A stretch of DNA of 61,905 nt, taken from contig CAZEXI010000006.1 in the NCBI GenBank assembly GCA_964516805.1, forward strand, positions 1 to 61,905, written 5' to 3'. A program made the position numbers and the translations under genes. The notes under the pieces are model-generated. The model saw only the letters and a list, made by a program, of their open reading frames with translations. It did not search any database and had not been told where the DNA came from. Below are positions 1 through 61,905 of the stretch, piece by piece. Numbering within the stretch: position 1 is the stretch's first letter; every line of letters starts with the position of its first letter. The DNA comes from an uncultured Thermoplasmata archaeon (GTDB taxonomy: Archaea; Thermoplasmatota; Thermoplasmata; Halarchaeoplasmatales; Halarchaeoplasmataceae).

Positions 1-512
1 ATAACCCTATATCTACAAAAAAAGCAAATGAATATCTTGTAGATGAAAGGATGGAAGCGATACTCTCGATCGATGCTACAAAAGGAAATAGGATACACAA
101 CCAAAAAGGATTCGCTATAACTCCTACCATCAAAGACGGTTGGATACTGAAAGTCAATGAAGACCTGTTAGATATACAGGAGAAAGTAACAGGTGAACTA
201 CCTACAACTTTGACTACCACAATGCAGGATATAACTCCTTACGGAAATAAGATACATCATACAAACAGCATATTTCAACCTGGAACTGCTTCTGACTCGC
301 CTCTTGTTGGGGTTGCTACCACAAGCGTTAGTGCGGTACCTGGTAGTGCAACAGGAGCTAATTATGTGGATGAATTATCTAAAACTTCTAAATTCATAGT
401 GGAAGTAGCAAAAGATTTCACATCTGGTAGAATCGAATTTTATGATAAAGAAGAACTAAGAAAGTTAAAGGATTTATACGGATCTATGGAAGAACTTCAG
501 GGAAAATCATAG
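1..512 (+). CDS. hypothetical protein, C-terminal part (frame open to the left window edge)
   Basis: Track ORF 51..512. The same frame has no stop back to nt 3, so the gene probably starts outside the window. Thr/Ser/Gly-rich centre, no motif recognised. Confidence 0.4.
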   Translation, partial: NPISTKKANEYLVDERMEAILSIDATKGNRIHNQKGFAITPTIKDGWILKVNEDLLDIQEKVTGELPTTLTTTMQDITPYGNKIHHTNSIFQPGTASDSPLVGVATTSVSAVPGSATGANYVDELSKTSKFIVEVAKDFTSGRIEFYDKEELRKLKDLYGSMEELQGKS

Positions 513-1841
513 TTTATTCAATATTCCTTTACCAGCCAAAATACCTGTAGCTGCTGCATTGACGATATCGTGTGATAAACCTGCTCCATCACCAGCTGCG
601 AATAGGCTTGAAATACTCGTTTCAAATCTATCATCGATCCGTAATCTTTTAGCATAGAATTTAATCTCTGGAGCATAGAGTAATGTTGATGAAGAATCTA
701 CTCCAGGGATTATTTTATCTAGATTCTTTAATCCCTCCTTGATGTTGATAACAGCCCTTTCAGGGAGTGCCATGGATATATCACCTGGAGTTACATCGTC
801 TAAAGTTGGTTGTACAGGATTTCTAGCTAATCGCTCTTTGGTAGACCTTCTTCCATCTTTAAGGTCCCCCATCCTTTGAACTATCGGTCTACCTCCACCT
901 ATTGTGGTCGCTAAAGAAGCTATAGCTCTTCCATATTTCGTCGTATCCTCTAATGGTTCGGTTAACTGGATCCTTACAAGGAAAGCAAAGTTGGTGTTTT
1001 CACTTTCAATGTCTTTCCTTGAATGTCCATTAACTCCGATTATACCATCGTATTTCTCTTTGACAACGAAACCTCTATGGTTAGTACAAAAAGTCCTCAC
1101 AAAATCATCATAACTCTTTGTGTAAAAGTGAAATTTTGGATCTCTATTTACTTCGATTATCGGATCCATTATTATACTGGGAACTTCGACTCTAACTCCG
1201 ATATCTATAGGACCAAAACTTGCATCTAAAGGGTACTCTTCTGTTAATCTCTGTACCCAGTCGATACCCACTCTACCAGGAGCTAAAATAGTGTTCTTAG
1301 AACGATATTCTTCATCATCCGTACTGATCACCCCTTTACACTCATCTTCTTCTATCAGAAGATCTCTTATCTCTGTTTCCACCAAAAATTCAACTCCTCT
1401 ATCTTCTAGCTCTTTTTTCAGAGATTTTATCACTGCAGGAGCTTTGTCTGAACCGATATGAGCCTGGATTATAGGAAAAAATTTACCTCCTTCAGAAGCG
1501 GCTTTTCTCTTCAATCGTTCAACCTTTTCTGAATTCTCTTTATTTGGTTCAGGCATACCATGTTTACTCAAGACGTCCGAGATGTAGTTGACGAGATTCC
1601 ATGCATCTCTATCGTTCTTAGTATAATCTTTAAGATTTCCACCAATGTCAGGTCTTAAATTTACGGTTCCGTCAGAATAAGTTCCCGCTCCACCAATTCC
1701 AGACATTATCTCATGCTCAGGCCTGTTATCGATGTCTTTACCTTTTTCAATAACCAATATATCTAGATCTTCCTTACTTAATTCGTAACTGGCGAACATG
1801 CCTGCAGGGCCAGCACCGACGATGATTACATCATATTCCAT
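507..1841 (-). CDS. FAD-dependent dehydrogenase (uncharacterised COG2509-like family)
   Basis: N-terminal dinucleotide-binding motif DVIIVGAGPAGMFAS and C-terminal AAGDGAG motif; 444 aa. Confidence 0.7.
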   Translation of the reverse strand: MEYDVIIVGAGPAGMFASYELSKEDLDILVIEKGKDIDNRPEHEIMSGIGGAGTYSDGTVNLRPDIGGNLKDYTKNDRDAWNLVNYISDVLSKHGMPEPNKENSEKVERLKRKAASEGGKFFPIIQAHIGSDKAPAVIKSLKKELEDRGVEFLVETEIRDLLIEEDECKGVISTDDEEYRSKNTILAPGRVGIDWVQRLTEEYPLDASFGPIDIGVRVEVPSIIMDPIIEVNRDPKFHFYTKSYDDFVRTFCTNHRGFVVKEKYDGIIGVNGHSRKDIESENTNFAFLVRIQLTEPLEDTTKYGRAIASLATTIGGGRPIVQRMGDLKDGRRSTKERLARNPVQPTLDDVTPGDISMALPERAVINIKEGLKNLDKIIPGVDSSSTLLYAPEIKFYAKRLRIDDRFETSISSLFAAGDGAGLSHDIVNAAATGILAGKGILNKL

Positions 1842-1878
1842 CTATGAAACGCTCCATCTCACCCTAAAATAGAATAGT

Positions 1879-2325
1879 CTATTTAATCCCTTCCATTTCA
1901 AAAATCTCTTTTAAAATTTTACAAGCAACCTCATCAGAACTCAGATCATCTGTTTCTATCTTCAAATCTGTATCCGGTTCTTCGAACTTATGGAACATTA
2001 TGTGAACAATCTTTTCTTCCAACGGCTCTTTTCTCTGCTTATTTCGTTCTATACACGTTTCTAGCTCTGCTTTTAACCAAACGATTTGAACATCATCTAA
2101 GCGTCTGAATTTATCTCTGATATCTTCTCTATAGAATGTCCCGTCTAGTATCCAGTTATCATCAGAACCCTTAACTCGATCGAACATCTGGTCGTAAGTA
2201 TGTGTATTGAAATCATCAGAATGTATCATCTTAAAATCAAATCCTTTTTCATCTAACCTAGTCATCAATCTGTCACAAACTGTTGTCTTTCCTACTCCCA
2301 CTGGACCACATAGTATCACTATCAT
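1879..2325 (-). CDS. short P-loop nucleotide kinase (KTI12/PSTK-like kinase domain only)
   Basis: Walker A CGPVGVGKTT at the N-terminus. Layout resembles the KTI12/PSTK kinase domain, but at 148 aa it has no tRNA-binding extension. Confidence 0.5.
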   Translation of the reverse strand: MIVILCGPVGVGKTTVCDRLMTRLDEKGFDFKMIHSDDFNTHTYDQMFDRVKGSDDNWILDGTFYREDIRDKFRRLDDVQIVWLKAELETCIERNKQRKEPLEEKIVHIMFHKFEEPDTDLKIETDDLSSDEVACKILKEIFEMEGIK

Positions 2326-2423
2326 TAACTTTATTAATGAATTCCAAATATATAATCGTTGATAAGGGCTAGAACACCCAAAAAGTCTAAAAAGGAATAG
2401 TCCTTCTTGGCCTCTTGCTCATA

Positions 2424-2643
2424 GGGGGTATAGGGTAACACGGCATCCTCATGGGCTCCAGTTACGTGGAATGATCGCCAACCGGGTTTACTGACCAGTT
2501 AGTATTCATGGAATGATGATTAACTGGAGCGGTGACCCGTAGTTCATAACACGCGTGGGAACCGGAATTCCTGCAGGATTCCATCAAGAGTTTCCCTGCG
2601 TGGAGGAAACCCGTTGATCGGGGTTCAAATCCCCGTGCCCCCA
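2424..2643 (+). tRNA. tRNA-Trp (anticodon CCA) interrupted by a ~147-nt intron at 37/38
   Basis: 5' exon 2424-2461: acceptor GGGGGUA, D arm GGGU/AUCC, anticodon stem AUGGG, loop CUCCAG with CCA at 2458-2460. 3' exon 2609-2643: A38, CCCGU closing the anticodon stem, variable UGAU, T arm CGGGG-UUCAAAU-CCCCG, acceptor UGCCCCC, discriminator A. CCA is not encoded. My hand fold leaves one extra nt between the D and anticodon stems. Confidence 0.85.
2462..2608 (+). ncRNA. tRNA-Trp intron carrying a box C/D guide RNA (predicted targets C34 and nt 39 of the same tRNA)
   Basis: Box C-like AUGAUCG 2471-2477, D' CUGA 2491-2494, C' AUGAUGA 2513-2519, D-like GUGA 2532-2535. The 5th nt upstream of D' (g2486) pairs with C39 (2610). 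The 5th nt upstream of D (g2527) pairs with C34 (2458). Splice sites are good to +/-1-2 nt. CUCCA 2456-2460 can pair with UGGAG 2601-2605 as the central helix of a relaxed bulge-helix-bulge. Confidence 0.75.
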
Positions 2644-2652
2644 CTATACCTC

Positions 2653-2685
2653 AGGTTCATAACGTCAAGAATAATTCCCTACTTT
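2653..2685 (+). repeat. strongly decayed extra copy of the tRNA-Trp 3' end (att-like remnant)
   Basis: AGGTTCATAAC (2653-2663) is identical to the first 11 nt of the copy at 4597. The tail TCCCTACT resembles TCCCACTAT of that copy. Confidence 0.35.
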
Positions 2686-2730
2686 CTCCGAAAAAACTCG
2701 ATTATACGATGGAAGATCCAACCAACACTA

Positions 2731-3075
2731 TTAGGATTGTTTCTCTTCACCTTCGTACAATATGATTTTGACTTTTTCTTCAGTTATCAATCCTTCTTTT
2801 ATTATTGCATCTAATTTTGGTTTGATCCTTTCGATATTCTCTTCTTTATCAGCAACTTCTATCACTATCGGTAAATCTGTTGAAAGTCTTAGAATAGACG
2901 TGGTGTGAAAATGACTCGTTTTTCCAAAACCCGATATCCCTCGTAAAACAGTAGCCCCAGCGATCCCTTCTTTTTTCAACATCTCGATTATATACTTGTG
3001 CATTTTCTTTCCTTTGTATTCATCATCCTCTCCGATGAATATCCTCAACAAGATAGCTTCCGATTCTTTTTTCAT
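2731..3075 (-). CDS. DUF190 (PII-like) protein, usual partner of CrcB
   Basis: 114 aa with a GATVLRGISGFG motif typical of DUF190. Overlaps the crcB stop by 4 nt (operon). Confidence 0.7.
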   Translation of the reverse strand: MKKESEAILLRIFIGEDDEYKGKKMHKYIIEMLKKEGIAGATVLRGISGFGKTSHFHTTSILRLSTDLPIVIEVADKEENIERIKPKLDAIIKEGLITEEKVKIILYEGEEKQS

Positions 3076-3458
3076 ATGTTGACACCACCGTAATATTCAA
3101 CGATTATCTTTCCTAGATATATGCCTAGAAATGCGAGGGTGATGGTCCCGACTAAGTTGTACCCGAACAATAAAATTTCTTTATCCTCCAATAACTGAAA
3201 TGATTCATAACTGAATGACGACATAGTGGTGAAAGCTCCAAGCAGTCCGATGGTAAGGAATATTCTAGTTTTTTCGGTAAAGAAACCCTCGTATTCCGAA
3301 AGATACATCACTAAACTTAAGATAAAACAGCCGATAAAGTTCACCGCCATCGTACCTACGGGAAACGTGATTATATTGTTCTGTACCCATCCACTTATCA
3401 AGTATCTCAACACGGCTCCAAAGAATCCGCCTATTCCTATTATTAATAATATATACAT
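3072..3458 (-). CDS. crcB: fluoride ion channel CrcB/Fluc
   Basis: 128 aa, four TM segments, GGFFGAVLRY N-terminal motif and GAFTTMSSF motif. Preceded by a fluoride riboswitch. Confidence 0.85.
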   Translation of the reverse strand: MYILLIIGIGGFFGAVLRYLISGWVQNNIITFPVGTMAVNFIGCFILSLVMYLSEYEGFFTEKTRIFLTIGLLGAFTTMSSFSYESFQLLEDKEILLFGYNLVGTITLAFLGIYLGKIIVEYYGGVNI

Positions 3459-3482
3459 GATTTACACCTTGGCTTATTAGAA

Positions 3483-3538
3483 CAGAAGTCATCAGCCAAA
3501 GGCGGTTTTGGATTTAACCAGGGCGGACTTCATCGCCT
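3483..3538 (-). promoter_or_regulatory. fluoride riboswitch (crcB motif)
   Basis: Minus strand reads GGCGAUGAAGUCCGCCC...GCCUUUGGCUGAUGACUUCUG. This matches the remembered Thermotoga petrophila aptamer GGCGAUGAGGCCCGCCC...GGGCUGAUGGCCUCUACUG, including the pseudoknot pair GAAGUC/GACUUC. About 25 nt upstream of the crcB ATG, with AAGGUG as a Shine-Dalgarno (SD) ribosome-binding site between them. Confidence 0.8.
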
Positions 3539-3710
3539 ATTTCAAAATGAAATACTCATAGTTAATATACTTTATTACAAACTGTATTATTGGATTGAGC
3601 ACATAATATTGTAAACTCTTTTTAAAATCTGTAAAATAGGCAAAGACTGGTAAATAGACAAAATAAAAACAAAAACTTTATTATCATATAATATCATAAA
3701 CTAATAATAA

Positions 3711-4037
3711 GTGATAAAAATGCCGACTTCATACAGCATCCCTCAGGTATATGAGGATGAGATAGAAGCCATAGTCAAGGCAGGATACTACTCTAGCAAA
3801 TCAGATGTAGTTAGAGATGCGATACGCCTACTTTTCGAGACTAAAAGCAATCTTAAACTTTCTGCAGCTATAGAGATGTACAAGGAAGGAAAAGTGACCT
3901 TGAGTAAAGCCGCTGAGTTAGCGGGATCAGATACGATCTCATTTAAAGAGATATTGAAGGACAGGGGGATCAAGGTCGAGGTTCAAGTGGAGAACAAAGA
4001 AAAACTGGAAAAAAAGTCAAAACTGCTCGACGAGTGA
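3711..4037 (+). CDS. antitoxin: ribbon-helix-helix (CopG-like) N-domain plus UPF0175 C-domain
   Basis: SDVVRDAIRLLFE is an RHH signature. KVTLSKAAELAGSDTISFKEIL is the UPF0175 HTH signature. The ATG at 3720 may be the real start. Confidence 0.7.
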   Translation: MIKMPTSYSIPQVYEDEIEAIVKAGYYSSKSDVVRDAIRLLFETKSNLKLSAAIEMYKEGKVTLSKAAELAGSDTISFKEILKDRGIKVEVQVENKEKLEKKSKLLDE

Positions 4038-4045
4038 TGTAAAGG

Positions 4046-4552
4046 ATGGATAAAAGACCAATAATGGTAGATACCAATATACTTTCTACATTCGCTAAAA
4101 TCGATAGATTTGAGTTACTTTTCGAGATAATGGATAGAGAAGAATTGTATATCTCAACTTCGGTTCTGCATGAACTCGATATAGCAGAAAACATGGGTTA
4201 TGATTTCGTTCAGATCATCTTTGATTACATCGATAAAGAGAGAATCTCAATCCTCTCCATGGGTGACGAAGAGAGTAACTTATTTTTAGATCTGCCAGAT
4301 TCATTCGGCAAGGGGGAAAGAGAATCAGTAGCCATATCAAAGTCTCGTGACTATATCTTCGTCAGCAACGAAACTAGGGTGAAAAATTACTGTGATAGAA
4401 ATGATATCGATATCGTAGATCTATCGACATTATTAAGACGAGCATGGAAAGTAGGGCTGAAAGAAAAAGAAACCGTGAAGAAGATCGTCGAAGAAATCGA
4501 AGATAAAGATAACATAATCTTCAAAGACAGAACTATTATCTTTGAGAGGTAG
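4046..4552 (+). CDS. PIN-domain toxin (DUF3368-type, partner of UPF0175)
   Basis: N-terminal IMVDTNILSTF (PIN acidic Asp), GKGERESVAI and FVSNE motifs. Lies 9 nt downstream of the antitoxin gene. Confidence 0.7.
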   Translation: MDKRPIMVDTNILSTFAKIDRFELLFEIMDREELYISTSVLHELDIAENMGYDFVQIIFDYIDKERISILSMGDEESNLFLDLPDSFGKGERESVAISKSRDYIFVSNETRVKNYCDRNDIDIVDLSTLLRRAWKVGLKEKETVKKIVEEIEDKDNIIFKDRTIIFER

Positions 4553-4596
4553 TTGAAGTATCTTGGTAAGTGTTTATGATTTAGTAACACTAATAA

Positions 4597-4628
4597 AGGT
4601 TCATAACTTCCGTGCCCCATCCCACTAT
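4597..4628 (+). repeat. degenerate direct copy of the tRNA-Trp 3' end (att-like remnant)
   Basis: GGTTCATAACTTCCGTGCCCCATCCCACTAT versus tRNA GGTTCAAATCCCCGTGCCCCCACTAT (2622-2647). The blocks CCGTGCCCC and CCCACTAT are identical. Confidence 0.55.
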
Positions 4629-4783
4629 TAATTGAAAGTGTATATTTTTAAAAATATTTTTTCTTTTTACTTATCAAAACAGTATCAATTTTATTTTCTA
4701 AAATTTTCCTACTTCACTCCTTATTCATATTGTTTTAACTCATGAAATGTTTATAAGAAAAGGATCTTAAGGTATTTGAAATA

Positions 4784-5359
4784 TCACTCAAATTCTCCTT
4801 TCAACGTTCCATACTGCAGGATATGTCTTTCCATAGCTTTCTGCAGATCTTCTTTCCTGGCATCTGGACTTAAATCCAACTCAGTATCTAAAACATAGAT
4901 TTTGAATTCATATTCATGACTTCCAAAAGGTGGTTTTGGCCCTCGGTAATAATGTTTACCTCCATAGTGACTTTTACCTTGTACAGCATCTCCAAGAGAA
5001 GGCAATTTCTCTCCTTTCGGAATTCCCTCTGGTATTTCATCGGACTCAGCAGGAATATTCCATATCAACCAGTGATTGTACATGCCAACAGGATGGTCTA
5101 AATCATCCATGATCACCGCAATAGTCTTTGCTTCTTGATCTATGGAACCTAGTTTTAAAGGTGGGGAAACATCTTTTCCCCTTCCTGTGTATTTTATTGG
5201 TATCTTTCCTCCATCTTCAAAAGCTTCGCTTGTTACCTCTAAATCGATCTCTGGATTAACATAATCACCTTCATTCGTGATTCTTAGGTATATAACAACT
5301 GTTATAAGTATAACTATAAAGAGAACAAAAATGATTCCAACCCATATAAGAATTCCCAT
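4784..5359 (-). CDS. membrane-anchored PEBP/YbhB-YbcL family protein
   Basis: N-terminal TM helix, then PEBP motifs DDLDHP..YNHWLIWN and GSHEYEFKIYVLD. Confidence 0.75.
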   Translation of the reverse strand: MGILIWVGIIFVLFIVILITVVIYLRITNEGDYVNPEIDLEVTSEAFEDGGKIPIKYTGRGKDVSPPLKLGSIDQEAKTIAVIMDDLDHPVGMYNHWLIWNIPAESDEIPEGIPKGEKLPSLGDAVQGKSHYGGKHYYRGPKPPFGSHEYEFKIYVLDTELDLSPDARKEDLQKAMERHILQYGTLKGEFE

Positions 5360-5409
5360 TTTCTAACACCTTACTTGAGATTGAGCTTAAATATAAAAAG
5401 AAAAGGTTT

Positions 5410-6003
5410 TTAGTGTATAATCTCAGCGTGCTCCTCAAAAGGCATGACTGATAGGTGAGGCATCATCTCCTTGAAACCTTCTCTTATCTCTTCGATTTTG
5501 TGGAATTTTTCATGACTTTCCCTGCTGTTCCAGTAAGTTATCATTATATACTTTGTAGGATTGATCTCTATCTCTTCACGCTCTCCACGCAGCATAGATC
5601 CCCCGTAGGCAACATCAGTTGCTTTGACTACCTTTGTTCCAATGAAACCTTCTTTGTCCATGGTGAACTGACAAAGCTCTTCCATCATCTCCTCTACCTC
5701 TTCTTCGTGTCCTGGTTTAACAGATAAGTAATTAAGTGCGCTGACCATTGGTTTTCCTATCCATTCGTGTTCATCGAATTCTTCCACAGGTAATTCTTCA
5801 ACATCTATCTCATTTTCCTCTAGATATTCTATTGCCATCTCAGTTCTTTTTCTTCTAGGACCACAGTAAACTCTTACTGATTTATCTTTCAAAAAATCCA
5901 GATAAAAACCAAGATCCCAAACTGGTATATTCAAAGCATCTTCTATATGATTCATATAGTACTCTTCCCTCGTCTTTACATCTATTATCAAATCCATAAT
6001 CAT
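5410..6003 (-). CDS. rhodanese-like domain fused to an ABM (antibiotic-biosynthesis-monooxygenase-like) domain
   Basis: N-terminus: IDVKTREEY..HIEDALNIP and a Cys loop VYCGPRRKRT. C-terminus: ferredoxin-like ABM pattern ALNYLSVKPGHEEE...ITYWNSRESHEKF. Confidence 0.6.
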   Translation of the reverse strand: MIMDLIIDVKTREEYYMNHIEDALNIPVWDLGFYLDFLKDKSVRVYCGPRRKRTEMAIEYLEENEIDVEELPVEEFDEHEWIGKPMVSALNYLSVKPGHEEEVEEMMEELCQFTMDKEGFIGTKVVKATDVAYGGSMLRGEREEIEINPTKYIMITYWNSRESHEKFHKIEEIREGFKEMMPHLSVMPFEEHAEIIH

Positions 6004-6075
6004 CCTTCACAATATAACTGGTTGATAATATAAATAGTTATTTAATTGGTGAAAAAAATAAAAAAGGTAAAAGTT

Positions 6076-8658
6076 TTATTTCATAGTCCGCTTTTTCTTA
6101 TATCTGTACAGTAAAACTAGAGATATACTACTTAAGAGAAGAATAAAAGTATATCCGGGTGTTCCATCTCCTGATCCATCTCCGTCTTCTTCAACCTCTA
6201 GTGTTTCAGCTGTAACTTGGTTCGAATCAGCTGTTTGTTCCTCTTCATTTACTACCTTTACAGATATACAGCAAACTGTTTCAGGATCCAAACCGGTTAT
6301 CTCATAGGATGTTGTAGTCCTTGAATCAACTGTCTTTATCAGATCGCCTATTAATCCCTCATTATGAGACATATATATCTCATATCTATCGAAATTGCTG
6401 TTTTTACATTCGGTCCAGCTTATCTCAATACTATTTTCCTTTTCTTCTTCAACTGTGACTGTTACAGGGCTAGGTGGTTCAACTCCAGCATCAGTGGTAA
6501 CTTCCAATTGATTCGAATCAGCTGTTTGTTCGACAGTATTTATTACTCTTACAGTTATGTAATAGGTTGTTTCTGGATCTAAACTAATTAAAGTGTATGT
6601 TGTTTCACTTTGATCAGATACAAAACCAAAACTATATCCAGTTTCTCCTTCCGTTGTTGACAAGAATATTTCATATCTAAAGAAATCTGGATCCGTATTT
6701 TCAGTCCATGATATAGTTATCGATGTATCTGTTGTTGAAGATTCTGAAACAGCAACTGGTGATGGTCCACTAGTTGTGATCACATGGGTTTCAAATGAAT
6801 AACTGCCGCTTCCCCAACTAGCTCCTATCTTGATAAACCAGTAACCAGCTTCAAATTCATCGCCAATATTGAGAGAATCTGTCCCTTTAGAACCCCCGCT
6901 TGAATAAATTATAAACTCTTCTTCTTTATTAGGATTGAAGAAATTCAAAAAAAGCTCATCTCCTAAATCTGCAGTAAAATTGATAGTTATTACTGAATTC
7001 GGTATCAGATGGATCTTGTAAACGTCCAACTCATCCAAGTCCATGAGATAACCTTCATAAGCTGTATCATTTTCTATCTCGAAGGCTTCACTGTATTCAG
7101 AAGCTACATCTTCTCCTGTTCCTGCATCATCTTGATAATCTACATTTACTGAAAATTGATAATCACCTTCTGACCAGTATTGATTTATTTCGATATACCA
7201 AAAATCAACCTCTGTCTCATTAGCAAGATAGTAGTCCTCTGTCTCTTCAGATTCACCACTAGAATACAAAGAAAATACATCCTCATTATTAGGATTATAG
7301 AATTTTAATTCCTGATCACCTTCTGCAAAACTAGTAAAGGACACTGTTACTATTGAGCTCGGTTCTAATTCGATCTTATACATATCACTCTGATCTAAAT
7401 CATTGAGATATCCTCCGTATGTTGTATCTGTTTCTATCTCATATGCTTCACTATCATCCGAGGCTACATCTTCTCCTGTTCCTGCATCATCTTGGTAATC
7501 AACATTTACTGAAAAATGATAATCACCTTCTGACCAGTATTGATTTACTTCGATAAACCAAAAATCAACTTCCGTTTCATTGGCAAGATAGTAGTCCTCT
7601 GACTCTTCAGTTTCCTGACTTGAATAGAGAGAAAATAATCTTTCTTTATTGGGATTATAGAATTTTAATTCAAGGTCATCTTTAGCCAAACTTGTAAACG
7701 ATAGTGTTACTATTGAACTCGGCTGCAATTCTACCTTATACATATCCGTTTCATCCAGATCATCTAAAAATCCATTCACCTCTGTATCTGTATCAATCTC
7801 GTAAGCATCTGAATAACTTTCACAAACATCATTTCCAGAACCAGCATCATCTTGGGATTCTACATTTATCCTAAATTGATAACCAGCAGGTCCAGACCAA
7901 TACTCATTTACCTGAACATACCAGTAATCAACCTCTGTCTCATTAGCTAGATTGTATCCATCTGTTGCTTCAGTTTCTAAGCTTGAATAGAGCGAGAATG
8001 AGCTTTCTTTGTCAGGATCATAGAATATCAATTCCTGTTCCATTTCTGCTACACTTGTAAATGATACGGTAACCTTTGAGCTCGGCTGCAATTCTACCTT
8101 ATACATATCCGCTTCATCTAGGTCACCTACGAACCCGTTAACATCAATACCTGTGTTGATCTCGTAAGAATCACCATAACTTTCCACGACATCACCACCT
8201 GAACCAGCATCATCTTGGGATTCTAAATCTACCGTAAAAGTATACTCTCCCCCTCCAGACCAATATTCATTTACCTGAACATACCAGTAATCAACCTCTG
8301 TCTCATTTGCTAGGTAATATTCATCTGTTTCTTCAGTTTCTAGGTTTGAGTAGAGTGAGAATATTTTATCATGAGAAGGATTGTAAAACATTAATTGCTG
8401 TTCCATTTCTGCATAACTCACGAATGATATTGTAATCTTTGTACTTGGCTCTAATTCTATCTTATAGTAATCATCTTTATCAGTCTCATTGACAAATCCT
8501 TCATACGTCCCTTCTGTTATCTCTTCTGCTTCTGCAAAACTATCATTGGGTTCCTGGTCCGCATTCACTGGAATAGCAAATACTGAAATCACTAGAATCA
8601 AAATCACTAGAAAATTTAGATTTTTCAATCTATCAACTCTTTTTAGATTAGTTTCCAT
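6076..8658 (-). CDS. very acidic cell-surface protein: signal peptide, 5 PPC-like repeats, 2 fibronectin-III domains, C-terminal PGF-CTERM-like anchor
   Basis: Signal/TM at aa 15-33. Five ~120-aa units contain DxDxYK(I/V)EL and ANETEVD(Y/F)W. Two FN3-like units (ISWTE...RYEI...DPETTYY). The tail reads GDGTPGYTFILLLSSISLVLLYRYKKKR. Confidence 0.75.
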   Translation of the reverse strand: METNLKRVDRLKNLNFLVILILVISVFAIPVNADQEPNDSFAEAEEITEGTYEGFVNETDKDDYYKIELEPSTKITISFVSYAEMEQQLMFYNPSHDKIFSLYSNLETEETDEYYLANETEVDYWYVQVNEYWSGGGEYTFTVDLESQDDAGSGGDVVESYGDSYEINTGIDVNGFVGDLDEADMYKVELQPSSKVTVSFTSVAEMEQELIFYDPDKESSFSLYSSLETEATDGYNLANETEVDYWYVQVNEYWSGPAGYQFRINVESQDDAGSGNDVCESYSDAYEIDTDTEVNGFLDDLDETDMYKVELQPSSIVTLSFTSLAKDDLELKFYNPNKERLFSLYSSQETEESEDYYLANETEVDFWFIEVNQYWSEGDYHFSVNVDYQDDAGTGEDVASDDSEAYEIETDTTYGGYLNDLDQSDMYKIELEPSSIVTVSFTSFAEGDQELKFYNPNNEDVFSLYSSGESEETEDYYLANETEVDFWYIEINQYWSEGDYQFSVNVDYQDDAGTGEDVASEYSEAFEIENDTAYEGYLMDLDELDVYKIHLIPNSVITINFTADLGDELFLNFFNPNKEEEFIIYSSGGSKGTDSLNIGDEFEAGYWFIKIGASWGSGSYSFETHVITTSGPSPVAVSESSTTDTSITISWTENTDPDFFRYEIFLSTTEGETGYSFGFVSDQSETTYTLISLDPETTYYITVRVINTVEQTADSNQLEVTTDAGVEPPSPVTVTVEEEKENSIEISWTECKNSNFDRYEIYMSHNEGLIGDLIKTVDSRTTTSYEITGLDPETVCCISVKVVNEEEQTADSNQVTAETLEVEEDGDGSGDGTPGYTFILLLSSISLVLLYRYKKKRTMK
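6769..8556 (-). repeat. in-frame tandem repeat, 5 units of ~345-363 nt, inside the surface-protein gene
   Basis: Units start at aa 35, 149, 270, 390 and 510 (each DDAG(S/T)G..DV). Units 3 and 4 are the most similar, with long identical nucleotide runs around 7130-7850. Confidence 0.85.
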
Positions 8659-8834
8659 ATATGTACACCCTCAAATAATTTAGAAGACGGCCATTCTACT
8701 TAAAGCTTTATAAAAATATTGGTAGTATATAAACCTTTATTATATGTTGAATGGTTAGATTAAAACTGGCCAATAAATAATTAATTTTCATATAAAATAT
8801 ATCATCATAATAAATAAGAGGTAAAAATTGGTTT

Positions 8835-10286
8835 TTAATCACGTCTCCAGTGATAATTAGGAGTATCCTCAGTTATCTCTACATTGTGAGGATGGCTCTC
8901 TCTTTTTCCTCCTTCTGTTATCTTGTAGATCTCTGCGTTACGCATTTCCTTAATATTCTCTGCACCGAGATGACCCATGCTGGACTGTATTCCTCCGATC
9001 ATTTGGTAAACAACTTCAGATACAGATCCCTTATACGGGACCAATCCTTCTACACCCTCTGGTACGTATTCTTCACGACTTTCGAAGTCCTGATTATACC
9101 TGTTCTTCTCCCTTTTCTCTAGAGCAGAGATAGATGCCATACCTCTGTATTCCTTGTACTTTCTTCCACCTCTAAATACTATTCTACCTGGAGCTTCTTC
9201 TGTACCAGCTAACATATTACCGAGCATGATCGCATCAGCACCACATGCAAATGCTTTGGCTGCATCACCGCTGTACCTTATACCACCGTCTGCAACGACG
9301 GTTACACCTTCTTCCTGTGCTTCTTCATACACATTTCTTATTGCAGTTATTTGAGGTACCCCAATACCTGAGACTATTCGAGTCGTACATATAGAGCCAG
9401 GTCCGATTCCAACACGGATCGAATCTGCACCAGCATCTATCAATGATCTTGCTCCATCGCCAGTAGCAACGTTACCTGACATCAATCCTACATCAAAACT
9501 TTCATTTATATTCCTGGTAGCATCGATAACATTCTTTGAATTACCATGAGCTGTATCGACAACGATCAAATCAACTCCTGCATCCACCAAAGCTTCCGTT
9601 CTATCAAATTCACTTGGGCCAACTGAAGCTCCTACCATCAGCTGTCCATTCTCGTCCATAGTTGCCTGAGGATGATGTTTCTTTTTCTCGATATCTCTAA
9701 CAGTTATCAGACCTTTTAATCTACCTTCATCATCTACCAGAGGTAATTTTTCTATCTTGTTTTCGTTCAGTATAGATTTTGCTTCCTTTATTTCTGTGTC
9801 TGGATCTGCAGTTATCAGGTCAGAGGTCATTACTTCTTCCACAGTTTTACTCAATTCAGTTTCGAAGCGAAGATCTCTTTTAGTGACAATTCCTATCAAT
9901 TTTCCGCCTTTAACCACAGGTAATCCTGAGATGTTCTCTTCATCCATTATCCTTTTAGCTTTCTCAGCAACTATATCAGGTGATATTGTTTCAGGATTCC
10001 TTATTATCCAGTTCTCTGAACGTTTCACTTTCTTTACCATGTTGACCTGCTGTTCAGTATCAAGATTCCTATGAATTATTCCTAATCCACCCTCTCTTGC
10101 CATGGCGATAGCCATCTCACTCCCTGTTACCTTGTCCATAGGTGAACTAAGTATCGGTGCTTTCAATTTAATATTCTCAGTCAACTGACTAGAAGTATCA
10201 ACTTCCTCTCTCATCAAATCCGTCTTACTAGGTACCAATAAAATATCATCAAAGCTAAGACCTGTTTTTATATTCATATTAATCAC
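8835..10286 (-). CDS. guaB: IMP dehydrogenase with CBS pair
   Basis: [11 protein letters not shown], catalytic loop [19 protein letters not shown], and an internal CBS pair. Confidence 0.95.
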
Positions 10287-10488
10287 TTTTGTTGGTTTTC
10301 TTACTTAGTCATACTTCTAATATTTAATATTAAAGCTTTTTAGAGCATCTATTTCGCTTAAAACTGATTTTCGAATCGGGATAAAGGCTATCTAAATCAA
10401 TTATTCACCCGGATAATAATTATTTAACATGATTTTTAAACAAAAAATATATAAACTATTATGTTTCCGATTTTATCGGAGAGATAAA

Positions 10489-10860
10489 ATGAGCGAAAAT
10501 ATCTCCAAGGACGAAGAAGAATTGATTGATAGGCTTATCAAAGCAGGTCTACAGAAAAATGTTGCTAAAACTCTTGTTTACATCGCCGGCAAAGATGAAA
10601 CAAAAAGCCGCGAAATCGAGAGTGAAATGAGGTTAAGACAGCCTGAAGTTTCTATAGCAATGCAGATAATTAGAGAGCGTGGTTGGGTTACAAAAAGAGA
10701 CATAAAGAAAGAAGGCAAAGGAAGACCTGTTCACGCTTACAGTTTGAAAAAGGATTTTGAAGAAATCATATCAGAGATTGAAGAGGAACAAAGGCAAAAG
10801 ATCGATGAGATCGAAGAGAACCTCAATAAAATTAAGGAACTTGCTAGTGATATCGAATAA
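10489..10860 (+). CDS. winged-helix transcriptional regulator with acidic coiled-coil tail
   Basis: The track ORF starts at 10429, but the ATG at 10489 (MSENISKDEE) is the more likely start. wHTH pattern SREIESEMRLRQPEVSIAMQIIRERGWV...GRPVHAYSL. Confidence 0.6.
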   Translation: MSENISKDEEELIDRLIKAGLQKNVAKTLVYIAGKDETKSREIESEMRLRQPEVSIAMQIIRERGWVTKRDIKKEGKGRPVHAYSLKKDFEEIISEIEEEQRQKIDEIEENLNKIKELASDIE

Positions 10861-10899
10861 AGCCTTTTTCTAAAAACCTTTATTTTATTTCTTTTTTCT

Positions 10900-11652
10900 T
10901 TAAAGTGGGGTTTCAGAAGATATAAATTTGCAGTTTTTACCAAATTCTTCTTGAATTTTACCCATCACTGCTTTAACACCTAACGTTTCAGTAGCATAAT
11001 GTCCAGCCATAATCAACGGAATATTATTGTTAACTGCTTTTGTATAAAGGCTGTGTTCTCTTTCACCTGTGATGAAAAGATCAGCACCTTTTTCTTTTGC
11101 ATCTAATAAAGCATCACCACCTTTACCAGTCATCAATCCTATCTTTTTAACTTCTATATTCCCCTGGAGATATACTGTTTTTGTATCCAAAACATCTTCT
11201 ATTTTAGATGCGATTTCCTTGACATACCTTTTTTCAGGAAGTTCAGTCATCAACGCGACTTCTTCATCCATATCTTCATAGAAGAATTCTTCCTCATCTG
11301 CCCCGATCAAATCAGCTAATTCTACATTGTTACCAATATTAGGATGGATATCCAATGGGAGATGCGCCATATATAAGGCTGTATTGTTATCCATTAGAAG
11401 TTTGATTATGTCATAATTACTCTTTGTGATCCTATCAATCCCACCCCATATTAGACCGTGGTGACAGAACAACATATCGATATCATCCTGTACAGCCTTA
11501 TTTACCACATCTATTCTACAGTCAACTGTGAAACCGACACTGTCTAATGGCTTTGGGGCATCTATCTGTATACCGTTAGTGCCATAATCATCAATTTCTT
11601 CTACCCTCAAATACTCGTTTAAATAGGTAACTAAATCAGAATCACTTATCAT
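10900..11652 (-). CDS. NIF3-family dinuclear-metal protein
   Basis: NGIQID, CHHGLIWGG, MAHLPLD and MAGHYATE motifs. Start taken at MISDSDL; the track ORF extends to 11682. Confidence 0.8.
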   Translation of the reverse strand: MISDSDLVTYLNEYLRVEEIDDYGTNGIQIDAPKPLDSVGFTVDCRIDVVNKAVQDDIDMLFCHHGLIWGGIDRITKSNYDIIKLLMDNNTALYMAHLPLDIHPNIGNNVELADLIGADEEEFFYEDMDEEVALMTELPEKRYVKEIASKIEDVLDTKTVYLQGNIEVKKIGLMTGKGGDALLDAKEKGADLFITGEREHSLYTKAVNNNIPLIMAGHYATETLGVKAVMGKIQEEFGKNCKFISSETPL

Positions 11653-11757
11653 CTTTATCACAGTAAGTAAAAAATACAGCATTAATAGGTTTTTTTCATT
11701 GATATTACAGAGAAAATACTTTAACCTTTATTTTGATTAAATCAATAGGCAGATAAA

Positions 11758-12573
11758 ATGACGTATTTATTTTCAGTCGATATTGAGGGAATATCTGGAG
11801 TAGTAGCTGTGAACCAAGGTTCAATGGAATCAAAGGAGTATGATAGAGCTAGGGACCTGATGACTAAAGAAGCAAATTCTGCAGCAGTTGGTGCCTTCGA
11901 TGCAAGAGCCAAGAGCGTTTACATAACAGATGGTCACGGAAAGATGAGAAACATAAAAATCGAAGATTTAGACGAAAGAGTAAATCTATTCAGCGGTAGG
12001 CCAAAACTGCTCTCACAGATGGAAGGTCTAAGCGAAGAATTAGAAGGTGTAGGGTACATTGGATACCACAGCTCTGCACACAGTCAAGGGACATTATCCC
12101 ACACTTATTCTGGCGGAGTAGTCGATAAAGTTATGATCGGTGAACAGATGGCTAGCGAATTAGCAATGAATTCTTATTTAGCTGCACAATACGATGTTCC
12201 TGTCTTCTTCCTTGCTGGAGACCAGGAAATACTAAGAGAAGCTAAGGATCTATATCCAAATATACCACATGTAATTACAAAATGGTCAACGGGGAGGTAC
12301 AGTGCAAAATGTAAACACCCCAAGGTTGTTAGAAAAGAGATAAAGGAAACAGTTAAAAAAGCAATAGAAAAAGAAGAAGGGAAAGTGATAAGACCTGAGG
12401 AGGAATATTATCACGTTTGGTTCAAGGATGCTGGTAAGTTGGATAATCTGGAACTTTTACCATCAGTTGAAAGAAAAGGTCCTAAAGAATTCATTATAGA
12501 TACTGGTAATTACGAAACTAACTACAAAGTTTTCCGTGCATGTACGATGCTGGCAACCGTTGATTCACAATAA
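11758..12573 (+). CDS. M55 family D-aminopeptidase (DppA-like)
   Basis: N-terminal SVDIEGISGV and ITDGHG motifs; 271 aa. Confidence 0.75.
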   Translation: MTYLFSVDIEGISGVVAVNQGSMESKEYDRARDLMTKEANSAAVGAFDARAKSVYITDGHGKMRNIKIEDLDERVNLFSGRPKLLSQMEGLSEELEGVGYIGYHSSAHSQGTLSHTYSGGVVDKVMIGEQMASELAMNSYLAAQYDVPVFFLAGDQEILREAKDLYPNIPHVITKWSTGRYSAKCKHPKVVRKEIKETVKKAIEKEEGKVIRPEEEYYHVWFKDAGKLDNLELLPSVERKGPKEFIIDTGNYETNYKVFRACTMLATVDSQ

Positions 12574-12675
12574 ATAATCTTTTTTATCCTTTTTTTAATC
12601 GTTAGAAGATGACTTTTTTTATAGTGTTAATGAAAGATATATATCAAAGCTTAGCACTATCCGATAACGAAAAAT

Positions 12676-13404
12676 ATGTCCCCTAAATATAACTATAATA
12701 GAAATGTACGCCCTGGCTTAAATCCATACTTAGATTATGCTGATACTGTTGAAAGGATAATTGCTTATTTAATTGATTCAATACTGATTTCAATAGTATT
12801 AGCTGTTATATCTCTAGGCACTATTTTTCTAGGAATTATCTCATTAGGGGGTTTTACAGGTAATGGTCCTTGGATGATGCCAGTAAATATTTTCGGTCCT
12901 TTGATTATAGGAATTACTTTGGTCAATTTCCTATTCCAACTTCTATACTTCACATTTTTTGAATCAGAGAATGGTGGTGGCTCTACTATTGGTAAAAAAA
13001 TAATGAATATAAAAGTAGTAGATGGTTATGGAAATAAAATAGATTTAAAAGATTCTTTTATCAGAAATATAACTAGGGTTCTCTGGCACCTAAATTGTAT
13101 TGGACTTCTGATCTTGATTTTGGATTTATTTCTAATTCATGATAGGGAACAACGAATCGGTGATAGACTAGCAAATACCTTTGTTGTAAAAGAACAAGAG
13201 TATGGTGAAATAACACGCCAGTATGAAAAAGGGTATAGACAGCAAGGTTTTCAACAGGGTTCAACTCAATCGAGGCAAACCCAAACAGAAGAAATGCAAA
13301 GATGTCCAAAATGTGGAAAAAAGTCATTGATTGTTAGGCCGGATGGAGCATCATATTGTACTCAATGTGATTACACATCTATGGAAAGAAAGTCAAATCA
13401 ATGA
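12676..13404 (+). CDS. RDD-family membrane protein with C-terminal zinc ribbon
   Basis: RIIAYLIDSILISIVL, G(K)KIMNIKVV and REQRIGDRLANTFVV (RDD signature). C-terminal CPKCG...CTQCD. Confidence 0.7.
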   Translation: MSPKYNYNRNVRPGLNPYLDYADTVERIIAYLIDSILISIVLAVISLGTIFLGIISLGGFTGNGPWMMPVNIFGPLIIGITLVNFLFQLLYFTFFESENGGGSTIGKKIMNIKVVDGYGNKIDLKDSFIRNITRVLWHLNCIGLLILILDLFLIHDREQRIGDRLANTFVVKEQEYGEITRQYEKGYRQQGFQQGSTQSRQTQTEEMQRCPKCGKKSLIVRPDGASYCTQCDYTSMERKSNQ

Positions 13405-13447
13405 CTTTTTTAACTAACCTTTTATAAGGTTAGTATTATTTTTATTT

Positions 13448-13918
13448 ATGAAAAATGCATCTAGTTTGAGAAGAATTTTAGCTTTCTTAATCGATGTTTT
13501 AATAATAGCGATCTTTTTTAGCATGTTGATCATAACACTAATCATCTTTGAATTTTTTAATTTTTCACTTATCCAGGATATCATCACACCTAGAGTAACA
13601 CTTGAATTTAAACTAATCAATAGATATCATGGCTTTGTCGATCTTTTAGGTTTCTTGATCACGCTAGGTTATTTTACAATCCTAGAAGGTACAGGGAAAG
13701 GAAAAACTGTAGGCAAAAAATTCCTCGGAATAAGGGTAATAAAAAAGAAAAAACGAAATGCGGGTCTAGGACGGTCCTTGATCAGAAATCTTGCAAGGCT
13801 GATCTGGGACCTACCAGTGATAGGTTTTCTACTATTCCTGATTGATTTAATTTTGATCATAGCTAAAAAAAGAAGAATAGGTGATTATATAGCTGGTACT
13901 AGAGTAATCAAAGGGTGA
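13448..13918 (+). CDS. RDD-family membrane protein (paralogue)
   Basis: RILAFLIDVLIIAIF, GKKFLGIRVI and KRRIGDYIAGTRVI. Confidence 0.7.
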   Translation: MKNASSLRRILAFLIDVLIIAIFFSMLIITLIIFEFFNFSLIQDIITPRVTLEFKLINRYHGFVDLLGFLITLGYFTILEGTGKGKTVGKKFLGIRVIKKKKRNAGLGRSLIRNLARLIWDLPVIGFLLFLIDLILIIAKKRRIGDYIAGTRVIKG

Positions 13919-13977
13919 TCAATATTACGGAAGATTTTAGTAATTAGGAATCTTTAGTCAATATGGAGGTACATTAA

Positions 13978-14112
13978 ATGCCGTTAGACTCTGATAGATG
14001 TCATTTCTGTGGGAATTGGTCGAGAGAATATAGAAAGATTGGAGATAGAAGTATATGTAAAAAATGTCAGGAAGATCTTATGGAATTGATCAAAGATAAA
14101 TTAGAATCATAA
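13978..14112 (+). CDS. small zinc-ribbon protein (44 aa), absent from the ORF track
   Basis: GGAGGT SD 7 nt upstream of the ATG. Encodes MPLDSDRCHFCGNWSREYRKIGDRSICKKCQEDLMELIKDKLES with a CxxC...CxxC pattern. Confidence 0.5.
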   Translation: MPLDSDRCHFCGNWSREYRKIGDRSICKKCQEDLMELIKDKLES

Positions 14113-14979
14113 TTCTATATCAATCCCATAAATTTCTTCAGGATTTTCTTTATGAATCTTCCAGACATCTTTTTCTGAAAGGATCCCTTTTCTTATCATC
14201 TTCATAGTTTTCTTAGGTACATTTCTTATACCAAGTACAGCGCCAGGTCTCTCTGGATCATCGATATAATCAGTTTCAAGCAGAAATCTATTATTTTCTC
14301 TGATAGCTTTTTTGATATTACTTTCATTCGCTAATATAGAAGGAAACAAACCGTGATTTTTTCCCAGCGAAGTCAAAGGCGGACTGTAATGTTTTACAAC
14401 TTTCTTTCTATCAAGCCCCACTATATCAGCCAGCTCACCTAATTCTTTACATTGTTCAGGAGTTGTAGTTTCCGTATGTAAGACTACTGGGCAGTCGATA
14501 TCCGCAGCTAGCTCCATACCATATTTCATTATCTCGTTGGAAGCATTCAATATTTCTTCAGAAACATCGAAATGGGGTCTGCCTATCTCTCCAATAGCAA
14601 TCGCTTTTCCTTCTTCCACATACTCAGCAGCAAGTTTCATTCCGTCCTTAAGAATACTTATACCTTTTTCTAAACTTACTTTATCAACCAATTGAATCAG
14701 GTCTACAGGGTAAGGTCCCAGAGTTACAAATGTATCAACATTCGTTTCATTCCTTGCCCTTTCAGCAAGCTTCAAAGTCCTTTCGTAGATAGGTTTGTAT
14801 CCATCAATTTCCCAGTTCCTTAAATCATGATATGGAAGATGAGAAACTATTAGATGAGTCCCGCCTGATTTTTCGAATCTCTTCACAGCATCTACGTTAT
14901 CTCCGGTTTCCCGAAGATGCATGTGGTTATCAAGTATAGGAAAATCGTTAATGGATAAGTCCGGCGCCCCTGAGTTCAT
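14107..14979 (-). CDS. TatD-related metal-dependent hydrolase (TIM barrel)
   Basis: DNHMHL metal motif near the N-terminus, internal VLHTE and ETDY motifs. Confidence 0.7.
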   Translation of the reverse strand: MNSGAPDLSINDFPILDNHMHLRETGDNVDAVKRFEKSGGTHLIVSHLPYHDLRNWEIDGYKPIYERTLKLAERARNETNVDTFVTLGPYPVDLIQLVDKVSLEKGISILKDGMKLAAEYVEEGKAIAIGEIGRPHFDVSEEILNASNEIMKYGMELAADIDCPVVLHTETTTPEQCKELGELADIVGLDRKKVVKHYSPPLTSLGKNHGLFPSILANESNIKKAIRENNRFLLETDYIDDPERPGAVLGIRNVPKKTMKMIRKGILSEKDVWKIHKENPEEIYGIDIEL

Positions 14980-15505
14980 CTTTGATTAACTCCACTGCTT
15001 CTTCTAGATCTTCAATCGTTTTTCCACCGGTACAGACCATTTTACCAGAACCGAACAGAAGTAACACAACAGGTGATTCTCTCAATCTATAAACCAATCC
15101 TGGGAATTGTTCAGGTTCGTACTCGACTCTTTCTAAACCAAGTGTGATGGCTACTGAGCTCAGATTCAAATCTGCTTCCAAACTATACGATGCAACAATA
15201 TTCTGGATTTTAACAGTAATATCATCTGAGGTTTCGATATCCCTTTCATTTAATAGTTCTTTTATTTTATTTACACTAGTCTTGGCTTCGTCTACTGTTT
15301 TTCCACCTGTACAAACAACTTTTCCACTTGTAAAAAGTAAAATCGCAGTTTTTGGCTCGTCTATCCTATATACCAATCCTGGAAATTTTTCAGGATCATA
15401 TTCTGAACCTTCTAATACTCTTGATATTTCTTCCAGATCCAAATTCTTTTCCATCGATGATGATGCAACAACGTTTTCTATTTTTAGCCCATCCATATTA
15501 ATCAC
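14948..15505 (-). CDS. tbp: TATA-box binding protein
   Basis: Two direct TBP repeats (IENVVASS...FPGLVYR...LLFTSGKVVCTGGK and IQNIVASY...FPGLVYRL...LLFGSGKMVCTGGK). Confidence 0.95.
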   Translation of the reverse strand: MINMDGLKIENVVASSSMEKNLDLEEISRVLEGSEYDPEKFPGLVYRIDEPKTAILLFTSGKVVCTGGKTVDEAKTSVNKIKELLNERDIETSDDITVKIQNIVASYSLEADLNLSSVAITLGLERVEYEPEQFPGLVYRLRESPVVLLLFGSGKMVCTGGKTIEDLEEAVELIKDELRGAGLIH

Positions 15506-15613
15506 TCTTTTTTTAAATAGTTTAAATACTAGCCCTAATTAAATGATGAGGTTAATAAAGTCTTCGTCATCAGAAAAATTAATAATCGATAAACAGTTCA
15601 AAGAGCGAGAAAC

Positions 15614-16750
15614 GTGGCTGATATTGTAATCGTAGGTGGAGGTCCAATAGGCTTAAAGGTTGCCCAAATAACAGCAAATTATGGGTTAGATACCGTAGTT
15701 CTAGAAAAAAAATCAGTTATAGGTAAACCTGTACAATGTGCTGGCCTTGTGAGCCAAAAAGTTATAGAGATGACTGGAACAAAAAGTGTGATAGCTGAAC
15801 CGTTGAAGGCCAATATTTTTTCCCCAAATGGAGAAAGACTTGAAATTGAATCCAATGAAAAGAAAGTAGCCGTCATCGATAGGTCTCTGTTCGATAAAGA
15901 GATGGCAGCTGAAGCCAATGATTCCGGTGTTGATATTAGATTAAATTCTAAATTTAAAAATATTAACAATGATGGAAAACTGTTTTACGATCAAAATGGA
16001 GAAATATCATCTTTAGAACCAAAAATAATCGTAGGTGCAGATGGTCCAGGGTCTACTGTAAGAAGGTCAGCAGGATTGCCAAATCCAAAGGAGATCATAC
16101 CAGCAGTTCAGGCTATTGTTCCTGAAAAAACCGATGATGTTAAGATATATTTAGGGAATGATGTTGCGCCTGGCTTTTTTGCATGGCAGGTGCCATTCAC
16201 CTCTGGGTCATTATTTGGTCTTGCTTCAAATGATGGAATGGCATACCAAAATCTAATGAATTTACTTAAATCTAAAAATTTAGACAGTAAAATTGTAGGT
16301 ATTCTATCAGGTAGCATACCAATAGGACTGATAACACCTATGGTTACCGATGGAATCATGTTAGTCGGAGATGCAGCAGGTCAGGTCAAACCATTGTCAG
16401 GAGGAGGAATATATACAGGCCTTGTATCTGCTGAATTTTGTGGGCAAACCATTATTGATAGTTTTGAAGAAGAGAATGCTTCTAAAGATTTTTTGATGAG
16501 ATATCAGGATAATGTTCTAAGTAAGATAGGAAAAGAGATAAGAAGAGGACAGAAAATAAGGAAAGTATTCACTGGTTTGAATGATGATGAATTAAATAAT
16601 CTTTTATCTTCTCTTCAGAAAGATAAAATAAAACAGATCATAGAAGAGAAAGGAGATATTGATCATCCTTCTAAACTTGTTAAACCCATCGTGAAGGCTT
16701 CCCCTAGTATGCTAAAATTTATCGGTCCAGTAATAAAAACAATGTTCTAG
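15614..16750 (+). CDS. geranylgeranyl reductase family flavoprotein
   Basis: GTG start, IVIVGGGPIGLKVA, GADGPGSTVRR and GDAAGQVKPLSGGGI. Confidence 0.8.
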   Translation: MADIVIVGGGPIGLKVAQITANYGLDTVVLEKKSVIGKPVQCAGLVSQKVIEMTGTKSVIAEPLKANIFSPNGERLEIESNEKKVAVIDRSLFDKEMAAEANDSGVDIRLNSKFKNINNDGKLFYDQNGEISSLEPKIIVGADGPGSTVRRSAGLPNPKEIIPAVQAIVPEKTDDVKIYLGNDVAPGFFAWQVPFTSGSLFGLASNDGMAYQNLMNLLKSKNLDSKIVGILSGSIPIGLITPMVTDGIMLVGDAAGQVKPLSGGGIYTGLVSAEFCGQTIIDSFEEENASKDFLMRYQDNVLSKIGKEIRRGQKIRKVFTGLNDDELNNLLSSLQKDKIKQIIEEKGDIDHPSKLVKPIVKASPSMLKFIGPVIKTMF

Positions 16751-17442
16751 TTCTTGTTTTCCTTCAGATAAAAATAAACTGCTAAAATAGACAAGATTAC
16801 CGTAATCGCTCCCAATACATATTGAGGCCAAGTGGACTTAGATTCTTTTACTGATATTGAAGTCTCTCTAAGGATCCCATCAACCCCTAGTTTTGTAATA
16901 TTATAACCTCCTACAATATGCTCATTATTATCAGAATGACTAGCATCATTTAATTCATCATTTGAAAAATATCCTATCGATTTCATAGTGAAATTCTTGC
17001 CATCCATATTAAATGATAATTTAAAACGTATAGAATAAACTCCTTTTCTGGTTTTTTCATCGGAGGTTACTAAGTAAGAATTCGGTATAATTTTCCCAGA
17101 GGTTAGTCCATCTTTTTTAAAAACAACCTTATTAGCCTGGCTTTTTTCGAAGTAAATTGAATTATCAAGATCATCTAGATTCTCATTCTCGTTAAAACTT
17201 CTAAATTCATATATCTCTATCTCTAATTCTATATCCCTAATAGATGAATTATATGGATTATAAAGGTCAAAATCAAGATTTTTTTCATTACCAGGTTTCA
17301 TATCTATATTACTAAAATCAGATATTATTTGATTCACATTCGTAGGTGAAGAAACATCTGTACCTATGATGGTCTCACTTAAGGGCGAGATAAAGATTAA
17401 CAGGATCATTAAAACAACAATAATTCTTCTTTTGCCCATCAA
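16747..17442 (-). CDS. secreted or surface hypothetical protein with C-terminal TM anchor
   Basis: N-terminal signal-like helix, Asn/Asp-rich beta-type body, C-terminal TM followed by KENKN. Confidence 0.5.
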   Translation of the reverse strand: MMGKRRIIVVLMILLIFISPLSETIIGTDVSSPTNVNQIISDFSNIDMKPGNEKNLDFDLYNPYNSSIRDIELEIEIYEFRSFNENENLDDLDNSIYFEKSQANKVVFKKDGLTSGKIIPNSYLVTSDEKTRKGVYSIRFKLSFNMDGKNFTMKSIGYFSNDELNDASHSDNNEHIVGGYNITKLGVDGILRETSISVKESKSTWPQYVLGAITVILSILAVYFYLKENKN

Positions 17443-17507
17443 AATTCCAAGTAATCTATAACTATAAAATACTTATGTGAGGGCTACCAATGCAGTTATG
17501 AAAGCAG

Positions 17508-18506
17508 ATGGAAGATAAAATATATGAAATAATGAGGGTACCGAAGGAAAAGGGTCAAGAGATATTAGAAATGGTAAAAAACGAAGGTATTCTTGATCCA
17601 GAACGAGCAATCCTTAAAGAAAATGATGAACTGATAATACCTGTTACTAAAAATGGAAATGATATCCAAGAAGATGTTAGATTTAGGGAAAAGATGAAGA
17701 CACCTTACGAGAAAATAAAGGATAAAATAGACCTCGATGAAAATCTAAAAAAACTATTACCAGATAGATGGGAAATATTAGGAGATGTTGCCCTGCTAAA
17801 ACTCGATGAAGATTTATATGAATACAAATATAAGATAGGTAAAGTTTATGCCGAGGTTCTTGAAGTAAAAACAGTTCTCCTACAAGGAAGGATAGAGGGT
17901 ATAAAAAGAGAACCAAATGTAGAACTAATTTATGGAAAGGAAACTGAAACTGTTCACATTGAGAACGGGATCAAGTATAAAATGGACACATCTAAATTGA
18001 TGTTTTCAAGCGGAAATATAGATGAAAGAGTCAGGATGGCAAATATTGAAATAAATGACGAAACAATAGTTGATATGTTTGCAGGGATAGGTTATTTTAC
18101 ACTACCTATGGCTTATCATGGTAATCCCCAAAAAATATACTCTCTTGAAATCAATCCTACTTCATACAGATACCTTAACGATAATATAAAGCTGAATAAG
18201 GTTCAAGACACTGTTGAAACTTGGAATGGTGATAATCGAAATTTTGATAAATTTAGTTTTGCGGATAGAATAGTTATGGGATACCTCCATGATACTTGGA
18301 AATATTTACCGAAAGCATTAACCTTCTTGAAAGATTCAGGTAAAATACATTATCATACATTATCTAAGGATAAAAATTATCCTACAAATGTTAAAAACGA
18401 ATTAAAAGAATATATACAAAAAAATTACAAAATTACGACTATTAAAAAAATAAAATCCTACGCACCACATATCTTCCATGTAGTTGCAGATATCGAATTT
18501 CTATAA
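17508..18506 (+). CDS. Trm5/Taw2 (Met-10+) family tRNA methyltransferase
   Basis: SAM-binding VDMFAGIGYFTLPMA and the NP motif region EINPTSYRYLNDNIKLN. Confidence 0.75.
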   Translation: MEDKIYEIMRVPKEKGQEILEMVKNEGILDPERAILKENDELIIPVTKNGNDIQEDVRFREKMKTPYEKIKDKIDLDENLKKLLPDRWEILGDVALLKLDEDLYEYKYKIGKVYAEVLEVKTVLLQGRIEGIKREPNVELIYGKETETVHIENGIKYKMDTSKLMFSSGNIDERVRMANIEINDETIVDMFAGIGYFTLPMAYHGNPQKIYSLEINPTSYRYLNDNIKLNKVQDTVETWNGDNRNFDKFSFADRIVMGYLHDTWKYLPKALTFLKDSGKIHYHTLSKDKNYPTNVKNELKEYIQKNYKITTIKKIKSYAPHIFHVVADIEFL

Positions 18507-18569
18507 GTAATACATAATTTTTACAAAAAATATTTAGATTAGTGTTATTATATGTGAGGTGGTGAAGCA

Positions 18570-19538
18570 ATGTACGAGTGCCCAAAATGTGGTGCGATAT
18601 ACTCTAAACCAGATGAAGGAGGACGATGTCCCAACTGTGGATATCAAGCCCATCAGCCCGAAGAAAGTAAGGGTAGTGAAGAAAATGAACAAAAGCCACA
18701 AGATCAAAGATATCAATATTATAAAAGAGATATCAGTCTATCCGACACATTCTCAAAATCATTTGACATACTTTTAAAAAATATAGGTCCAATAGTAGTT
18801 TACTGGTTGATCCCAATCCTAATCGTGATAGTGGTATCAGTAGTAAGTCTTAATTCTGTGACCACAAATTTTAGTAATTTATCCGGTGAGACAGACCCGA
18901 GTGTTATACTAGACAAAGTTACGAGGGTGATGCTTCTGGTCATACCATTGAGCCTTATGAGCACAATTATACAGGTGCTATTTGCCGGTGGAATTGTAGG
19001 AATGGCTAAGGAAGCATATGAAACTGGGAAAACCAATATACATACTGGATTTTCTATCATATCTAAATACCCATTAGGAATAATCGGTGCAAGTATACTA
19101 CTTTCAATCGTAGTCGGACTTGGACTATTCCTGTGCTTGATCCCAGGAATACTTTTCTGCTACTGGTGGTTGTTCACAATCCCTATACTAGTAATCGAAG
19201 GAAAAAGTATTTCTGACGCTCTGTCCTCGAGTAAAAAATATGCCAAGACAAATGATACTCTTCTGTTTACAATAGTGTTGGTCGTAGTAGTGATCATTCT
19301 ATCGTTAGTTTCTGGAGGAATTGGCAATTTGATCTCTATTGTGCTACCCTCTGACATTCTTTCAGTAAACGCAAATGTGGTTATTAGCCCGATAATACAG
19401 GGTATAATATCAATATTCATCAATAGTTTTGCGGTAATAGTGATAACTGTACATTACCTAAGAGGGAGACCAATGGCTGCAAAAGAATTCAAGTATGAGT
19501 CAGATTCATATAAACCTCCAGCACCTCCGAAACCATAA
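18570..19538 (+). CDS. membrane protein with N-terminal zinc ribbon
   Basis: CPKCG...CPNCG, then about 6 TM helices and a Pro-rich tail. Confidence 0.55.
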   Translation: MYECPKCGAIYSKPDEGGRCPNCGYQAHQPEESKGSEENEQKPQDQRYQYYKRDISLSDTFSKSFDILLKNIGPIVVYWLIPILIVIVVSVVSLNSVTTNFSNLSGETDPSVILDKVTRVMLLVIPLSLMSTIIQVLFAGGIVGMAKEAYETGKTNIHTGFSIISKYPLGIIGASILLSIVVGLGLFLCLIPGILFCYWWLFTIPILVIEGKSISDALSSSKKYAKTNDTLLFTIVLVVVVIILSLVSGGIGNLISIVLPSDILSVNANVVISPIIQGIISIFINSFAVIVITVHYLRGRPMAAKEFKYESDSYKPPAPPKP

Positions 19539-19603
19539 AAAAACTTTTTTCCTCTTTTTTTTGGATAACATATTTGTACTATCTATTTACATTAATATGT
19601 AAT

Positions 19604-20596
19604 ATGAGAGAAGCCAAGTATTGGGAGGTTGAAGGTGACGAAATAAGATGTCATCTGTGCCCACAGGAATGCTTGATTGAGGATCATAAACAAGGTATAT
19701 GTAATGTTAGAAAAAACATAGATGGTAAGCTTTACTCCCTAATTTACGGTAAAGCAGCTTCATTAGCTGTAGATCCGATAGAAAAGAAACCTTTGTATCA
19801 TTTTAATCCTGGAAGTCAGGTATTATCTTACGGAACTATGGGATGCAATCTGAAGTGTAAATTCTGTCAAAATGCATCTCTATCAAATGGAGACCCAGAA
19901 AGCCCTTATCTGAAAGAGTATTCAGTGGAGGAGCTTGCAAATAAAGCAATGGACTATGAAGGTATAGCATGGACCTATAATGAACCTACCATCGCCTATG
20001 AATACAGTTACGATGTTTCAAAAAGAATAAAAGAAACAGGGGGAGGATATGTGGTCTATGTCACAAATGGATACATTAACGATAAACCATTAAAAGATTT
20101 GTCCCCTTATCTTGACGCTATGAATATCGATATCAAAGCATTTAACGAGGATTTCTATAAAAAAATAGTTGGTGGAAGATTACAACCCGTACTAAATACT
20201 GCTATAAAGGCTGTAGAACTTGGGATACATGTAGAAGTGACTTACTTGATCATACCAGGTTATAACGATGATGATGAAGAACTTAGAGAATTTTCAGAAT
20301 GGGTAGTTGATAAATTAGAGGAAGATACTGTTGTACATTTTTCAAGATTTCATCCAGACCATAAAATGAGAGACACTCCCTCTACTCCTGAAAAAACGAT
20401 GAACAAAGCTAGAAAAATAGCGAAAGAAGCTGGTTTAAATTTCATCTATCTGGGAAATCTCCCAGCGGATAACGATACAAGATGCCCAGAATGTGGTACT
20501 ACTATCATATCTAGATCATTTTTCTCTTCAGGAAAAGTAAATTTAAAGAATGGAAAATGTCCAGAATGTGGTAGGGAAATACCTATTATTTATTAG
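19604..20596 (+). CDS. AmmeMemoRadiSam-type radical SAM enzyme with C-terminal double zinc ribbon
   Basis: EAKYWE..IRCHLCPQEC..GICNVR N-terminal cluster, radical SAM CNLKCKFCQN, C-terminal CPECG...CPECG. Start taken at MREAKYW. Confidence 0.8.
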   Translation: MREAKYWEVEGDEIRCHLCPQECLIEDHKQGICNVRKNIDGKLYSLIYGKAASLAVDPIEKKPLYHFNPGSQVLSYGTMGCNLKCKFCQNASLSNGDPESPYLKEYSVEELANKAMDYEGIAWTYNEPTIAYEYSYDVSKRIKETGGGYVVYVTNGYINDKPLKDLSPYLDAMNIDIKAFNEDFYKKIVGGRLQPVLNTAIKAVELGIHVEVTYLIIPGYNDDDEELREFSEWVVDKLEEDTVVHFSRFHPDHKMRDTPSTPEKTMNKARKIAKEAGLNFIYLGNLPADNDTRCPECGTTIISRSFFSSGKVNLKNGKCPECGREIPIIY

Positions 20597-21372
20597 ATTA
20601 CTTCGAACTTTATTCTATATTCTCCATCCCTATTTCTATTCTTACCTTTTATCTTTTCAATTATATTATCTATTTGTTCCTCATCAGCCATTAACAAAAC
20701 ATCTAAACCTTTATCAGCAGCATGGAGAGAAGATTCTAGAGGTGCAAATTTAATATCTGGTTTTATATTCAAAATATTAGCAAGACCGTACTCTTTTTCA
20801 TCCATTACTGCAACCTTATCGTACTCTATTGTTTTCACATTATTCTTTATCTCTCTTATCTTATCTTTAGACTTGTTATCAATCTCTGAACATAACAAAT
20901 ATAATTTTCCAATATTCATCTCAGTAATACCTCTAAGACCGCCGACTAGAACTGGTTCTCCTTCTTTTGCATCTACTAGAGCTGTTCCCATAGAAGAGGA
21001 GTCCTGTTTAGCAGCGTGTAAAAAACCATCCTTCATAAACAATCCAACTTCTTCATCTTTCTTTATATTTTCATCCGCTATGGCAGTACACCTAGAAATA
21101 AATTCTATCCTTTCACTTGCTTCATTCAAGAACGAAGTGATCTCTTGAATAATATCTCGAACATATTCCATACCTTTTGAAGTTGGGTGATATCGATGTC
21201 CTGAGGTATCTATTAAACCTTCATCTTCCATATCTGATAGATAATTAGAAACTCCCTGTTTTGACATGTCTAAAGAATCAGATAGATCAGACAATTTACT
21301 TAGTCTTTCTACTGCTGATAGATAGAGGATTAAAAATTTTGTTAGAGATTTTTTATCACGGAGTATTTTCAT
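20593..21372 (-). CDS. winged-helix regulator with uncharacterised C-terminal domains
   Basis: N-terminal LSDLSDSLDMSKQGVSNYLSDMEDEGLI (wHTH); the remaining ~190 aa are unassigned. Confidence 0.55.
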   Translation of the reverse strand: MKILRDKKSLTKFLILYLSAVERLSKLSDLSDSLDMSKQGVSNYLSDMEDEGLIDTSGHRYHPTSKGMEYVRDIIQEITSFLNEASERIEFISRCTAIADENIKKDEEVGLFMKDGFLHAAKQDSSSMGTALVDAKEGEPVLVGGLRGITEMNIGKLYLLCSEIDNKSKDKIREIKNNVKTIEYDKVAVMDEKEYGLANILNIKPDIKFAPLESSLHAADKGLDVLLMADEEQIDNIIEKIKGKNRNRDGEYRIKFEVI

Positions 21373-21445
21373 CTGTATTCCTAATGTAATTAAAAGATTT
21401 ATATTTTCCTATAGAGATGTTATTAGAGATTTAATAAATTTGAAA

Positions 21446-21482
21446 TAAAAAAGGCAGTTGCCACCACGCAACTGCCTTTTTT
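21446..21482. terminator. perfect 9-bp GC-rich hairpin flanked by A7 and T6 (bidirectional intrinsic-terminator shape)
   Basis: AAAAAAA GGCAGTTGC CACCAC GCAACTGCC TTTTTT. It lies between two divergent gene starts, so its role is unclear. Confidence 0.4.
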
Positions 21483-21522
21483 AACCACTTTAACGTGGAT
21501 TTAGGTTCCCTTCCTAAAAAAC

Positions 21523-21550
21523 CTTACCTTCCATTTGGCTTACCTTCCAT
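21523..21550 (+). promoter_or_regulatory. direct repeat CTTACCTTCCAT x2 (4-nt spacer), candidate operator
   Basis: Exact 12-mers at 21523-21534 and 21539-21550, in the 370-bp divergent region between the wHTH gene and the ABC importer. Confidence 0.35.
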
Positions 21551-21744
21551 ATCGCATTTTTTTGTAATGCAAATTGTGATAGACTTATATTATATAAATT
21601 TTCGGATAATATGTATCGTCATGCAAGTGTACAGGAACTCTGGACATTCTGCTTTAAATAGTAAACTTCTATTTTCTACAAATCAGGTGTTCAAGTAAAA
21701 TTTAAATAATTCAAGTATATTTGATTAACATAAGGTCAGATAAA

Positions 21745-23106
21745 ATGAAAAAAAGATTAATTTGCATACTATCAATCTCAATGATTATGCTATCTATCGG
21801 CACACCTTATATCTCAAACGCCCAGAAAAATGACAGTATAAGTATCACAGATGCAAGAGGAAAAACAATAACGTTCAATTCACCTCCTAAAAGGATAGTC
21901 TCTTTCATGGCTTCTAATACTGAGATTTTATTTCATCTAGGACTTGGGGATAGGGTCGTTGGAGTTGACAAATACAGTAATTATCCTCCCGAAGTGAATG
22001 AAGTACCAAAAGTTGGAGATGCTTACAATGTGGATTATGAAAAGATCGTTTCCCTAAATCCAGACGTTGTTTTAATCACGAAAGCTAACACAAATATGAT
22101 ATCTTCGCTAAAAGAATACGATTTGAAAGTTTTTGTAACCGGTGGAAATACTATTGATGATGTATATACAGATATTGAACTAGTTGGGAAGATGTGTGGA
22201 ATAAACGAGAAAGCAGAACGCATAGTTGATGATTTAAAATCGACGATGAATACGATAACTTCTGATACCAGAGACTTAAAAAAATCAAAACGACCTAATA
22301 CATTCTACATATCAGGGACTTACCAGGGGATATACACCCCTGGGAATGATACTTTCCAGAACACTCTAATCCAGAAAGCAGGGTGTAACAACATAGCGTC
22401 AGATAAAGAAGGATGGACTACTATATCAGAAGAAGAGATCATTGGTGACAATCCTGAGATAATAATAGCTCCAAATTACCTAAAAAATTCGGTGAACGAT
22501 CTCGCTAAGAAAGAATCCTGGCAGTCAATAAAAGCTGTAAAAGAAGATCAGATATTTTTCGTGAACGGAGATATGATGTCAAGACCAGGTCCAAGGATAA
22601 CAGAAGCTCAGCTCAGGCTTGTGAATATTAACAAAGTAATAAAAAATGAAGCTGATCGTCCTGATCTGAAAATAAAAGATATAATAATTGCCCCATCAAA
22701 CCTGATAACAAATGGTACTACTTCAAAATTATCTGTAAAAGTTGAGAACATGGGTCAAATGGATGCAGTCAATGTTAAACTATCTTTCTGGTACAGTTCA
22801 CAAGACTCTCAAAATAAAACACTGATTAACTCAACTATGATAAACGTGATCGAATCTAAATCTACAAAAACAACAGAAAAATTTAGATGGAATTATCCCG
22901 AAACAGGCAATTATACCATAACAGCAGAAGTAGATACGACGAACGATACATATGAAATAAACGAGGAAAACAATGATCTGACTTCTGATGTTATAGTAAA
23001 AGAATCTTCAGAAAAAGATAGCAACATCCCGAGTTTTTCAATATCTTTATGTTTAGGAATAATGTTTTTCATAAGCATAATAAAATTCAAGAAGAATAAA
23101 ACATGA
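21745..23106 (+). CDS. BtuF/FhuD-type (cluster A-2) substrate-binding protein with C-terminal CARDB-like domain and TM anchor
   Basis: Signal peptide MKKRLICILSISMIM. PBP motifs (KRIVSFMASNTEILFHLG, DVVLI, SRPGPRI). Then a PDLKIKDI...VKVENMG...YTITAEVD Ig-like module and the tail IPSFSISLCLGIMFFISIIKFKKNKT. Confidence 0.75.
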   Translation: MKKRLICILSISMIMLSIGTPYISNAQKNDSISITDARGKTITFNSPPKRIVSFMASNTEILFHLGLGDRVVGVDKYSNYPPEVNEVPKVGDAYNVDYEKIVSLNPDVVLITKANTNMISSLKEYDLKVFVTGGNTIDDVYTDIELVGKMCGINEKAERIVDDLKSTMNTITSDTRDLKKSKRPNTFYISGTYQGIYTPGNDTFQNTLIQKAGCNNIASDKEGWTTISEEEIIGDNPEIIIAPNYLKNSVNDLAKKESWQSIKAVKEDQIFFVNGDMMSRPGPRITEAQLRLVNINKVIKNEADRPDLKIKDIIIAPSNLITNGTTSKLSVKVENMGQMDAVNVKLSFWYSSQDSQNKTLINSTMINVIESKSTKTTEKFRWNYPETGNYTITAEVDTTNDTYEINEENNDLTSDVIVKESSEKDSNIPSFSISLCLGIMFFISIIKFKKNKT

Positions 23107-24128
23107 AACAACCACTCAAGGATCATTTCGGTAAGGCCCTCTTAGCCTTCTCATTTTTATTACTATTTGTTTTAGTTCTATCTACATCTTTAGGTTCTGT
23201 TAAAATTCCTTTTATTAAAGTTGTTAAAATCATACTTTCAGAAATACCAATTATAAGAAAATTTTTCTCAAACTTCTCAGGGCCTGACCATACAATAATT
23301 ACTCTTATAAGGCTTCCTAGAATTTTACTAGGAGTTGTTGCCGGGTTAGGACTTGCTGTGTCAGGTAGTTCCATGCAGGGGATTTTTAAGAATCCTATGG
23401 CATCTCCTTTCATACTTGGTGTATCAGCAGGAGGAAGTTTTGGCGCAGCAGTGGGGATCTTTCTAAATGTAAATATATTTATGCTTCCATTTCTCGCTTT
23501 CATCTTCAGCATGGCAACAGCATTCACTGTATTTCTTTTAGGAAGAGTAGGTAATAGAACAGATATCTCAACTTTACTTCTTGCAGGTCTAGCTATGAAC
23601 TTTCTTATGACCGCTTTGACAAGTTATGTTCTTTTCATAAGCGACCCTATGGAAAAGATGGGTATTGTTTCGTGGATGTGGGGTTCTTTGAATGGTACAT
23701 ATTGGGATGAAGTTATGATAGCACTTCCCTTAACTATCATCGGGGTCGTACTGGTTTTCAGCTATTCTAGAGATTTGAACGTTATCCAAACTGGCGAAGA
23801 ATCAGCTAAACAATTGGGAATAAATGTGGAAAGGACAAAGATCGTTCAATTAATAACTTCGAGCTTATTGGCTGCAACCGTAATATCTTTCACAGGGGTT
23901 ATAGGTTTCGTGGGTTTAATAATCCCTCATGCATCAAGATTACTTGTAGGTCCAGATCATAAAAGACTCATACCGATCTCTGGACTACTTGGGAGTATAT
24001 TCCTGGTTTCATGCGACACAATTTCTAGAACAACTGGAGAGATTTGGATAGGGATCCTAACAGGTTTAATTGGAGCTCCTTTCTTCATCTATCTATTGAT
24101 AAAAAATCGAGGTGAAACAGTATGGTGA
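23103..24128 (+). CDS. FecCD/BtuC-family ABC permease
   Basis: RLPRILLGVVAGLGLAVSG, typical 10-TM layout, GAPFFIYLL near the C-terminus. Confidence 0.9.
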   Translation: MKQPLKDHFGKALLAFSFLLLFVLVLSTSLGSVKIPFIKVVKIILSEIPIIRKFFSNFSGPDHTIITLIRLPRILLGVVAGLGLAVSGSSMQGIFKNPMASPFILGVSAGGSFGAAVGIFLNVNIFMLPFLAFIFSMATAFTVFLLGRVGNRTDISTLLLAGLAMNFLMTALTSYVLFISDPMEKMGIVSWMWGSLNGTYWDEVMIALPLTIIGVVLVFSYSRDLNVIQTGEESAKQLGINVERTKIVQLITSSLLAATVISFTGVIGFVGLIIPHASRLLVGPDHKRLIPISGLLGSIFLVSCDTISRTTGEIWIGILTGLIGAPFFIYLLIKNRGETVW

Positions 24129-25360
24129 CGTTAGAGATAAAAAATCTAACAACAGGATACAAGGATAAACCTATATTAAAAAATTTTAATCTTTCTATGG
24201 ATTCACATGATTTTATCGGTGTAATCGGTCCCAATGGGTCAGGAAAGAGCACCCTTATCAGAGCGATTACCCAAATAATAGAGCCCTGGGAAGGGAAGAT
24301 AAAAATTAATGACGAACCTATAAAAAACTATTCTAGAAAAGAGATAGGAAAAGCTGCTGCAGTTGTACCACAAGACACCTTCATAAGCTTCCCTTACTCC
24401 GCTTGGGAAATAGTTCTCATGGGAAGGACACCGTATCTTGGAAGATTCGAAAATCCAGGAGATGATGATAAAAAGATAGCAGAAGATGCAATGAAAGCTA
24501 CTAGCACCTATGAATTCAGAGACAGAAAAGTTAAGGAACTATCAGGAGGAGAACTTCAAAGAGTGATCGTGGCAAGAGCTTTAACCCAAAAACCTGATAT
24601 TCTACTTCTGGATGAAGCAACATCACACCTGGATATTGGTCATAAAATTGAAATGATGGAAGTTATAAAAAATAAAAATGACAATTTAGGAGTTTTGTCA
24701 GTACATCATAACCTAAACCTAGCTGCAAGATACTGTGATAAAATAATATTACTTGATGAAGGAAAAATACATGCTTCAGGATACCCTGAAGAAGTTCTTA
24801 CAAAACCACATTTAAGAGCAGTCTATGGAGTGGAAGCTGAAGTACATGAAAATCCAAAAGATGGAAGTCTTTATGTTACTCCAATTGAAAAGAAATTTAA
24901 ACAAAATAATAATGGCAAAAAGATACACGTAATCTGTGGTGGAGGGAGTATCGGAAAACTTTTCAAAATATTGATAGAAAACGGTTTTGAAGTTACAGCA
25001 GGAGTACTGAATGTGATGGATTCTGATCTAGAAAAAGCAGAATTTTTAGATATCAATGTTGTTACTGAAGCACCGTTTTCCTCAATAAATGATAATAAAT
25101 ACAATGAAAATATACAATATATTTCAGAAGCAGATATCGTGGTTGGGACCAGTTTCCCGATCGGTAAAGGAAATCTAAAGAATCTTAAGGCTATCAAAAA
25201 GGCTTTAGAGATCGGCAAGAAAGTGATACTTATAGAAAAGCAAGGAATAGAATCAAGAGATTATACGGATGGTACGGCTGTAGATATTTACAATGAAATA
25301 AAAGGAAATCGTGATGTTACTATAATAGAACATGAAAAAGATATCTTAAATACCTTATAA
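24122..25360 (+). CDS. ABC ATPase (BtuD/FepC-like) with an extra ~150-aa C-terminal domain
   Basis: Walker A GPNGSGKST, signature LSGGELQR, Walker B ILLLDEATSHLD. The C-terminal KKIHVICGGGSIGKLF... Rossmann-like extension is unassigned. Confidence 0.85.
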   Translation: MVTLEIKNLTTGYKDKPILKNFNLSMDSHDFIGVIGPNGSGKSTLIRAITQIIEPWEGKIKINDEPIKNYSRKEIGKAAAVVPQDTFISFPYSAWEIVLMGRTPYLGRFENPGDDDKKIAEDAMKATSTYEFRDRKVKELSGGELQRVIVARALTQKPDILLLDEATSHLDIGHKIEMMEVIKNKNDNLGVLSVHHNLNLAARYCDKIILLDEGKIHASGYPEEVLTKPHLRAVYGVEAEVHENPKDGSLYVTPIEKKFKQNNNGKKIHVICGGGSIGKLFKILIENGFEVTAGVLNVMDSDLEKAEFLDINVVTEAPFSSINDNKYNENIQYISEADIVVGTSFPIGKGNLKNLKAIKKALEIGKKVILIEKQGIESRDYTDGTAVDIYNEIKGNRDVTIIEHEKDILNTL

Positions 25361-25470
25361 AATACGTATTTTAGGGCAAAAGATAAATAAGCCCCTTTTT
25401 GATGACTTACTTGCATACATTATTATGATGTATGCAAAAATAAAGTAAGTAAATAGAGGTGTTAAAGTAT

Positions 25471-25770
25471 ATGAATAAAGGAGTCGGAGTTTCTCCCCCA
25501 GTAGAAGAGGGAGAAAGATACGAAGTCGAAATTGAAGATATAGGGAAGGAAGGAGACGGAGTAGCTAAGGTAGAAAACTTCGTTGTTTTTGTTCCTGACA
25601 CAGAAGTTGGGGACCAAGTAGAAATAGAGATCACAAGAGTACTAAGAACTCTTGCTTTTGGTGAAGTAGTCGGTGAAGCAGACATTGAAGAATCTGAAGA
25701 AGAGATTGAAGAAGTTGAAGAATCTGAAGAAGTTGAAGAAATTTCAGTTGATGAGATCGAATTAGAATAG
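25471..25770 (+). CDS. TRAM-domain protein with poly-acidic tail
   Basis: GERYEVEIEDIGKEGDGVAKVENFVVFVPDTEVGDQVEIEI. AGAGGTG SD 9 nt before the ATG at 25471. The tail is EESEEEIEEVEESEEVEE. Confidence 0.8.
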   Translation: MNKGVGVSPPVEEGERYEVEIEDIGKEGDGVAKVENFVVFVPDTEVGDQVEIEITRVLRTLAFGEVVGEADIEESEEEIEEVEESEEVEEISVDEIELE

Positions 25771-25857
25771 GTTTTTCCCTTAAAACCTACTCATTTCATC
25801 ACTATTGAAATATAATATCTCAAAAACCTTTTTATCTTTTCTATTGATTTATTTTTC

Positions 25858-26775
25858 ATGAAATGTTTTGTTGGTATATTCGGACATACTGCGATAGATG
25901 TTATCCTAGAAGTCCCTTCACTTCCAGAGCCTAATACGTCCATTGGGTTGAACAAGAAGACTATCAGATACGGAGGAACTGGAGCTAACATAGCTAGAAA
26001 TTCTGCTGAGTTAGGTATACCAGTTTCTTTAGCATCATTTGTTGGAGACGATTTTCCCGAGGATTACAAAAGGGCATTGAAGGATTCAAATGTACAGATC
26101 TACGACTTAGATGATATCAAAGGACAAAATACTACCAAAGTTTGGATAATCACTGATGACGAAGAAAATCAAATGGCTGTTGTAGACCAGGGAGCTATGC
26201 AACATTCCTACAAATTTGATCTTCAAAAAGAAACGATAAAAAATTCTGAAATAATACACATAGGAACCGGTAGACCAGAATACTATGAAAAAGTAATAGA
26301 TTATGCACAAAAATTAAACAAAAAAATATATTTTGATCCCGCCCAGGAATTAAAATACGTTTATGATTCTGATAATCTGATTTCGATAATTAAAAAATGT
26401 GAATTGTTTTTCTGTAATGAAACAGAACTATCTTTGACTCTTGAATATTTAGATTTAAAAGAACCAGAGGATCTTTTATCTTATGTAGAGAGTTTTATAG
26501 TTACTAAGGGAAACAAAGGTAGTACACTGTACCATTATGATGATATAATTAATATACCTGCCTATAAACCAACAGAAATTAAAGAACCGACTGGTGCTGG
26601 AGACGCTTACAGAGCTGGGTTCTATGCTGGTTTATACAGAGGTTATGATATAGTGGAATCATGTAAGCTCGCCTCTGCCAGAGCTAGTTTTGCTTTAGAA
26701 TCCGCTGGACCACAGGAAAATTTGATAGATTGGAAAACGCTTTTGAAAAGGTATGAATCTAAAGATACGATGTAA
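25858..26775 (+). CDS. PfkB-family carbohydrate/nucleoside kinase
   Basis: GGTGANIA N-terminal motif and TGAGDAYRAGF C-terminal motif. Confidence 0.8.
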   Translation: MKCFVGIFGHTAIDVILEVPSLPEPNTSIGLNKKTIRYGGTGANIARNSAELGIPVSLASFVGDDFPEDYKRALKDSNVQIYDLDDIKGQNTTKVWIITDDEENQMAVVDQGAMQHSYKFDLQKETIKNSEIIHIGTGRPEYYEKVIDYAQKLNKKIYFDPAQELKYVYDSDNLISIIKKCELFFCNETELSLTLEYLDLKEPEDLLSYVESFIVTKGNKGSTLYHYDDIINIPAYKPTEIKEPTGAGDAYRAGFYAGLYRGYDIVESCKLASARASFALESAGPQENLIDWKTLLKRYESKDTM

Positions 26776-26820
26776 TAATTAAAATATTAAAAACATATTC
26801 TGTTAAATATAGGTGAATCC

Positions 26821-28809
26821 TTGAATATAGAAGAGCGGCTTTCGGAAAAAATACAATCGATGAGCAGAGAAGAATTCGAAAAACTCTGCATTGATTTACT
26901 TGAAAAAATGGGATTCAAGATATCTACAGTAAAATCCGTAGGAGGCGATATACAAGTAGAAGCCTCTATTGAAAGAGATGGCGAAAAAAAAGATTACGTT
27001 GTAAAATGTTCTAGAAGGGAGGATATCGAAGATGAAGTAAAGAATCTTGAAGAGATTACAGATGAAAACATCCATGGATTCATCCTGACTCATAAAAGAG
27101 TAAACAAAAGAATCGATTCTACAGTTGAAGTTGCTGGAGTCAAAAATCTTTATAAATTATTGGATAAATTTAACCTCCTAAAAGGGTTGGACCTCGAAGA
27201 AGAAAAAATAAAAAGAGACCAGATCAATAAAATGATGAGTGAAGCAAGAAATCTTTTGAAGAATGATGAGCCAAGAGAAACCATCGACAAGATTATCGAG
27301 ATAATAAAGAAAGATGATAAACTAAAAGAAAGTTGGTTTTTACTATCAAAAGCTTATGATAAAATTGAATCATATGATAATGAAATAGATGCTTTAGAAC
27401 AAGCTTTAGAAATCGATAAAAGGTACTTGGAGGCATGGAGAAATAAAGGTGAAGTTCACTATAAAAAATCAGACTATGACGAAGCCATAAAATGTTTCGA
27501 AAAAGTATTGGAAATAGAACCTGAATCTCCTGAAACATGGAACAATATCGGTCTCTGTTACATGAAAAAGGGTGAGCTCGACCAAGCTTTAAAGTCTCTA
27601 GATAATGCATTATCTCTAGATGAATCTTTTACCAAAGCTTTGATGAACAAAGCACTGATATTTGAAAAACAGGGTAAGATAAATAAAACAACAAAAGTAT
27701 CAGAAAAACTTATAGAAATAGAACCAGACAATCCAGAATACCAATACATCAATGCAGCTTACCTTTATAAAAAAGACGAATACGAAAAATCACTAGAAAG
27801 TATTAACAGAGTCCTAGATATTGATCCAGATAATAAAGAAGCAAGACAACTTAAAGATATTTTAGACCAGCAGATAAAAATAGAAAGAACAGACGAGATG
27901 ATAAAGAAAAATGTTGAGAAGTCAAAATACTCAGACCCTATAAAACAAAGAAGAATCTCTGAAATACTTTGGAAACTTGACGATAATGAGGAAGCGATGA
28001 AATTTGTAAATGAAGATGATGTTATCACCGGATGTATTTTTTACGAAAGAGAAAACGTGGACAAATCAAAGGACATCTTTAAAAAGAACAAAGAAGATAT
28101 TTTTTCAACTATAAACCTTGAAGAGATAAGGTATAAAAACAAAGATAACATAGAATCAAAAAAACTTCTAGAAAATTTAAAATCAGAAAATCTACCGTTC
28201 AAAGAAAAAAGATTACTCACACTGATACAATTGGATCATGATAAAGAAGTTGAAGATCTGTTCAAAAATATATCAGATAAAGATGAGAGACTTATTGATA
28301 TAATAGAGGAGAGATTTAGATACATTATCAGAAATAAAGGTTCTATAGAGGAAATAAAAAAAGAATTAAAAGTTACTGAAGAAAACAGGATCTTGAATCT
28401 ATTGAGTATACTACATTTTGTTAACCACAAAAATGAAGAAAGTATTGATCTTTTAAATAAAGTTACAGATGTAGAAAATCCGATATATTTCAACAATCTT
28501 GGGTGTATACTGTTTAAGATGGGGGAATTTAAAGATTCGCTTAAGTCCTTCGAAAGAACTGTAGAAAAGAATGGAAAAAATCCTGTTTATTTAAACAATT
28601 ATGGCTTCTGCTTGATAGAGGAAGATGAAATAAATAAAGCCTTAGAAAATTTAGAGAAGTCTCTTTCTATTGATGAAGAAAATTACGTTTCTTGGTACTT
28701 CAAGGGAATTGCCCTGAAAAGAGATGATGATAATAACTGGAAAAAATCTATTCAAAAAACTCTTGAGATAAATCCTAATTTTAAGAAAGCGGAAAAGATG
28801 TTAGAATAA
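26821..28809 (+). CDS. Mrr-like restriction-endonuclease-fold N-domain fused to a long TPR array
   Basis: N-terminus FEKLCIDLLEKMGF...GGDIQVEA...YVVKCSRR...GFILTHKR matches the Mrr_cat pattern. After that, many TPR units (AWRNKGEVHYKKSDYDEAIKCFEKVLEIEPE and similar). TTG start preceded by AGGTGA. Confidence 0.65.
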   Translation: MNIEERLSEKIQSMSREEFEKLCIDLLEKMGFKISTVKSVGGDIQVEASIERDGEKKDYVVKCSRREDIEDEVKNLEEITDENIHGFILTHKRVNKRIDSTVEVAGVKNLYKLLDKFNLLKGLDLEEEKIKRDQINKMMSEARNLLKNDEPRETIDKIIEIIKKDDKLKESWFLLSKAYDKIESYDNEIDALEQALEIDKRYLEAWRNKGEVHYKKSDYDEAIKCFEKVLEIEPESPETWNNIGLCYMKKGELDQALKSLDNALSLDESFTKALMNKALIFEKQGKINKTTKVSEKLIEIEPDNPEYQYINAAYLYKKDEYEKSLESINRVLDIDPDNKEARQLKDILDQQIKIERTDEMIKKNVEKSKYSDPIKQRRISEILWKLDDNEEAMKFVNEDDVITGCIFYERENVDKSKDIFKKNKEDIFSTINLEEIRYKNKDNIESKKLLENLKSENLPFKEKRLLTLIQLDHDKEVEDLFKNISDKDERLIDIIEERFRYIIRNKGSIEEIKKELKVTEENRILNLLSILHFVNHKNEESIDLLNKVTDVENPIYFNNLGCILFKMGEFKDSLKSFERTVEKNGKNPVYLNNYGFCLIEEDEINKALENLEKSLSIDEENYVSWYFKGIALKRDDDNNWKKSIQKTLEINPNFKKAEKMLE

Positions 28810-28883
28810 TGCGGTTGCCGGGATTTGAACCCGGGTAGCAAGCTTGGGAAGCTTGAGTCTTAACCAGTCTAGACCACAACCGC
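28810..28883 (-). tRNA. tRNA-Gly (anticodon CCC)
   Basis: Minus strand GCGGUUG-UG-GUCU-AGACUGGUUA-AGAC-U-CAAGC-UUCCCAA-GCUUG-CUAC-CCGGG-UUCAAAU-CCCGG-CAACCGC-A. All four stems are fully paired. Confidence 0.9.
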
Positions 28884-28892
28884 ATAGAATAA

Positions 28893-28925
28893 AAGAGGGG
28901 GACCCCTTGATTTCAAGTGGAAACT
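28893..28925. repeat. left arm of a perfect 33-bp inverted repeat
   Basis: AAGAGGGGGACCCCTTGATTTCAAGTGGAAACT is the exact reverse complement of 31989-32021. Confidence 0.95.
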
Positions 28926-28931
28926 GACAGA

Positions 28932-29315
28932 CTACCGGTCCAAGTTATAATCTTCTTCTTTCTCTATAACTTTATCTTCATATTTTGGCCCTAATTTTAA
29001 GGCCAAGGTTTCGATTCTAGCTATATTCTTTATAAATTTACTCTTGCTCGAAGTCTCGAATAATTCCTTGAATTCGTTCAATTTCCTGTACAGATCTATT
29101 ATCAAATATGCAAATATGAATGTAAATATGCCTCCGATCAATAGCAGCCAATATGACCAATTATCTAGTGTGTTTTCAATCTCGTTTAAAATTCCCGGAG
29201 TATAACCACTTAAGACAGTTCCAAAAAGACCGATAACTAACCCTATTGCACTGACTATCAACAAAATTGGAGCTATAAGAAATTGATTCTTTTTATATTT
29301 TCTTTTCAAACTCAT
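28932..29315 (-). CDS. small membrane protein (two TM helices, charged C-terminal tail)
   Basis: 127 aa with two clear hydrophobic helices. No catalytic motif. Confidence 0.5.
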   Translation of the reverse strand: MSLKRKYKKNQFLIAPILLIVSAIGLVIGLFGTVLSGYTPGILNEIENTLDNWSYWLLLIGGIFTFIFAYLIIDLYRKLNEFKELFETSSKSKFIKNIARIETLALKLGPKYEDKVIEKEEDYNLDR

Positions 29316-29370
29316 AATTACTTTGAATCAAAGAACTTTACTTAAATTTTTTCTTATTAGCAATATCATT

Positions 29371-30759
29371 TCAATGATCATGATGTTCATGAATATGCAA
29401 ATTAGAGAAAGCTCTGTCAACAACTTCACTAAGTGAAGGGTGTATATGCATTCCTCTAAAGATAGGGATAGCACTTTGATCATCGGTATACATTAGATTT
29501 ATTATTTCTTGTATCAAAACTGAAGCCTCTGGTCCTATTATATGTGCCCCTAGAATCCGATAACTTTCCTGTTCAACTATTACTTTCACGAAGTAATCTT
29601 CTAACTCCATAGCTGATCCTTTTGCTGTATTTTCATAACCGTAATAACCTATCATAATATCATGATTTTCTCTTGCTTCTTTCTCTTTCATGCCTACCGA
29701 AGCTATTTCGGGATATGTAAAAACGGCATGGGGCACAGCATGGTAATCAACTTTTCTTCTCATATCTGTAAATCCATTGTAGTAAACCAGTTCGGCTTCA
29801 TAGTTTGCTACATGTTTAAACATGTGTTTACCAGTAGCATCACCAAGGGCCCATATATTGTCTTTAGTAGTTTTTAGATATTCGTTTACTTTTATCCATC
29901 CATCATCTGTAGTTTCGATTCCTGATCTTTCAGGCTTCAAAATATCAGAATTAGACCTTCTTCCTGCAGCGATCAATAGTTTTTCTGAACTTACTTTTAT
30001 CTTATCTCCATCTTTACTCTCTGCATAAACTACTTTTTCTTCAGATTCTTCTTCTACTTTTACTACTTCATATCCTGTTTCAATATTCATATATTGAGAG
30101 AACTTTTCTTCAGCTAAATCCGATACCTCTTCTTCTTCTGAAGGTATAAATTGAGGATTCCTACCAGCTAAAGTTACGTCTGACCCCATCATCGATAAGA
30201 AATAACCATACTCTGCTGCAATATACCCTCCACCTATGATGACCATACTTTCTGGAAGTTCCTCTAGATCTAAGAAAGTTTTACTTGTGAGGTAATCTAC
30301 CTCTTCTATATTTTTAATAGGTGGTATTAAATCCCTTGAACCTGTACCAAGTATAATTTTATCGCCCTTTATCTCTTCGTTCCCAACTTTAAGAATATAG
30401 TCGTCTAAAAATTCAGCATCAGCTTGATAAAAATCAAGGTCTTCACTGTGTTTTAGGTTATTTTCTATCTGCTTACTTTGAGGTATAACATGATCTCTCA
30501 TTCTTTCCATGATTTTCTTAAAATCTATATTATTTATTTCAGCATTTATACCAAATTTATCAGAATCTTTTATATGATTTACCATCTCAGCAGGATATAA
30601 TAACATTTTAGAGGGTATACATCCTCTGGTCAAACAAATTCCACCAGGAGCTTCATTTTCAACAACAGCAATTTTTTTATTGGGATTATCATTCAAAACT
30701 TGAGTTACTATACTCATAGCAGATCCAGTTCCAACAGATATAAGATCATATTCCTTCAT
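29371..30759 (-). CDS. dihydrolipoyl dehydrogenase-family pyridine nucleotide-disulfide oxidoreductase
   Basis: GTGSAM FAD motif, redox-active GGICLTRGCIPSK, NAD motif IIGGGYIAAE, C-terminal HIHPSLSEVV dyad. Confidence 0.8.
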   Translation of the reverse strand: MKEYDLISVGTGSAMSIVTQVLNDNPNKKIAVVENEAPGGICLTRGCIPSKMLLYPAEMVNHIKDSDKFGINAEINNIDFKKIMERMRDHVIPQSKQIENNLKHSEDLDFYQADAEFLDDYILKVGNEEIKGDKIILGTGSRDLIPPIKNIEEVDYLTSKTFLDLEELPESMVIIGGGYIAAEYGYFLSMMGSDVTLAGRNPQFIPSEEEEVSDLAEEKFSQYMNIETGYEVVKVEEESEEKVVYAESKDGDKIKVSSEKLLIAAGRRSNSDILKPERSGIETTDDGWIKVNEYLKTTKDNIWALGDATGKHMFKHVANYEAELVYYNGFTDMRRKVDYHAVPHAVFTYPEIASVGMKEKEARENHDIMIGYYGYENTAKGSAMELEDYFVKVIVEQESYRILGAHIIGPEASVLIQEIINLMYTDDQSAIPIFRGMHIHPSLSEVVDRAFSNLHIHEHHDH

Positions 30760-30859
30760 GTTATCCCTTTCCTAATAAATATAAACTGACATAATAAATC
30801 TTGCCTTTAGCTATTCACAAAAAGATAAAAAATTTAAACCACCGAACGATACCGGTAAT

Positions 30860-31963
30860 ATGAAAGAAACAGCCCTTCACTCAAATCATGTAGAAGCTGG
30901 AGCTAAGATGACAGGATTTGGCGGTTATGACATGCCATTACAGTTTGAAGGAATAATCGAAGAACATATGGCGGTAAGAGAAGAAGCAGGAATTTTTGAT
31001 GTATCTCATATGGGAGAGATACTCCTAAAAGGGGATGGAGCTATAGAGTTTATGAGCGAACACTGTACTCAGGACATCACCGATTCGGAGATCGATCAGA
31101 TAAAATATGCTCATATACTTAATGAAGATGGAGGAATACTAGACGATACTCTTGTCAATAGACTTTCACAAAATTCATGTTATATAGTACCAAACGCGGG
31201 AAATAATGAAGAAATATACAATTTTCTTGCAGAAAAAGGAGGAAAAGAATATCTACAAGATATAACGGACAAGACATCGATGTTTGCACTTCAAGGTCCT
31301 AAAGCAGAAAAAATGATGTCAAAAGTATGTGATGAAGATGTATCAGATATTGGTTTTTTTAAAGGAAAAAAAATCAGGATAAACGATGAAGTGATGGATG
31401 CTTTTGACGAGGAATGGCCGATGGGTGATAAACCGATTGTTCAAAAAACTGGATATACTGGTGAAGACGGTTTTGAGATAGCTATCCCAAATGAAGCAGG
31501 AAAAGTACTTTGGGAACAGTTCATGGATCTAGAGAATCCTCCAACAAAATGCGGGTTAGGTGCTAGAGATACTTTAAGATTGGAATTTGGTTTCTTATTA
31601 GCTGGACAAGATTTCGATGAAACTAGGACAACTATAGAAACTGGTTGGGAAAAACAATCAATAGATTGGGATCATGATTTCTTAGGTAAAGAGAAACTTA
31701 AAGATGTAAAAGAATCTGATCATCAGATGCTTAAAGGTATGATAATGGAAGGTAATGGTATACCAAGACACGGATATGATATATATGATGGTGAGGAGAA
31801 GATAGGAGTAGTTACAAGTGGAACAAGGTCGCCAGTACTTGAGAAAGGAATAGCTATGGGATATCTAGATCCTGGCTATCATGAAGAAGGTACAAAAGTT
31901 CAGATAGAGATCAGAGGAGAGAAAAAGAAGGCTAAAATCAAAAATCCTCCCTTTATAAAATAA
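30860..31963 (+). CDS. gcvT: glycine cleavage system aminomethyltransferase (T protein)
   Basis: AGIFDVSHMGE, GYTGEDGFEI and GLGARDTLRLE motifs. Confidence 0.9.
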   Translation: MKETALHSNHVEAGAKMTGFGGYDMPLQFEGIIEEHMAVREEAGIFDVSHMGEILLKGDGAIEFMSEHCTQDITDSEIDQIKYAHILNEDGGILDDTLVNRLSQNSCYIVPNAGNNEEIYNFLAEKGGKEYLQDITDKTSMFALQGPKAEKMMSKVCDEDVSDIGFFKGKKIRINDEVMDAFDEEWPMGDKPIVQKTGYTGEDGFEIAIPNEAGKVLWEQFMDLENPPTKCGLGARDTLRLEFGFLLAGQDFDETRTTIETGWEKQSIDWDHDFLGKEKLKDVKESDHQMLKGMIMEGNGIPRHGYDIYDGEEKIGVVTSGTRSPVLEKGIAMGYLDPGYHEEGTKVQIEIRGEKKKAKIKNPPFIK

Positions 31964-31988
31964 TAATAACAAACCCGCGGGTGTGTGT

Positions 31989-32021
31989 AGTTTCCACTTG
32001 AAATCAAGGGGTCCCCCTCTT
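31989..32021. repeat. right arm of the perfect 33-bp inverted repeat
   Basis: AGTTTCCACTTGAAATCAAGGGGTCCCCCTCTT, the reverse complement of 28893-28925. Confidence 0.95.
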
Positions 32022-32038
32022 AACGTAGGTGATATAAA

Positions 32039-33097
32039 ATGGAAAAATTAGAAGGATTAGATGTATTTAAGGAAATATTGATGGAACCAGGTGTTTCAGG
32101 TTATGAAGGACCGATAAGAAAAAAGATAAAAGGATTGATACTGGACTATGCTGAAGTAAAAGATTCAGAGAATATAAGAGAAGATAATATAGGTAACCTC
32201 ATATACGAGCAGGAGAAAGAAGGACCTTCCGTTGCACTTGTAGCACATATGGATGAAATTGGTATGGTAGTATCAAACATAGAAGATGACGGTTTCCTAA
32301 GGATTAAGAAAATTGGCGGTATTATGGACGCACTGCTTCCGGGAAGAAACGTTACCATACACTCAGAAAAAGGTCCTATAAATGGTGTAATTGGTCACAA
32401 ACCACCTCATCTAACAACTGATAAAGATAGTGATGATAAAGTAACTCCTTGGACTAAGACTAGAGTCGATGTAGGTGCGTCCTCATCTGAAGAAGTTAAA
32501 GAACTAGGAATAGATGTTCCAGATCCAATAACATTCGATAAGAAACTGTTAAGGCTTGCAGGAAGTAAAATCACAGGAAGAGGGATGGACAACAGGATAG
32601 GTTCATATACTCTCTTGGAAACACTAAAGAATCTCAAAGAAGAAGAGCTGCAAATTTCTCCTTCCTATGTCTGGAGTGTACAGGAAGAGATCGGACTCAG
32701 GGGTGCCAAAGTTGTTGCTAACACCCTCAAACCAGATTATGTTATTGCCCTCGACACGTATACTACATCTGATATGCCTGGTGCAGAACAGTTTTACAAA
32801 CCTATTAAATTTGGAGAAGGTCCAGTACTAAGGATGGTAGACACCAGAGCGATATCAACTCCAAAGATGGTAAAACACTTCAAAAAAGTAGCAGAAGAAA
32901 AAGACATACCTTACCAATATGGTGTAACAGGAGGAACTACAGATGGCATGGCACTTCAGGAATCGGGGTGTCCTACTATATCTATCGGAGTACCAGTAAG
33001 ATATTCTCATTCAACAGTAGAGGTAGCCGATTGGGAAGACGTCAAAAATCTTATCAAATTGATCAGAGAAGGCATGAAAGATCTGCCTCTCGAATAA
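32039..33097 (+). CDS. M42 family (TET/FrvX) aminopeptidase
   Basis: VAHMDEIG, GRGMDNR, QEEIGLRGA and GGTTDG motifs. Confidence 0.85.
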   Translation: MEKLEGLDVFKEILMEPGVSGYEGPIRKKIKGLILDYAEVKDSENIREDNIGNLIYEQEKEGPSVALVAHMDEIGMVVSNIEDDGFLRIKKIGGIMDALLPGRNVTIHSEKGPINGVIGHKPPHLTTDKDSDDKVTPWTKTRVDVGASSSEEVKELGIDVPDPITFDKKLLRLAGSKITGRGMDNRIGSYTLLETLKNLKEEELQISPSYVWSVQEEIGLRGAKVVANTLKPDYVIALDTYTTSDMPGAEQFYKPIKFGEGPVLRMVDTRAISTPKMVKHFKKVAEEKDIPYQYGVTGGTTDGMALQESGCPTISIGVPVRYSHSTVEVADWEDVKNLIKLIREGMKDLPLE

Positions 33098-33151
33098 AAA
33101 ACATTTCTTTTCTTTTTATATATAAAAAATAAAAGGTTTTGTATGTATTTT

Positions 33152-34519
33152 TTAGAACTCAGTAGTACCTGTGAAATTGAAGTTCGGTATCTTCATTGCA
33201 GGTGCAGTGATATATCCAGGGAAATAACCCAGTGAATACATCTTTCTTTCTTTACCTATTAGTTCTACTGAATCAAAGGCTTCTAGTAAATTCTGGGTAA
33301 ATCTCAGGTTCTTCACAGGTTTTGTGACTTCACCATCTTCTATCAACCATGTACCATCTCTGGTTAATCCAGTAAGTATACTTTTTACTGGATGCACTGG
33401 TCTACAGTAATTGAATCTGGTTACTAATATACCTTTATCAGTTTCTTCTATCATCTCTTCGACTGAGGAATCTCCACTGTCCATCAACAGGTTTAGTGGC
33501 ATAGGACTTTGAGAGCTAGGCATCGGTAGAGCATGACCTGTTGATTTTTTATCTTCTTCATCTCTGCCAGCTGTGTATGAATCGTAGACCACGTCATTAG
33601 CGACACCGTCTTTAATTATGTCGACTCTCTGTTTTGGTACACCTTCATAGTCGAATGGAAAACCAACCATATCATCATCAAGAGCATCATCATAAATGTT
33701 CACTCTTTCATCAACGATCTGTTCTCCAAATTTACCGTTCATGAAGCTTCTTTGTTCCTGTACTGATCTAGAACTGAATCCCATGAATCCAAAATACATC
33801 AACATCAATTGAACAGCTAATGGTTCTAAAACAACCGTGTATTCACCCAGATCGATGCTTTCAGTATTCATGTTGTTAAGTCCCTTTTCTACAGCGGTTT
33901 TAACAACATCCATGTAATCAATATCTTTGACGTTAGCTGAACAAGCTTCACTCCAACCAAATCCTTGGTCGTTATCCCAATCAGCGATGGCTGTAGATGT
34001 GAGGTTAGCGTTTGTCATCGAGCTCGTTTTATTAATTCCCTCTGTGTTAGCAATCATAAGGTCTATCTCTTCAGTCTTAAATGCACCATACATCCTGTCA
34101 ACGTTTTTAGAACTTCCATGTTCAATTATTTTCTTTACAATCTCAGCTCTTTCATCAGGAGAAAATTCAGCAGTATCCTTGTAGAATGGAGCTTTTCCAT
34201 TTCTTCCTTCTTTTTTTTCTGGTAATCCTTTAAATTGAGGGTCCTCTTTTTGATGTTTAGCGATTTTTTCTGCTCTTCTTAAACAGTTCACAAGCGATTC
34301 CTCATCGATTGAGTTAGTTGTAGCTGATCCAACTTTTTTACCTTTAACCGCTCTAATTGAAACGGTCATATCATTCTGAGCAATATTCTGGTGTATTCTA
34401 GAATTTGCGTATCTCGTCAAGCTCGTATCTTCCTTTGAAACTCTGATTTCTGCCTCATCAACTTTCACTTTATTTAATATCTTTTTAACCAAATCTTCGT
34501 ATTTTTGTGGCATTACCAT
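33152..34519 (-). CDS. pmbA: PmbA/TldE family protein (partner of TldD)
   Basis: U62-family layout without the HExxxH motif. Overlaps the tldD stop by 7 nt. Confidence 0.8.
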   Translation of the reverse strand: MVMPQKYEDLVKKILNKVKVDEAEIRVSKEDTSLTRYANSRIHQNIAQNDMTVSIRAVKGKKVGSATTNSIDEESLVNCLRRAEKIAKHQKEDPQFKGLPEKKEGRNGKAPFYKDTAEFSPDERAEIVKKIIEHGSSKNVDRMYGAFKTEEIDLMIANTEGINKTSSMTNANLTSTAIADWDNDQGFGWSEACSANVKDIDYMDVVKTAVEKGLNNMNTESIDLGEYTVVLEPLAVQLMLMYFGFMGFSSRSVQEQRSFMNGKFGEQIVDERVNIYDDALDDDMVGFPFDYEGVPKQRVDIIKDGVANDVVYDSYTAGRDEEDKKSTGHALPMPSSQSPMPLNLLMDSGDSSVEEMIEETDKGILVTRFNYCRPVHPVKSILTGLTRDGTWLIEDGEVTKPVKNLRFTQNLLEAFDSVELIGKERKMYSLGYFPGYITAPAMKIPNFNFTGTTEF

Positions 34520-35952
34520 TTTCCCACCCCCACTCTAACATCTTTAAATCTAGATGGCGCACAACCGTGACCTACACGCATAGTTTGAGGTGGTTCTCCT
34601 TTACCGCAGTTAGGTACTCCGTGAAGTTTCCATTCATCTCTGCCAGAGATAGCATCACATTTGTTCCAGAAGTCATAAGTGATTCCGGTGTATGTTGGAT
34701 TCTTGATCATCTTTTTGATCTCACCATCTTCAACTAACCATCCTATCTCTGTACCGAATTGGAAGTTCAATCTTTTATCATCTATACTCCAGCTTTTAAC
34801 ACCATCAAAAAGAATTCCTTTATCTGTCTCTTCTATTATCTCCTGCTTGTTCCAATCACCAGGTTCTAGATTTATGTTTGTCATCCTTACTAGGGGAAGA
34901 TTCTGCCAACCATCAGCTCTCATATTACCACTGACTTCAACACCGACTTGGGCTGCATCCTCTCTGGAAGCTTGATAACCAACAAACATTCCATCTTTGA
35001 CTAAATCAACCTTCTTCGCTTTAACTCCTTCATCATCATAACCGAAAGTACCTAGTCCATGTTTAGCAGTCGCATCTGATGTTAAATGGACTATATCTGA
35101 TCCATATTGAAGTTCGTTAAGTTTGTCGGGTGTCATAAAACTGGTACCTGCATAACTGGCTTCTGTACCAAGCACTCTATCTAATTCAGTAGGATGCCCA
35201 CAACTTTCGTGTATCTGTAAAGCCAATTGATTGGTATTTAAAATTATATCCATTTCTCCTTCAGGACACTGGTCGGCATCTAATAATTGTAAGCCTTCTT
35301 TAGCCGTTCTCTCTGCATTTTCGATCAGGTCTAGGTCTTCAAAATATTCAAAGCCTGCTGATTGAAAATCCCCGCCAAATGAATTGGGATGACTTCTAGT
35401 TTGTACATCTTCCCCGTCGGAAACGTTAACACTTATTCCTCCTCCGATTTGGATGATCTCTTGTTCTATCCTTGCTCCTTCTGTACTAGCGAATTCCTTC
35501 CAAAATTTCCAAGCTCTGTAATTTGCTGAGCTAACTTTGATTTTATCATCTATTTTTAGCCTAGATTCTGCTTCTGTTAATATGTCTAGTTTTTCTTCGA
35601 GAGATACTTTAAATGGGTCCTTTTTATACGGACTTGTATAAGTGTCCTGATGAACCTCTATATCTTTTATATTTATCTCTTCAGATGCTTTTGCTGAGGC
35701 TTTAGCAATTTTTTGTGCTCTATCAATAGTGTTTATAACACCTTTCTTTGAAAGGTCAGAAGATGAAGCAAATCCCCATCCTCCATCGATTATCCGTATT
35801 GCATAACCTTTGCTGTCTGAATCACTAATTGTTTCTACTGATCCATTTTTGACTTCTATGGATTCCTGCCTATTATCTTCAAATCTAATATCACCATATC
35901 GAAAATCTCTGTTTTCTAACTCCTGTAAACCAATTTCAACAATCTCCTCCAT
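34513..35952 (-). CDS. tldD: TldD family metalloprotease
   Basis: HESCGHPTELDR zinc motif and a GxC C-terminal region (NCGKGEP). Confidence 0.85.
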   Translation of the reverse strand: MEEIVEIGLQELENRDFRYGDIRFEDNRQESIEVKNGSVETISDSDSKGYAIRIIDGGWGFASSSDLSKKGVINTIDRAQKIAKASAKASEEINIKDIEVHQDTYTSPYKKDPFKVSLEEKLDILTEAESRLKIDDKIKVSSANYRAWKFWKEFASTEGARIEQEIIQIGGGISVNVSDGEDVQTRSHPNSFGGDFQSAGFEYFEDLDLIENAERTAKEGLQLLDADQCPEGEMDIILNTNQLALQIHESCGHPTELDRVLGTEASYAGTSFMTPDKLNELQYGSDIVHLTSDATAKHGLGTFGYDDEGVKAKKVDLVKDGMFVGYQASREDAAQVGVEVSGNMRADGWQNLPLVRMTNINLEPGDWNKQEIIEETDKGILFDGVKSWSIDDKRLNFQFGTEIGWLVEDGEIKKMIKNPTYTGITYDFWNKCDAISGRDEWKLHGVPNCGKGEPPQTMRVGHGCAPSRFKDVRVGVGKW

Positions 35953-36069
35953 ATACTTGCACCGTCATGCAATTGTTAAAGTCCTATTTATACGTTTTCG
36001 AAACGTTTCAAAATGGTATTATTATAGGTTCTAGGAAAAAACATTAATAATTGTTTAAAGCTTAAAATA

Positions 36070-36621
36070 TTGATTGATATGTACGATAAATTAGATTCTT
36101 ATAGCTTCAAAGAACTACTGGGGTATTCTATTGAAGCAGAAAAAGCAGCCAACGAATATTATAATAAGTTTGCAGAAGCTGCGATCGGTGAAATGATGGG
36201 AGAAAGATTTAAGAGTTTAGCAAGAGACGAAGAGATACACAAAGATGCCCTTTTAAGAATACATAAAGAAGAATTTGGGGATGAGGATTACGTTGTACCT
36301 GAGGAGGATGACTTACCAGCACATGAAACTAAATTTAAATTCCAAGGAGTAATGAATATGATAGATTCTCTTGAAAAAGCAGTCATCAATGAAAATAGTG
36401 CAAGAAGAATTTATAAATATCTTGCTAAACGAGAGAAAAAATATGCCTCTGAATTTGAATATTTAGCCTTGATGGAAAAGGGTCACGCAGAATCACTTAG
36501 ATCTGAAAAAGAAATGCTGGAGGGTAAGGTAGTAGACCAACCCGATAGAAGAGGAGTGTCAATGAAGGAATTCTGGGCATACCACAAAGATCATCACGTA
36601 AGTGATATTGAAAGACATTAA
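36070..36621 (+). CDS. ferritin/rubrerythrin-like four-helix-bundle protein
   Basis: Paired ExxH-type segments (ARDEEIHKDAL and LMEKGHAESL). The real start may be MYDKLD at 36082. Confidence 0.55.
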   Translation: MIDMYDKLDSYSFKELLGYSIEAEKAANEYYNKFAEAAIGEMMGERFKSLARDEEIHKDALLRIHKEEFGDEDYVVPEEDDLPAHETKFKFQGVMNMIDSLEKAVINENSARRIYKYLAKREKKYASEFEYLALMEKGHAESLRSEKEMLEGKVVDQPDRRGVSMKEFWAYHKDHHVSDIERH

Positions 36622-36624
36622 AAA

Positions 36625-37290
36625 CTAAACCTTTTTTATTTCTTTTACCTTCAGTTTACCTCTTTTACCATCCCACTCTTTTGTACTTTTTTGGATTTTG
36701 AAATTATATTTATAATTTGGACTACCTAAAACTAAAGTTTCGTATTCTCCCCCTTCACCTGCAATATTTATTCTATACTTCTTATTAAGTTTCATTAAAT
36801 CTTTTTTACATTCTTTATCGATCTTTCTACCAAGCCATGAATGATCCAATCCCATTGCAGCGACACTTACTATTCTAGTATCAAAGTTGTTTTCAATTAA
36901 GAGTTCGAGTATTTTTTCCTGGTCCATGCCCCATAGTGGTGAATACATATCTAAATCGAAACGATTAGCAATTTTCTTAATTCTTTTTCTTTGATAATTT
37001 GAAGCAACGGAACCATTGATAACCCCCTGTATATTAAGAGTTGATATAACTTCTTTTAAATCTTCAAGTTCCTTTTCTTTCTCACCTTCAGTTTCTACTC
37101 TGATCAAATCGATTCCCATTGATTCAGATAATTTAGGTACAAGGTGCAGGTTAGGCTTATGGAACATATAGGAATCTTCTCTTTTTGGGCAAACAGTGAT
37201 TAATTTATTTACCTTCAAGCCATTATTTTGAGCTATCCATAGCGCTAAGGTAGAATCTTTTCCTCCAGAATACAATGCTGCATAACTCAT
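36625..37290 (-). CDS. diphthine-ammonia ligase (Dph6-type PP-loop ATPase, MJ0570 family)
   Basis: PP-loop ALYSGGKDS and C-terminal GEGGEYETLVL. Confidence 0.75.
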   Translation of the reverse strand: MSYAALYSGGKDSTLALWIAQNNGLKVNKLITVCPKREDSYMFHKPNLHLVPKLSESMGIDLIRVETEGEKEKELEDLKEVISTLNIQGVINGSVASNYQRKRIKKIANRFDLDMYSPLWGMDQEKILELLIENNFDTRIVSVAAMGLDHSWLGRKIDKECKKDLMKLNKKYRINIAGEGGEYETLVLGSPNYKYNFKIQKSTKEWDGKRGKLKVKEIKKV

Positions 37291-37330
37291 TCAAGTCACA
37301 ATAAAAAAATAAAAAGGTGTTATAAAACAC

Positions 37331-38485
37331 CTATTCTCCGATGTACTTCGGATGTTTTTTGTTATCTACCCATTTTTCTTTTTCTTGGAATACTTTCCTT
37401 TTAACACTTTCTAATGAATCATCTAATGCTTTCATTATGTTCCAGTCGTATTTATTTGCATAAAACATTCCATAGTCTGTATTAAGTCTTAAACGAATAC
37501 TGTATTTTGTTTCATTTCCTTCTTTTTTGTGGGTCACCACGTGTATATTCAATACTAGAGGTTTAAGAACATTATTTATTTTTTTCAGGTATTTTTGTAT
37601 TAAATCGTACATTTGGTCATACATCCCTGGAGACGCCTCTAATCCTGTTATTTGTACATATACCTGCTCAGCCTCCCTGAATGTTGTAATAATTTCGACC
37701 AAGTCGTATTGTGTTATAATTCCCTTTATATCGCCATTATCAGCTGCAACCAATGTTGAGATATTATATTCATTCATCTTATTGGCAGCTTTTTTGATTG
37801 TTTCACTAGGTAATATTTTAACAGGTGGTTTATTCATCAAACTCTGGATTTCAATATTGTCATAAGGCGAATCCCGTTCACCTCTTCTTTCGCCTTTTTC
37901 CTCTCTTTCAATCGGCCATGACCCTCCGTTTACTATATCTTTTATTCCTACCATCCCACTTAAATGACCATGTTTATCAACAACTGGTAAAACTCTTTCA
38001 TCAAGGTTTTTCATTAATGATTTGGCTTTCGCAATGGCCTCTCTCTCACTGACGGTAGTTGGTGAGGGAGTCATTACTTCTTGTACATCAATATCTCCTA
38101 GTTCATCCACATCAGGGATGATTGTTACAATATCAGTTCTAGATACAAAACCCACCAGATCACTATTACTTGAACTGACTGGTAATCCTCTGTATCCAGA
38201 TGAAAGTAACATCTCACATAATTCTACGATAGAGTCATTCTCATTGATTTTTGGAGGTTTACTCATCACATGTTTTAGTTTTGTTGAAAAGGGAAGATGC
38301 CTCCTCTCAATAAATTTTTCATCACTTATTAGTCCTATTATTTCACTATTTTCTGTTATCGGTAGTTCTGAAATATTGTGCTTTTTCATCAATCCTATTG
38401 CATCTGATACCGTGTCATTAGGGTCAGCGGTAATCACTTCTTTACTCATAATGTCCTTAACTCTAAAATCATCTATTCGTGCCAT
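37331..38485 (-). CDS. 4xCBS-domain protein fused to a C-terminal HPF/RaiA (S30AE)-like domain
   Basis: Four CBS units, then VYVQITGLEASPGMYDQMYDLIQKYLKKI...LVLNIHVVTHKK...YSIRLRLNTDYGMFYANKYDWNIMKALDDSLESVKRKV, which matches the HPF/YfiA beta-alpha-beta-beta-beta-alpha pattern. Start taken at MARIDDF (38485). The longer track ORF (to 38632) would run through a TATA-like TTTTTTATAA. Confidence 0.7.
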   Translation of the reverse strand: MARIDDFRVKDIMSKEVITADPNDTVSDAIGLMKKHNISELPITENSEIIGLISDEKFIERRHLPFSTKLKHVMSKPPKINENDSIVELCEMLLSSGYRGLPVSSSNSDLVGFVSRTDIVTIIPDVDELGDIDVQEVMTPSPTTVSEREAIAKAKSLMKNLDERVLPVVDKHGHLSGMVGIKDIVNGGSWPIEREEKGERRGERDSPYDNIEIQSLMNKPPVKILPSETIKKAANKMNEYNISTLVAADNGDIKGIITQYDLVEIITTFREAEQVYVQITGLEASPGMYDQMYDLIQKYLKKINNVLKPLVLNIHVVTHKKEGNETKYSIRLRLNTDYGMFYANKYDWNIMKALDDSLESVKRKVFQEKEKWVDNKKHPKYIGE

Positions 38486-38677
38486 TTTATTTCGCCATCC
38501 TGAGTTTGCGTCAGATTTTGGAGAACAACCTGTCTTCTTATTAATCTTTTTGTCCTCCAACATTAAGATAAGTGTTTTGAGGTTATAAAAAAATTGTCTT
38601 GAAAAATCGATTTTAATCGTATTTGCAGACAAAATGGTTTAATAATGAGTGTTTAATAAGAATTCCAAGGTGTTTGT

Positions 38678-39970
38678 ATGAAGAAAGACGCAGAATATAT
38701 ATATGAACAGGTGAAGAAACACCATGAGTGGTTCTCTAATTCACTACCGATGATCGCATCAGAGAACATAATTAGTCCTATGGCAAGGGAGCTAATGCTG
38801 TCAGATTTACAGGACAGATACGCTGAAGGTACACCTGGAAATAGATATTATCAAGGTAATATTTATGTGGATAAAATAGAATTAAAAGTACAGGAGTTAG
38901 CAAGGGATTTATTCGGAGCAGATTACGCCGATGTCAGACCCATCTCAGGAACAAATGCAAACCAAGCAGTTTTGATGGCATTAGGTGGACCTGAAAAATC
39001 AATAACTTCTGTTGATGTATCTGATGGGGCTCATATCAGCAGTGCAGTTTTTGGTTCTGTTGGATTCAGAGGAATGAAACCCAAGACTTATCCTTTCAAT
39101 GTAGACGAAATGAATATTGATTTAGAAGGGACAAAGGAGTTAATTAAAGAGGAGGAACCTGATATAGCTTTATTTGGTCAATCCGTATTCTTATTCCCAC
39201 CGCCATTGGAAGAACTTAAAGAGACTTTTAAAGAAGTAGGCTGTCACGTTTGGTATGACGGTGCACACGTTCTTGGTTTGATCGGAGCAGGTCGATTCCA
39301 ACAACCATTGGAAGAAGGCGCTGAAATCATGACAGGAAGTACTCACAAAACGCTTCCTGGACCCCAAAAAGGGATCCTGTTAGCAAATCCAAGAGATGAA
39401 GAGACTCAAGAGAAGCTGAAGTACGGTGTATTCCCCGGAGTTCTTTCAAACCATCATCTACACACTATGGCTGCATTAGGTGTATCTTTAGCTGAACATA
39501 TGCAGTTTGGTAAAGATTATGCAGACCAGATAATCAATAATGCACAAGCCCTTGGTCAAGCACTTTATGAGAGAGGGTTTGATGTCCTTTGTGAGCATAA
39601 AGGATTCACAGCATCACATACCATAGCTGCTGACGTTCTAGATGAAGGCGGCGGTGAAACATTGGTAGAAGCTATGGAAGAAGCAAATATGATTGCTAAT
39701 AAAAATCTACTTCCATGGGATGATGTTGATAGTGCTCAGGAGCCGAGCGGCATTAGATTAGGTACACAGGAATTAACTAGACTTGGAATGAAAGAAAATG
39801 AAATGGAAGAAGTAGCAGAATTCATAAAGAGAATAGTTATGGATAAAGAAGATCCAAAGTCAGTAAAAGAGGATGTCAAAGAATTTAGAAAAGATTTCAG
39901 TGAAATACATTACTGCTATAAAGAAGGTATGCCGGCTCATGAAAGGTTTTCATTTCTAGAAAACCACTAA
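38678..39970 (+). CDS. glyA: serine hydroxymethyltransferase (archaeal type)
   Basis: MIASENIISP, PISGTNAN and the PLP-lysine region GSTHKTLPGPQ. Confidence 0.9.
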   Translation: MKKDAEYIYEQVKKHHEWFSNSLPMIASENIISPMARELMLSDLQDRYAEGTPGNRYYQGNIYVDKIELKVQELARDLFGADYADVRPISGTNANQAVLMALGGPEKSITSVDVSDGAHISSAVFGSVGFRGMKPKTYPFNVDEMNIDLEGTKELIKEEEPDIALFGQSVFLFPPPLEELKETFKEVGCHVWYDGAHVLGLIGAGRFQQPLEEGAEIMTGSTHKTLPGPQKGILLANPRDEETQEKLKYGVFPGVLSNHHLHTMAALGVSLAEHMQFGKDYADQIINNAQALGQALYERGFDVLCEHKGFTASHTIAADVLDEGGGETLVEAMEEANMIANKNLLPWDDVDSAQEPSGIRLGTQELTRLGMKENEMEEVAEFIKRIVMDKEDPKSVKEDVKEFRKDFSEIHYCYKEGMPAHERFSFLENH

Positions 39971-40038
39971 AAATATTTTAAAACCTTTTCCTTTTTTAAT
40001 TACTTAATAATTTTTATATAAGAGAGAAAAAAAGGGTT

Positions 40039-40419
40039 TTATTCTGTATGGAGTTTGAATTCTTCAGCATCCATCAAGCTTTCATATTCTGATTTTTCTT
40101 CGTATTCTATTGCTATAATCCAACCATCACCATATGGGTCATCGTTAATTGCTTCTGGTGCAGCTTCTAATTCATCATTTACTTTTGTTATAGTTCCAGT
40201 CATCGGAGCGTACAAGTCTGAAACTGTTTTAACTGATTCAACAACCCCTATCATATCTCCTTTCTCTACTTCCTCTCCAACTTCTGGAAGTTCTATGTAA
40301 ACTATATCTCCTAATTCTTCTTGTGCATAATCAGTGATACCATATTGTACTTCACCATCTGTTAACTTCACCCATTCGTGATCTTCCGTGTATCTTAATT
40401 CTTCAGGTATTTCAGGCAT
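40039..40419 (-). CDS. gcvH: glycine cleavage system H protein
   Basis: YTEDHEWV and the lipoyl-lysine motif VESVKTVSDLYAP. Confidence 0.9.
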   Translation of the reverse strand: MPEIPEELRYTEDHEWVKLTDGEVQYGITDYAQEELGDIVYIELPEVGEEVEKGDMIGVVESVKTVSDLYAPMTGTITKVNDELEAAPEAINDDPYGDGWIIAIEYEEKSEYESLMDAEEFKLHTE

Positions 40420-40504
40420 TTTTAAACACCGGTCTTTTCAATAAAAAGGGGGTATATAAGGTAATCGGATGAGATAGACATCTTAATTTTTACGTTTTTA
40501 TTCT

Positions 40505-41944
40505 TCACTCTAAATCTCTACTATCGTATACTATCTCTCCATCTATCACAGTCATGATGACTTCTATGTCGTTTATATCATCGGATTCTAATGGATTTGA
40601 AGACAAGACTACAAAATCAGCTTTCATTCCTTCTTTAAATTTTCCAAATTTTTCCTCGTCTTTAGAGGCATAGGCCCCATTCGTTATGTAGCTCTGTAAA
40701 GCGTTGTATGTAGAAATTCTCTGTTCAAGGATAGGATGGTTTACAGCTGAGTATATACCAAACAATGGATCCATAGGCATACAGTCGGAACCAAAGGTCA
40801 TCTTAACAAGAGATCTTTGTATATCCCAGTAAGGATTACATTTCTGGAGTCTTTCTTTCCCCAATCTGGTCTCGTTCATACCTCCTGATTTAGACCATTT
40901 ATACGCAAAATTGGGTTGTGTAGAAAGAATCAAATTAAGATCTCTGACTCTTCGTATGTTTTCTTCCCAAAGCATCTCAGCATGTTCTATTCGATGCCTT
41001 AACTCTTTAGACCTGGAAGCACCTTCTTCAAAAGCATCGATGACAGTAGAAATTGCTCTATCTCCTATGGCATGTACCATAATTTGAAAACCTTTTTCTT
41101 CTCCTTTTTTGATTATATCTTTTAATTTTTCTTCATCATGAATAAGCATTCCTTTATTACCTGGATCATCGACATATTCCTCTTCTAAGGCTGCAGTTCT
41201 AGCTCCTATCGATCCATCAGCAAATACTTTTAATCCATTTAAAGTTAAAAAATCACTCCTTTTTACAGGACCATCTTCATCTACTTCATCATAATAAATA
41301 TAACATCGGAATCTTAAATCCAATTCGTTTTCATCGTCTAATTCTTGGTATGCTTCCCAGGCATCTTCACCTACAACTTCGTGTACACAGGTGATACCAA
41401 GTGAATGGGCCTTTTTAATCCCTCTTTTTATAGCTTCTTTCTTTTCCTCTTTGGATATCGGTATAATTTCGTCCAATTCCCAAACAGGTTCTTCCTTCAA
41501 AAGGCCTGTTTCATAGTTTATTTCTTCTTTTTCTAAACCTATCTTTTCCAGAGCTAAAGAATTGGCCACAGCAGAATGTCCACAAACTCTTTTGATGATT
41601 ATAGGATGAGCCTTGCTTAAATCGTCAAGGTCATCTTTAGTTGGAACATCTGTATCCTTCCATTTAGATTCATCATAATCATTGCCTATCACCCACTCAC
41701 CTTCTTCAGTTTCATTAATTTTCTTTTCAAGGTAGTATTTTACCTCTTCAAAGGTTTCACATTCAGAAAGGTCTACTCTATCCATTTTCAATCCAGTTTC
41801 TAATAGATGAGTATGGGAATCGATAAACCCGGGTAAAACATAGTTACCATCTAGGTCAATTTTTTCATCAGTACCTTCCATTATTTTATCATAATTATCT
41901 ATATTTCCAATGATCCCATTTTCTACAGTAAAACCATGATACAT
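40505..41944 (-). CDS. amidohydrolase-3 family metal-dependent hydrolase (start probably upstream of the first ATG)
   Basis: GFIDSHTHL, HAIGDRA and FGSDCMP motifs. The in-frame sequence upstream of the ATG encodes IISITGFINCNVISLERRSE, which looks like the family's conserved N-terminal strand. Confidence 0.75.
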   Translation of the reverse strand: MYHGFTVENGIIGNIDNYDKIMEGTDEKIDLDGNYVLPGFIDSHTHLLETGLKMDRVDLSECETFEEVKYYLEKKINETEEGEWVIGNDYDESKWKDTDVPTKDDLDDLSKAHPIIIKRVCGHSAVANSLALEKIGLEKEEINYETGLLKEEPVWELDEIIPISKEEKKEAIKRGIKKAHSLGITCVHEVVGEDAWEAYQELDDENELDLRFRCYIYYDEVDEDGPVKRSDFLTLNGLKVFADGSIGARTAALEEEYVDDPGNKGMLIHDEEKLKDIIKKGEEKGFQIMVHAIGDRAISTVIDAFEEGASRSKELRHRIEHAEMLWEENIRRVRDLNLILSTQPNFAYKWSKSGGMNETRLGKERLQKCNPYWDIQRSLVKMTFGSDCMPMDPLFGIYSAVNHPILEQRISTYNALQSYITNGAYASKDEEKFGKFKEGMKADFVVLSSNPLESDDINDIEVIMTVIDGEIVYDSRDLE

Positions 41945-42018
41945 TTCGGAACGTCTTTCAAGCGAGATGACATTACAATTGATAAAACCAGTGATGCTAA
42001 TAATACCCCCTCCAAATA

Positions 42019-42387
42019 TTATAGTGAGTCCTGAATTTCCTTGATAGGATTTTCAAGGTAACCGATAATTTCATCAATATCACTGTCTTTATTTAACTTA
42101 GTAACCAAAAGCGCTGAAGGTCCGCTGTTCAAAATCAAAATACGAGACTTTTTTAATTCGACTAGAACATATGATAATTCATCTTCTAATTCAGAAGTAG
42201 CAGTTTCTGCGGATCCTAGTAAAATTGCAGACATAGCTACGAACGTCTCGCGGTGAGAATTTTTCGGGACCTCACCAGCTATGTGCATACCACTTCTAGA
42301 AACAAGGGTCACATTATTTATCTCTGGATTTTCTTTGATATCCTCTAATAACATTTCAATTGAGTTAGCAGGAGACATTTTAACCAC
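42019..42387 (-). CDS. Roadblock/LC7 (MglB-like) domain protein
   Basis: 122 aa. VTLVSRSGMHIAG...FVAMSAILLGSAE...ILILNSGPSALLV fits the Roadblock pattern. Confidence 0.7.
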   Translation of the reverse strand: MVKMSPANSIEMLLEDIKENPEINNVTLVSRSGMHIAGEVPKNSHRETFVAMSAILLGSAETATSELEDELSYVLVELKKSRILILNSGPSALLVTKLNKDSDIDEIIGYLENPIKEIQDSL

Positions 42388-42518
42388 AACTTACGTATAA
42401 TTTAGCCTCATAACAATTAGCCCGGGAGATTATAAACATTTTGCTTAGATTACTTTATTTTTATGTAAATCACACATTGAACAAAAGATTATTAAATAAC
42501 CAGGTTTAATATCGCTCT

Positions 42519-42950
42519 ATGCCTATTAAGAATTTTGAAATAAGGTCTATTGATGCTGAAAGATACGGAGAAAAGGAAGAAGCAAGAGGAAATTTAAGAG
42601 TAGATCACAACAGTTCAGTGACTCGTATCCGAAAGATAAATAATAATAAAAACGAGTTAAACTTCAGATTCAATATAAATTATCAAAACATGGGTATGAT
42701 AAAGATAGAGGGTAAAATTTTATTTGAAGGTAATTACCCCAACTTAGCGAATAAATGGAAAAAAGAAAATGAAATGCCCCAAGATGTAGCTCAGCAAATA
42801 CATTCTACTATAATAAGTAACTGTATTCCTCAAGCAGTTATATTGGCAAAAGATTTACAGCTCCCTCCCCCAATACCATTGCCACAGGTAAATCTCTCTG
42901 AGCAAAAAAATGAAGATAAGAAGAACGTGGGCGGTATGGAGGTAGCTTAA
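42519..42950 (+). CDS. hypothetical protein (possibly SecB-like fold)
   Basis: Only loose resemblance to SecB (beta-rich N-half, CIPQAVILAKDLQLPPPIPLPQVNL tail). Not a secure call. Confidence 0.35.
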   Translation: MPIKNFEIRSIDAERYGEKEEARGNLRVDHNSSVTRIRKINNNKNELNFRFNINYQNMGMIKIEGKILFEGNYPNLANKWKKENEMPQDVAQQIHSTIISNCIPQAVILAKDLQLPPPIPLPQVNLSEQKNEDKKNVGGMEVA

Positions 42951-42954
42951 GAGG

Positions 42955-43533
42955 TTGATCATGTCACATTATGAGGGTATTTTGATATCCTCGAATGAAG
43001 TCATAAACGCTTCTGCAGCTGGAGCGGAAATAGATCAAAACATTTTATATTTGAAAATATATCATCCTTCCGATACTAGTAGAAATTTGGAAATGAACAG
43101 CAGATTTACTTTTTCACTGACTAAAAACATCCATCTTTTTTATTTAGCTTCATTAACAGGGCATAATGAACCTGAGGCATCAGAATTGGGTAAAGAAAGA
43201 TTATTGGAAGAGGACGGATATTATTTTCCTAAGGAAGCAACTCTTACATATTTTTGTAAGGTTATTAATATAGAAAAAAGGGAGGGTAAAGATCGATATG
43301 GCAACTATTTATTAAAAACGATCACTGCTGAGGTTGAATCTAAAAAGGGCAGAAAGGAATATTTAACCAGAGAAAATCCATATCTAGACTCGATGGTATA
43401 CGCTAGCAGAATACCTGTAGCGGGAAAGGAACAGACAGAAAGAATTAAAAACAAAGTCAAAAAAATATTAAAAAATAAAAACACTAAATTATCTAAGAAG
43501 ATTATCTCTTATGTTGAAGGTGAAAGCACGTGA
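42955..43533 (+). CDS. DUF447-like (FMN-binding split-barrel) protein
   Basis: GILISSNE..NASAAG...LYLKIYHPSDTSRNL...HLFYLASL resembles the remembered DUF447 consensus. Confidence 0.45.
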   Translation: MIMSHYEGILISSNEVINASAAGAEIDQNILYLKIYHPSDTSRNLEMNSRFTFSLTKNIHLFYLASLTGHNEPEASELGKERLLEEDGYYFPKEATLTYFCKVINIEKREGKDRYGNYLLKTITAEVESKKGRKEYLTRENPYLDSMVYASRIPVAGKEQTERIKNKVKKILKNKNTKLSKKIISYVEGEST

Positions 43534-44186
43534 AATTTGATTTACATATCCATTCTACATATTCAGGTGATTCAAAATCAGACCCTAAAGATATTGTTAA
43601 AGTAGCTGAAAAAAAAGGATTGGACGGAATAGCACTTTTGGACCACAATTCTATAAAAGGTTATAAAAAAATAAAAAACATGGACACAGATCTTATTATT
43701 GTGCCGGGAATAGAGGTAAGTACTGAAGAGGGTCACGTCGGAGCACTAGGTTTGAAGGAAGAAATTGGCAGGCCAAAAACCGTTGAGAGAGCAATAGAGA
43801 TCATCCATGAACACGATGCGATCGCTGTGGCGGTACATCCTTATAGATTCTGGTCTGGGATGGGTGAAGATGTGATACGTGGTAATGATTGGGATGCTAT
43901 GGAGGGATTGAATGGAAGGACCTGGCATTATAAAAATGTAAGAGCTAGAAATTTAGCAGAAGAGATGGACTTGCCTATTGTTGGCGGAAGTGATGCTCAT
44001 AGATTGAAAAGCGTTGGCAAATCATTTACAGTAGTCAAAAATGCTAACGATTGGGAAGAACTCGTAGATGATATTAAAGACTATGAGACTTATGTTGGGG
44101 GAGAAGATAGAACTTATAAACAGACATTTTTCTACGTCAGACGGGCTGTTGGTGGATGGATAAAAAGAGGATTCAAAAGGATTTGA
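43530..44186 (+). CDS. PHP-domain metal-dependent phosphoesterase
   Basis: DLHIHSTYSGDS, VAVHPYR and GGSDAHR motifs. 4-nt overlap with the upstream gene. Confidence 0.8.
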   Translation: MKFDLHIHSTYSGDSKSDPKDIVKVAEKKGLDGIALLDHNSIKGYKKIKNMDTDLIIVPGIEVSTEEGHVGALGLKEEIGRPKTVERAIEIIHEHDAIAVAVHPYRFWSGMGEDVIRGNDWDAMEGLNGRTWHYKNVRARNLAEEMDLPIVGGSDAHRLKSVGKSFTVVKNANDWEELVDDIKDYETYVGGEDRTYKQTFFYVRRAVGGWIKRGFKRI

Positions 44187-45038
44187 TCACTTCTTCTCTA
44201 TCACATATTTGTACTCTAAGATCGCTACGAACACCGCTCCAATTATTGCAGGTATTATTATTTCATATATATTTCCAGCATTATTTACTGATTTCATAAA
44301 AGGCTCTCTTAAGGCGCCAATCATCAGTCCAAAAAGGAAAGCCATTGAGACCGAAGGGTGTTTTTGAAGTAAATAATCTAATATTTTTGCGAAACCGAAT
44401 AATCCTATAATCGCTCCTATTGAAAAAATGATCAAAATAGGAAAATTGAATGAATATATAGCTTCGACCATAAATTCATATTGATGTAATATAAGCAGAA
44501 TATATGATCCAGAGATCCCAGGCAATATCATCGAAACTATGGCCACCATCCCTGTGATAAAGATTGTTATCGGCCCATGTCCGAATTCTATCGCTTCTAT
44601 TCCAAGAATGTAAAATACAAATATGAAACCAATAAAAGCTGATAAAATAGAATAGATATTTATTTTTTCAATATATTTGTAAACCACAACAACTGATGCC
44701 AAGATCAATCCAAAAAAGAATGCAAATGTTTGTGCTGGATAGGTCTCCATTACAAACCCTAACCCTTTTGCTATAACAGCTACTGAAAGTAATGCACCAA
44801 AGGCTAAAGGAGCTAAAAAGGGAAAATCTATCTTATTCAATTTTTTCTTAAACCCCGAAACATCACCTTTGAGTAAAGGAAAAGGTAGATCTTTCGGGAT
44901 CTGATTGATAGCATGTACAAGTTTATCATAGATACCTATAATTAATGCTATAGTACCACCTGAAACGCCAGGGATTATGTTGGCAGCTCCCATCAGAAGA
45001 CCTTCGAAAAATCTTTTAAAGAAATTTTTCAAATCCAT
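44187..45038 (-). CDS. DUF368 family membrane protein (polyprenyl-phosphate translocase family)
   Basis: GAANIIPGVSGGTIALIIGIY and a second PGISGSYILL repeat. Confidence 0.8.
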   Translation of the reverse strand: MDLKNFFKRFFEGLLMGAANIIPGVSGGTIALIIGIYDKLVHAINQIPKDLPFPLLKGDVSGFKKKLNKIDFPFLAPLAFGALLSVAVIAKGLGFVMETYPAQTFAFFFGLILASVVVVYKYIEKINIYSILSAFIGFIFVFYILGIEAIEFGHGPITIFITGMVAIVSMILPGISGSYILLILHQYEFMVEAIYSFNFPILIIFSIGAIIGLFGFAKILDYLLQKHPSVSMAFLFGLMIGALREPFMKSVNNAGNIYEIIIPAIIGAVFVAILEYKYVIEKK

Positions 45039-45079
45039 CTTAGGTTAATGAACATAATAGATGTTATATATTTTACTCT

Positions 45080-46255
45080 TTAACCAAGAATTGAGATCAG
45101 TAAAGGTAACACGATAAAGAGACCAATCCACGTAAATATATTGGAGAATGTTCCAACTAAGAATATCCTAATTATATCATTTCTCAAAAAATCCCCTGTA
45201 GATTTAGAGGCAGTTAGCTCTCTTAGATCTCTCAACTTAGGATTCCTTATTTTTAATTCTACATATCCAGCAATCCACCCTGGTCCAATCAGAGTTAATG
45301 ACATAAATGGAGCTAATAAAAATGAAGTTATTATAGACAAAGGATGACCCCTTCCAATCAAGGCACCTAAGGCAGCCATCCCACCTACTGCAATAAACCA
45401 GTACAGCCAAGCACGCCATATATTTAACACATCTGAAAATAAGAAAAGGTATGCTGCTAAACTTATAAAGAAAATGGGTGAGGCATACCTTAGTAGGGTT
45501 GAATATACTTTTTGGCTTAGAGTTTCTAGGTGAAGTATACCTCTGACTCTTCCTCTTCTTTTTTCTTCACTATGAATCTCATCTAGTTTATCCTCAACCT
45601 TCAAGAGTTTACTTTCGGGTACGATAGAGATAATTTTATCTCTTTTTGAGACTTTGTAAATCCTTCTGCTGATATATTCAATTCTTTCCTTTTTGGCTCT
45701 TTCTGCAACGGTAGGTGCGAACTCCTTCACGGTATCCAGAACACCATCGATCAAATCATCATGTTTTTCTATTTTTTCGACAGATTTAGACTTTTTCTTA
45801 TCTGAAAAAGTTAACATTGTAGATCTGAAATACCAGATCATTTTTAATTTTTCAAGAGGTGACATATTTCTGAAGGATCTACTCAAAGTAAGGGTTATAT
45901 CTCGATCTAAAAATTCAACATCAACATTTAGTGAATCCGCTAATGGAACAAGATTAGCGATATGACTTTCTGGCTTAACACCTTTGAACCGACGTAGATT
46001 CTCTCTCACTGCATCTACGAAGGCTTGGTAAATAAGGGAACCAGTTTTTCCTTTCTTATAAGAGGGCAATAAAGGTTTTTCTTTCCATTCATCCTCTTCT
46101 TCTAAAGATTCAAATCTCTTTTCGCAGAGTGTAAGACCCACAATTCCTGGATCGTATTCTTTAACCAAATTGGAGAGTTCTGATTCTAAACTCTTCTCAT
46201 TTAAATAATCGACCCCGACTAGTATTATGTCGTTGCTATATTCAATTTTTCGCAT
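45080..46255 (-). CDS. TraB/PrgY/GumN family protein with C-terminal membrane domain
   Basis: IILVGVDYLNEKS...PGIVGLTLCEKRF fits a divergent form of the TraB N-terminal motif. Four C-terminal TM helices. Confidence 0.6.
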   Translation of the reverse strand: MRKIEYSNDIILVGVDYLNEKSLESELSNLVKEYDPGIVGLTLCEKRFESLEEEDEWKEKPLLPSYKKGKTGSLIYQAFVDAVRENLRRFKGVKPESHIANLVPLADSLNVDVEFLDRDITLTLSRSFRNMSPLEKLKMIWYFRSTMLTFSDKKKSKSVEKIEKHDDLIDGVLDTVKEFAPTVAERAKKERIEYISRRIYKVSKRDKIISIVPESKLLKVEDKLDEIHSEEKRRGRVRGILHLETLSQKVYSTLLRYASPIFFISLAAYLFLFSDVLNIWRAWLYWFIAVGGMAALGALIGRGHPLSIITSFLLAPFMSLTLIGPGWIAGYVELKIRNPKLRDLRELTASKSTGDFLRNDIIRIFLVGTFSNIFTWIGLFIVLPLLISILG

Positions 46256-46327
46256 AATAGTGCGTCCCGATATTAATCTGAATATACAATACTAAAACTT
46301 TTTTATACTATAATAAAATGACCCATC

Positions 46328-47335
46328 ATGATTTTACATTTAGTTGGATGGACTGCAGCTCTGATTGTTGGGGTAATAATTTTAGTAAAGGGTGCAGATT
46401 TTCTTGTAGAAGGAGGCGGGAAAACAGCTGCATATTTAGGAGTTCCAGCAATTGTTATCGGATTAACTCTGGTATCATTTGGGACATCTCTACCAGAACT
46501 AGCTGGAAGTTTAAATGCGATAATAAAAGGGAAACAGGGGATATCGGTTGGAAATGTTATTGGTTCAAACATCGCTAATATTTTACTGGTTTTGGGCGCT
46601 AGTTCCATGATAAAACCGATAAGTGTGGATAGGAACATAATAAAAAGAGAGATACCAATAATGTTTGGTGCGATGGCTTTATTAGTGCTTTTTGTTTCTC
46701 AGATATTATCCAATGATTACGTGATACACCGTTGGGAAGGATTCATATTATTGGTGGCATTCATAGCTTATGTTGGATTTTTTCTCTATATTGCTTATTT
46801 TGAAGGTGATAAAGAAATAATCCAAGAAGAAATGGAAATCGAGGAAGAGATTAAGGATGAAGATTATGCAAAAGGAGAGGGATATGATCCCAAGACAAAT
46901 ATTGCTAAAATAATATTTGGTCTTCTTGGAATAGCTATAGGTGCTGAATTGATGATCGATGGAGCAATTTTTTACATGAACGAATTTAGTTTAAAAGAAG
47001 GGATCGTTGGTTTGACCATAATTGCTTTAGCAACATCTTTACCTGAATTAGCTGCCTCTTCTATGGCTGCTTATAAAGAAGAATCTGATATATCCTTAGG
47101 GAATGTGATTGGTTCTAATACCTTTAATATTCTTATGGTACTGGGAATTTGCGCTACATTTTTCCCTTTAGATTTTTCTCCGGATATAATTTCAAGTATG
47201 TTTATAATGATAGTAGTCAGTATAATCTTAACAATTTTCATGTATACTGGTAAAAAAATATCGAGACTTGAAGGGCTCGTTATGTTGTTAGGATACTTCA
47301 TCTATATGGGTTTTCAGTTCGTTTACATACATTGA
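46328..47335 (+). CDS. CaCA-family Ca2+/Na+ antiporter (YrbG-like)
   Basis: Two alpha-repeats: GTSLPELAGS..GNVIGSNIANILLVLG and ATSLPELAAS..GNVIGSNTFNILMVLG. Confidence 0.85.
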   Translation: MILHLVGWTAALIVGVIILVKGADFLVEGGGKTAAYLGVPAIVIGLTLVSFGTSLPELAGSLNAIIKGKQGISVGNVIGSNIANILLVLGASSMIKPISVDRNIIKREIPIMFGAMALLVLFVSQILSNDYVIHRWEGFILLVAFIAYVGFFLYIAYFEGDKEIIQEEMEIEEEIKDEDYAKGEGYDPKTNIAKIIFGLLGIAIGAELMIDGAIFYMNEFSLKEGIVGLTIIALATSLPELAASSMAAYKEESDISLGNVIGSNTFNILMVLGICATFFPLDFSPDIISSMFIMIVVSIILTIFMYTGKKISRLEGLVMLLGYFIYMGFQFVYIH

Positions 47336-47947
47336 TCAATAACCTAGTTTAAACGAACTTTTATTTCTAACAATTAGCGCTAATGAAATTATAGCCATAA
47401 TTTGAGGTCCTAGCAATAAAATTTCTGAGAAATTAGTAAATAAATTTGAGTTTAATTCTAGAAACACTGTATACCAGAGAACAGAACTAAGTAAAGCAAA
47501 GATTATCCCAGAAAGAGAAATCACGAATGAATAACATTTGATTGCACTGATTGTTCCAGATATAACGAAAATTAGAAAAACAAACCCTGCTAAACCGATC
47601 CCATATAAACTATTTATTTCTGTTCCAGATATGCCAGATAAATTACTAGGAATCAATATTTGTATCATACCAAAGATAAAAAATGGAATCGTTAGTGCTA
47701 ATAATAAACCACCAATAAGCAGTCTAGATTTTTTATTTTTATTCTTTTGCATAGGTGGGTAAAGTCCAGAATATATCTCCCAGTAAAAATCATGTTTTTT
47801 TATCCTGTTGTAGTTTACTTTATCTCTATATTGATTATTACAGTAAGGGCATTCAACTTTTAGATAATGCATTTCTTCCTCTTCAGGTACAGACTCGTAA
47901 AAGCTTGCACCACAATAGGGACATTGCGTGAATAAACTTTTCATCAT
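47336..47947 (-). CDS. membrane protein with N-terminal double zinc ribbon
   Basis: CPYCG...CPYCN followed by about 4 TM helices. Confidence 0.5.
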   Translation of the reverse strand: MMKSLFTQCPYCGASFYESVPEEEEMHYLKVECPYCNNQYRDKVNYNRIKKHDFYWEIYSGLYPPMQKNKNKKSRLLIGGLLLALTIPFFIFGMIQILIPSNLSGISGTEINSLYGIGLAGFVFLIFVISGTISAIKCYSFVISLSGIIFALLSSVLWYTVFLELNSNLFTNFSEILLLGPQIMAIISLALIVRNKSSFKLGY

Positions 47948-48029
47948 TGAGTAAATATCTGCAAAGTTTAAGTTTTTTTGCCTTTTTTAGCGAAAATATA
48001 TTTATTGTGGTGACAAATTAAGTATTACC

Positions 48030-49676
48030 TTGTCATCGAATAAACTTCCTGAGGGACTAAAAGTCCAAGAAATCAAAGGTTCTGGTAAACTTCAACCATT
48101 GTTGAATAAATTAAAAACCCATTCCTTCAATGGGTATATAACAGTTGAAATACCGGAAAAATACGAAGGTTTTGTCATCATTAAGAAAGGTATACCAAAG
48201 GTATCTCAATTAGAGACTCCCTCTGAAAAAGTTCTTGGGTTGGAAGCATTACAGAATATTCAAACTATGGATCATAGGTCAGAATTAAAGATAAAGGTTC
48301 ATACTAAAATTGATGTTGATAAATTGATGTCGGAATTGGAAGGGAAGATATCTAGTGTGGATGAAACCAGTATAGAAAAAGAAGGTGCTGAGGGTGAAGA
48401 TGAAAGATCTCTCGAGATTTTACGTAAGGAAATCGAAGAGAGCAAATCAAAAAAGATAATGAAGGATATTGAAGAAGAATTTCCTAGTAGATACAGTTTT
48501 GAGAAATTCATAGTAGGTCCCAATAATAGGTTTGCATATGCAGCAGCTCTAGCTGTATCGAAGAGGCCAGACAAAAGCTATAATCCTCTGTTTATCAAGG
48601 GTGAATCAGGTTTAGGTAAGACACATTTGATGAAAGCTATCGGCAGAGCTTTATCAAAACGTTTTCCTGGTAGAAATATTAAATACATAACCACGTCAAA
48701 ATTACTTACTGAATTCAATAAATTTGTAGAAAAAGATGATATTACTGAGTTTAAAGAGGAGTACAGTGGATATGACACACTTCTTTTAGATGATATTCAA
48801 TATATCTCAGAAAGACCTAAGGCCCAACACTCTTTGTTTCATATATTTAATGAAATTCAAACTACAAATGGACAGATAATATTATCTAGCGATCGCCCTC
48901 CAGAAAAGATCACTGAGATCGAGGAGAGGTTGGCATCAAGATTCAAATCAGGTTTAGTAGTAGATATCCTACCACCTACTTATGATAGTAGAAAAGAAAT
49001 AATAAAGAAGAAATCAAAGCTGTTTGGTATAGAAACACCTCCTGAGGTATTAGATTACATCGCCAAGAACATCAAGAAAAATATAAGGTTTATAGAAGGT
49101 GCATTGACCAGAGTTTCTGCATATTCGGATTTATTGGATGAACCGATAACTTTAAACAACGTTAAAAAAACCCTGGAACAATATATTGACAAGGAAGTTG
49201 AGATAAGAGAATTGAAGTTAGATGTTAAAGAAGGAAGGAGTTACCTTATAAAAGAAGAGAGTGCTGAGAATGTTTTTGAACTATTTGAAAAAATAGAGAA
49301 GGAGTTAGGCAAATTTATTATCTCAAGGTTCAACCCTAAAAGAATAAATGAAGAGTTTAAATTAAGTGATGCTGAAATAAAATGGCTGACTGATAAAGAG
49401 AGCGAGAAGTTTGAGACGATATCGCCCAATCTAGAAAGATTAAGCTGGACTTTAGAAAAGAAGATAAAGGAAGATACGATCATATTACTAGATGGTTTAG
49501 AATATCTTATTAGCAATGTTAACTTTGAAGCAACTCTTAAATTCATAAGACATATGGTGGATATCGTATCTGAAAATAAAAGTATATTTTTGGTTATAGT
49601 TAACCCAAACGCTTTGGATGGAAAGCAAATAAGTGTTTTAGAAAGAGAAATGGATACAATATCTTATGTAAGTTAA
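48030..49676 (+). CDS. DnaA-type AAA+ ATPase without DnaA domain IV, with PATAN/DUF4388-like N-domain and DUF835 C-domain
   Basis: aa ~155-385: FEKFIVGPNNRFAYAAALAVSKRPDKSYNPLFIKGESGLGKTHLMKAIG, LLLDDIQYI, QIILSSDRPP, RLASRFKSGLVVDILPP and NIRFIEGAL, colinear with bacterial DnaA domain III. aa ~400-548: SYLIKEES...IKWLT...ILLDGLEYLI...LVIVNPNAL, the DUF835 pattern. TTG start, so the start is uncertain. Confidence 0.75.
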   Translation: MSSNKLPEGLKVQEIKGSGKLQPLLNKLKTHSFNGYITVEIPEKYEGFVIIKKGIPKVSQLETPSEKVLGLEALQNIQTMDHRSELKIKVHTKIDVDKLMSELEGKISSVDETSIEKEGAEGEDERSLEILRKEIEESKSKKIMKDIEEEFPSRYSFEKFIVGPNNRFAYAAALAVSKRPDKSYNPLFIKGESGLGKTHLMKAIGRALSKRFPGRNIKYITTSKLLTEFNKFVEKDDITEFKEEYSGYDTLLLDDIQYISERPKAQHSLFHIFNEIQTTNGQIILSSDRPPEKITEIEERLASRFKSGLVVDILPPTYDSRKEIIKKKSKLFGIETPPEVLDYIAKNIKKNIRFIEGALTRVSAYSDLLDEPITLNNVKKTLEQYIDKEVEIRELKLDVKEGRSYLIKEESAENVFELFEKIEKELGKFIISRFNPKRINEEFKLSDAEIKWLTDKESEKFETISPNLERLSWTLEKKIKEDTIILLDGLEYLISNVNFEATLKFIRHMVDIVSENKSIFLVIVNPNALDGKQISVLEREMDTISYVS

Positions 49677-50248
49677 TCTTCTTTTTCTTCTGATTTACCT
49701 ACATAAACTGAAGTATCAACTATTTTACCAGAAAGACTATCTTTGATTTCATCAGGTATATATGTCGTGACTTTACCACAAGAATCACAAACCACACCTA
49801 CTTCGTATTTTCCTTTATTACCACAAGAAGGACATTCAAAAGTTTTAGGAAGCAATAGTGAGTTCAATATTTTAACCTCTAATCGTGCTACTCTACTTCC
49901 CAACAAGCCCACCTGAGTGGATATCTTTCTGTGCATATCTTTAATTTTTTCTGATTCGTCCTCTGCTTCAGAAAGATCAGAATATTTTTCCATTAGAACA
50001 CCAGCTTCTGCTGCAGTACAGTAACCTTCTGTGACTAGGTCAACTGCATCCTTACCTTGCTCGAACATTTCGAATGCTTTAGATTGCAAAGAAAGTTCAT
50101 TGAGTTCTTCAGATAGGACCTTTTCTTTTATAATATAGTTTTTAAAATCATCCTTATCTTTTTCCAATTCCTCAGCTATCTCATCAAGAGAAAAACCTTT
50201 CTTATGCATATTTTTTAAGTTTTTTATTTCTTTCTCGGTTAGTTTCAT
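49673..50248 (-). CDS. HTH / coiled-coil / zinc-ribbon protein
   Basis: N-terminal KKGFSLDEIAEEL (HTH-like), an acidic helical middle, and C-terminal CPSCG...CDSCG. Confidence 0.45.
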   Translation of the reverse strand: MKLTEKEIKNLKNMHKKGFSLDEIAEELEKDKDDFKNYIIKEKVLSEELNELSLQSKAFEMFEQGKDAVDLVTEGYCTAAEAGVLMEKYSDLSEAEDESEKIKDMHRKISTQVGLLGSRVARLEVKILNSLLLPKTFECPSCGNKGKYEVGVVCDSCGKVTTYIPDEIKDSLSGKIVDTSVYVGKSEEKED

Positions 50249-50346
50249 CTATAACAACTATCATAAACTCTTTTACTCTTATAACTGTTTTTATTAGGAC
50301 CTTTACTTCCGAAAATTTAAAGTCTTAATACAATTTAGTACCCATC

Positions 50347-52977
50347 ATGTCTTCCTTTGGTACCGAAGAATTCGTTGAAATCGAGAAGAAATGGCTGGAA
50401 AGATGGGAAGAGAGCGATATATACAAGTTTGACATGGAATCTGATAAACCCATCTTTTCAATAGATACACCACCTCCTACAATATCAGGTAGAATGCATA
50501 TCGGACATGCTTTTTCTTATACCCAAATGGATATAATTGCTAGATACAAAAGGATGCAGGACTTCAATGTTTTTTATCCATGGGGTTTTGATGATAATGG
50601 TATTGCCACCGAACTTTTCGTTAAAAATGAAACAGGTGTCGATCCAAAAGATGTGGGAAGAGAGAAGTTTATTGAATTGTGTCTCGAGGAAAGTAAGAAG
50701 TTAGAAGATGACCTTGAAAGAAAATGGAAAAGAGTAGGGACTTTCCCTGATTACGATATATTTTACAGAACAATTGATGAAGACTCAAGAAAAACATCAC
50801 AAAAATCATTCATTGAATTATACAAGATGGGTAGAGAATATCGAAAAGAAGCACCCACCTTGTGGTGTCCTCACTGTGAAACCGCTATATCACAGGTGGA
50901 GACCGATGAACTTGAAAAGGAAGGGAAGTTCAACAATATTTTCTTTGATTTAGAAGAAGGTGGACAGATAACAATATCTACAACAAGACCCGAACTCCTA
51001 CCTGCATGTGTTGCAGTTTTTGTACATCCTGACGATGAAGAAAATAGTCATTTGGTAGGAAAAACAGCAAAGATTCCTCTATTTGGACAGAAAGTTCCAA
51101 TTATTGAAGATGAAAAAGTGGATATGGAGACTGGTACAGGTATAGTGATGTGCTGTACATTTGGTGATCAGACTGATATAGACTGGTGGTATGCACATGA
51201 TCTTCCACTAAGAATAGCAATAGATGAAACGGGGCACATGACAGAAAAAGCAGATAAATATTCGGGATTAGATGTTGAGAAAGCTAGAGAGAAGATAATC
51301 GAAGACCTAAAAAAAGAAGGTAAACTAGGAGATCAGTGGGAAATTACCCATGATGTAAACGTTCATGAAAGATGCGATACTCCAATCGAATTCTTAGTTA
51401 CAAAACAGTGGTTTATAAAGTATCTGGATCTGAGAGATGAATATTTAGAAGTCGGTGAGGAATTGAACTGGTTTCCTGAACATATGAAAGTTAGATACGA
51501 TAATTGGGTAAAATCTCTAAGATGGGATTGGTGTATATCTAGGCAAAGATATCATGGCATCCCGTTCCCGGTTTGGTACTGCAAAGAATGTGGAGAAGTC
51601 AAACTAGCTAAAGATGAGCAGTTGCCTGTAAATCCTTTAGTAGATGATCCCATTGGAAAATGTGAAAATTGTAGTGGTGAAGAATTTGAACCTGAAGAAG
51701 ATGTTCTGGATACTTGGGCCACTTCATCACTAACACCTTATATAGCTACTGGATGGATCAATGATTCTGAATTATTTGAGAAGGTATTCCCGTTCACACT
51801 CAGACCTCAATCACACGATATAATCAGTTTCTGGGCCTTTAATACTATTGTCAAGAGTTTATTCCACTCAGACACAAAGCCATGGGATGACATAATGATA
51901 CATGGATATCTCATGCTTCCTGGAGGTAAGGCATTTTCTTCATCTAAAGGGGTTATCATTGACCCAGAAGAAGTGTCTGATGAATATGGGGCGGACACAA
52001 TCAGGTATCTAAGTGGTACTACAAAACCTGGTGAGGATGTAGAATTTGAAAAGAAATGGTTAAAGCGTGGTCAGAGGATAAGAACAAAGTTTTGGAATCT
52101 ACAGAAATTTATAGGAAATTCTATAGATGAAAAGATAGAGGACATCCCAGAATTGAAAACGATAGATAAATGGTTGTTGAGTAAATATTCTAAACTTGTA
52201 AGGAATACAACTGAATACATGGATGAGTATCGTTATGATAAGGCTCTAAAGGATATTGAATATTTCTTATGGCATGTGCTCGCTGATCATTATATAGAGA
52301 TGATAAAACACAGGATATACAAAGGAGAAGATGAAGCTGTCAAATATACTTTGTACAATGTGGGCCTAGGTATCACTAAGATGCTGGCACCATTCATGTG
52401 CTTCATAACTGAAGAGGTCTATGATCTACATTATAAGCAGTTCGAGGGTAAGAAAAGTGTGCATATATCAAATTGGCCTGAAGAAATTTTGGTAGATGAT
52501 GATGCTGAAGAACAAGGTGAATTGGTCAAAGACATAATAGCTGAAATAAGGAACTGGAAATCGGAGAAGGGCATACCTTTGAACGAAGAGATAGGGGAAG
52601 TAAGGATAATCAGCAATTCATCTGGAATTAAAGAAAATGAAGATGATATACTGAAAACTATAAAAGCAGAGAAGATCAATCTAATAAATTCGCATGAGCT
52701 CCAGAAGAAAGCAGCTGAAATATTACCCGATTATTCTTCAATAGGACCAAAATTCAAAGATAAAGCAAATGATATAGTAAATGTACTTAATAAAGCAAAT
52801 CCTGAAGATGTTTCAGAAGCTCTAGAAAAAGACGGATATGAGATCCAATTAGACGGTGAAACCTACACAGTGAATGAAGATGATGTTGACATCAGAGAAT
52901 CTAAGATTCATAAAGGAGAAGAGGTAGAATCAATCGAATTTGATAAAGGAATCATATTGTTGGAGAAACCTAATTGA
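50347..52977 (+). CDS. valS: valyl-tRNA synthetase (archaeal type)
   Basis: PPPTISGRMHIGHA (HIGH), editing-domain TTRPE, WCISRQRYHGIPFPVWYC, and a degenerate KMSKS region (KAFSSSKG). 876 aa fits ValRS rather than Ile/LeuRS. Confidence 0.85.
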   Translation: MSSFGTEEFVEIEKKWLERWEESDIYKFDMESDKPIFSIDTPPPTISGRMHIGHAFSYTQMDIIARYKRMQDFNVFYPWGFDDNGIATELFVKNETGVDPKDVGREKFIELCLEESKKLEDDLERKWKRVGTFPDYDIFYRTIDEDSRKTSQKSFIELYKMGREYRKEAPTLWCPHCETAISQVETDELEKEGKFNNIFFDLEEGGQITISTTRPELLPACVAVFVHPDDEENSHLVGKTAKIPLFGQKVPIIEDEKVDMETGTGIVMCCTFGDQTDIDWWYAHDLPLRIAIDETGHMTEKADKYSGLDVEKAREKIIEDLKKEGKLGDQWEITHDVNVHERCDTPIEFLVTKQWFIKYLDLRDEYLEVGEELNWFPEHMKVRYDNWVKSLRWDWCISRQRYHGIPFPVWYCKECGEVKLAKDEQLPVNPLVDDPIGKCENCSGEEFEPEEDVLDTWATSSLTPYIATGWINDSELFEKVFPFTLRPQSHDIISFWAFNTIVKSLFHSDTKPWDDIMIHGYLMLPGGKAFSSSKGVIIDPEEVSDEYGADTIRYLSGTTKPGEDVEFEKKWLKRGQRIRTKFWNLQKFIGNSIDEKIEDIPELKTIDKWLLSKYSKLVRNTTEYMDEYRYDKALKDIEYFLWHVLADHYIEMIKHRIYKGEDEAVKYTLYNVGLGITKMLAPFMCFITEEVYDLHYKQFEGKKSVHISNWPEEILVDDDAEEQGELVKDIIAEIRNWKSEKGIPLNEEIGEVRIISNSSGIKENEDDILKTIKAEKINLINSHELQKKAAEILPDYSSIGPKFKDKANDIVNVLNKANPEDVSEALEKDGYEIQLDGETYTVNEDDVDIRESKIHKGEEVESIEFDKGIILLEKPN

Positions 52978-53018
52978 CATACTCTTCCGCTTAAGGATGG
53001 AGGCATTCTACTTTATAT

Positions 53019-53222
53019 CTATGTGAAAACATCATCCTGAAGACTTTTTTCATCTTTCTCTTTATCTATCATTTTGCCTCTCCTGCATTCTAAACAAACT
53101 CCTTTGTGGAGATGCTCATCACATGTCATCATCCCACATATTCTGCATGACTGTGTAGCCGGTTTGCCACAGATATGACACATTCCTGTCATTTCCATAT
53201 CTATCATATCCTCTATTCTCAA
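53019..53222 (-). CDS. small Cys/His zinc-finger protein (HIT-finger-like spacing)
   Basis: CHICG-x7-CRIC-x4-CDEHLH-x3-CLEC. The real start is probably an internal Met (MTGMCHIC). Confidence 0.5.
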   Translation of the reverse strand: MRIEDMIDMEMTGMCHICGKPATQSCRICGMMTCDEHLHKGVCLECRRGKMIDKEKDEKSLQDDVFT

Positions 53223-53319
53223 ATATCATTTAAATCAATAATAAATATTTAGGTAAATAAGCAGGTAAATAGACCGAAAATATTAATGTACACTACTATA
53301 TCAGATGTGTGCTGATAAA

Positions 53320-54579
53320 ATGGTAGATTATAATCGCATATTCTCGAAAAGAGCAGGCAAGATGAAAGCCTCAGAGATTAGAGAATTACTCAAATTGATA
53401 CAAAAACCAGGCCTTATATCATTCGCAGGTGGATTACCAAATCCTAAAGCATTCCCTACAGAAGAAACTAGAGGAATAATCAATAACTTACTTGACGACA
53501 TGGGAGATAAAATTTTGCAATATGGTTCAACTGAGGGAGTTAATAATTTAAGAGATGAACTTGCGGATATGATGACTGGAAGAGGGATGGACGTTGAAAG
53601 AGAAAATATTGTGGTAACTGCAGGTTCTCAGCAGGCATTAGAGTTGCTGAGTAAGGTGTTATTGGACCCTGGAGATACGATTATAGTTGGATCACCAACT
53701 TATCTTGGTGCAACAGGTGCTTTTAGAGCATACGAAGCCAATATGGAAACAGTTAGAGTTGAAGAAGATGGCATGGATATGGAGATGCTCGATAAAAAAG
53801 TAGGACAACTGATAAAGATGGGGAGGAAACCTAAGTTTATCTATGTAGTACCTACCTTCCAGAACCCATCTGGAGCAACGATGTCTGCTGAGAAAAGACA
53901 TAGACTTATTGAGATTGCTGAAAAGTATGATATTTTAGTAGTTGAAGACTCACCTTATTCACATTTAAGGTATGAAGGAGAACCGATGCCTCATCTGATG
54001 TCTATAGATGACGATGATAGAGTAGTAAGATTAGAAACCTTCTCTAAGATTTTAGCGCCAGGGTTCAGGATCGCATGGTGTACAGGACCTAAAACGTTGA
54101 TAGAAAAGATGGTAATAGCTAAGCAAGCAACAGACTTATGTACTAATCCATTTGGTCAATACGTTGCTTGGAAATACATATCTGAAGGTATTTTAGATGA
54201 ACACCTTGAAAAGATAAAGAAGCTTTACAACAAAAAGAGATTGACAATGTTGGAAGCCATGGAGGAACATTTTCCTGAAGAAGCAGATTGGAATAGACCT
54301 GAGGGTGGAATGTTCATCTGGGCGAAATTACCAGAATATGTCAATACGAGAGATATGTTTGATAAAGCAGTACAGAAGAATGTGGCTTATGTAGTAGGAG
54401 ATGCATTCTTTGTTGAAGACCACGGTTATAATACAATGAGAATTAATTTCACACACTCATCCGAGGAAGAGATTAAAGAGGGTATCAAAAATCTGGGCGA
54501 AGTGATCAAAGAAGAGATCGAACAGAAAAAACGAGAAAAGGAAGAGATGAGGGAAAAGGAAAGCCCGATCTCACCTTAA
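53320..54579 (+). CDS. class I/II PLP-dependent aminotransferase (LysN/2-aminoadipate-type)
   Basis: KASEIRELLKL, PTFQNPSG and PLP-lysine FSKILAPGFRIAW. Start taken at MVDYNRI. Confidence 0.8.
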   Translation: MVDYNRIFSKRAGKMKASEIRELLKLIQKPGLISFAGGLPNPKAFPTEETRGIINNLLDDMGDKILQYGSTEGVNNLRDELADMMTGRGMDVERENIVVTAGSQQALELLSKVLLDPGDTIIVGSPTYLGATGAFRAYEANMETVRVEEDGMDMEMLDKKVGQLIKMGRKPKFIYVVPTFQNPSGATMSAEKRHRLIEIAEKYDILVVEDSPYSHLRYEGEPMPHLMSIDDDDRVVRLETFSKILAPGFRIAWCTGPKTLIEKMVIAKQATDLCTNPFGQYVAWKYISEGILDEHLEKIKKLYNKKRLTMLEAMEEHFPEEADWNRPEGGMFIWAKLPEYVNTRDMFDKAVQKNVAYVVGDAFFVEDHGYNTMRINFTHSSEEEIKEGIKNLGEVIKEEIEQKKREKEEMREKESPISP

Positions 54580-55416
54580 AGGATAGATATCTTTTAGTAA
54601 CTCTGAAACCTCTTTTCTTTTTACTTTGTTTCTTATATCATCTTTACTGAACACACTTTCTCCGATAACGGATGAAACATATTTTAGTGGGACCCTTTCG
54701 AAATATTCATTGTGAACATTGATTTCTTTGACCGTATACCAGACCTCATTTGATGGATGGCTTTCACCTTTTGACATTTTCAGGTCTTCGGGTAATAGTT
54801 TAGAATCATCACTAACGATGTATGTAGGTATTTCTTTTTCTTTTGCTGATAAAACTAAAGGATATGAACCGATTTTGTTTAAAAATACGTTATTTGATAT
54901 TGTATCAGCACCTATTATTACAGCATCACACCCCTCTAAACCTTTCAGGATAGCAGCATCTACCCAGTATTCTACATCGATGCCATTTGATTTTAGTGAT
55001 TTTGCGGTTTTTCTTCCTTCATTAAGTGGTCTCGATTCAAAAACAGTCATTTTGCCTACATCATTGATTGAAGAAATAACGGTTGAACTGTAACTGAAAG
55101 TAGAGATATGTTCATAATCATTCTTTTTTATTATGGATTTCATTTTTTTTATAGTATCGTTTTTAGATTCTCTTATATCTTCCATGTAGTTTTTAACAAC
55201 GCGTGATGAGTCTTTACCGCTTTCAATCGAAAGGAAAAAGACATTAGCTAGATTGATTAAAGGAGACATGCTGTACCTATTTTTGACTACTTTTTCCATG
55301 AACTCCTTCCCTTTGTTTACTTCCATCTGCAGAATGGATCCAGCAGCATCCTGCATTAATTCTGCAGAACCTTTTTCTGTATCATTTATTATTTCTTCCG
55401 CACTTCTATGAGCCAT
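54571..55416 (-). CDS. IF-2B family protein (eIF-2B alpha/beta/delta-like / ribose-1,5-bisphosphate isomerase family)
   Basis: VFESRPLNEGRKTA, VIIGADTISNNVFLNKIGSYPLVL and PTYIVSD. Confidence 0.75.
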   Translation of the reverse strand: MAHRSAEEIINDTEKGSAELMQDAAGSILQMEVNKGKEFMEKVVKNRYSMSPLINLANVFFLSIESGKDSSRVVKNYMEDIRESKNDTIKKMKSIIKKNDYEHISTFSYSSTVISSINDVGKMTVFESRPLNEGRKTAKSLKSNGIDVEYWVDAAILKGLEGCDAVIIGADTISNNVFLNKIGSYPLVLSAKEKEIPTYIVSDDSKLLPEDLKMSKGESHPSNEVWYTVKEINVHNEYFERVPLKYVSSVIGESVFSKDDIRNKVKRKEVSELLKDIYPLR

Positions 55417-55517
55417 ATATAAGTAAAAAATGAAGAGGTATTTATCAACTTTTAGTTCTAAAAATCTTGTCTACCAGTAATCTTAATAATCACGTATCTT
55501 ATGACTTGATTTACCGA

Positions 55518-55566
55518 ATGATTACGAATTTATTCATCGCGGGAATGGAGGTATTAGTACGCCTGA
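55518..55566 (+). ncRNA. candidate box C/D sRNA (weak)
   Basis: AUGAUUA (55518-55524), 12 nt, UCGC, GGG, AAUGGAG, 12 nt, CUGA (55563-55566). The spacing is exactly C-12-D'-3-C'-12-D, but D' and C' are degenerate and there is no terminal stem. Confidence 0.3.
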
Positions 55567-55585
55567 ACTAAAATTTTCTGATGAG

Positions 55586-58500
55586 ATGAAGCAGTATTTC
55601 CAAAATCTGGAAGAAGAAGCAGAGAGATGTTATCAATTAGCTGAAAAAGCTAGAAATATGGGATACGATCCTACAACTGAAGTTGAGATACCTAGAGCTG
55701 AAGATTTAGCACTTAGAGCTCAAGAGCTAACCGGTGTAAAAAATACAGCTGAGAAGATAAGAGAATTGAGCGAAAAATATGATCGAGAAGAAGTATCCAT
55801 ACGGATCGCTAAAGAGGTCGCATCTCGAGAGGAAGGCAGTGTTAGTGAAAGGTTAGAAGATGCAGTCAGGATAGGTCTGGCAGTACTTACTGAAGGGATC
55901 CTCGTTGCACCACTGGAAGGTATCGGCGGAGTAGAGATACGAGAGAATTTTGATGGTAGTAATTATGTGGAATTATCTTTTGCAGGTCCAATCCGTTCTG
56001 CTGGAGGAACTGGTCAAGCGATGAGTGTCCTTATAGCTGACGTAGTGAGAAGAGAATTGGGGATCGATGAATTCAAAGCTAGTCAAGATGAAATTCAGAG
56101 ATTCAAAGAAGAGATACCTTTATACAAGAAATCATTAGGTCTTCAATACACGCCTTCAAATGAAGAAATATCTTTGATTGTAGATGGATGTCCCATAAGT
56201 ATCAGTGGTGAAGGTACGGATACAGAGGTTTCGGGTAATAGGGATTTACCCAGAGTTGATACAAACAGAGTCAGAGGAGGCGCATGTTTAGTGATAGCTG
56301 AAGGTATGTGCTTGAAGGCTCAAAAATTAAAAAAGCACGTTGATAAATTGGGAATCGGATGGGATTTCTTGGATGAATATATAGAAAAATACATGTCAGG
56401 AAAGAGTAAGTCAGATGAAGATGAAGACGATGAGGAGGAGAATAAGGGGATAAAACCCAACTTCAAATATATAAAAGAAACTATAGCAGGAAGACCAGTA
56501 TTTGGACACCCCAGTAGAAAGGGAGGATTTAGATTAAGATATGGTAGGGCTAGAACAGGGGGTTTAGCGTCTATAGCTGTAAATCCTGCTACCATGTATC
56601 TAACAGAAGAATTCATGGCTTTGGGCACTCAGGTTAAAATAGAAAGACCTGGAAAAGCAGGAGCTGTAACCCCTTGTGACACTATAGAAGGACCTACTGT
56701 TTTACTTCATGATGGGACTGTTAAAAGGGTTAATACAGCAGAAGAAGCTAAAGAGCTCCGTCTAAAAGTTAAAGAATTAATTGACATCGGTGAGATTTTG
56801 ATACCTTTTGGAGAATTCGTTGAAAATAATCATCCACTGGTTCCTGGAGCATACTGTCATGAATGGTGGATACAGGAAGTTGAAGAAGATATAAAGCAAG
56901 AAGAGATAGATGATGAAAAAGCAGTGAGATTGTCTAAAGAAAAAGGGTATCCATTACATCCTAACTACATATATTTCTGGGATTATGTTGGTGTGGATGA
57001 AATAAAAGAATTGAGAGACTGGATTTCTAAAGAATCAAACATAAATGATCATTTACATATAAAAAATAAAGAAAGCATCAAAGAAATTATGGAACAGATC
57101 GGTATACCTCATAAAATAGAAGATGAAAAGATTATTATTGAGGATTATCGATCACTTTTATTTACATTGGGATTGGATTTGAAAAGTTTAGAAAAAATTA
57201 GGGGAAGTGGAAAAGTAAATCCTATAGAATTCGTTTCTGAATTAGCTGGAGTTGAAATTAGAAGCAAAGGACCGACATCGATAGGTTCGAGGATGGCAAG
57301 GCCTGAAAAGGCCAAGGAAAGAAAGATGAGTCCACCAGTACATACTCTTTTTCCCATTGGTGATGCTGGTGGTTCCCAGCGCTTGATAAGGAAAGCTGTT
57401 GATGAAGGTGTCATAGAAGTTGAAATCAGTGCGAGAAGATGTAAAGAATGCGGCAGGACCAGTGCAACTGTAAGGTGTTCATGTGATGGTAGATGTGAGA
57501 TTATAGATGAGCCAAAAGAACAAAAAATACCGATGAAAAATATATTTAGACAAGCTCTATCAACATTAGGTGAAGGTGGAAATGTACAGAAGATCAAAGG
57601 AGTAAAAGGTTTGATGACTAAAACAAAAACTCCGGAAGCTTTAGAGAAAGGAATTCTAAGAGCAAAGTATGGAATTTATGTCTTTAAAGATGGTACAACT
57701 AGATATGATATGACTGATTTACCTGTAACTCATTTCAAACCTAAAGAGATAGGATTATCGATAGAGAAAGCGAAGGAATTGGGTTATGAAAAAGACATCC
57801 ACGGTGATGAATTAAAAGTTGAAGATCAGATGCTAGAATTAAAAGTTCAAGATTTTATTGCGTCTAACAGTGCAGGACAATATATAGTTAAGGTGGCTAA
57901 ATTCGTTGATGATCTTTTAGAGAAATATTATGGTTTAGATCCATATTATAATGCAGAAAGAAAAGAGGACATGATAGGTGAATTGATAGTTGGATTGGCA
58001 CCCCACACATCAGGAGGGGTGTTAGGTCGATTGATAGGTTTTCATAAAGGAAGAGCAGGATATGCCCATCCTTATTTCCACGCAGCTAAAAGGAGGAACT
58101 GTGATGGTGATGAAGACTGCATAATGCTTCTTTTGGACGGGCTCCTAAATTTTTCGGAGGAATTTTTACCTCAAAAACGAGGTGGCTTGATGGATGCACC
58201 ATTAGTTCTAACAACAAGGATAGATCCGTCAGAAATTGATAGTGAAGCTCATAATGTTGATACTTTATGGAAATATCCGTTAGAATTCTATGAACGAACT
58301 TTTGATTACCCTGATCCAAAAGAGCTCTCTGATATTATGGAGATAGCAGAAGATAGGCTAGAGACAGAAAGTCAATATGAAGGATTTGGATATACTCATG
58401 ATACTGATGATATCTCAGAAGGACCGACTATGAGTAAATACACAAGATTGGGTAAGATGACAGAGAAGATGAACGCCCAAATTAAAGTTGCAGACCTTAT

Positions 58501-58849
58501 TAGAGCTGTTGATACTGCAGATGTAGTCAGTAGGGTTATCAGTGATCATTTTATTCCAGACTTGATAGGAAACTTCAACAAATTTGGAGTCCAAACAATA
58601 AGATGTACAAAATGTAATACAAAGTACAGACGTATACCTCTCAGTGGTGAATGTGATTGTGGAGGCAATTTGACTCTTACAATACATGAAGGCAGTGTTA
58701 AGAAATATCTAAACCATTCATTAGAGATGGTTGAGAGATATGATGTTCCGGATTACCTTTATCAAAGGGTAAAACAGTTGGAAGAACAGATAGAATCGTT
58801 ATTCCAAAACGACAAGGTTTCTACACCTAGTTTAGATGAATTCTGTTAG
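55586..58849 (+). CDS. polC: DNA polymerase II (PolD) large subunit DP2
   Basis: N-terminal YFQNLEEEAERCYQLAEKARNMGYDPTTEVEIPRAEDLALR, central double-psi-barrel region (LGLQYTP, GRPVFGHPSRKGGFRLRYGRAR), catalytic RRNCDGDED, and Zn modules CKECG and CTKCN...CDCGG. No intein. Confidence 0.95.
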   Translation: MKQYFQNLEEEAERCYQLAEKARNMGYDPTTEVEIPRAEDLALRAQELTGVKNTAEKIRELSEKYDREEVSIRIAKEVASREEGSVSERLEDAVRIGLAVLTEGILVAPLEGIGGVEIRENFDGSNYVELSFAGPIRSAGGTGQAMSVLIADVVRRELGIDEFKASQDEIQRFKEEIPLYKKSLGLQYTPSNEEISLIVDGCPISISGEGTDTEVSGNRDLPRVDTNRVRGGACLVIAEGMCLKAQKLKKHVDKLGIGWDFLDEYIEKYMSGKSKSDEDEDDEEENKGIKPNFKYIKETIAGRPVFGHPSRKGGFRLRYGRARTGGLASIAVNPATMYLTEEFMALGTQVKIERPGKAGAVTPCDTIEGPTVLLHDGTVKRVNTAEEAKELRLKVKELIDIGEILIPFGEFVENNHPLVPGAYCHEWWIQEVEEDIKQEEIDDEKAVRLSKEKGYPLHPNYIYFWDYVGVDEIKELRDWISKESNINDHLHIKNKESIKEIMEQIGIPHKIEDEKIIIEDYRSLLFTLGLDLKSLEKIRGSGKVNPIEFVSELAGVEIRSKGPTSIGSRMARPEKAKERKMSPPVHTLFPIGDAGGSQRLIRKAVDEGVIEVEISARRCKECGRTSATVRCSCDGRCEIIDEPKEQKIPMKNIFRQALSTLGEGGNVQKIKGVKGLMTKTKTPEALEKGILRAKYGIYVFKDGTTRYDMTDLPVTHFKPKEIGLSIEKAKELGYEKDIHGDELKVEDQMLELKVQDFIASNSAGQYIVKVAKFVDDLLEKYYGLDPYYNAERKEDMIGELIVGLAPHTSGGVLGRLIGFHKGRAGYAHPYFHAAKRRNCDGDEDCIMLLLDGLLNFSEEFLPQKRGGLMDAPLVLTTRIDPSEIDSEAHNVDTLWKYPLEFYERTFDYPDPKELSDIMEIAEDRLETESQYEGFGYTHDTDDISEGPTMSKYTRLGKMTEKMNAQIKVADLIRAVDTADVVSRVISDHFIPDLIGNFNKFGVQTIRCTKCNTKYRRIPLSGECDCGGNLTLTIHEGSVKKYLNHSLEMVERYDVPDYLYQRVKQLEEQIESLFQNDKVSTPSLDEFC

Positions 58850-59868
58850 TCGCCAAAGGCGTTAAGACTGGTTTGCTGTTCTTTATCTCTACCTTCTTTT
58901 ATTTTGTCTAGTGCACTTTGAACTCTTGACTCAGAGAATTCATGTTTTTCACATAAGAACTCTTTGATTCTATCTAGGTCCATATTTTTAAATTCGATAG
59001 AGTAATCTTCAGTAATTTTTGGACTTAAAAATAAATCCTTAATTCTATCGTGGTTATTTATTTCCTTTTCTTTTTCCTTCAATACGCTTTCGAGGTCACC
59101 ATATTTTTTTACATATTTGAGACCACGTTTTGGACCGATTCCTTTGACACCTTCATTATAATCAGTACCACAAAGTATGCCTATGTCGATCAATTGTTCT
59201 CTAGTGATTTTAAGATCATCCAACACATCTTCCAAAATTATCAATTCAGGACTTATTTCTTTATATTCTTTTTTACCTGGTAGTTTTCTTTTACCTGTGA
59301 TCGTAAGATTTTTGATCAATCTCGGTGCACCTAATAACAGAGAATCGTAATCTTGACTTCCTACACCCCAGGCATCCCCTTTTTTTACCATATAAGCTGC
59401 CTGACTTTCACCTTCAGCTGGAGCTTGGATCCAAGGGATTCCCAAAAGAGTCAATAATTCTTTACTACTTTCTTCTATTTCAGCATCCATCCTTGACGTT
59501 TGCTGCGCCTTTGTTCTCGCGGTTTCAAGGTCACCCTTTTCAAGAGCTTTTTCGTACTCCTTTTTAGCTTTCTTCTTTCTTTTCTTTCTCTTTTCAAGAG
59601 TGCCTTCTTTCATAATGTCCGGTTTTCCATCGAAAACGTAAACTAATTTGATTTGATTTTCAATAAGGTTAGCATTTCGGTATAATAAACCTGATAAATG
59701 TGAAGTCACACGGCCTTCTGAATCCTTCAAAGGGGTTCCGTCTCTCTGTCTGATGCTTGATAAAAATTGATATATTATATTGTACGCATCCACAGCAATA
59801 ATCTTGTTTTCTAGATGATTGAAATCGATCTCCTCACTCTTTACGATATCACTTATACCAACGCCCAT
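58846..59868 (-). CDS. fen: flap endonuclease FEN1
   Basis: MGVGISDIV, IAVDAYNIIYQFLS, VYVFDG, EGESQAAYM, SQDYDSLLLG, and a C-terminal PIP-like QTSLNAF. Confidence 0.95.
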   Translation of the reverse strand: MGVGISDIVKSEEIDFNHLENKIIAVDAYNIIYQFLSSIRQRDGTPLKDSEGRVTSHLSGLLYRNANLIENQIKLVYVFDGKPDIMKEGTLEKRKKRKKKAKKEYEKALEKGDLETARTKAQQTSRMDAEIEESSKELLTLLGIPWIQAPAEGESQAAYMVKKGDAWGVGSQDYDSLLLGAPRLIKNLTITGKRKLPGKKEYKEISPELIILEDVLDDLKITREQLIDIGILCGTDYNEGVKGIGPKRGLKYVKKYGDLESVLKEKEKEINNHDRIKDLFLSPKITEDYSIEFKNMDLDRIKEFLCEKHEFSESRVQSALDKIKEGRDKEQQTSLNAFGD

Positions 59869-59876
59869 TTTATCAC

Positions 59877-60584
59877 TTAGAATATAGCTCCTTCTGACTG
59901 AACTTTAATACCTTCATCAGAGATAAGATAAGGTTTGATTTTCCTTGAATGTTCTATCCTTCTCATCTTGATCACCTGGACACTCAACTGAACATCCTGC
60001 ATGTCTTTTTGATTGTATCTAAGAAGAATGACACCATCTGTTGTATATTCAATCAATCCATCTCTTGAGCTGGTTGGATTATCGTCTTTGACTTCAGCAG
60101 TAAAAAGTGCAGTAGCACCCGTATCTTTGATCATCTGACACAAGCTGAATAACCTCTCTCTTTTTTCTTTGTTTGTATCTGACATCATATTCAGCAAAGA
60201 TACCGAATCTATTGCGATCCTTTCGGCATTAAAATTATCTATGAATTTGGGTAGTTCACTTTGTATTTTGGATATGGTTGCTTGAGCATCAGCAGGTTTT
60301 AGTTTTTCAACAGCTAGTTTTTCATTTTCAATAAAGGGTCTAAAATCCCATCCATAGGATAAACCGGTTTCAATAACAGCATCTCTATCTTCTTCTAAAG
60401 TTATAAAGATGCCAGATTCGTCATTCTGTAAACCATTCCACAAATATTGCAAAGAAAAGGTCGTTTTACCAGTACCAAAAGCACCCATGACTGTAAATAC
60501 ATGGCCTTTTGGTATACCCCCTTTTAGCATATCATCTAAACCATCTATACCCGATTTCACCCTTTCGATATTTTCTTTTGACAT
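59877..60584 (-). CDS. single-domain KaiC-like (RecA-superfamily) ATPase
   Basis: VKSGIDGLDDMLKGGIPKGHVFTVMGAFGTGKTTFSLQYL (Walker A), FITLEEDRDAVIETGLSYGWDF, and Walker B RIAIDSV. Confidence 0.8.
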   Translation of the reverse strand: MSKENIERVKSGIDGLDDMLKGGIPKGHVFTVMGAFGTGKTTFSLQYLWNGLQNDESGIFITLEEDRDAVIETGLSYGWDFRPFIENEKLAVEKLKPADAQATISKIQSELPKFIDNFNAERIAIDSVSLLNMMSDTNKEKRERLFSLCQMIKDTGATALFTAEVKDDNPTSSRDGLIEYTTDGVILLRYNQKDMQDVQLSVQVIKMRRIEHSRKIKPYLISDEGIKVQSEGAIF

Positions 60585-60589
60585 TTATA

Positions 60590-61423
60590 TCACCTAATTT
60601 TTTCATAATTGACTACAGTATACCCCTCATAATCTGTGACCTCAGCTGTAAATCTAGCTATCTTTTCCCGTTTCAGATGTGGCAGTACGCTCATGAACTT
60701 ATCTACCAGCATATATCTTTGTCTTTGAGATGTCCTTCGATTTTTAGACCATTCAAATGTTAATACACCATCAACACTATCTATCAATAAGTATTCGGTG
60801 CTTTTTTCGATGATACCTTTTGATAGTAATAGATAAATCACGCCACCCCATTGTTTAGAAGCTCTTCTCATACCTTTGATAATCGTGACTAATTTTTCAT
60901 TATCTATCGAAGAATTTGTTAATAGATCAGTTAAAGAATCTATAATGATCATATTGTCTTCAGCATTTTTTTCTAGAAAGTTAACCAACTCCTCTAACAG
61001 ATCAGAGTTCGAGTTGTCTGAAAATATATTTTTCTTCTTACGTTTTCCTGTCCAGCCTGGAGGAACCATAGTTCTTTTGAAATAAGACTCTGAAAAGTCT
61101 TTAATTTCTAGATCTTCCTCGATAACATCATAATAATCCTGATTAAAAGAAATCTTAACCTCGTCCAGTACATCTTCCATTGATCTAGAGAAAGTAACGT
61201 AATGTACTTCCTGTGGAAGAATAGAACCTTTGCACTCATCTCCCAATAATAGATGAATATCTTTTGGACTTTGTATCACTCTAAGTAATTTTGCTGAGGC
61301 TGTGTAAAGATATTCTAATCCTCCTGCACCTATTTCATTTAGTAGAAGAACGACTGAACCTGCAGGTATCCCACCTTTAATTATTGAATCTAGATCGCTT
61401 ATTCCTGTTGGTATTTTTTTCAT
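60590..61423 (-). CDS. KaiC-like protein with degenerate P-loop (probably inactive paralogue)
   Basis: IPTGISDLDSIIKGGIPAGSVVLLLNEIGAGGLEYLY. GKT is replaced by GLE, and a Walker-B-like MIIIDSL is retained. 5 nt upstream of the active KaiC-like gene. Confidence 0.6.
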   Translation of the reverse strand: MKKIPTGISDLDSIIKGGIPAGSVVLLLNEIGAGGLEYLYTASAKLLRVIQSPKDIHLLLGDECKGSILPQEVHYVTFSRSMEDVLDEVKISFNQDYYDVIEEDLEIKDFSESYFKRTMVPPGWTGKRKKKNIFSDNSNSDLLEELVNFLEKNAEDNMIIIDSLTDLLTNSSIDNEKLVTIIKGMRRASKQWGGVIYLLLSKGIIEKSTEYLLIDSVDGVLTFEWSKNRRTSQRQRYMLVDKFMSVLPHLKREKIARFTAEVTDYEGYTVVNYEKIR

Positions 61424-61565
61424 CTTTATTGCACCGATTTATCAATAAATTAATCTATGTAATCCATATCTTTTTAGTTAAGTCTGCTGAACATCAGACA
61501 GGGGTATTCACTATTATTAAGGAATAAGTAACAAATATAATTTACCGATAGACTTTAATGCTAGA

Positions 61566-61905
61566 AAGATAATGTACAACTCCGCACCGGAGGAGTAACC
61601 GGTTGCGAAACCATATACAATTAGAAGGTTTTAAATAAGTCCGCGGTTTAGCGGGAAACACGAACCAAAAGGCATTTATAATACATGCCTTTTAAGAGCG
61701 AATCCCGCGGTGGAAGCCTTTGATTCTTCCGGCGTGGAAATCAAGTTAAAATATTCGCAAATAGTTGTTAAGTAATGCACTCGGTGACATGAAAAAGGGT
61801 TACCGGGGAAGGGTATAGAATCCTTGTAGTATGGATTCGATGATTACCGATCATACGCAGACCTGGATGTGTACCAGACTTAGATTATTGCTGCAGTCAC
61901 TCAGC
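61566..61905 (+). ncRNA. rnpB: structured RNA, probable RNase P RNA (may run to or past the window edge)
   Basis: GC-enriched and helix-dense. AUAAGUCCGCGG resembles GAAAGUCCGGGC (P4 5' strand). GCGGGAAACACGAACC, UAAGAGCG and CCAGACUUAGAUUAU (P4 3' strand, CGGCUUA-like) occur in the order expected for RNase P RNA. Clear hairpins include GGUUGCGAAACC, AAAGGCAU..AUGCCUUU and GAAUCC..GGAUUC. TATA-like AAATATAA at 61533-61540. Confidence 0.5.

Follow-up and report, generated by a model that had tools for sequence, protein, structure and literature searches.

A widely spaced, inverted pair of predicted origin recognition boxes, unlinked from orc1/cdc6, is conserved in a family of Thermoplasmata archaea

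The stretch of DNA analysed here (the window), a 61,905-nt contig of an uncultured archaeon of the Thermoplasmata family Halarchaeoplasmataceae, carries two identical 33-nt arms in inverted orientation around a block of three genes, and each arm is very probably a full-length archaeal origin recognition box (ORB), that is, a predicted Orc1/Cdc6 site. ORBs and Orc1-dependent origins are already textbook matter; in the usual layout, two boxes are separated by a short AT-rich gap and adjoin the initiator gene. What is new here is that the only inverted ORB pair of the lineage spans 3 kb, surrounds metabolic genes and lies apart from orc1, yet has been kept in 10 genera. We regard the chances that this pair still marks an active chromosomal replication origin as evenly balanced.

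The arm on the tRNA side (arm T; 28893..28925, minus strand) has a 20-nt core at 28903-28922, a G-string at 28903-28906 and a C-run at 28897-28901, and reads AGT-TTCCACTTGAAATCAAGGGG-T-CCCCC-TCTT on the minus strand. The identical arm on the side of the M42 peptidase gene (arm M; 31989..32021, plus strand) has its core at 31992-32011, its G-string at 32008-32011 and its C-run at 32013-32017. The arms are complementary at 33 of 33 positions with 3063 nt between them, which confirms the perfect inverted repeat around a 3.1-kb block described in an earlier, sequence-only reading. That reading also held that each arm contains what look like protein-binding sites, in agreement with the ORB match, although their ORB nature was not recognised. 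The ORB sequence of each arm, TTTCCACTTGAAATCAAGGGGT, is followed by the C-run and consists of a dyad-like TTCCA-N3-GAAA, a 4-nt spacer and the G-string GGGG(T), the C-run being an extension in this lineage. Seventeen of the 22 positions of TTTCCACTTGAAATCAAGGGGT are identical to ORB2 of 'Ca. M. alvus' and to the Methanomassiliicoccales consensus, and the orc1-proximal copy described below agrees with M. alvus ORB3 at 20 of 22 (sequences from PMC4153887, Table 2). Two small palindromes noted earlier in each arm fared differently: GGGG-N-CCCC is kept in relatives as GGGG-T/TCT-CCCCC, whereas CTTGA-NN-TCAAG is replaced there by CATGAAATATAG, CACGAAATAAAG and similar sequences.

The repeat is confined to this pair. 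With up to 3 mismatches, the 33-mer occurs twice in the window, compared with no occurrence in 100 dinucleotide shuffles; across the 2.32-Mb assembly there are still only 2 copies when as many as 10 mismatches are allowed, and the same holds for each sub-word of 9-17 nt. A dispersed repeat or MITE was rejected on this genome-wide count. Contigs from four DNA runs contain both arms. In a scan of the whole assembly with the family PWM, arms T and M scored 39.5 bits each, and the remaining matches were one of 34.2 bits upstream of orc1/cdc6 and one of 21.9 bits inside coding sequence; the reversed-genome control gave no match of 12 bits or more. The weakest of the four (contig C122) falls in a coding sequence (..VIPPEMLGL..) that is conserved in the genus and was treated as a coding or chance match.

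The third ORB precedes the conserved orc1/cdc6 gene of contig C3 by 52 nt (Cdc6_C match of 105-108 bits). Cdc6_C matches sit on contigs C3, C40 and C46, and the same search found no orc1/cdc6 gene on the 62-kb contig that carries the pair (C6); near the two orc1 paralogues on C40 and C46 there are no origin-type repeat clusters. In all 16 genomes tested, the family's single ORB copy precedes Orc1 at a distance of 33-100 nt. At the orc1 locus of 17 genomes this ORB is solitary, with no partner of at least 6 bits within 2.5 kb, so these genomes have no inverted ORB pair other than that of the gcv locus. The 20 pair loci contain no additional ORB match of at least 6 bits except one of 6.6 bits. 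The two kinds of site also differ in sequence, the C-run extension being present in 44 of 44 pair arms versus 0 of 16 orc1-proximal ORBs of the family.

Three genes lie between the arms, and their identities, like that of the M42 peptidase gene outside, were borne out by Pfam. Next to arm T, with 6 nt from its stop codon to the arm, is a gene for a DUF3198 small membrane protein resembling Ta0354 (28932..29315, minus strand; Pfam PF11433, E 1.2e-8; PDB 1x9b, a Ta0354 fragment, E 0.004), a kind of gene that has an ORB as its neighbour in 7 or more families of Thermoplasmata. It is followed by an lpd-like pyridine-nucleotide disulphide oxidoreductase gene (29371..30759, minus strand; Pyr_redox_2 and Pyr_redox_dim) and, divergently, by the aminomethyltransferase gene gcvT (30860..31963, plus strand; GCV_T and GCV_T_C), whose stop codon precedes arm M by 25 nt. 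Transcription heads outward both ways from the 100-nt lpd/gcvT intergenic region (30760..30859), the sole sizeable non-coding DNA between the arms. The RNA data for the locus come from one run of an oligo-dT library with thin coverage. Outside the pair, tRNA-Gly(CCC) (minus strand; 28809..28884 by ARAGORN, 28810-28883 by Rfam, tRNA model, 65 bits) begins 8-9 nt past arm T, and the ATG of the M42 (TET-type) aminopeptidase gene (32039..33097, plus strand; Peptidase_M42, E 3.8e-94) lies 17 nt beyond arm M; both are transcribed away from the pair. These spacings, and the same polarity of both arms relative to their neighbours, were as the earlier reading had given them (9 nt in the case of the tRNA).

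This layout is stable across the family. The order tRNA-Gly < ORB < DUF3198 < lpd | gcvT > ORB > M42 is found in 31 of 31 family loci (sets of 20 and 11) from 10 genera, the ORB pair brackets DUF3198-lpd-gcvT in 20 of the 20 loci of the larger set, and in every family locus arm M separates the gcvT stop from the M42 start, so that the association of the repeat with this block, a matter of synteny raised by the earlier reading, is conserved. The pattern TTCCANNNGAAANNNNGGGG was found in 39 of 41 family genomes, compared with 4 matches in total for the reversed control pattern, and a family genome usually has a (-,+) pair with a spacing of 3.0-3.8 kb and, in addition, a single copy. Class-wide, every listed same-contig ORB pair (about 50, of which 23 are from other families) is likewise (-,+), with spacings of 0.5-10 kb and flanking either orc1 or DUF3198; 2 further contigs have same-strand ORBs instead. 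In sister families, the ORB corresponding to arm M sits within the gcvT coding sequence, and in two of them (G056, G037) one member of the pair is the ORB immediately before orc1, and DUF3198, gcvT and M42 are neighbours. By position, the pair described here is thus orthologous to the one that adjoins orc1/cdc6 in sister families of Thermoplasmata. Within genomes the two arms evolve in concert, and because of this homogenisation, in which occasional gene conversion between the arms would keep them alike, they match here at 33 of 33 positions; of the duplication, gene conversion or selection formerly invoked for this identity, selection plus gene conversion is the combination that fits.

A chromosomal replication origin is the likeliest role of the pair, and given its observed motif identity, rarity, conservation and orientation, an origin at this site would involve Orc1 binding, MCM loading and firing in the following manner. 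The TTCCA ends of the arms face each other and the G-strings point outward. Judging from solved Orc1-ORB complexes, each arm would be occupied by a single Orc1/Cdc6 monomer with fixed polarity, which would place its winged helix on the TTCCA...GAAA part and its AAA+ initiator-specific motif on the G/C tract. With Orc1 on both boxes, MCM would then be brought to the 3.1 kb between them, possibly to the divergent lpd/gcvT promoter region, which would be the candidate unwinding site if the pair is an origin. More broadly, and only tentatively, we suggest that this haloalkaliphilic family, together with much of the class in variant forms, replicates from a 'stretched' origin of two single, extended ORBs, 3 kb apart and unlinked from orc1. 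Helicase loading or unwinding would then take place inside or between the actively transcribed genes of two divergent units, perhaps with the help of negative supercoiling in the region between the lpd promoter and the gcvT promoter. In this it would resemble the loading of MCM by yeast ORC, for which inverted sites may lie apart.

Several measures of origin activity were examined. The 3063 nt between the arms hold three genes, with 100 nt as the largest gap, and no AT-rich non-coding unwinding element; the lpd/gcvT intergenic region, at 71% A+T compared with 65% locally, is not exceptional, and the richest 80-nt windows between the arms (81-84% A+T) are equalled in the flanks. Fourfold-site GC skew (lead minus lag, pooled over 12 family genomes) was -0.037 +/- 0.016 at the pair, with no origin-type switch, and +0.003 +/- 0.016 at the family's orc1 locus, again with no such switch; in the controls, three origins gave +0.109, +0.033 and -0.017, and with a switch at one of the three the test is low in power. 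The control with the switch, G078, has an orc1-flanking, kilobase-spaced ORB pair that coincides with a clear change of strand skew (+0.109 +/- 0.017). Genes pointing away from the pair within 20 kb amount to about 38%, compared with 58-61% at control origins, a figure that, owing to the synteny common to the genomes, counts as roughly one observation. At the family's orc1 locus, 57% of genes point away (203 versus 150), which is origin-like.

Established and predicted archaeal origins resemble the pair in different respects. In Haloarcula hispanica, two inverted ORBs with their G-strings outermost show the same (-,+) polarity at the experimentally defined oriC1 (minimal origin oriC1m), a conserved ancestral type of origin in which G/C-rich repeats accompany the boxes; the left G-string is CCCCCC and the right one GGGGGGGG, and neither an ORB nor a G-string is dispensable (Wu et al. 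2014, PMC3936714). Those ORBs, however, enclose a short non-coding, AT-rich stretch that immediately precedes cdc6A, whereas the pair described here is 3.1 kb wide, encloses three genes and is unlinked from orc1, and its extension is a C-run after GGGGT instead of a longer G-run. The predicted Methanomassiliicoccales origins belong to the same class, Thermoplasmata, and their box is almost identical, GTTCCAGTGGAAATGG-AGGGGTA, to which GGGGGT may be added (Borrel et al. 2014, PMC4153887, Table 2). There too, outward ORBs lie kilobases apart around a gene, as we confirmed in three genomes (G096, G119, G078). In that order, however, orc1/cdc6.1 is enclosed and two of the sites carry ORB doublets, whereas here DUF3198, lpd and gcvT are enclosed, there is a single ORB per side, and orc1 is on another contig. 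At oriC1 of Sulfolobus/Saccharolobus, which adjoins orc1-1, Orc1-1 monomers bind inverted ORBs with defined polarity, the inner ORBs belong to a 130-bp ORB3-DUE-ORB2 region with a ucm/UBP site, each of these inner ORBs is needed in its own right, and MCM is brought to the DNA between them (PMC12141716). The inverted ORBs with defined polarity are shared with our pair, but no ucm-like element or DUE was identified between its arms.

An alternative that we consider quite possible, though we would not favour it, is that the arms are genuine Orc1/Cdc6 ORBs at an ancestral origin site, that replication now starts elsewhere, and that the boxes are kept for a role other than initiation. The skew and the gene orientation are both unsupportive of an origin at the pair, while the orientation at the orc1 locus is origin-like, and the lack of a DUE-like region between the arms points the same way. 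All three ORBs of the genome lie directly upstream of a gene and co-oriented with it (orc1, tRNA-Gly and M42), and arm T holds the place of the TATA-like box of other tRNA genes: in a comparison of the upstream regions of all 34 tRNA genes of the genome, the others carry a TTATATA-type box around -35, which tRNA-Gly(CCC) lacks. Candidate roles include Orc1-dependent control or road-block of the outward transcripts into tRNA-Gly and M42, chromosome organisation, and titration or sequestration of the initiator, as at datA and oriC2D. In E. coli, datA is an initiator titration site. Like the boxes at datA and oriC2D, which lie outside the unwinding region and act on initiation without being start sites, the orc1-detached pair could have such a role; titration would, however, lead one to expect a dense cluster adjoining the initiator gene, such as oriC2D of H. 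hispanica with its 11 ORBs in 722 bp, whereas here there are exactly two single boxes 3 kb apart in strict inverted orientation. ORBs with a negative regulatory, non-origin role have been published (PMC3936714). On the other hand, a role outside initiation leaves unexplained why the inverted, origin-type orientation is strictly conserved and why the extended G/C tract is kept only at the pair, and it would leave the family without any inverted ORB pair. The distances from box to gene also vary, both to the M42 ATG and to the tRNA, and this speaks against promoter or operator sites of fixed geometry.

This variation bears equally on the proposal, made in the sequence-only reading, of a shared promoter or operator for tRNA-Gly and the peptidase. 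In archaeal BRE/TATA promoters the transcript start follows the centre of the TATA box at a constant spacing of about 24-27 nt. In 21 genomes the distance from the G-string to the tRNA +1 ranges from 8 to 26 nt, and a start at fixed geometry would fall inside the tRNA in several of them, a geometry at odds with arm T as a promoter for tRNA-Gly. It is improbable that the arms serve a factor unrelated to Orc1, binding for instance GGGG-T-CCCCC and co-regulating tRNA-Gly(CCC) and M42, perhaps in response to glycine, with the likeness to ORBs a coincidence. Such a factor would suit the glycine-related neighbours (gcvT, lpd and tRNA-Gly) and the GGGG-N(1-3)-CCCC(C) palindrome, which occurs in 44 of 44 arms and is absent at orc1-proximal ORBs. 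However, the conserved part spans the whole ORB core, which elsewhere in the genome occurs only upstream of orc1; sister families show GGGGT-GGGGG at the same positions and not the palindrome, and one of their arms is the orc1-proximal ORB itself; and the varying spacing to the downstream genes fits such a regulator poorly.

The earlier reading also suggested recombination sites and a terminator. It is very improbable that the arms serve for recombination of a 3.1-kb cassette, invertible or formerly mobile, beside a tRNA gene, or that they act as bidirectional terminator elements: perfect inverted repeats around a gene block near a tRNA gene, each directly after a stop codon, recall these and the short perfect repeats around a few kilobases in Hin/Gin/Cin invertible segments and MITE/IS ends, but here the repeat is the lineage's initiator box, no recombinase (as the earlier reading had remarked of the block) or transposase, target-site duplication or further copy was found, gene order and orientation relative to the flanks are the same in the 31 family loci, one DNA contig spans arm M in the reference orientation, no inversion joints appeared in four metagenome runs (a weak test on assembled Logan contigs, which break at the 33-mer), and, as to termination, the RNA folds no better than shuffles (z +0.32, +0.59 and +0.48), relatives have no conserved U-tract, and the only Rfam match is the tRNA.

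Whichever way the pair acts, DUF3198, a family of unknown function, gains a conserved genomic address beside ORBs. If the pair does not fire, it would provide a clean natural case of initiator boxes retained for another purpose. If it does fire, archaeal helicase loading would tolerate kilobase spacing and intervening transcription, and the pair would be a counter-example for origin-prediction tools that seek ORBs beside orc1. Should replication of the family indeed begin from boxes so far apart, archaeal Orc1 would establish bidirectional replication from distant inverted sites.

The two 33-nt arms, one on the tRNA-Gly side (28893-28925, minus strand; arm T) and the other on the M42 side (31989-32021, plus strand; arm M), are complementary at 33/33 positions with 3063 nt between them, which upholds the perfect inverted repeat described in the sequence-only reading, together with the neighbouring genes and distances it gave. 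On the minus strand, tRNA-Gly(CCC) begins 8-9 nt past the left arm, and on the inner side of that arm, 6 nt away, lies the stop codon of a gene for a 127-aa DUF3198 membrane protein (28932-29315, minus strand). A 100-nt gap separates the divergent genes for an lpd-like flavoprotein and gcvT, the gcvT stop falls 25 nt ahead of the right arm, and the M42 aminopeptidase ATG lies 17 nt past it; all genes within the pair and those directly outside are transcribed outward from the central gap. A gene fusing an Mrr_cat nuclease domain to a long TPR array (26821-28809, plus strand) adjoins tRNA-Gly and keeps this position in many relatives. With up to three mismatches, the 33-mer occurs twice in the window compared with 0 occurrences in 100 shuffles, and the whole assembly (2.32 Mb, 161 contigs, 36% G+C, 89% complete) holds the same two copies even when 10 mismatches are allowed, as is also the case for each sub-word tested, which rules out a dispersed multi-copy repeat.

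Read toward the flanking gene, each arm has the form AGT-TTCCACTTGAAATCAAGGGG-T-CCCCC-TCTT, and by sequence comparison its central 22 nt are very probably an archaeal origin recognition box (ORB), the site of the initiator Orc1/Cdc6. The published archaeal consensus is CTTCCAGTGGAAACGAAAGGGGT, and that of the Methanomassiliicoccales, members of the same class, is GTTCCAGTGGAAATGG-AGGGGTA (PMC4153887, Table 2); the arm matches the latter, as well as ORB2 of 'Ca. M. alvus', at 17/22 positions. A genome search with the degenerate pattern TTCCANNNGAAANNNNGGGG gave four matches, namely, the two arms, a copy on contig C3 (TTCCACTTGAAACAAAGGGG) and a weaker copy on contig C122. Scored with a position weight matrix derived from 64 family copies, the arms reach 39.5 bits, the C3 copy, which is proximal to orc1, 34.2 bits, the C122 copy 21.9 bits and the next best match 12.5 bits, and the reversed genome yielded no match of at least 12 bits. 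The C122 match (TTCCACCTGAAAAACTGGGG; C122:338-357, minus strand) is conserved in the genus (L092:2501-2520; L091:1327-1346); it lies within a 354-aa conserved coding sequence (..DNGVIPPEMLGLKEEYY..) and is probably a coding coincidence and not a functional box.

The same pattern is present in 39 of 41 family genomes, whereas its reversed control gave four matches altogether, and the usual arrangement is one (-,+) pair with a spacing of 3.0-3.8 kb plus a single copy on another contig. The association with the enclosed block, which the earlier reading had proposed to trace in relatives, is retained: the layout M42 < ORB < gcvT < / lpd > DUF3198 > ORB > tRNA-Gly (arrowheads giving direction) recurs in 20/20 fetched pair loci and in 11 loci found via the DUF3198 protein, never inverted relative to the flanks. 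Conservation is sharply bounded: the identity of a genome's two arms is 0.83 across the 33 nt and falls to about 0.24, the random level, in the adjacent 12-18 nt. Conservation of at least 90% extends to columns that the search pattern did not cover, in particular the T and C-run that follow the G-string. This C-run (GGGG-T or TCT-CCCCC) is found in 44/44 pair arms versus 0/16 orc1-proximal boxes. Of the two small palindromes noted in each arm, the GGGG/CCCC one is conserved in relatives, whereas CTTGA-NN-TCAAG is peculiar to the window's genus. The two extended boxes are retained in all ten genera sampled, and we consider the pair to be real, strongly selected boxes at which initiator binding is predicted. 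The kind of element is already known; the architecture of the pair is new. Among the papers searched, none connects ORBs to gcvT and none treats origins in 'Saliniplasma'.

Six unconstrained core positions vary among genomes, yet in 10 of 22 genomes the two arms share the same 20-nt core; identity is higher within genomes (0.83) than between them (0.78), a difference not reached in any of 10,000 permutations. The variants common to the arms are missing from the orc1-proximal box, so that co-evolution with Orc1 alone is insufficient as an explanation, and episodic gene conversion between the arms accounts for their likeness within a genome. In one genus, for example, the arms of locus L071 differ, and those of L072 and L073 both carry the M-type sequence. 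This pattern, along with differences between the arms at 4-6 of 33 positions in two congeners of the window genome, shows that the 33/33 identity in the window is recent homogenisation on top of strong purifying selection.

The C3 box (C3:43599-43618, minus strand; L020:3600-3619), which matches M. alvus ORB3 at 20/22 positions, precedes by 52 nt, in the same orientation, a 427-aa orc1/cdc6 gene encoding Cdc6 lid and Cdc6_C winged-helix domains. It is solitary and without the C-run, with a TATA-like GAATAAAATA between box and gene and a 290-nt gap of 70% A+T on its other side, a layout that suggests Orc1 autoregulation. In 16/16 family genomes tested, the gene for the conserved Orc1 (76-98% identical in amino acids to the window genome's protein) has a single co-oriented ORB 33-100 nt upstream, and no inverted partner of at least 6 bits was found within 2.5 kb of this box across 17 family genomes. 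Two more Orc1/Cdc6 paralogues are encoded in the window's genome, one embedded in a tight gene cluster (C40:4911-5177; L022) and the other, with a weak Cdc6_C match of 24 bits, in a stretch poor in ORFs and rich in A+T, possibly a mobile element (C46:1415-1639; L023); no ORB-type repeats were found near either.

Most tRNA genes of the genome are preceded by an A-rich stretch and a TTATATA-like box centred near -35. tRNA-Gly(CCC) has the ORB in place of this box (28885-28925), and in some relatives the gene begins 8-9 nt past the G-string; together, these features suggest that tRNA-Gly is matured from the lpd-DUF3198 transcript. Separately, ARAGORN reported two tRNA-like genes whose anticodon loops could not be assigned (tRNA-???; C13:36504 and C18:12665), which may be intron-containing or atypical tRNAs.

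Across a class scan of 121 genomes, every same-contig ORB pair among those listed (about 50, of which 23 lie outside the family) is (-,+), with the G-strings pointing outward and a spacing of 0.53-10 kb; two further contigs instead carry two same-strand ORBs. The minimal oriC1 of Haloarcula hispanica, as defined by experiment, has this polarity: its top strand reads CCCCCC at the left G-string and GGGGGGGG at the right, and neither ORB and neither G-string is dispensable (PMC3936714).

Whether the pair is active as a replication origin appears, on the sequence evidence, evenly balanced. In favour of activity, the gcv-locus pair is the only inverted ORB pair in family genomes, the box at the orc1 locus being solitary in 17 genomes, the genes within and next to the pair are transcribed outward, and in the origins of Sulfolobus (PMC12141716) and Haloarcula (PMC3936714) each of two inverted ORBs is required for activity. 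The extended G/C tract is kept only at the pair and not at the orc1-proximal box, and such an extended G tract is essential in Haloarcula (PMC3936714). In the Methanomassiliicoccales-like control genome G078, a kilobase-spaced outward pair coincides with a strand switch (fourfold-site GC skew, leading minus lagging, +0.109 +/- 0.017). Against activity, no unwinding-element-like DNA was found between the arms of the window. Pooled fourfold-site skew (flanks L108-L127 and L146-L164) was -0.037 +/- 0.016 at the pair in 12 family genomes, showing no origin-type switch, and +0.003 +/- 0.016 at the orc1 locus in 11. Two of the three skew controls had little or no skew, so the family may simply not record replication in its composition, and composition-based origin finders probably fail on these genomes. 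Of the genes within 20 kb of the pair, only about 38% point away from it; control origins give 58-61% and the orc1 locus of the family 57%. Because synteny is shared, the figure for the pair counts as roughly a single observation.

A serious alternative, possible though somewhat doubtful, is that Orc1 binds the pair without initiating replication, serving in titration, in controlling the outward transcripts in an autoregulatory manner or as a road-block, or in chromosome organisation. Each of the three boxes immediately precedes a gene of the same orientation, arm T stands where other tRNA genes of the genome have their TTATATA-type box, and a negative regulatory role has been described for ORB clusters (PMC3936714). 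Against this reading, the distance from box to tRNA ranges between 8 and 26 nt, a titration locus would be expected to hold many closely packed boxes, and the strictly kept origin-type orientation would go unexplained. That the GGGG-T-CCCCC palindrome is the target of a transcription factor unrelated to Orc1 is improbable, given that sister families carry GGGGT-GGGGG at the same place and that the entire ORB core is conserved. Least probable are the recombination sites of an invertible or mobile cassette, and the terminators, that the sequence-only reading had entertained, considering that there is no recombinase, no further copy and no orientation polymorphism across family loci, that four DNA runs gave no inversion joints, with one contig crossing arm M in the reference orientation (weak evidence, from assembled contigs only), and that folding of the arms as RNA does not surpass that of shuffled sequence (z +0.3 to +0.6).

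The origin-type reading of the pair draws on gene order in other families. In Methanomassiliicoccales-like genomes, the pair encloses orc1 itself, and ORB pairs around orc1 were reported by Borrel et al. (PMC4153887). The order in G056 is M42 < gcvT < (ORB within gcvT), DUF3198 >, orf >, ORB > orc1 >, and that in G037 is orc1 < ORB < DUF3198 < gcvT > ... ORB >. In G110 (L096:3061-3080), the right ORB lies in frame within gcvT, as checked by translation, and encodes ..DTVPVETEGWVSL.., which falls inside an insertion relative to the window genome's GcvT; one ORB of the pair likewise lies within, and co-oriented with, gcvT in G131 (L097:4849-4868) and G056 (L098:2005-2024), judging from HSP coordinates only. 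At such loci, the initiator box doubles as coding sequence. Whatever else the pair encloses, in at least seven Thermoplasmata families an ORB has a DUF3198 gene as its immediate neighbour (L095:2124-2510, L100:2040-2498, L104:2168-2542, L096:2106-2441, L098:3464-3799, L099:2751-3095); its Ta0354-like product (PDB 1x9b fragment) is a conserved origin-box neighbour of unassigned function. These arrangements identify the window pair as the positional orthologue of an orc1-linked ORB pair: in this family, orc1 lies elsewhere with one unextended box, and the two extended boxes remained at the former location.
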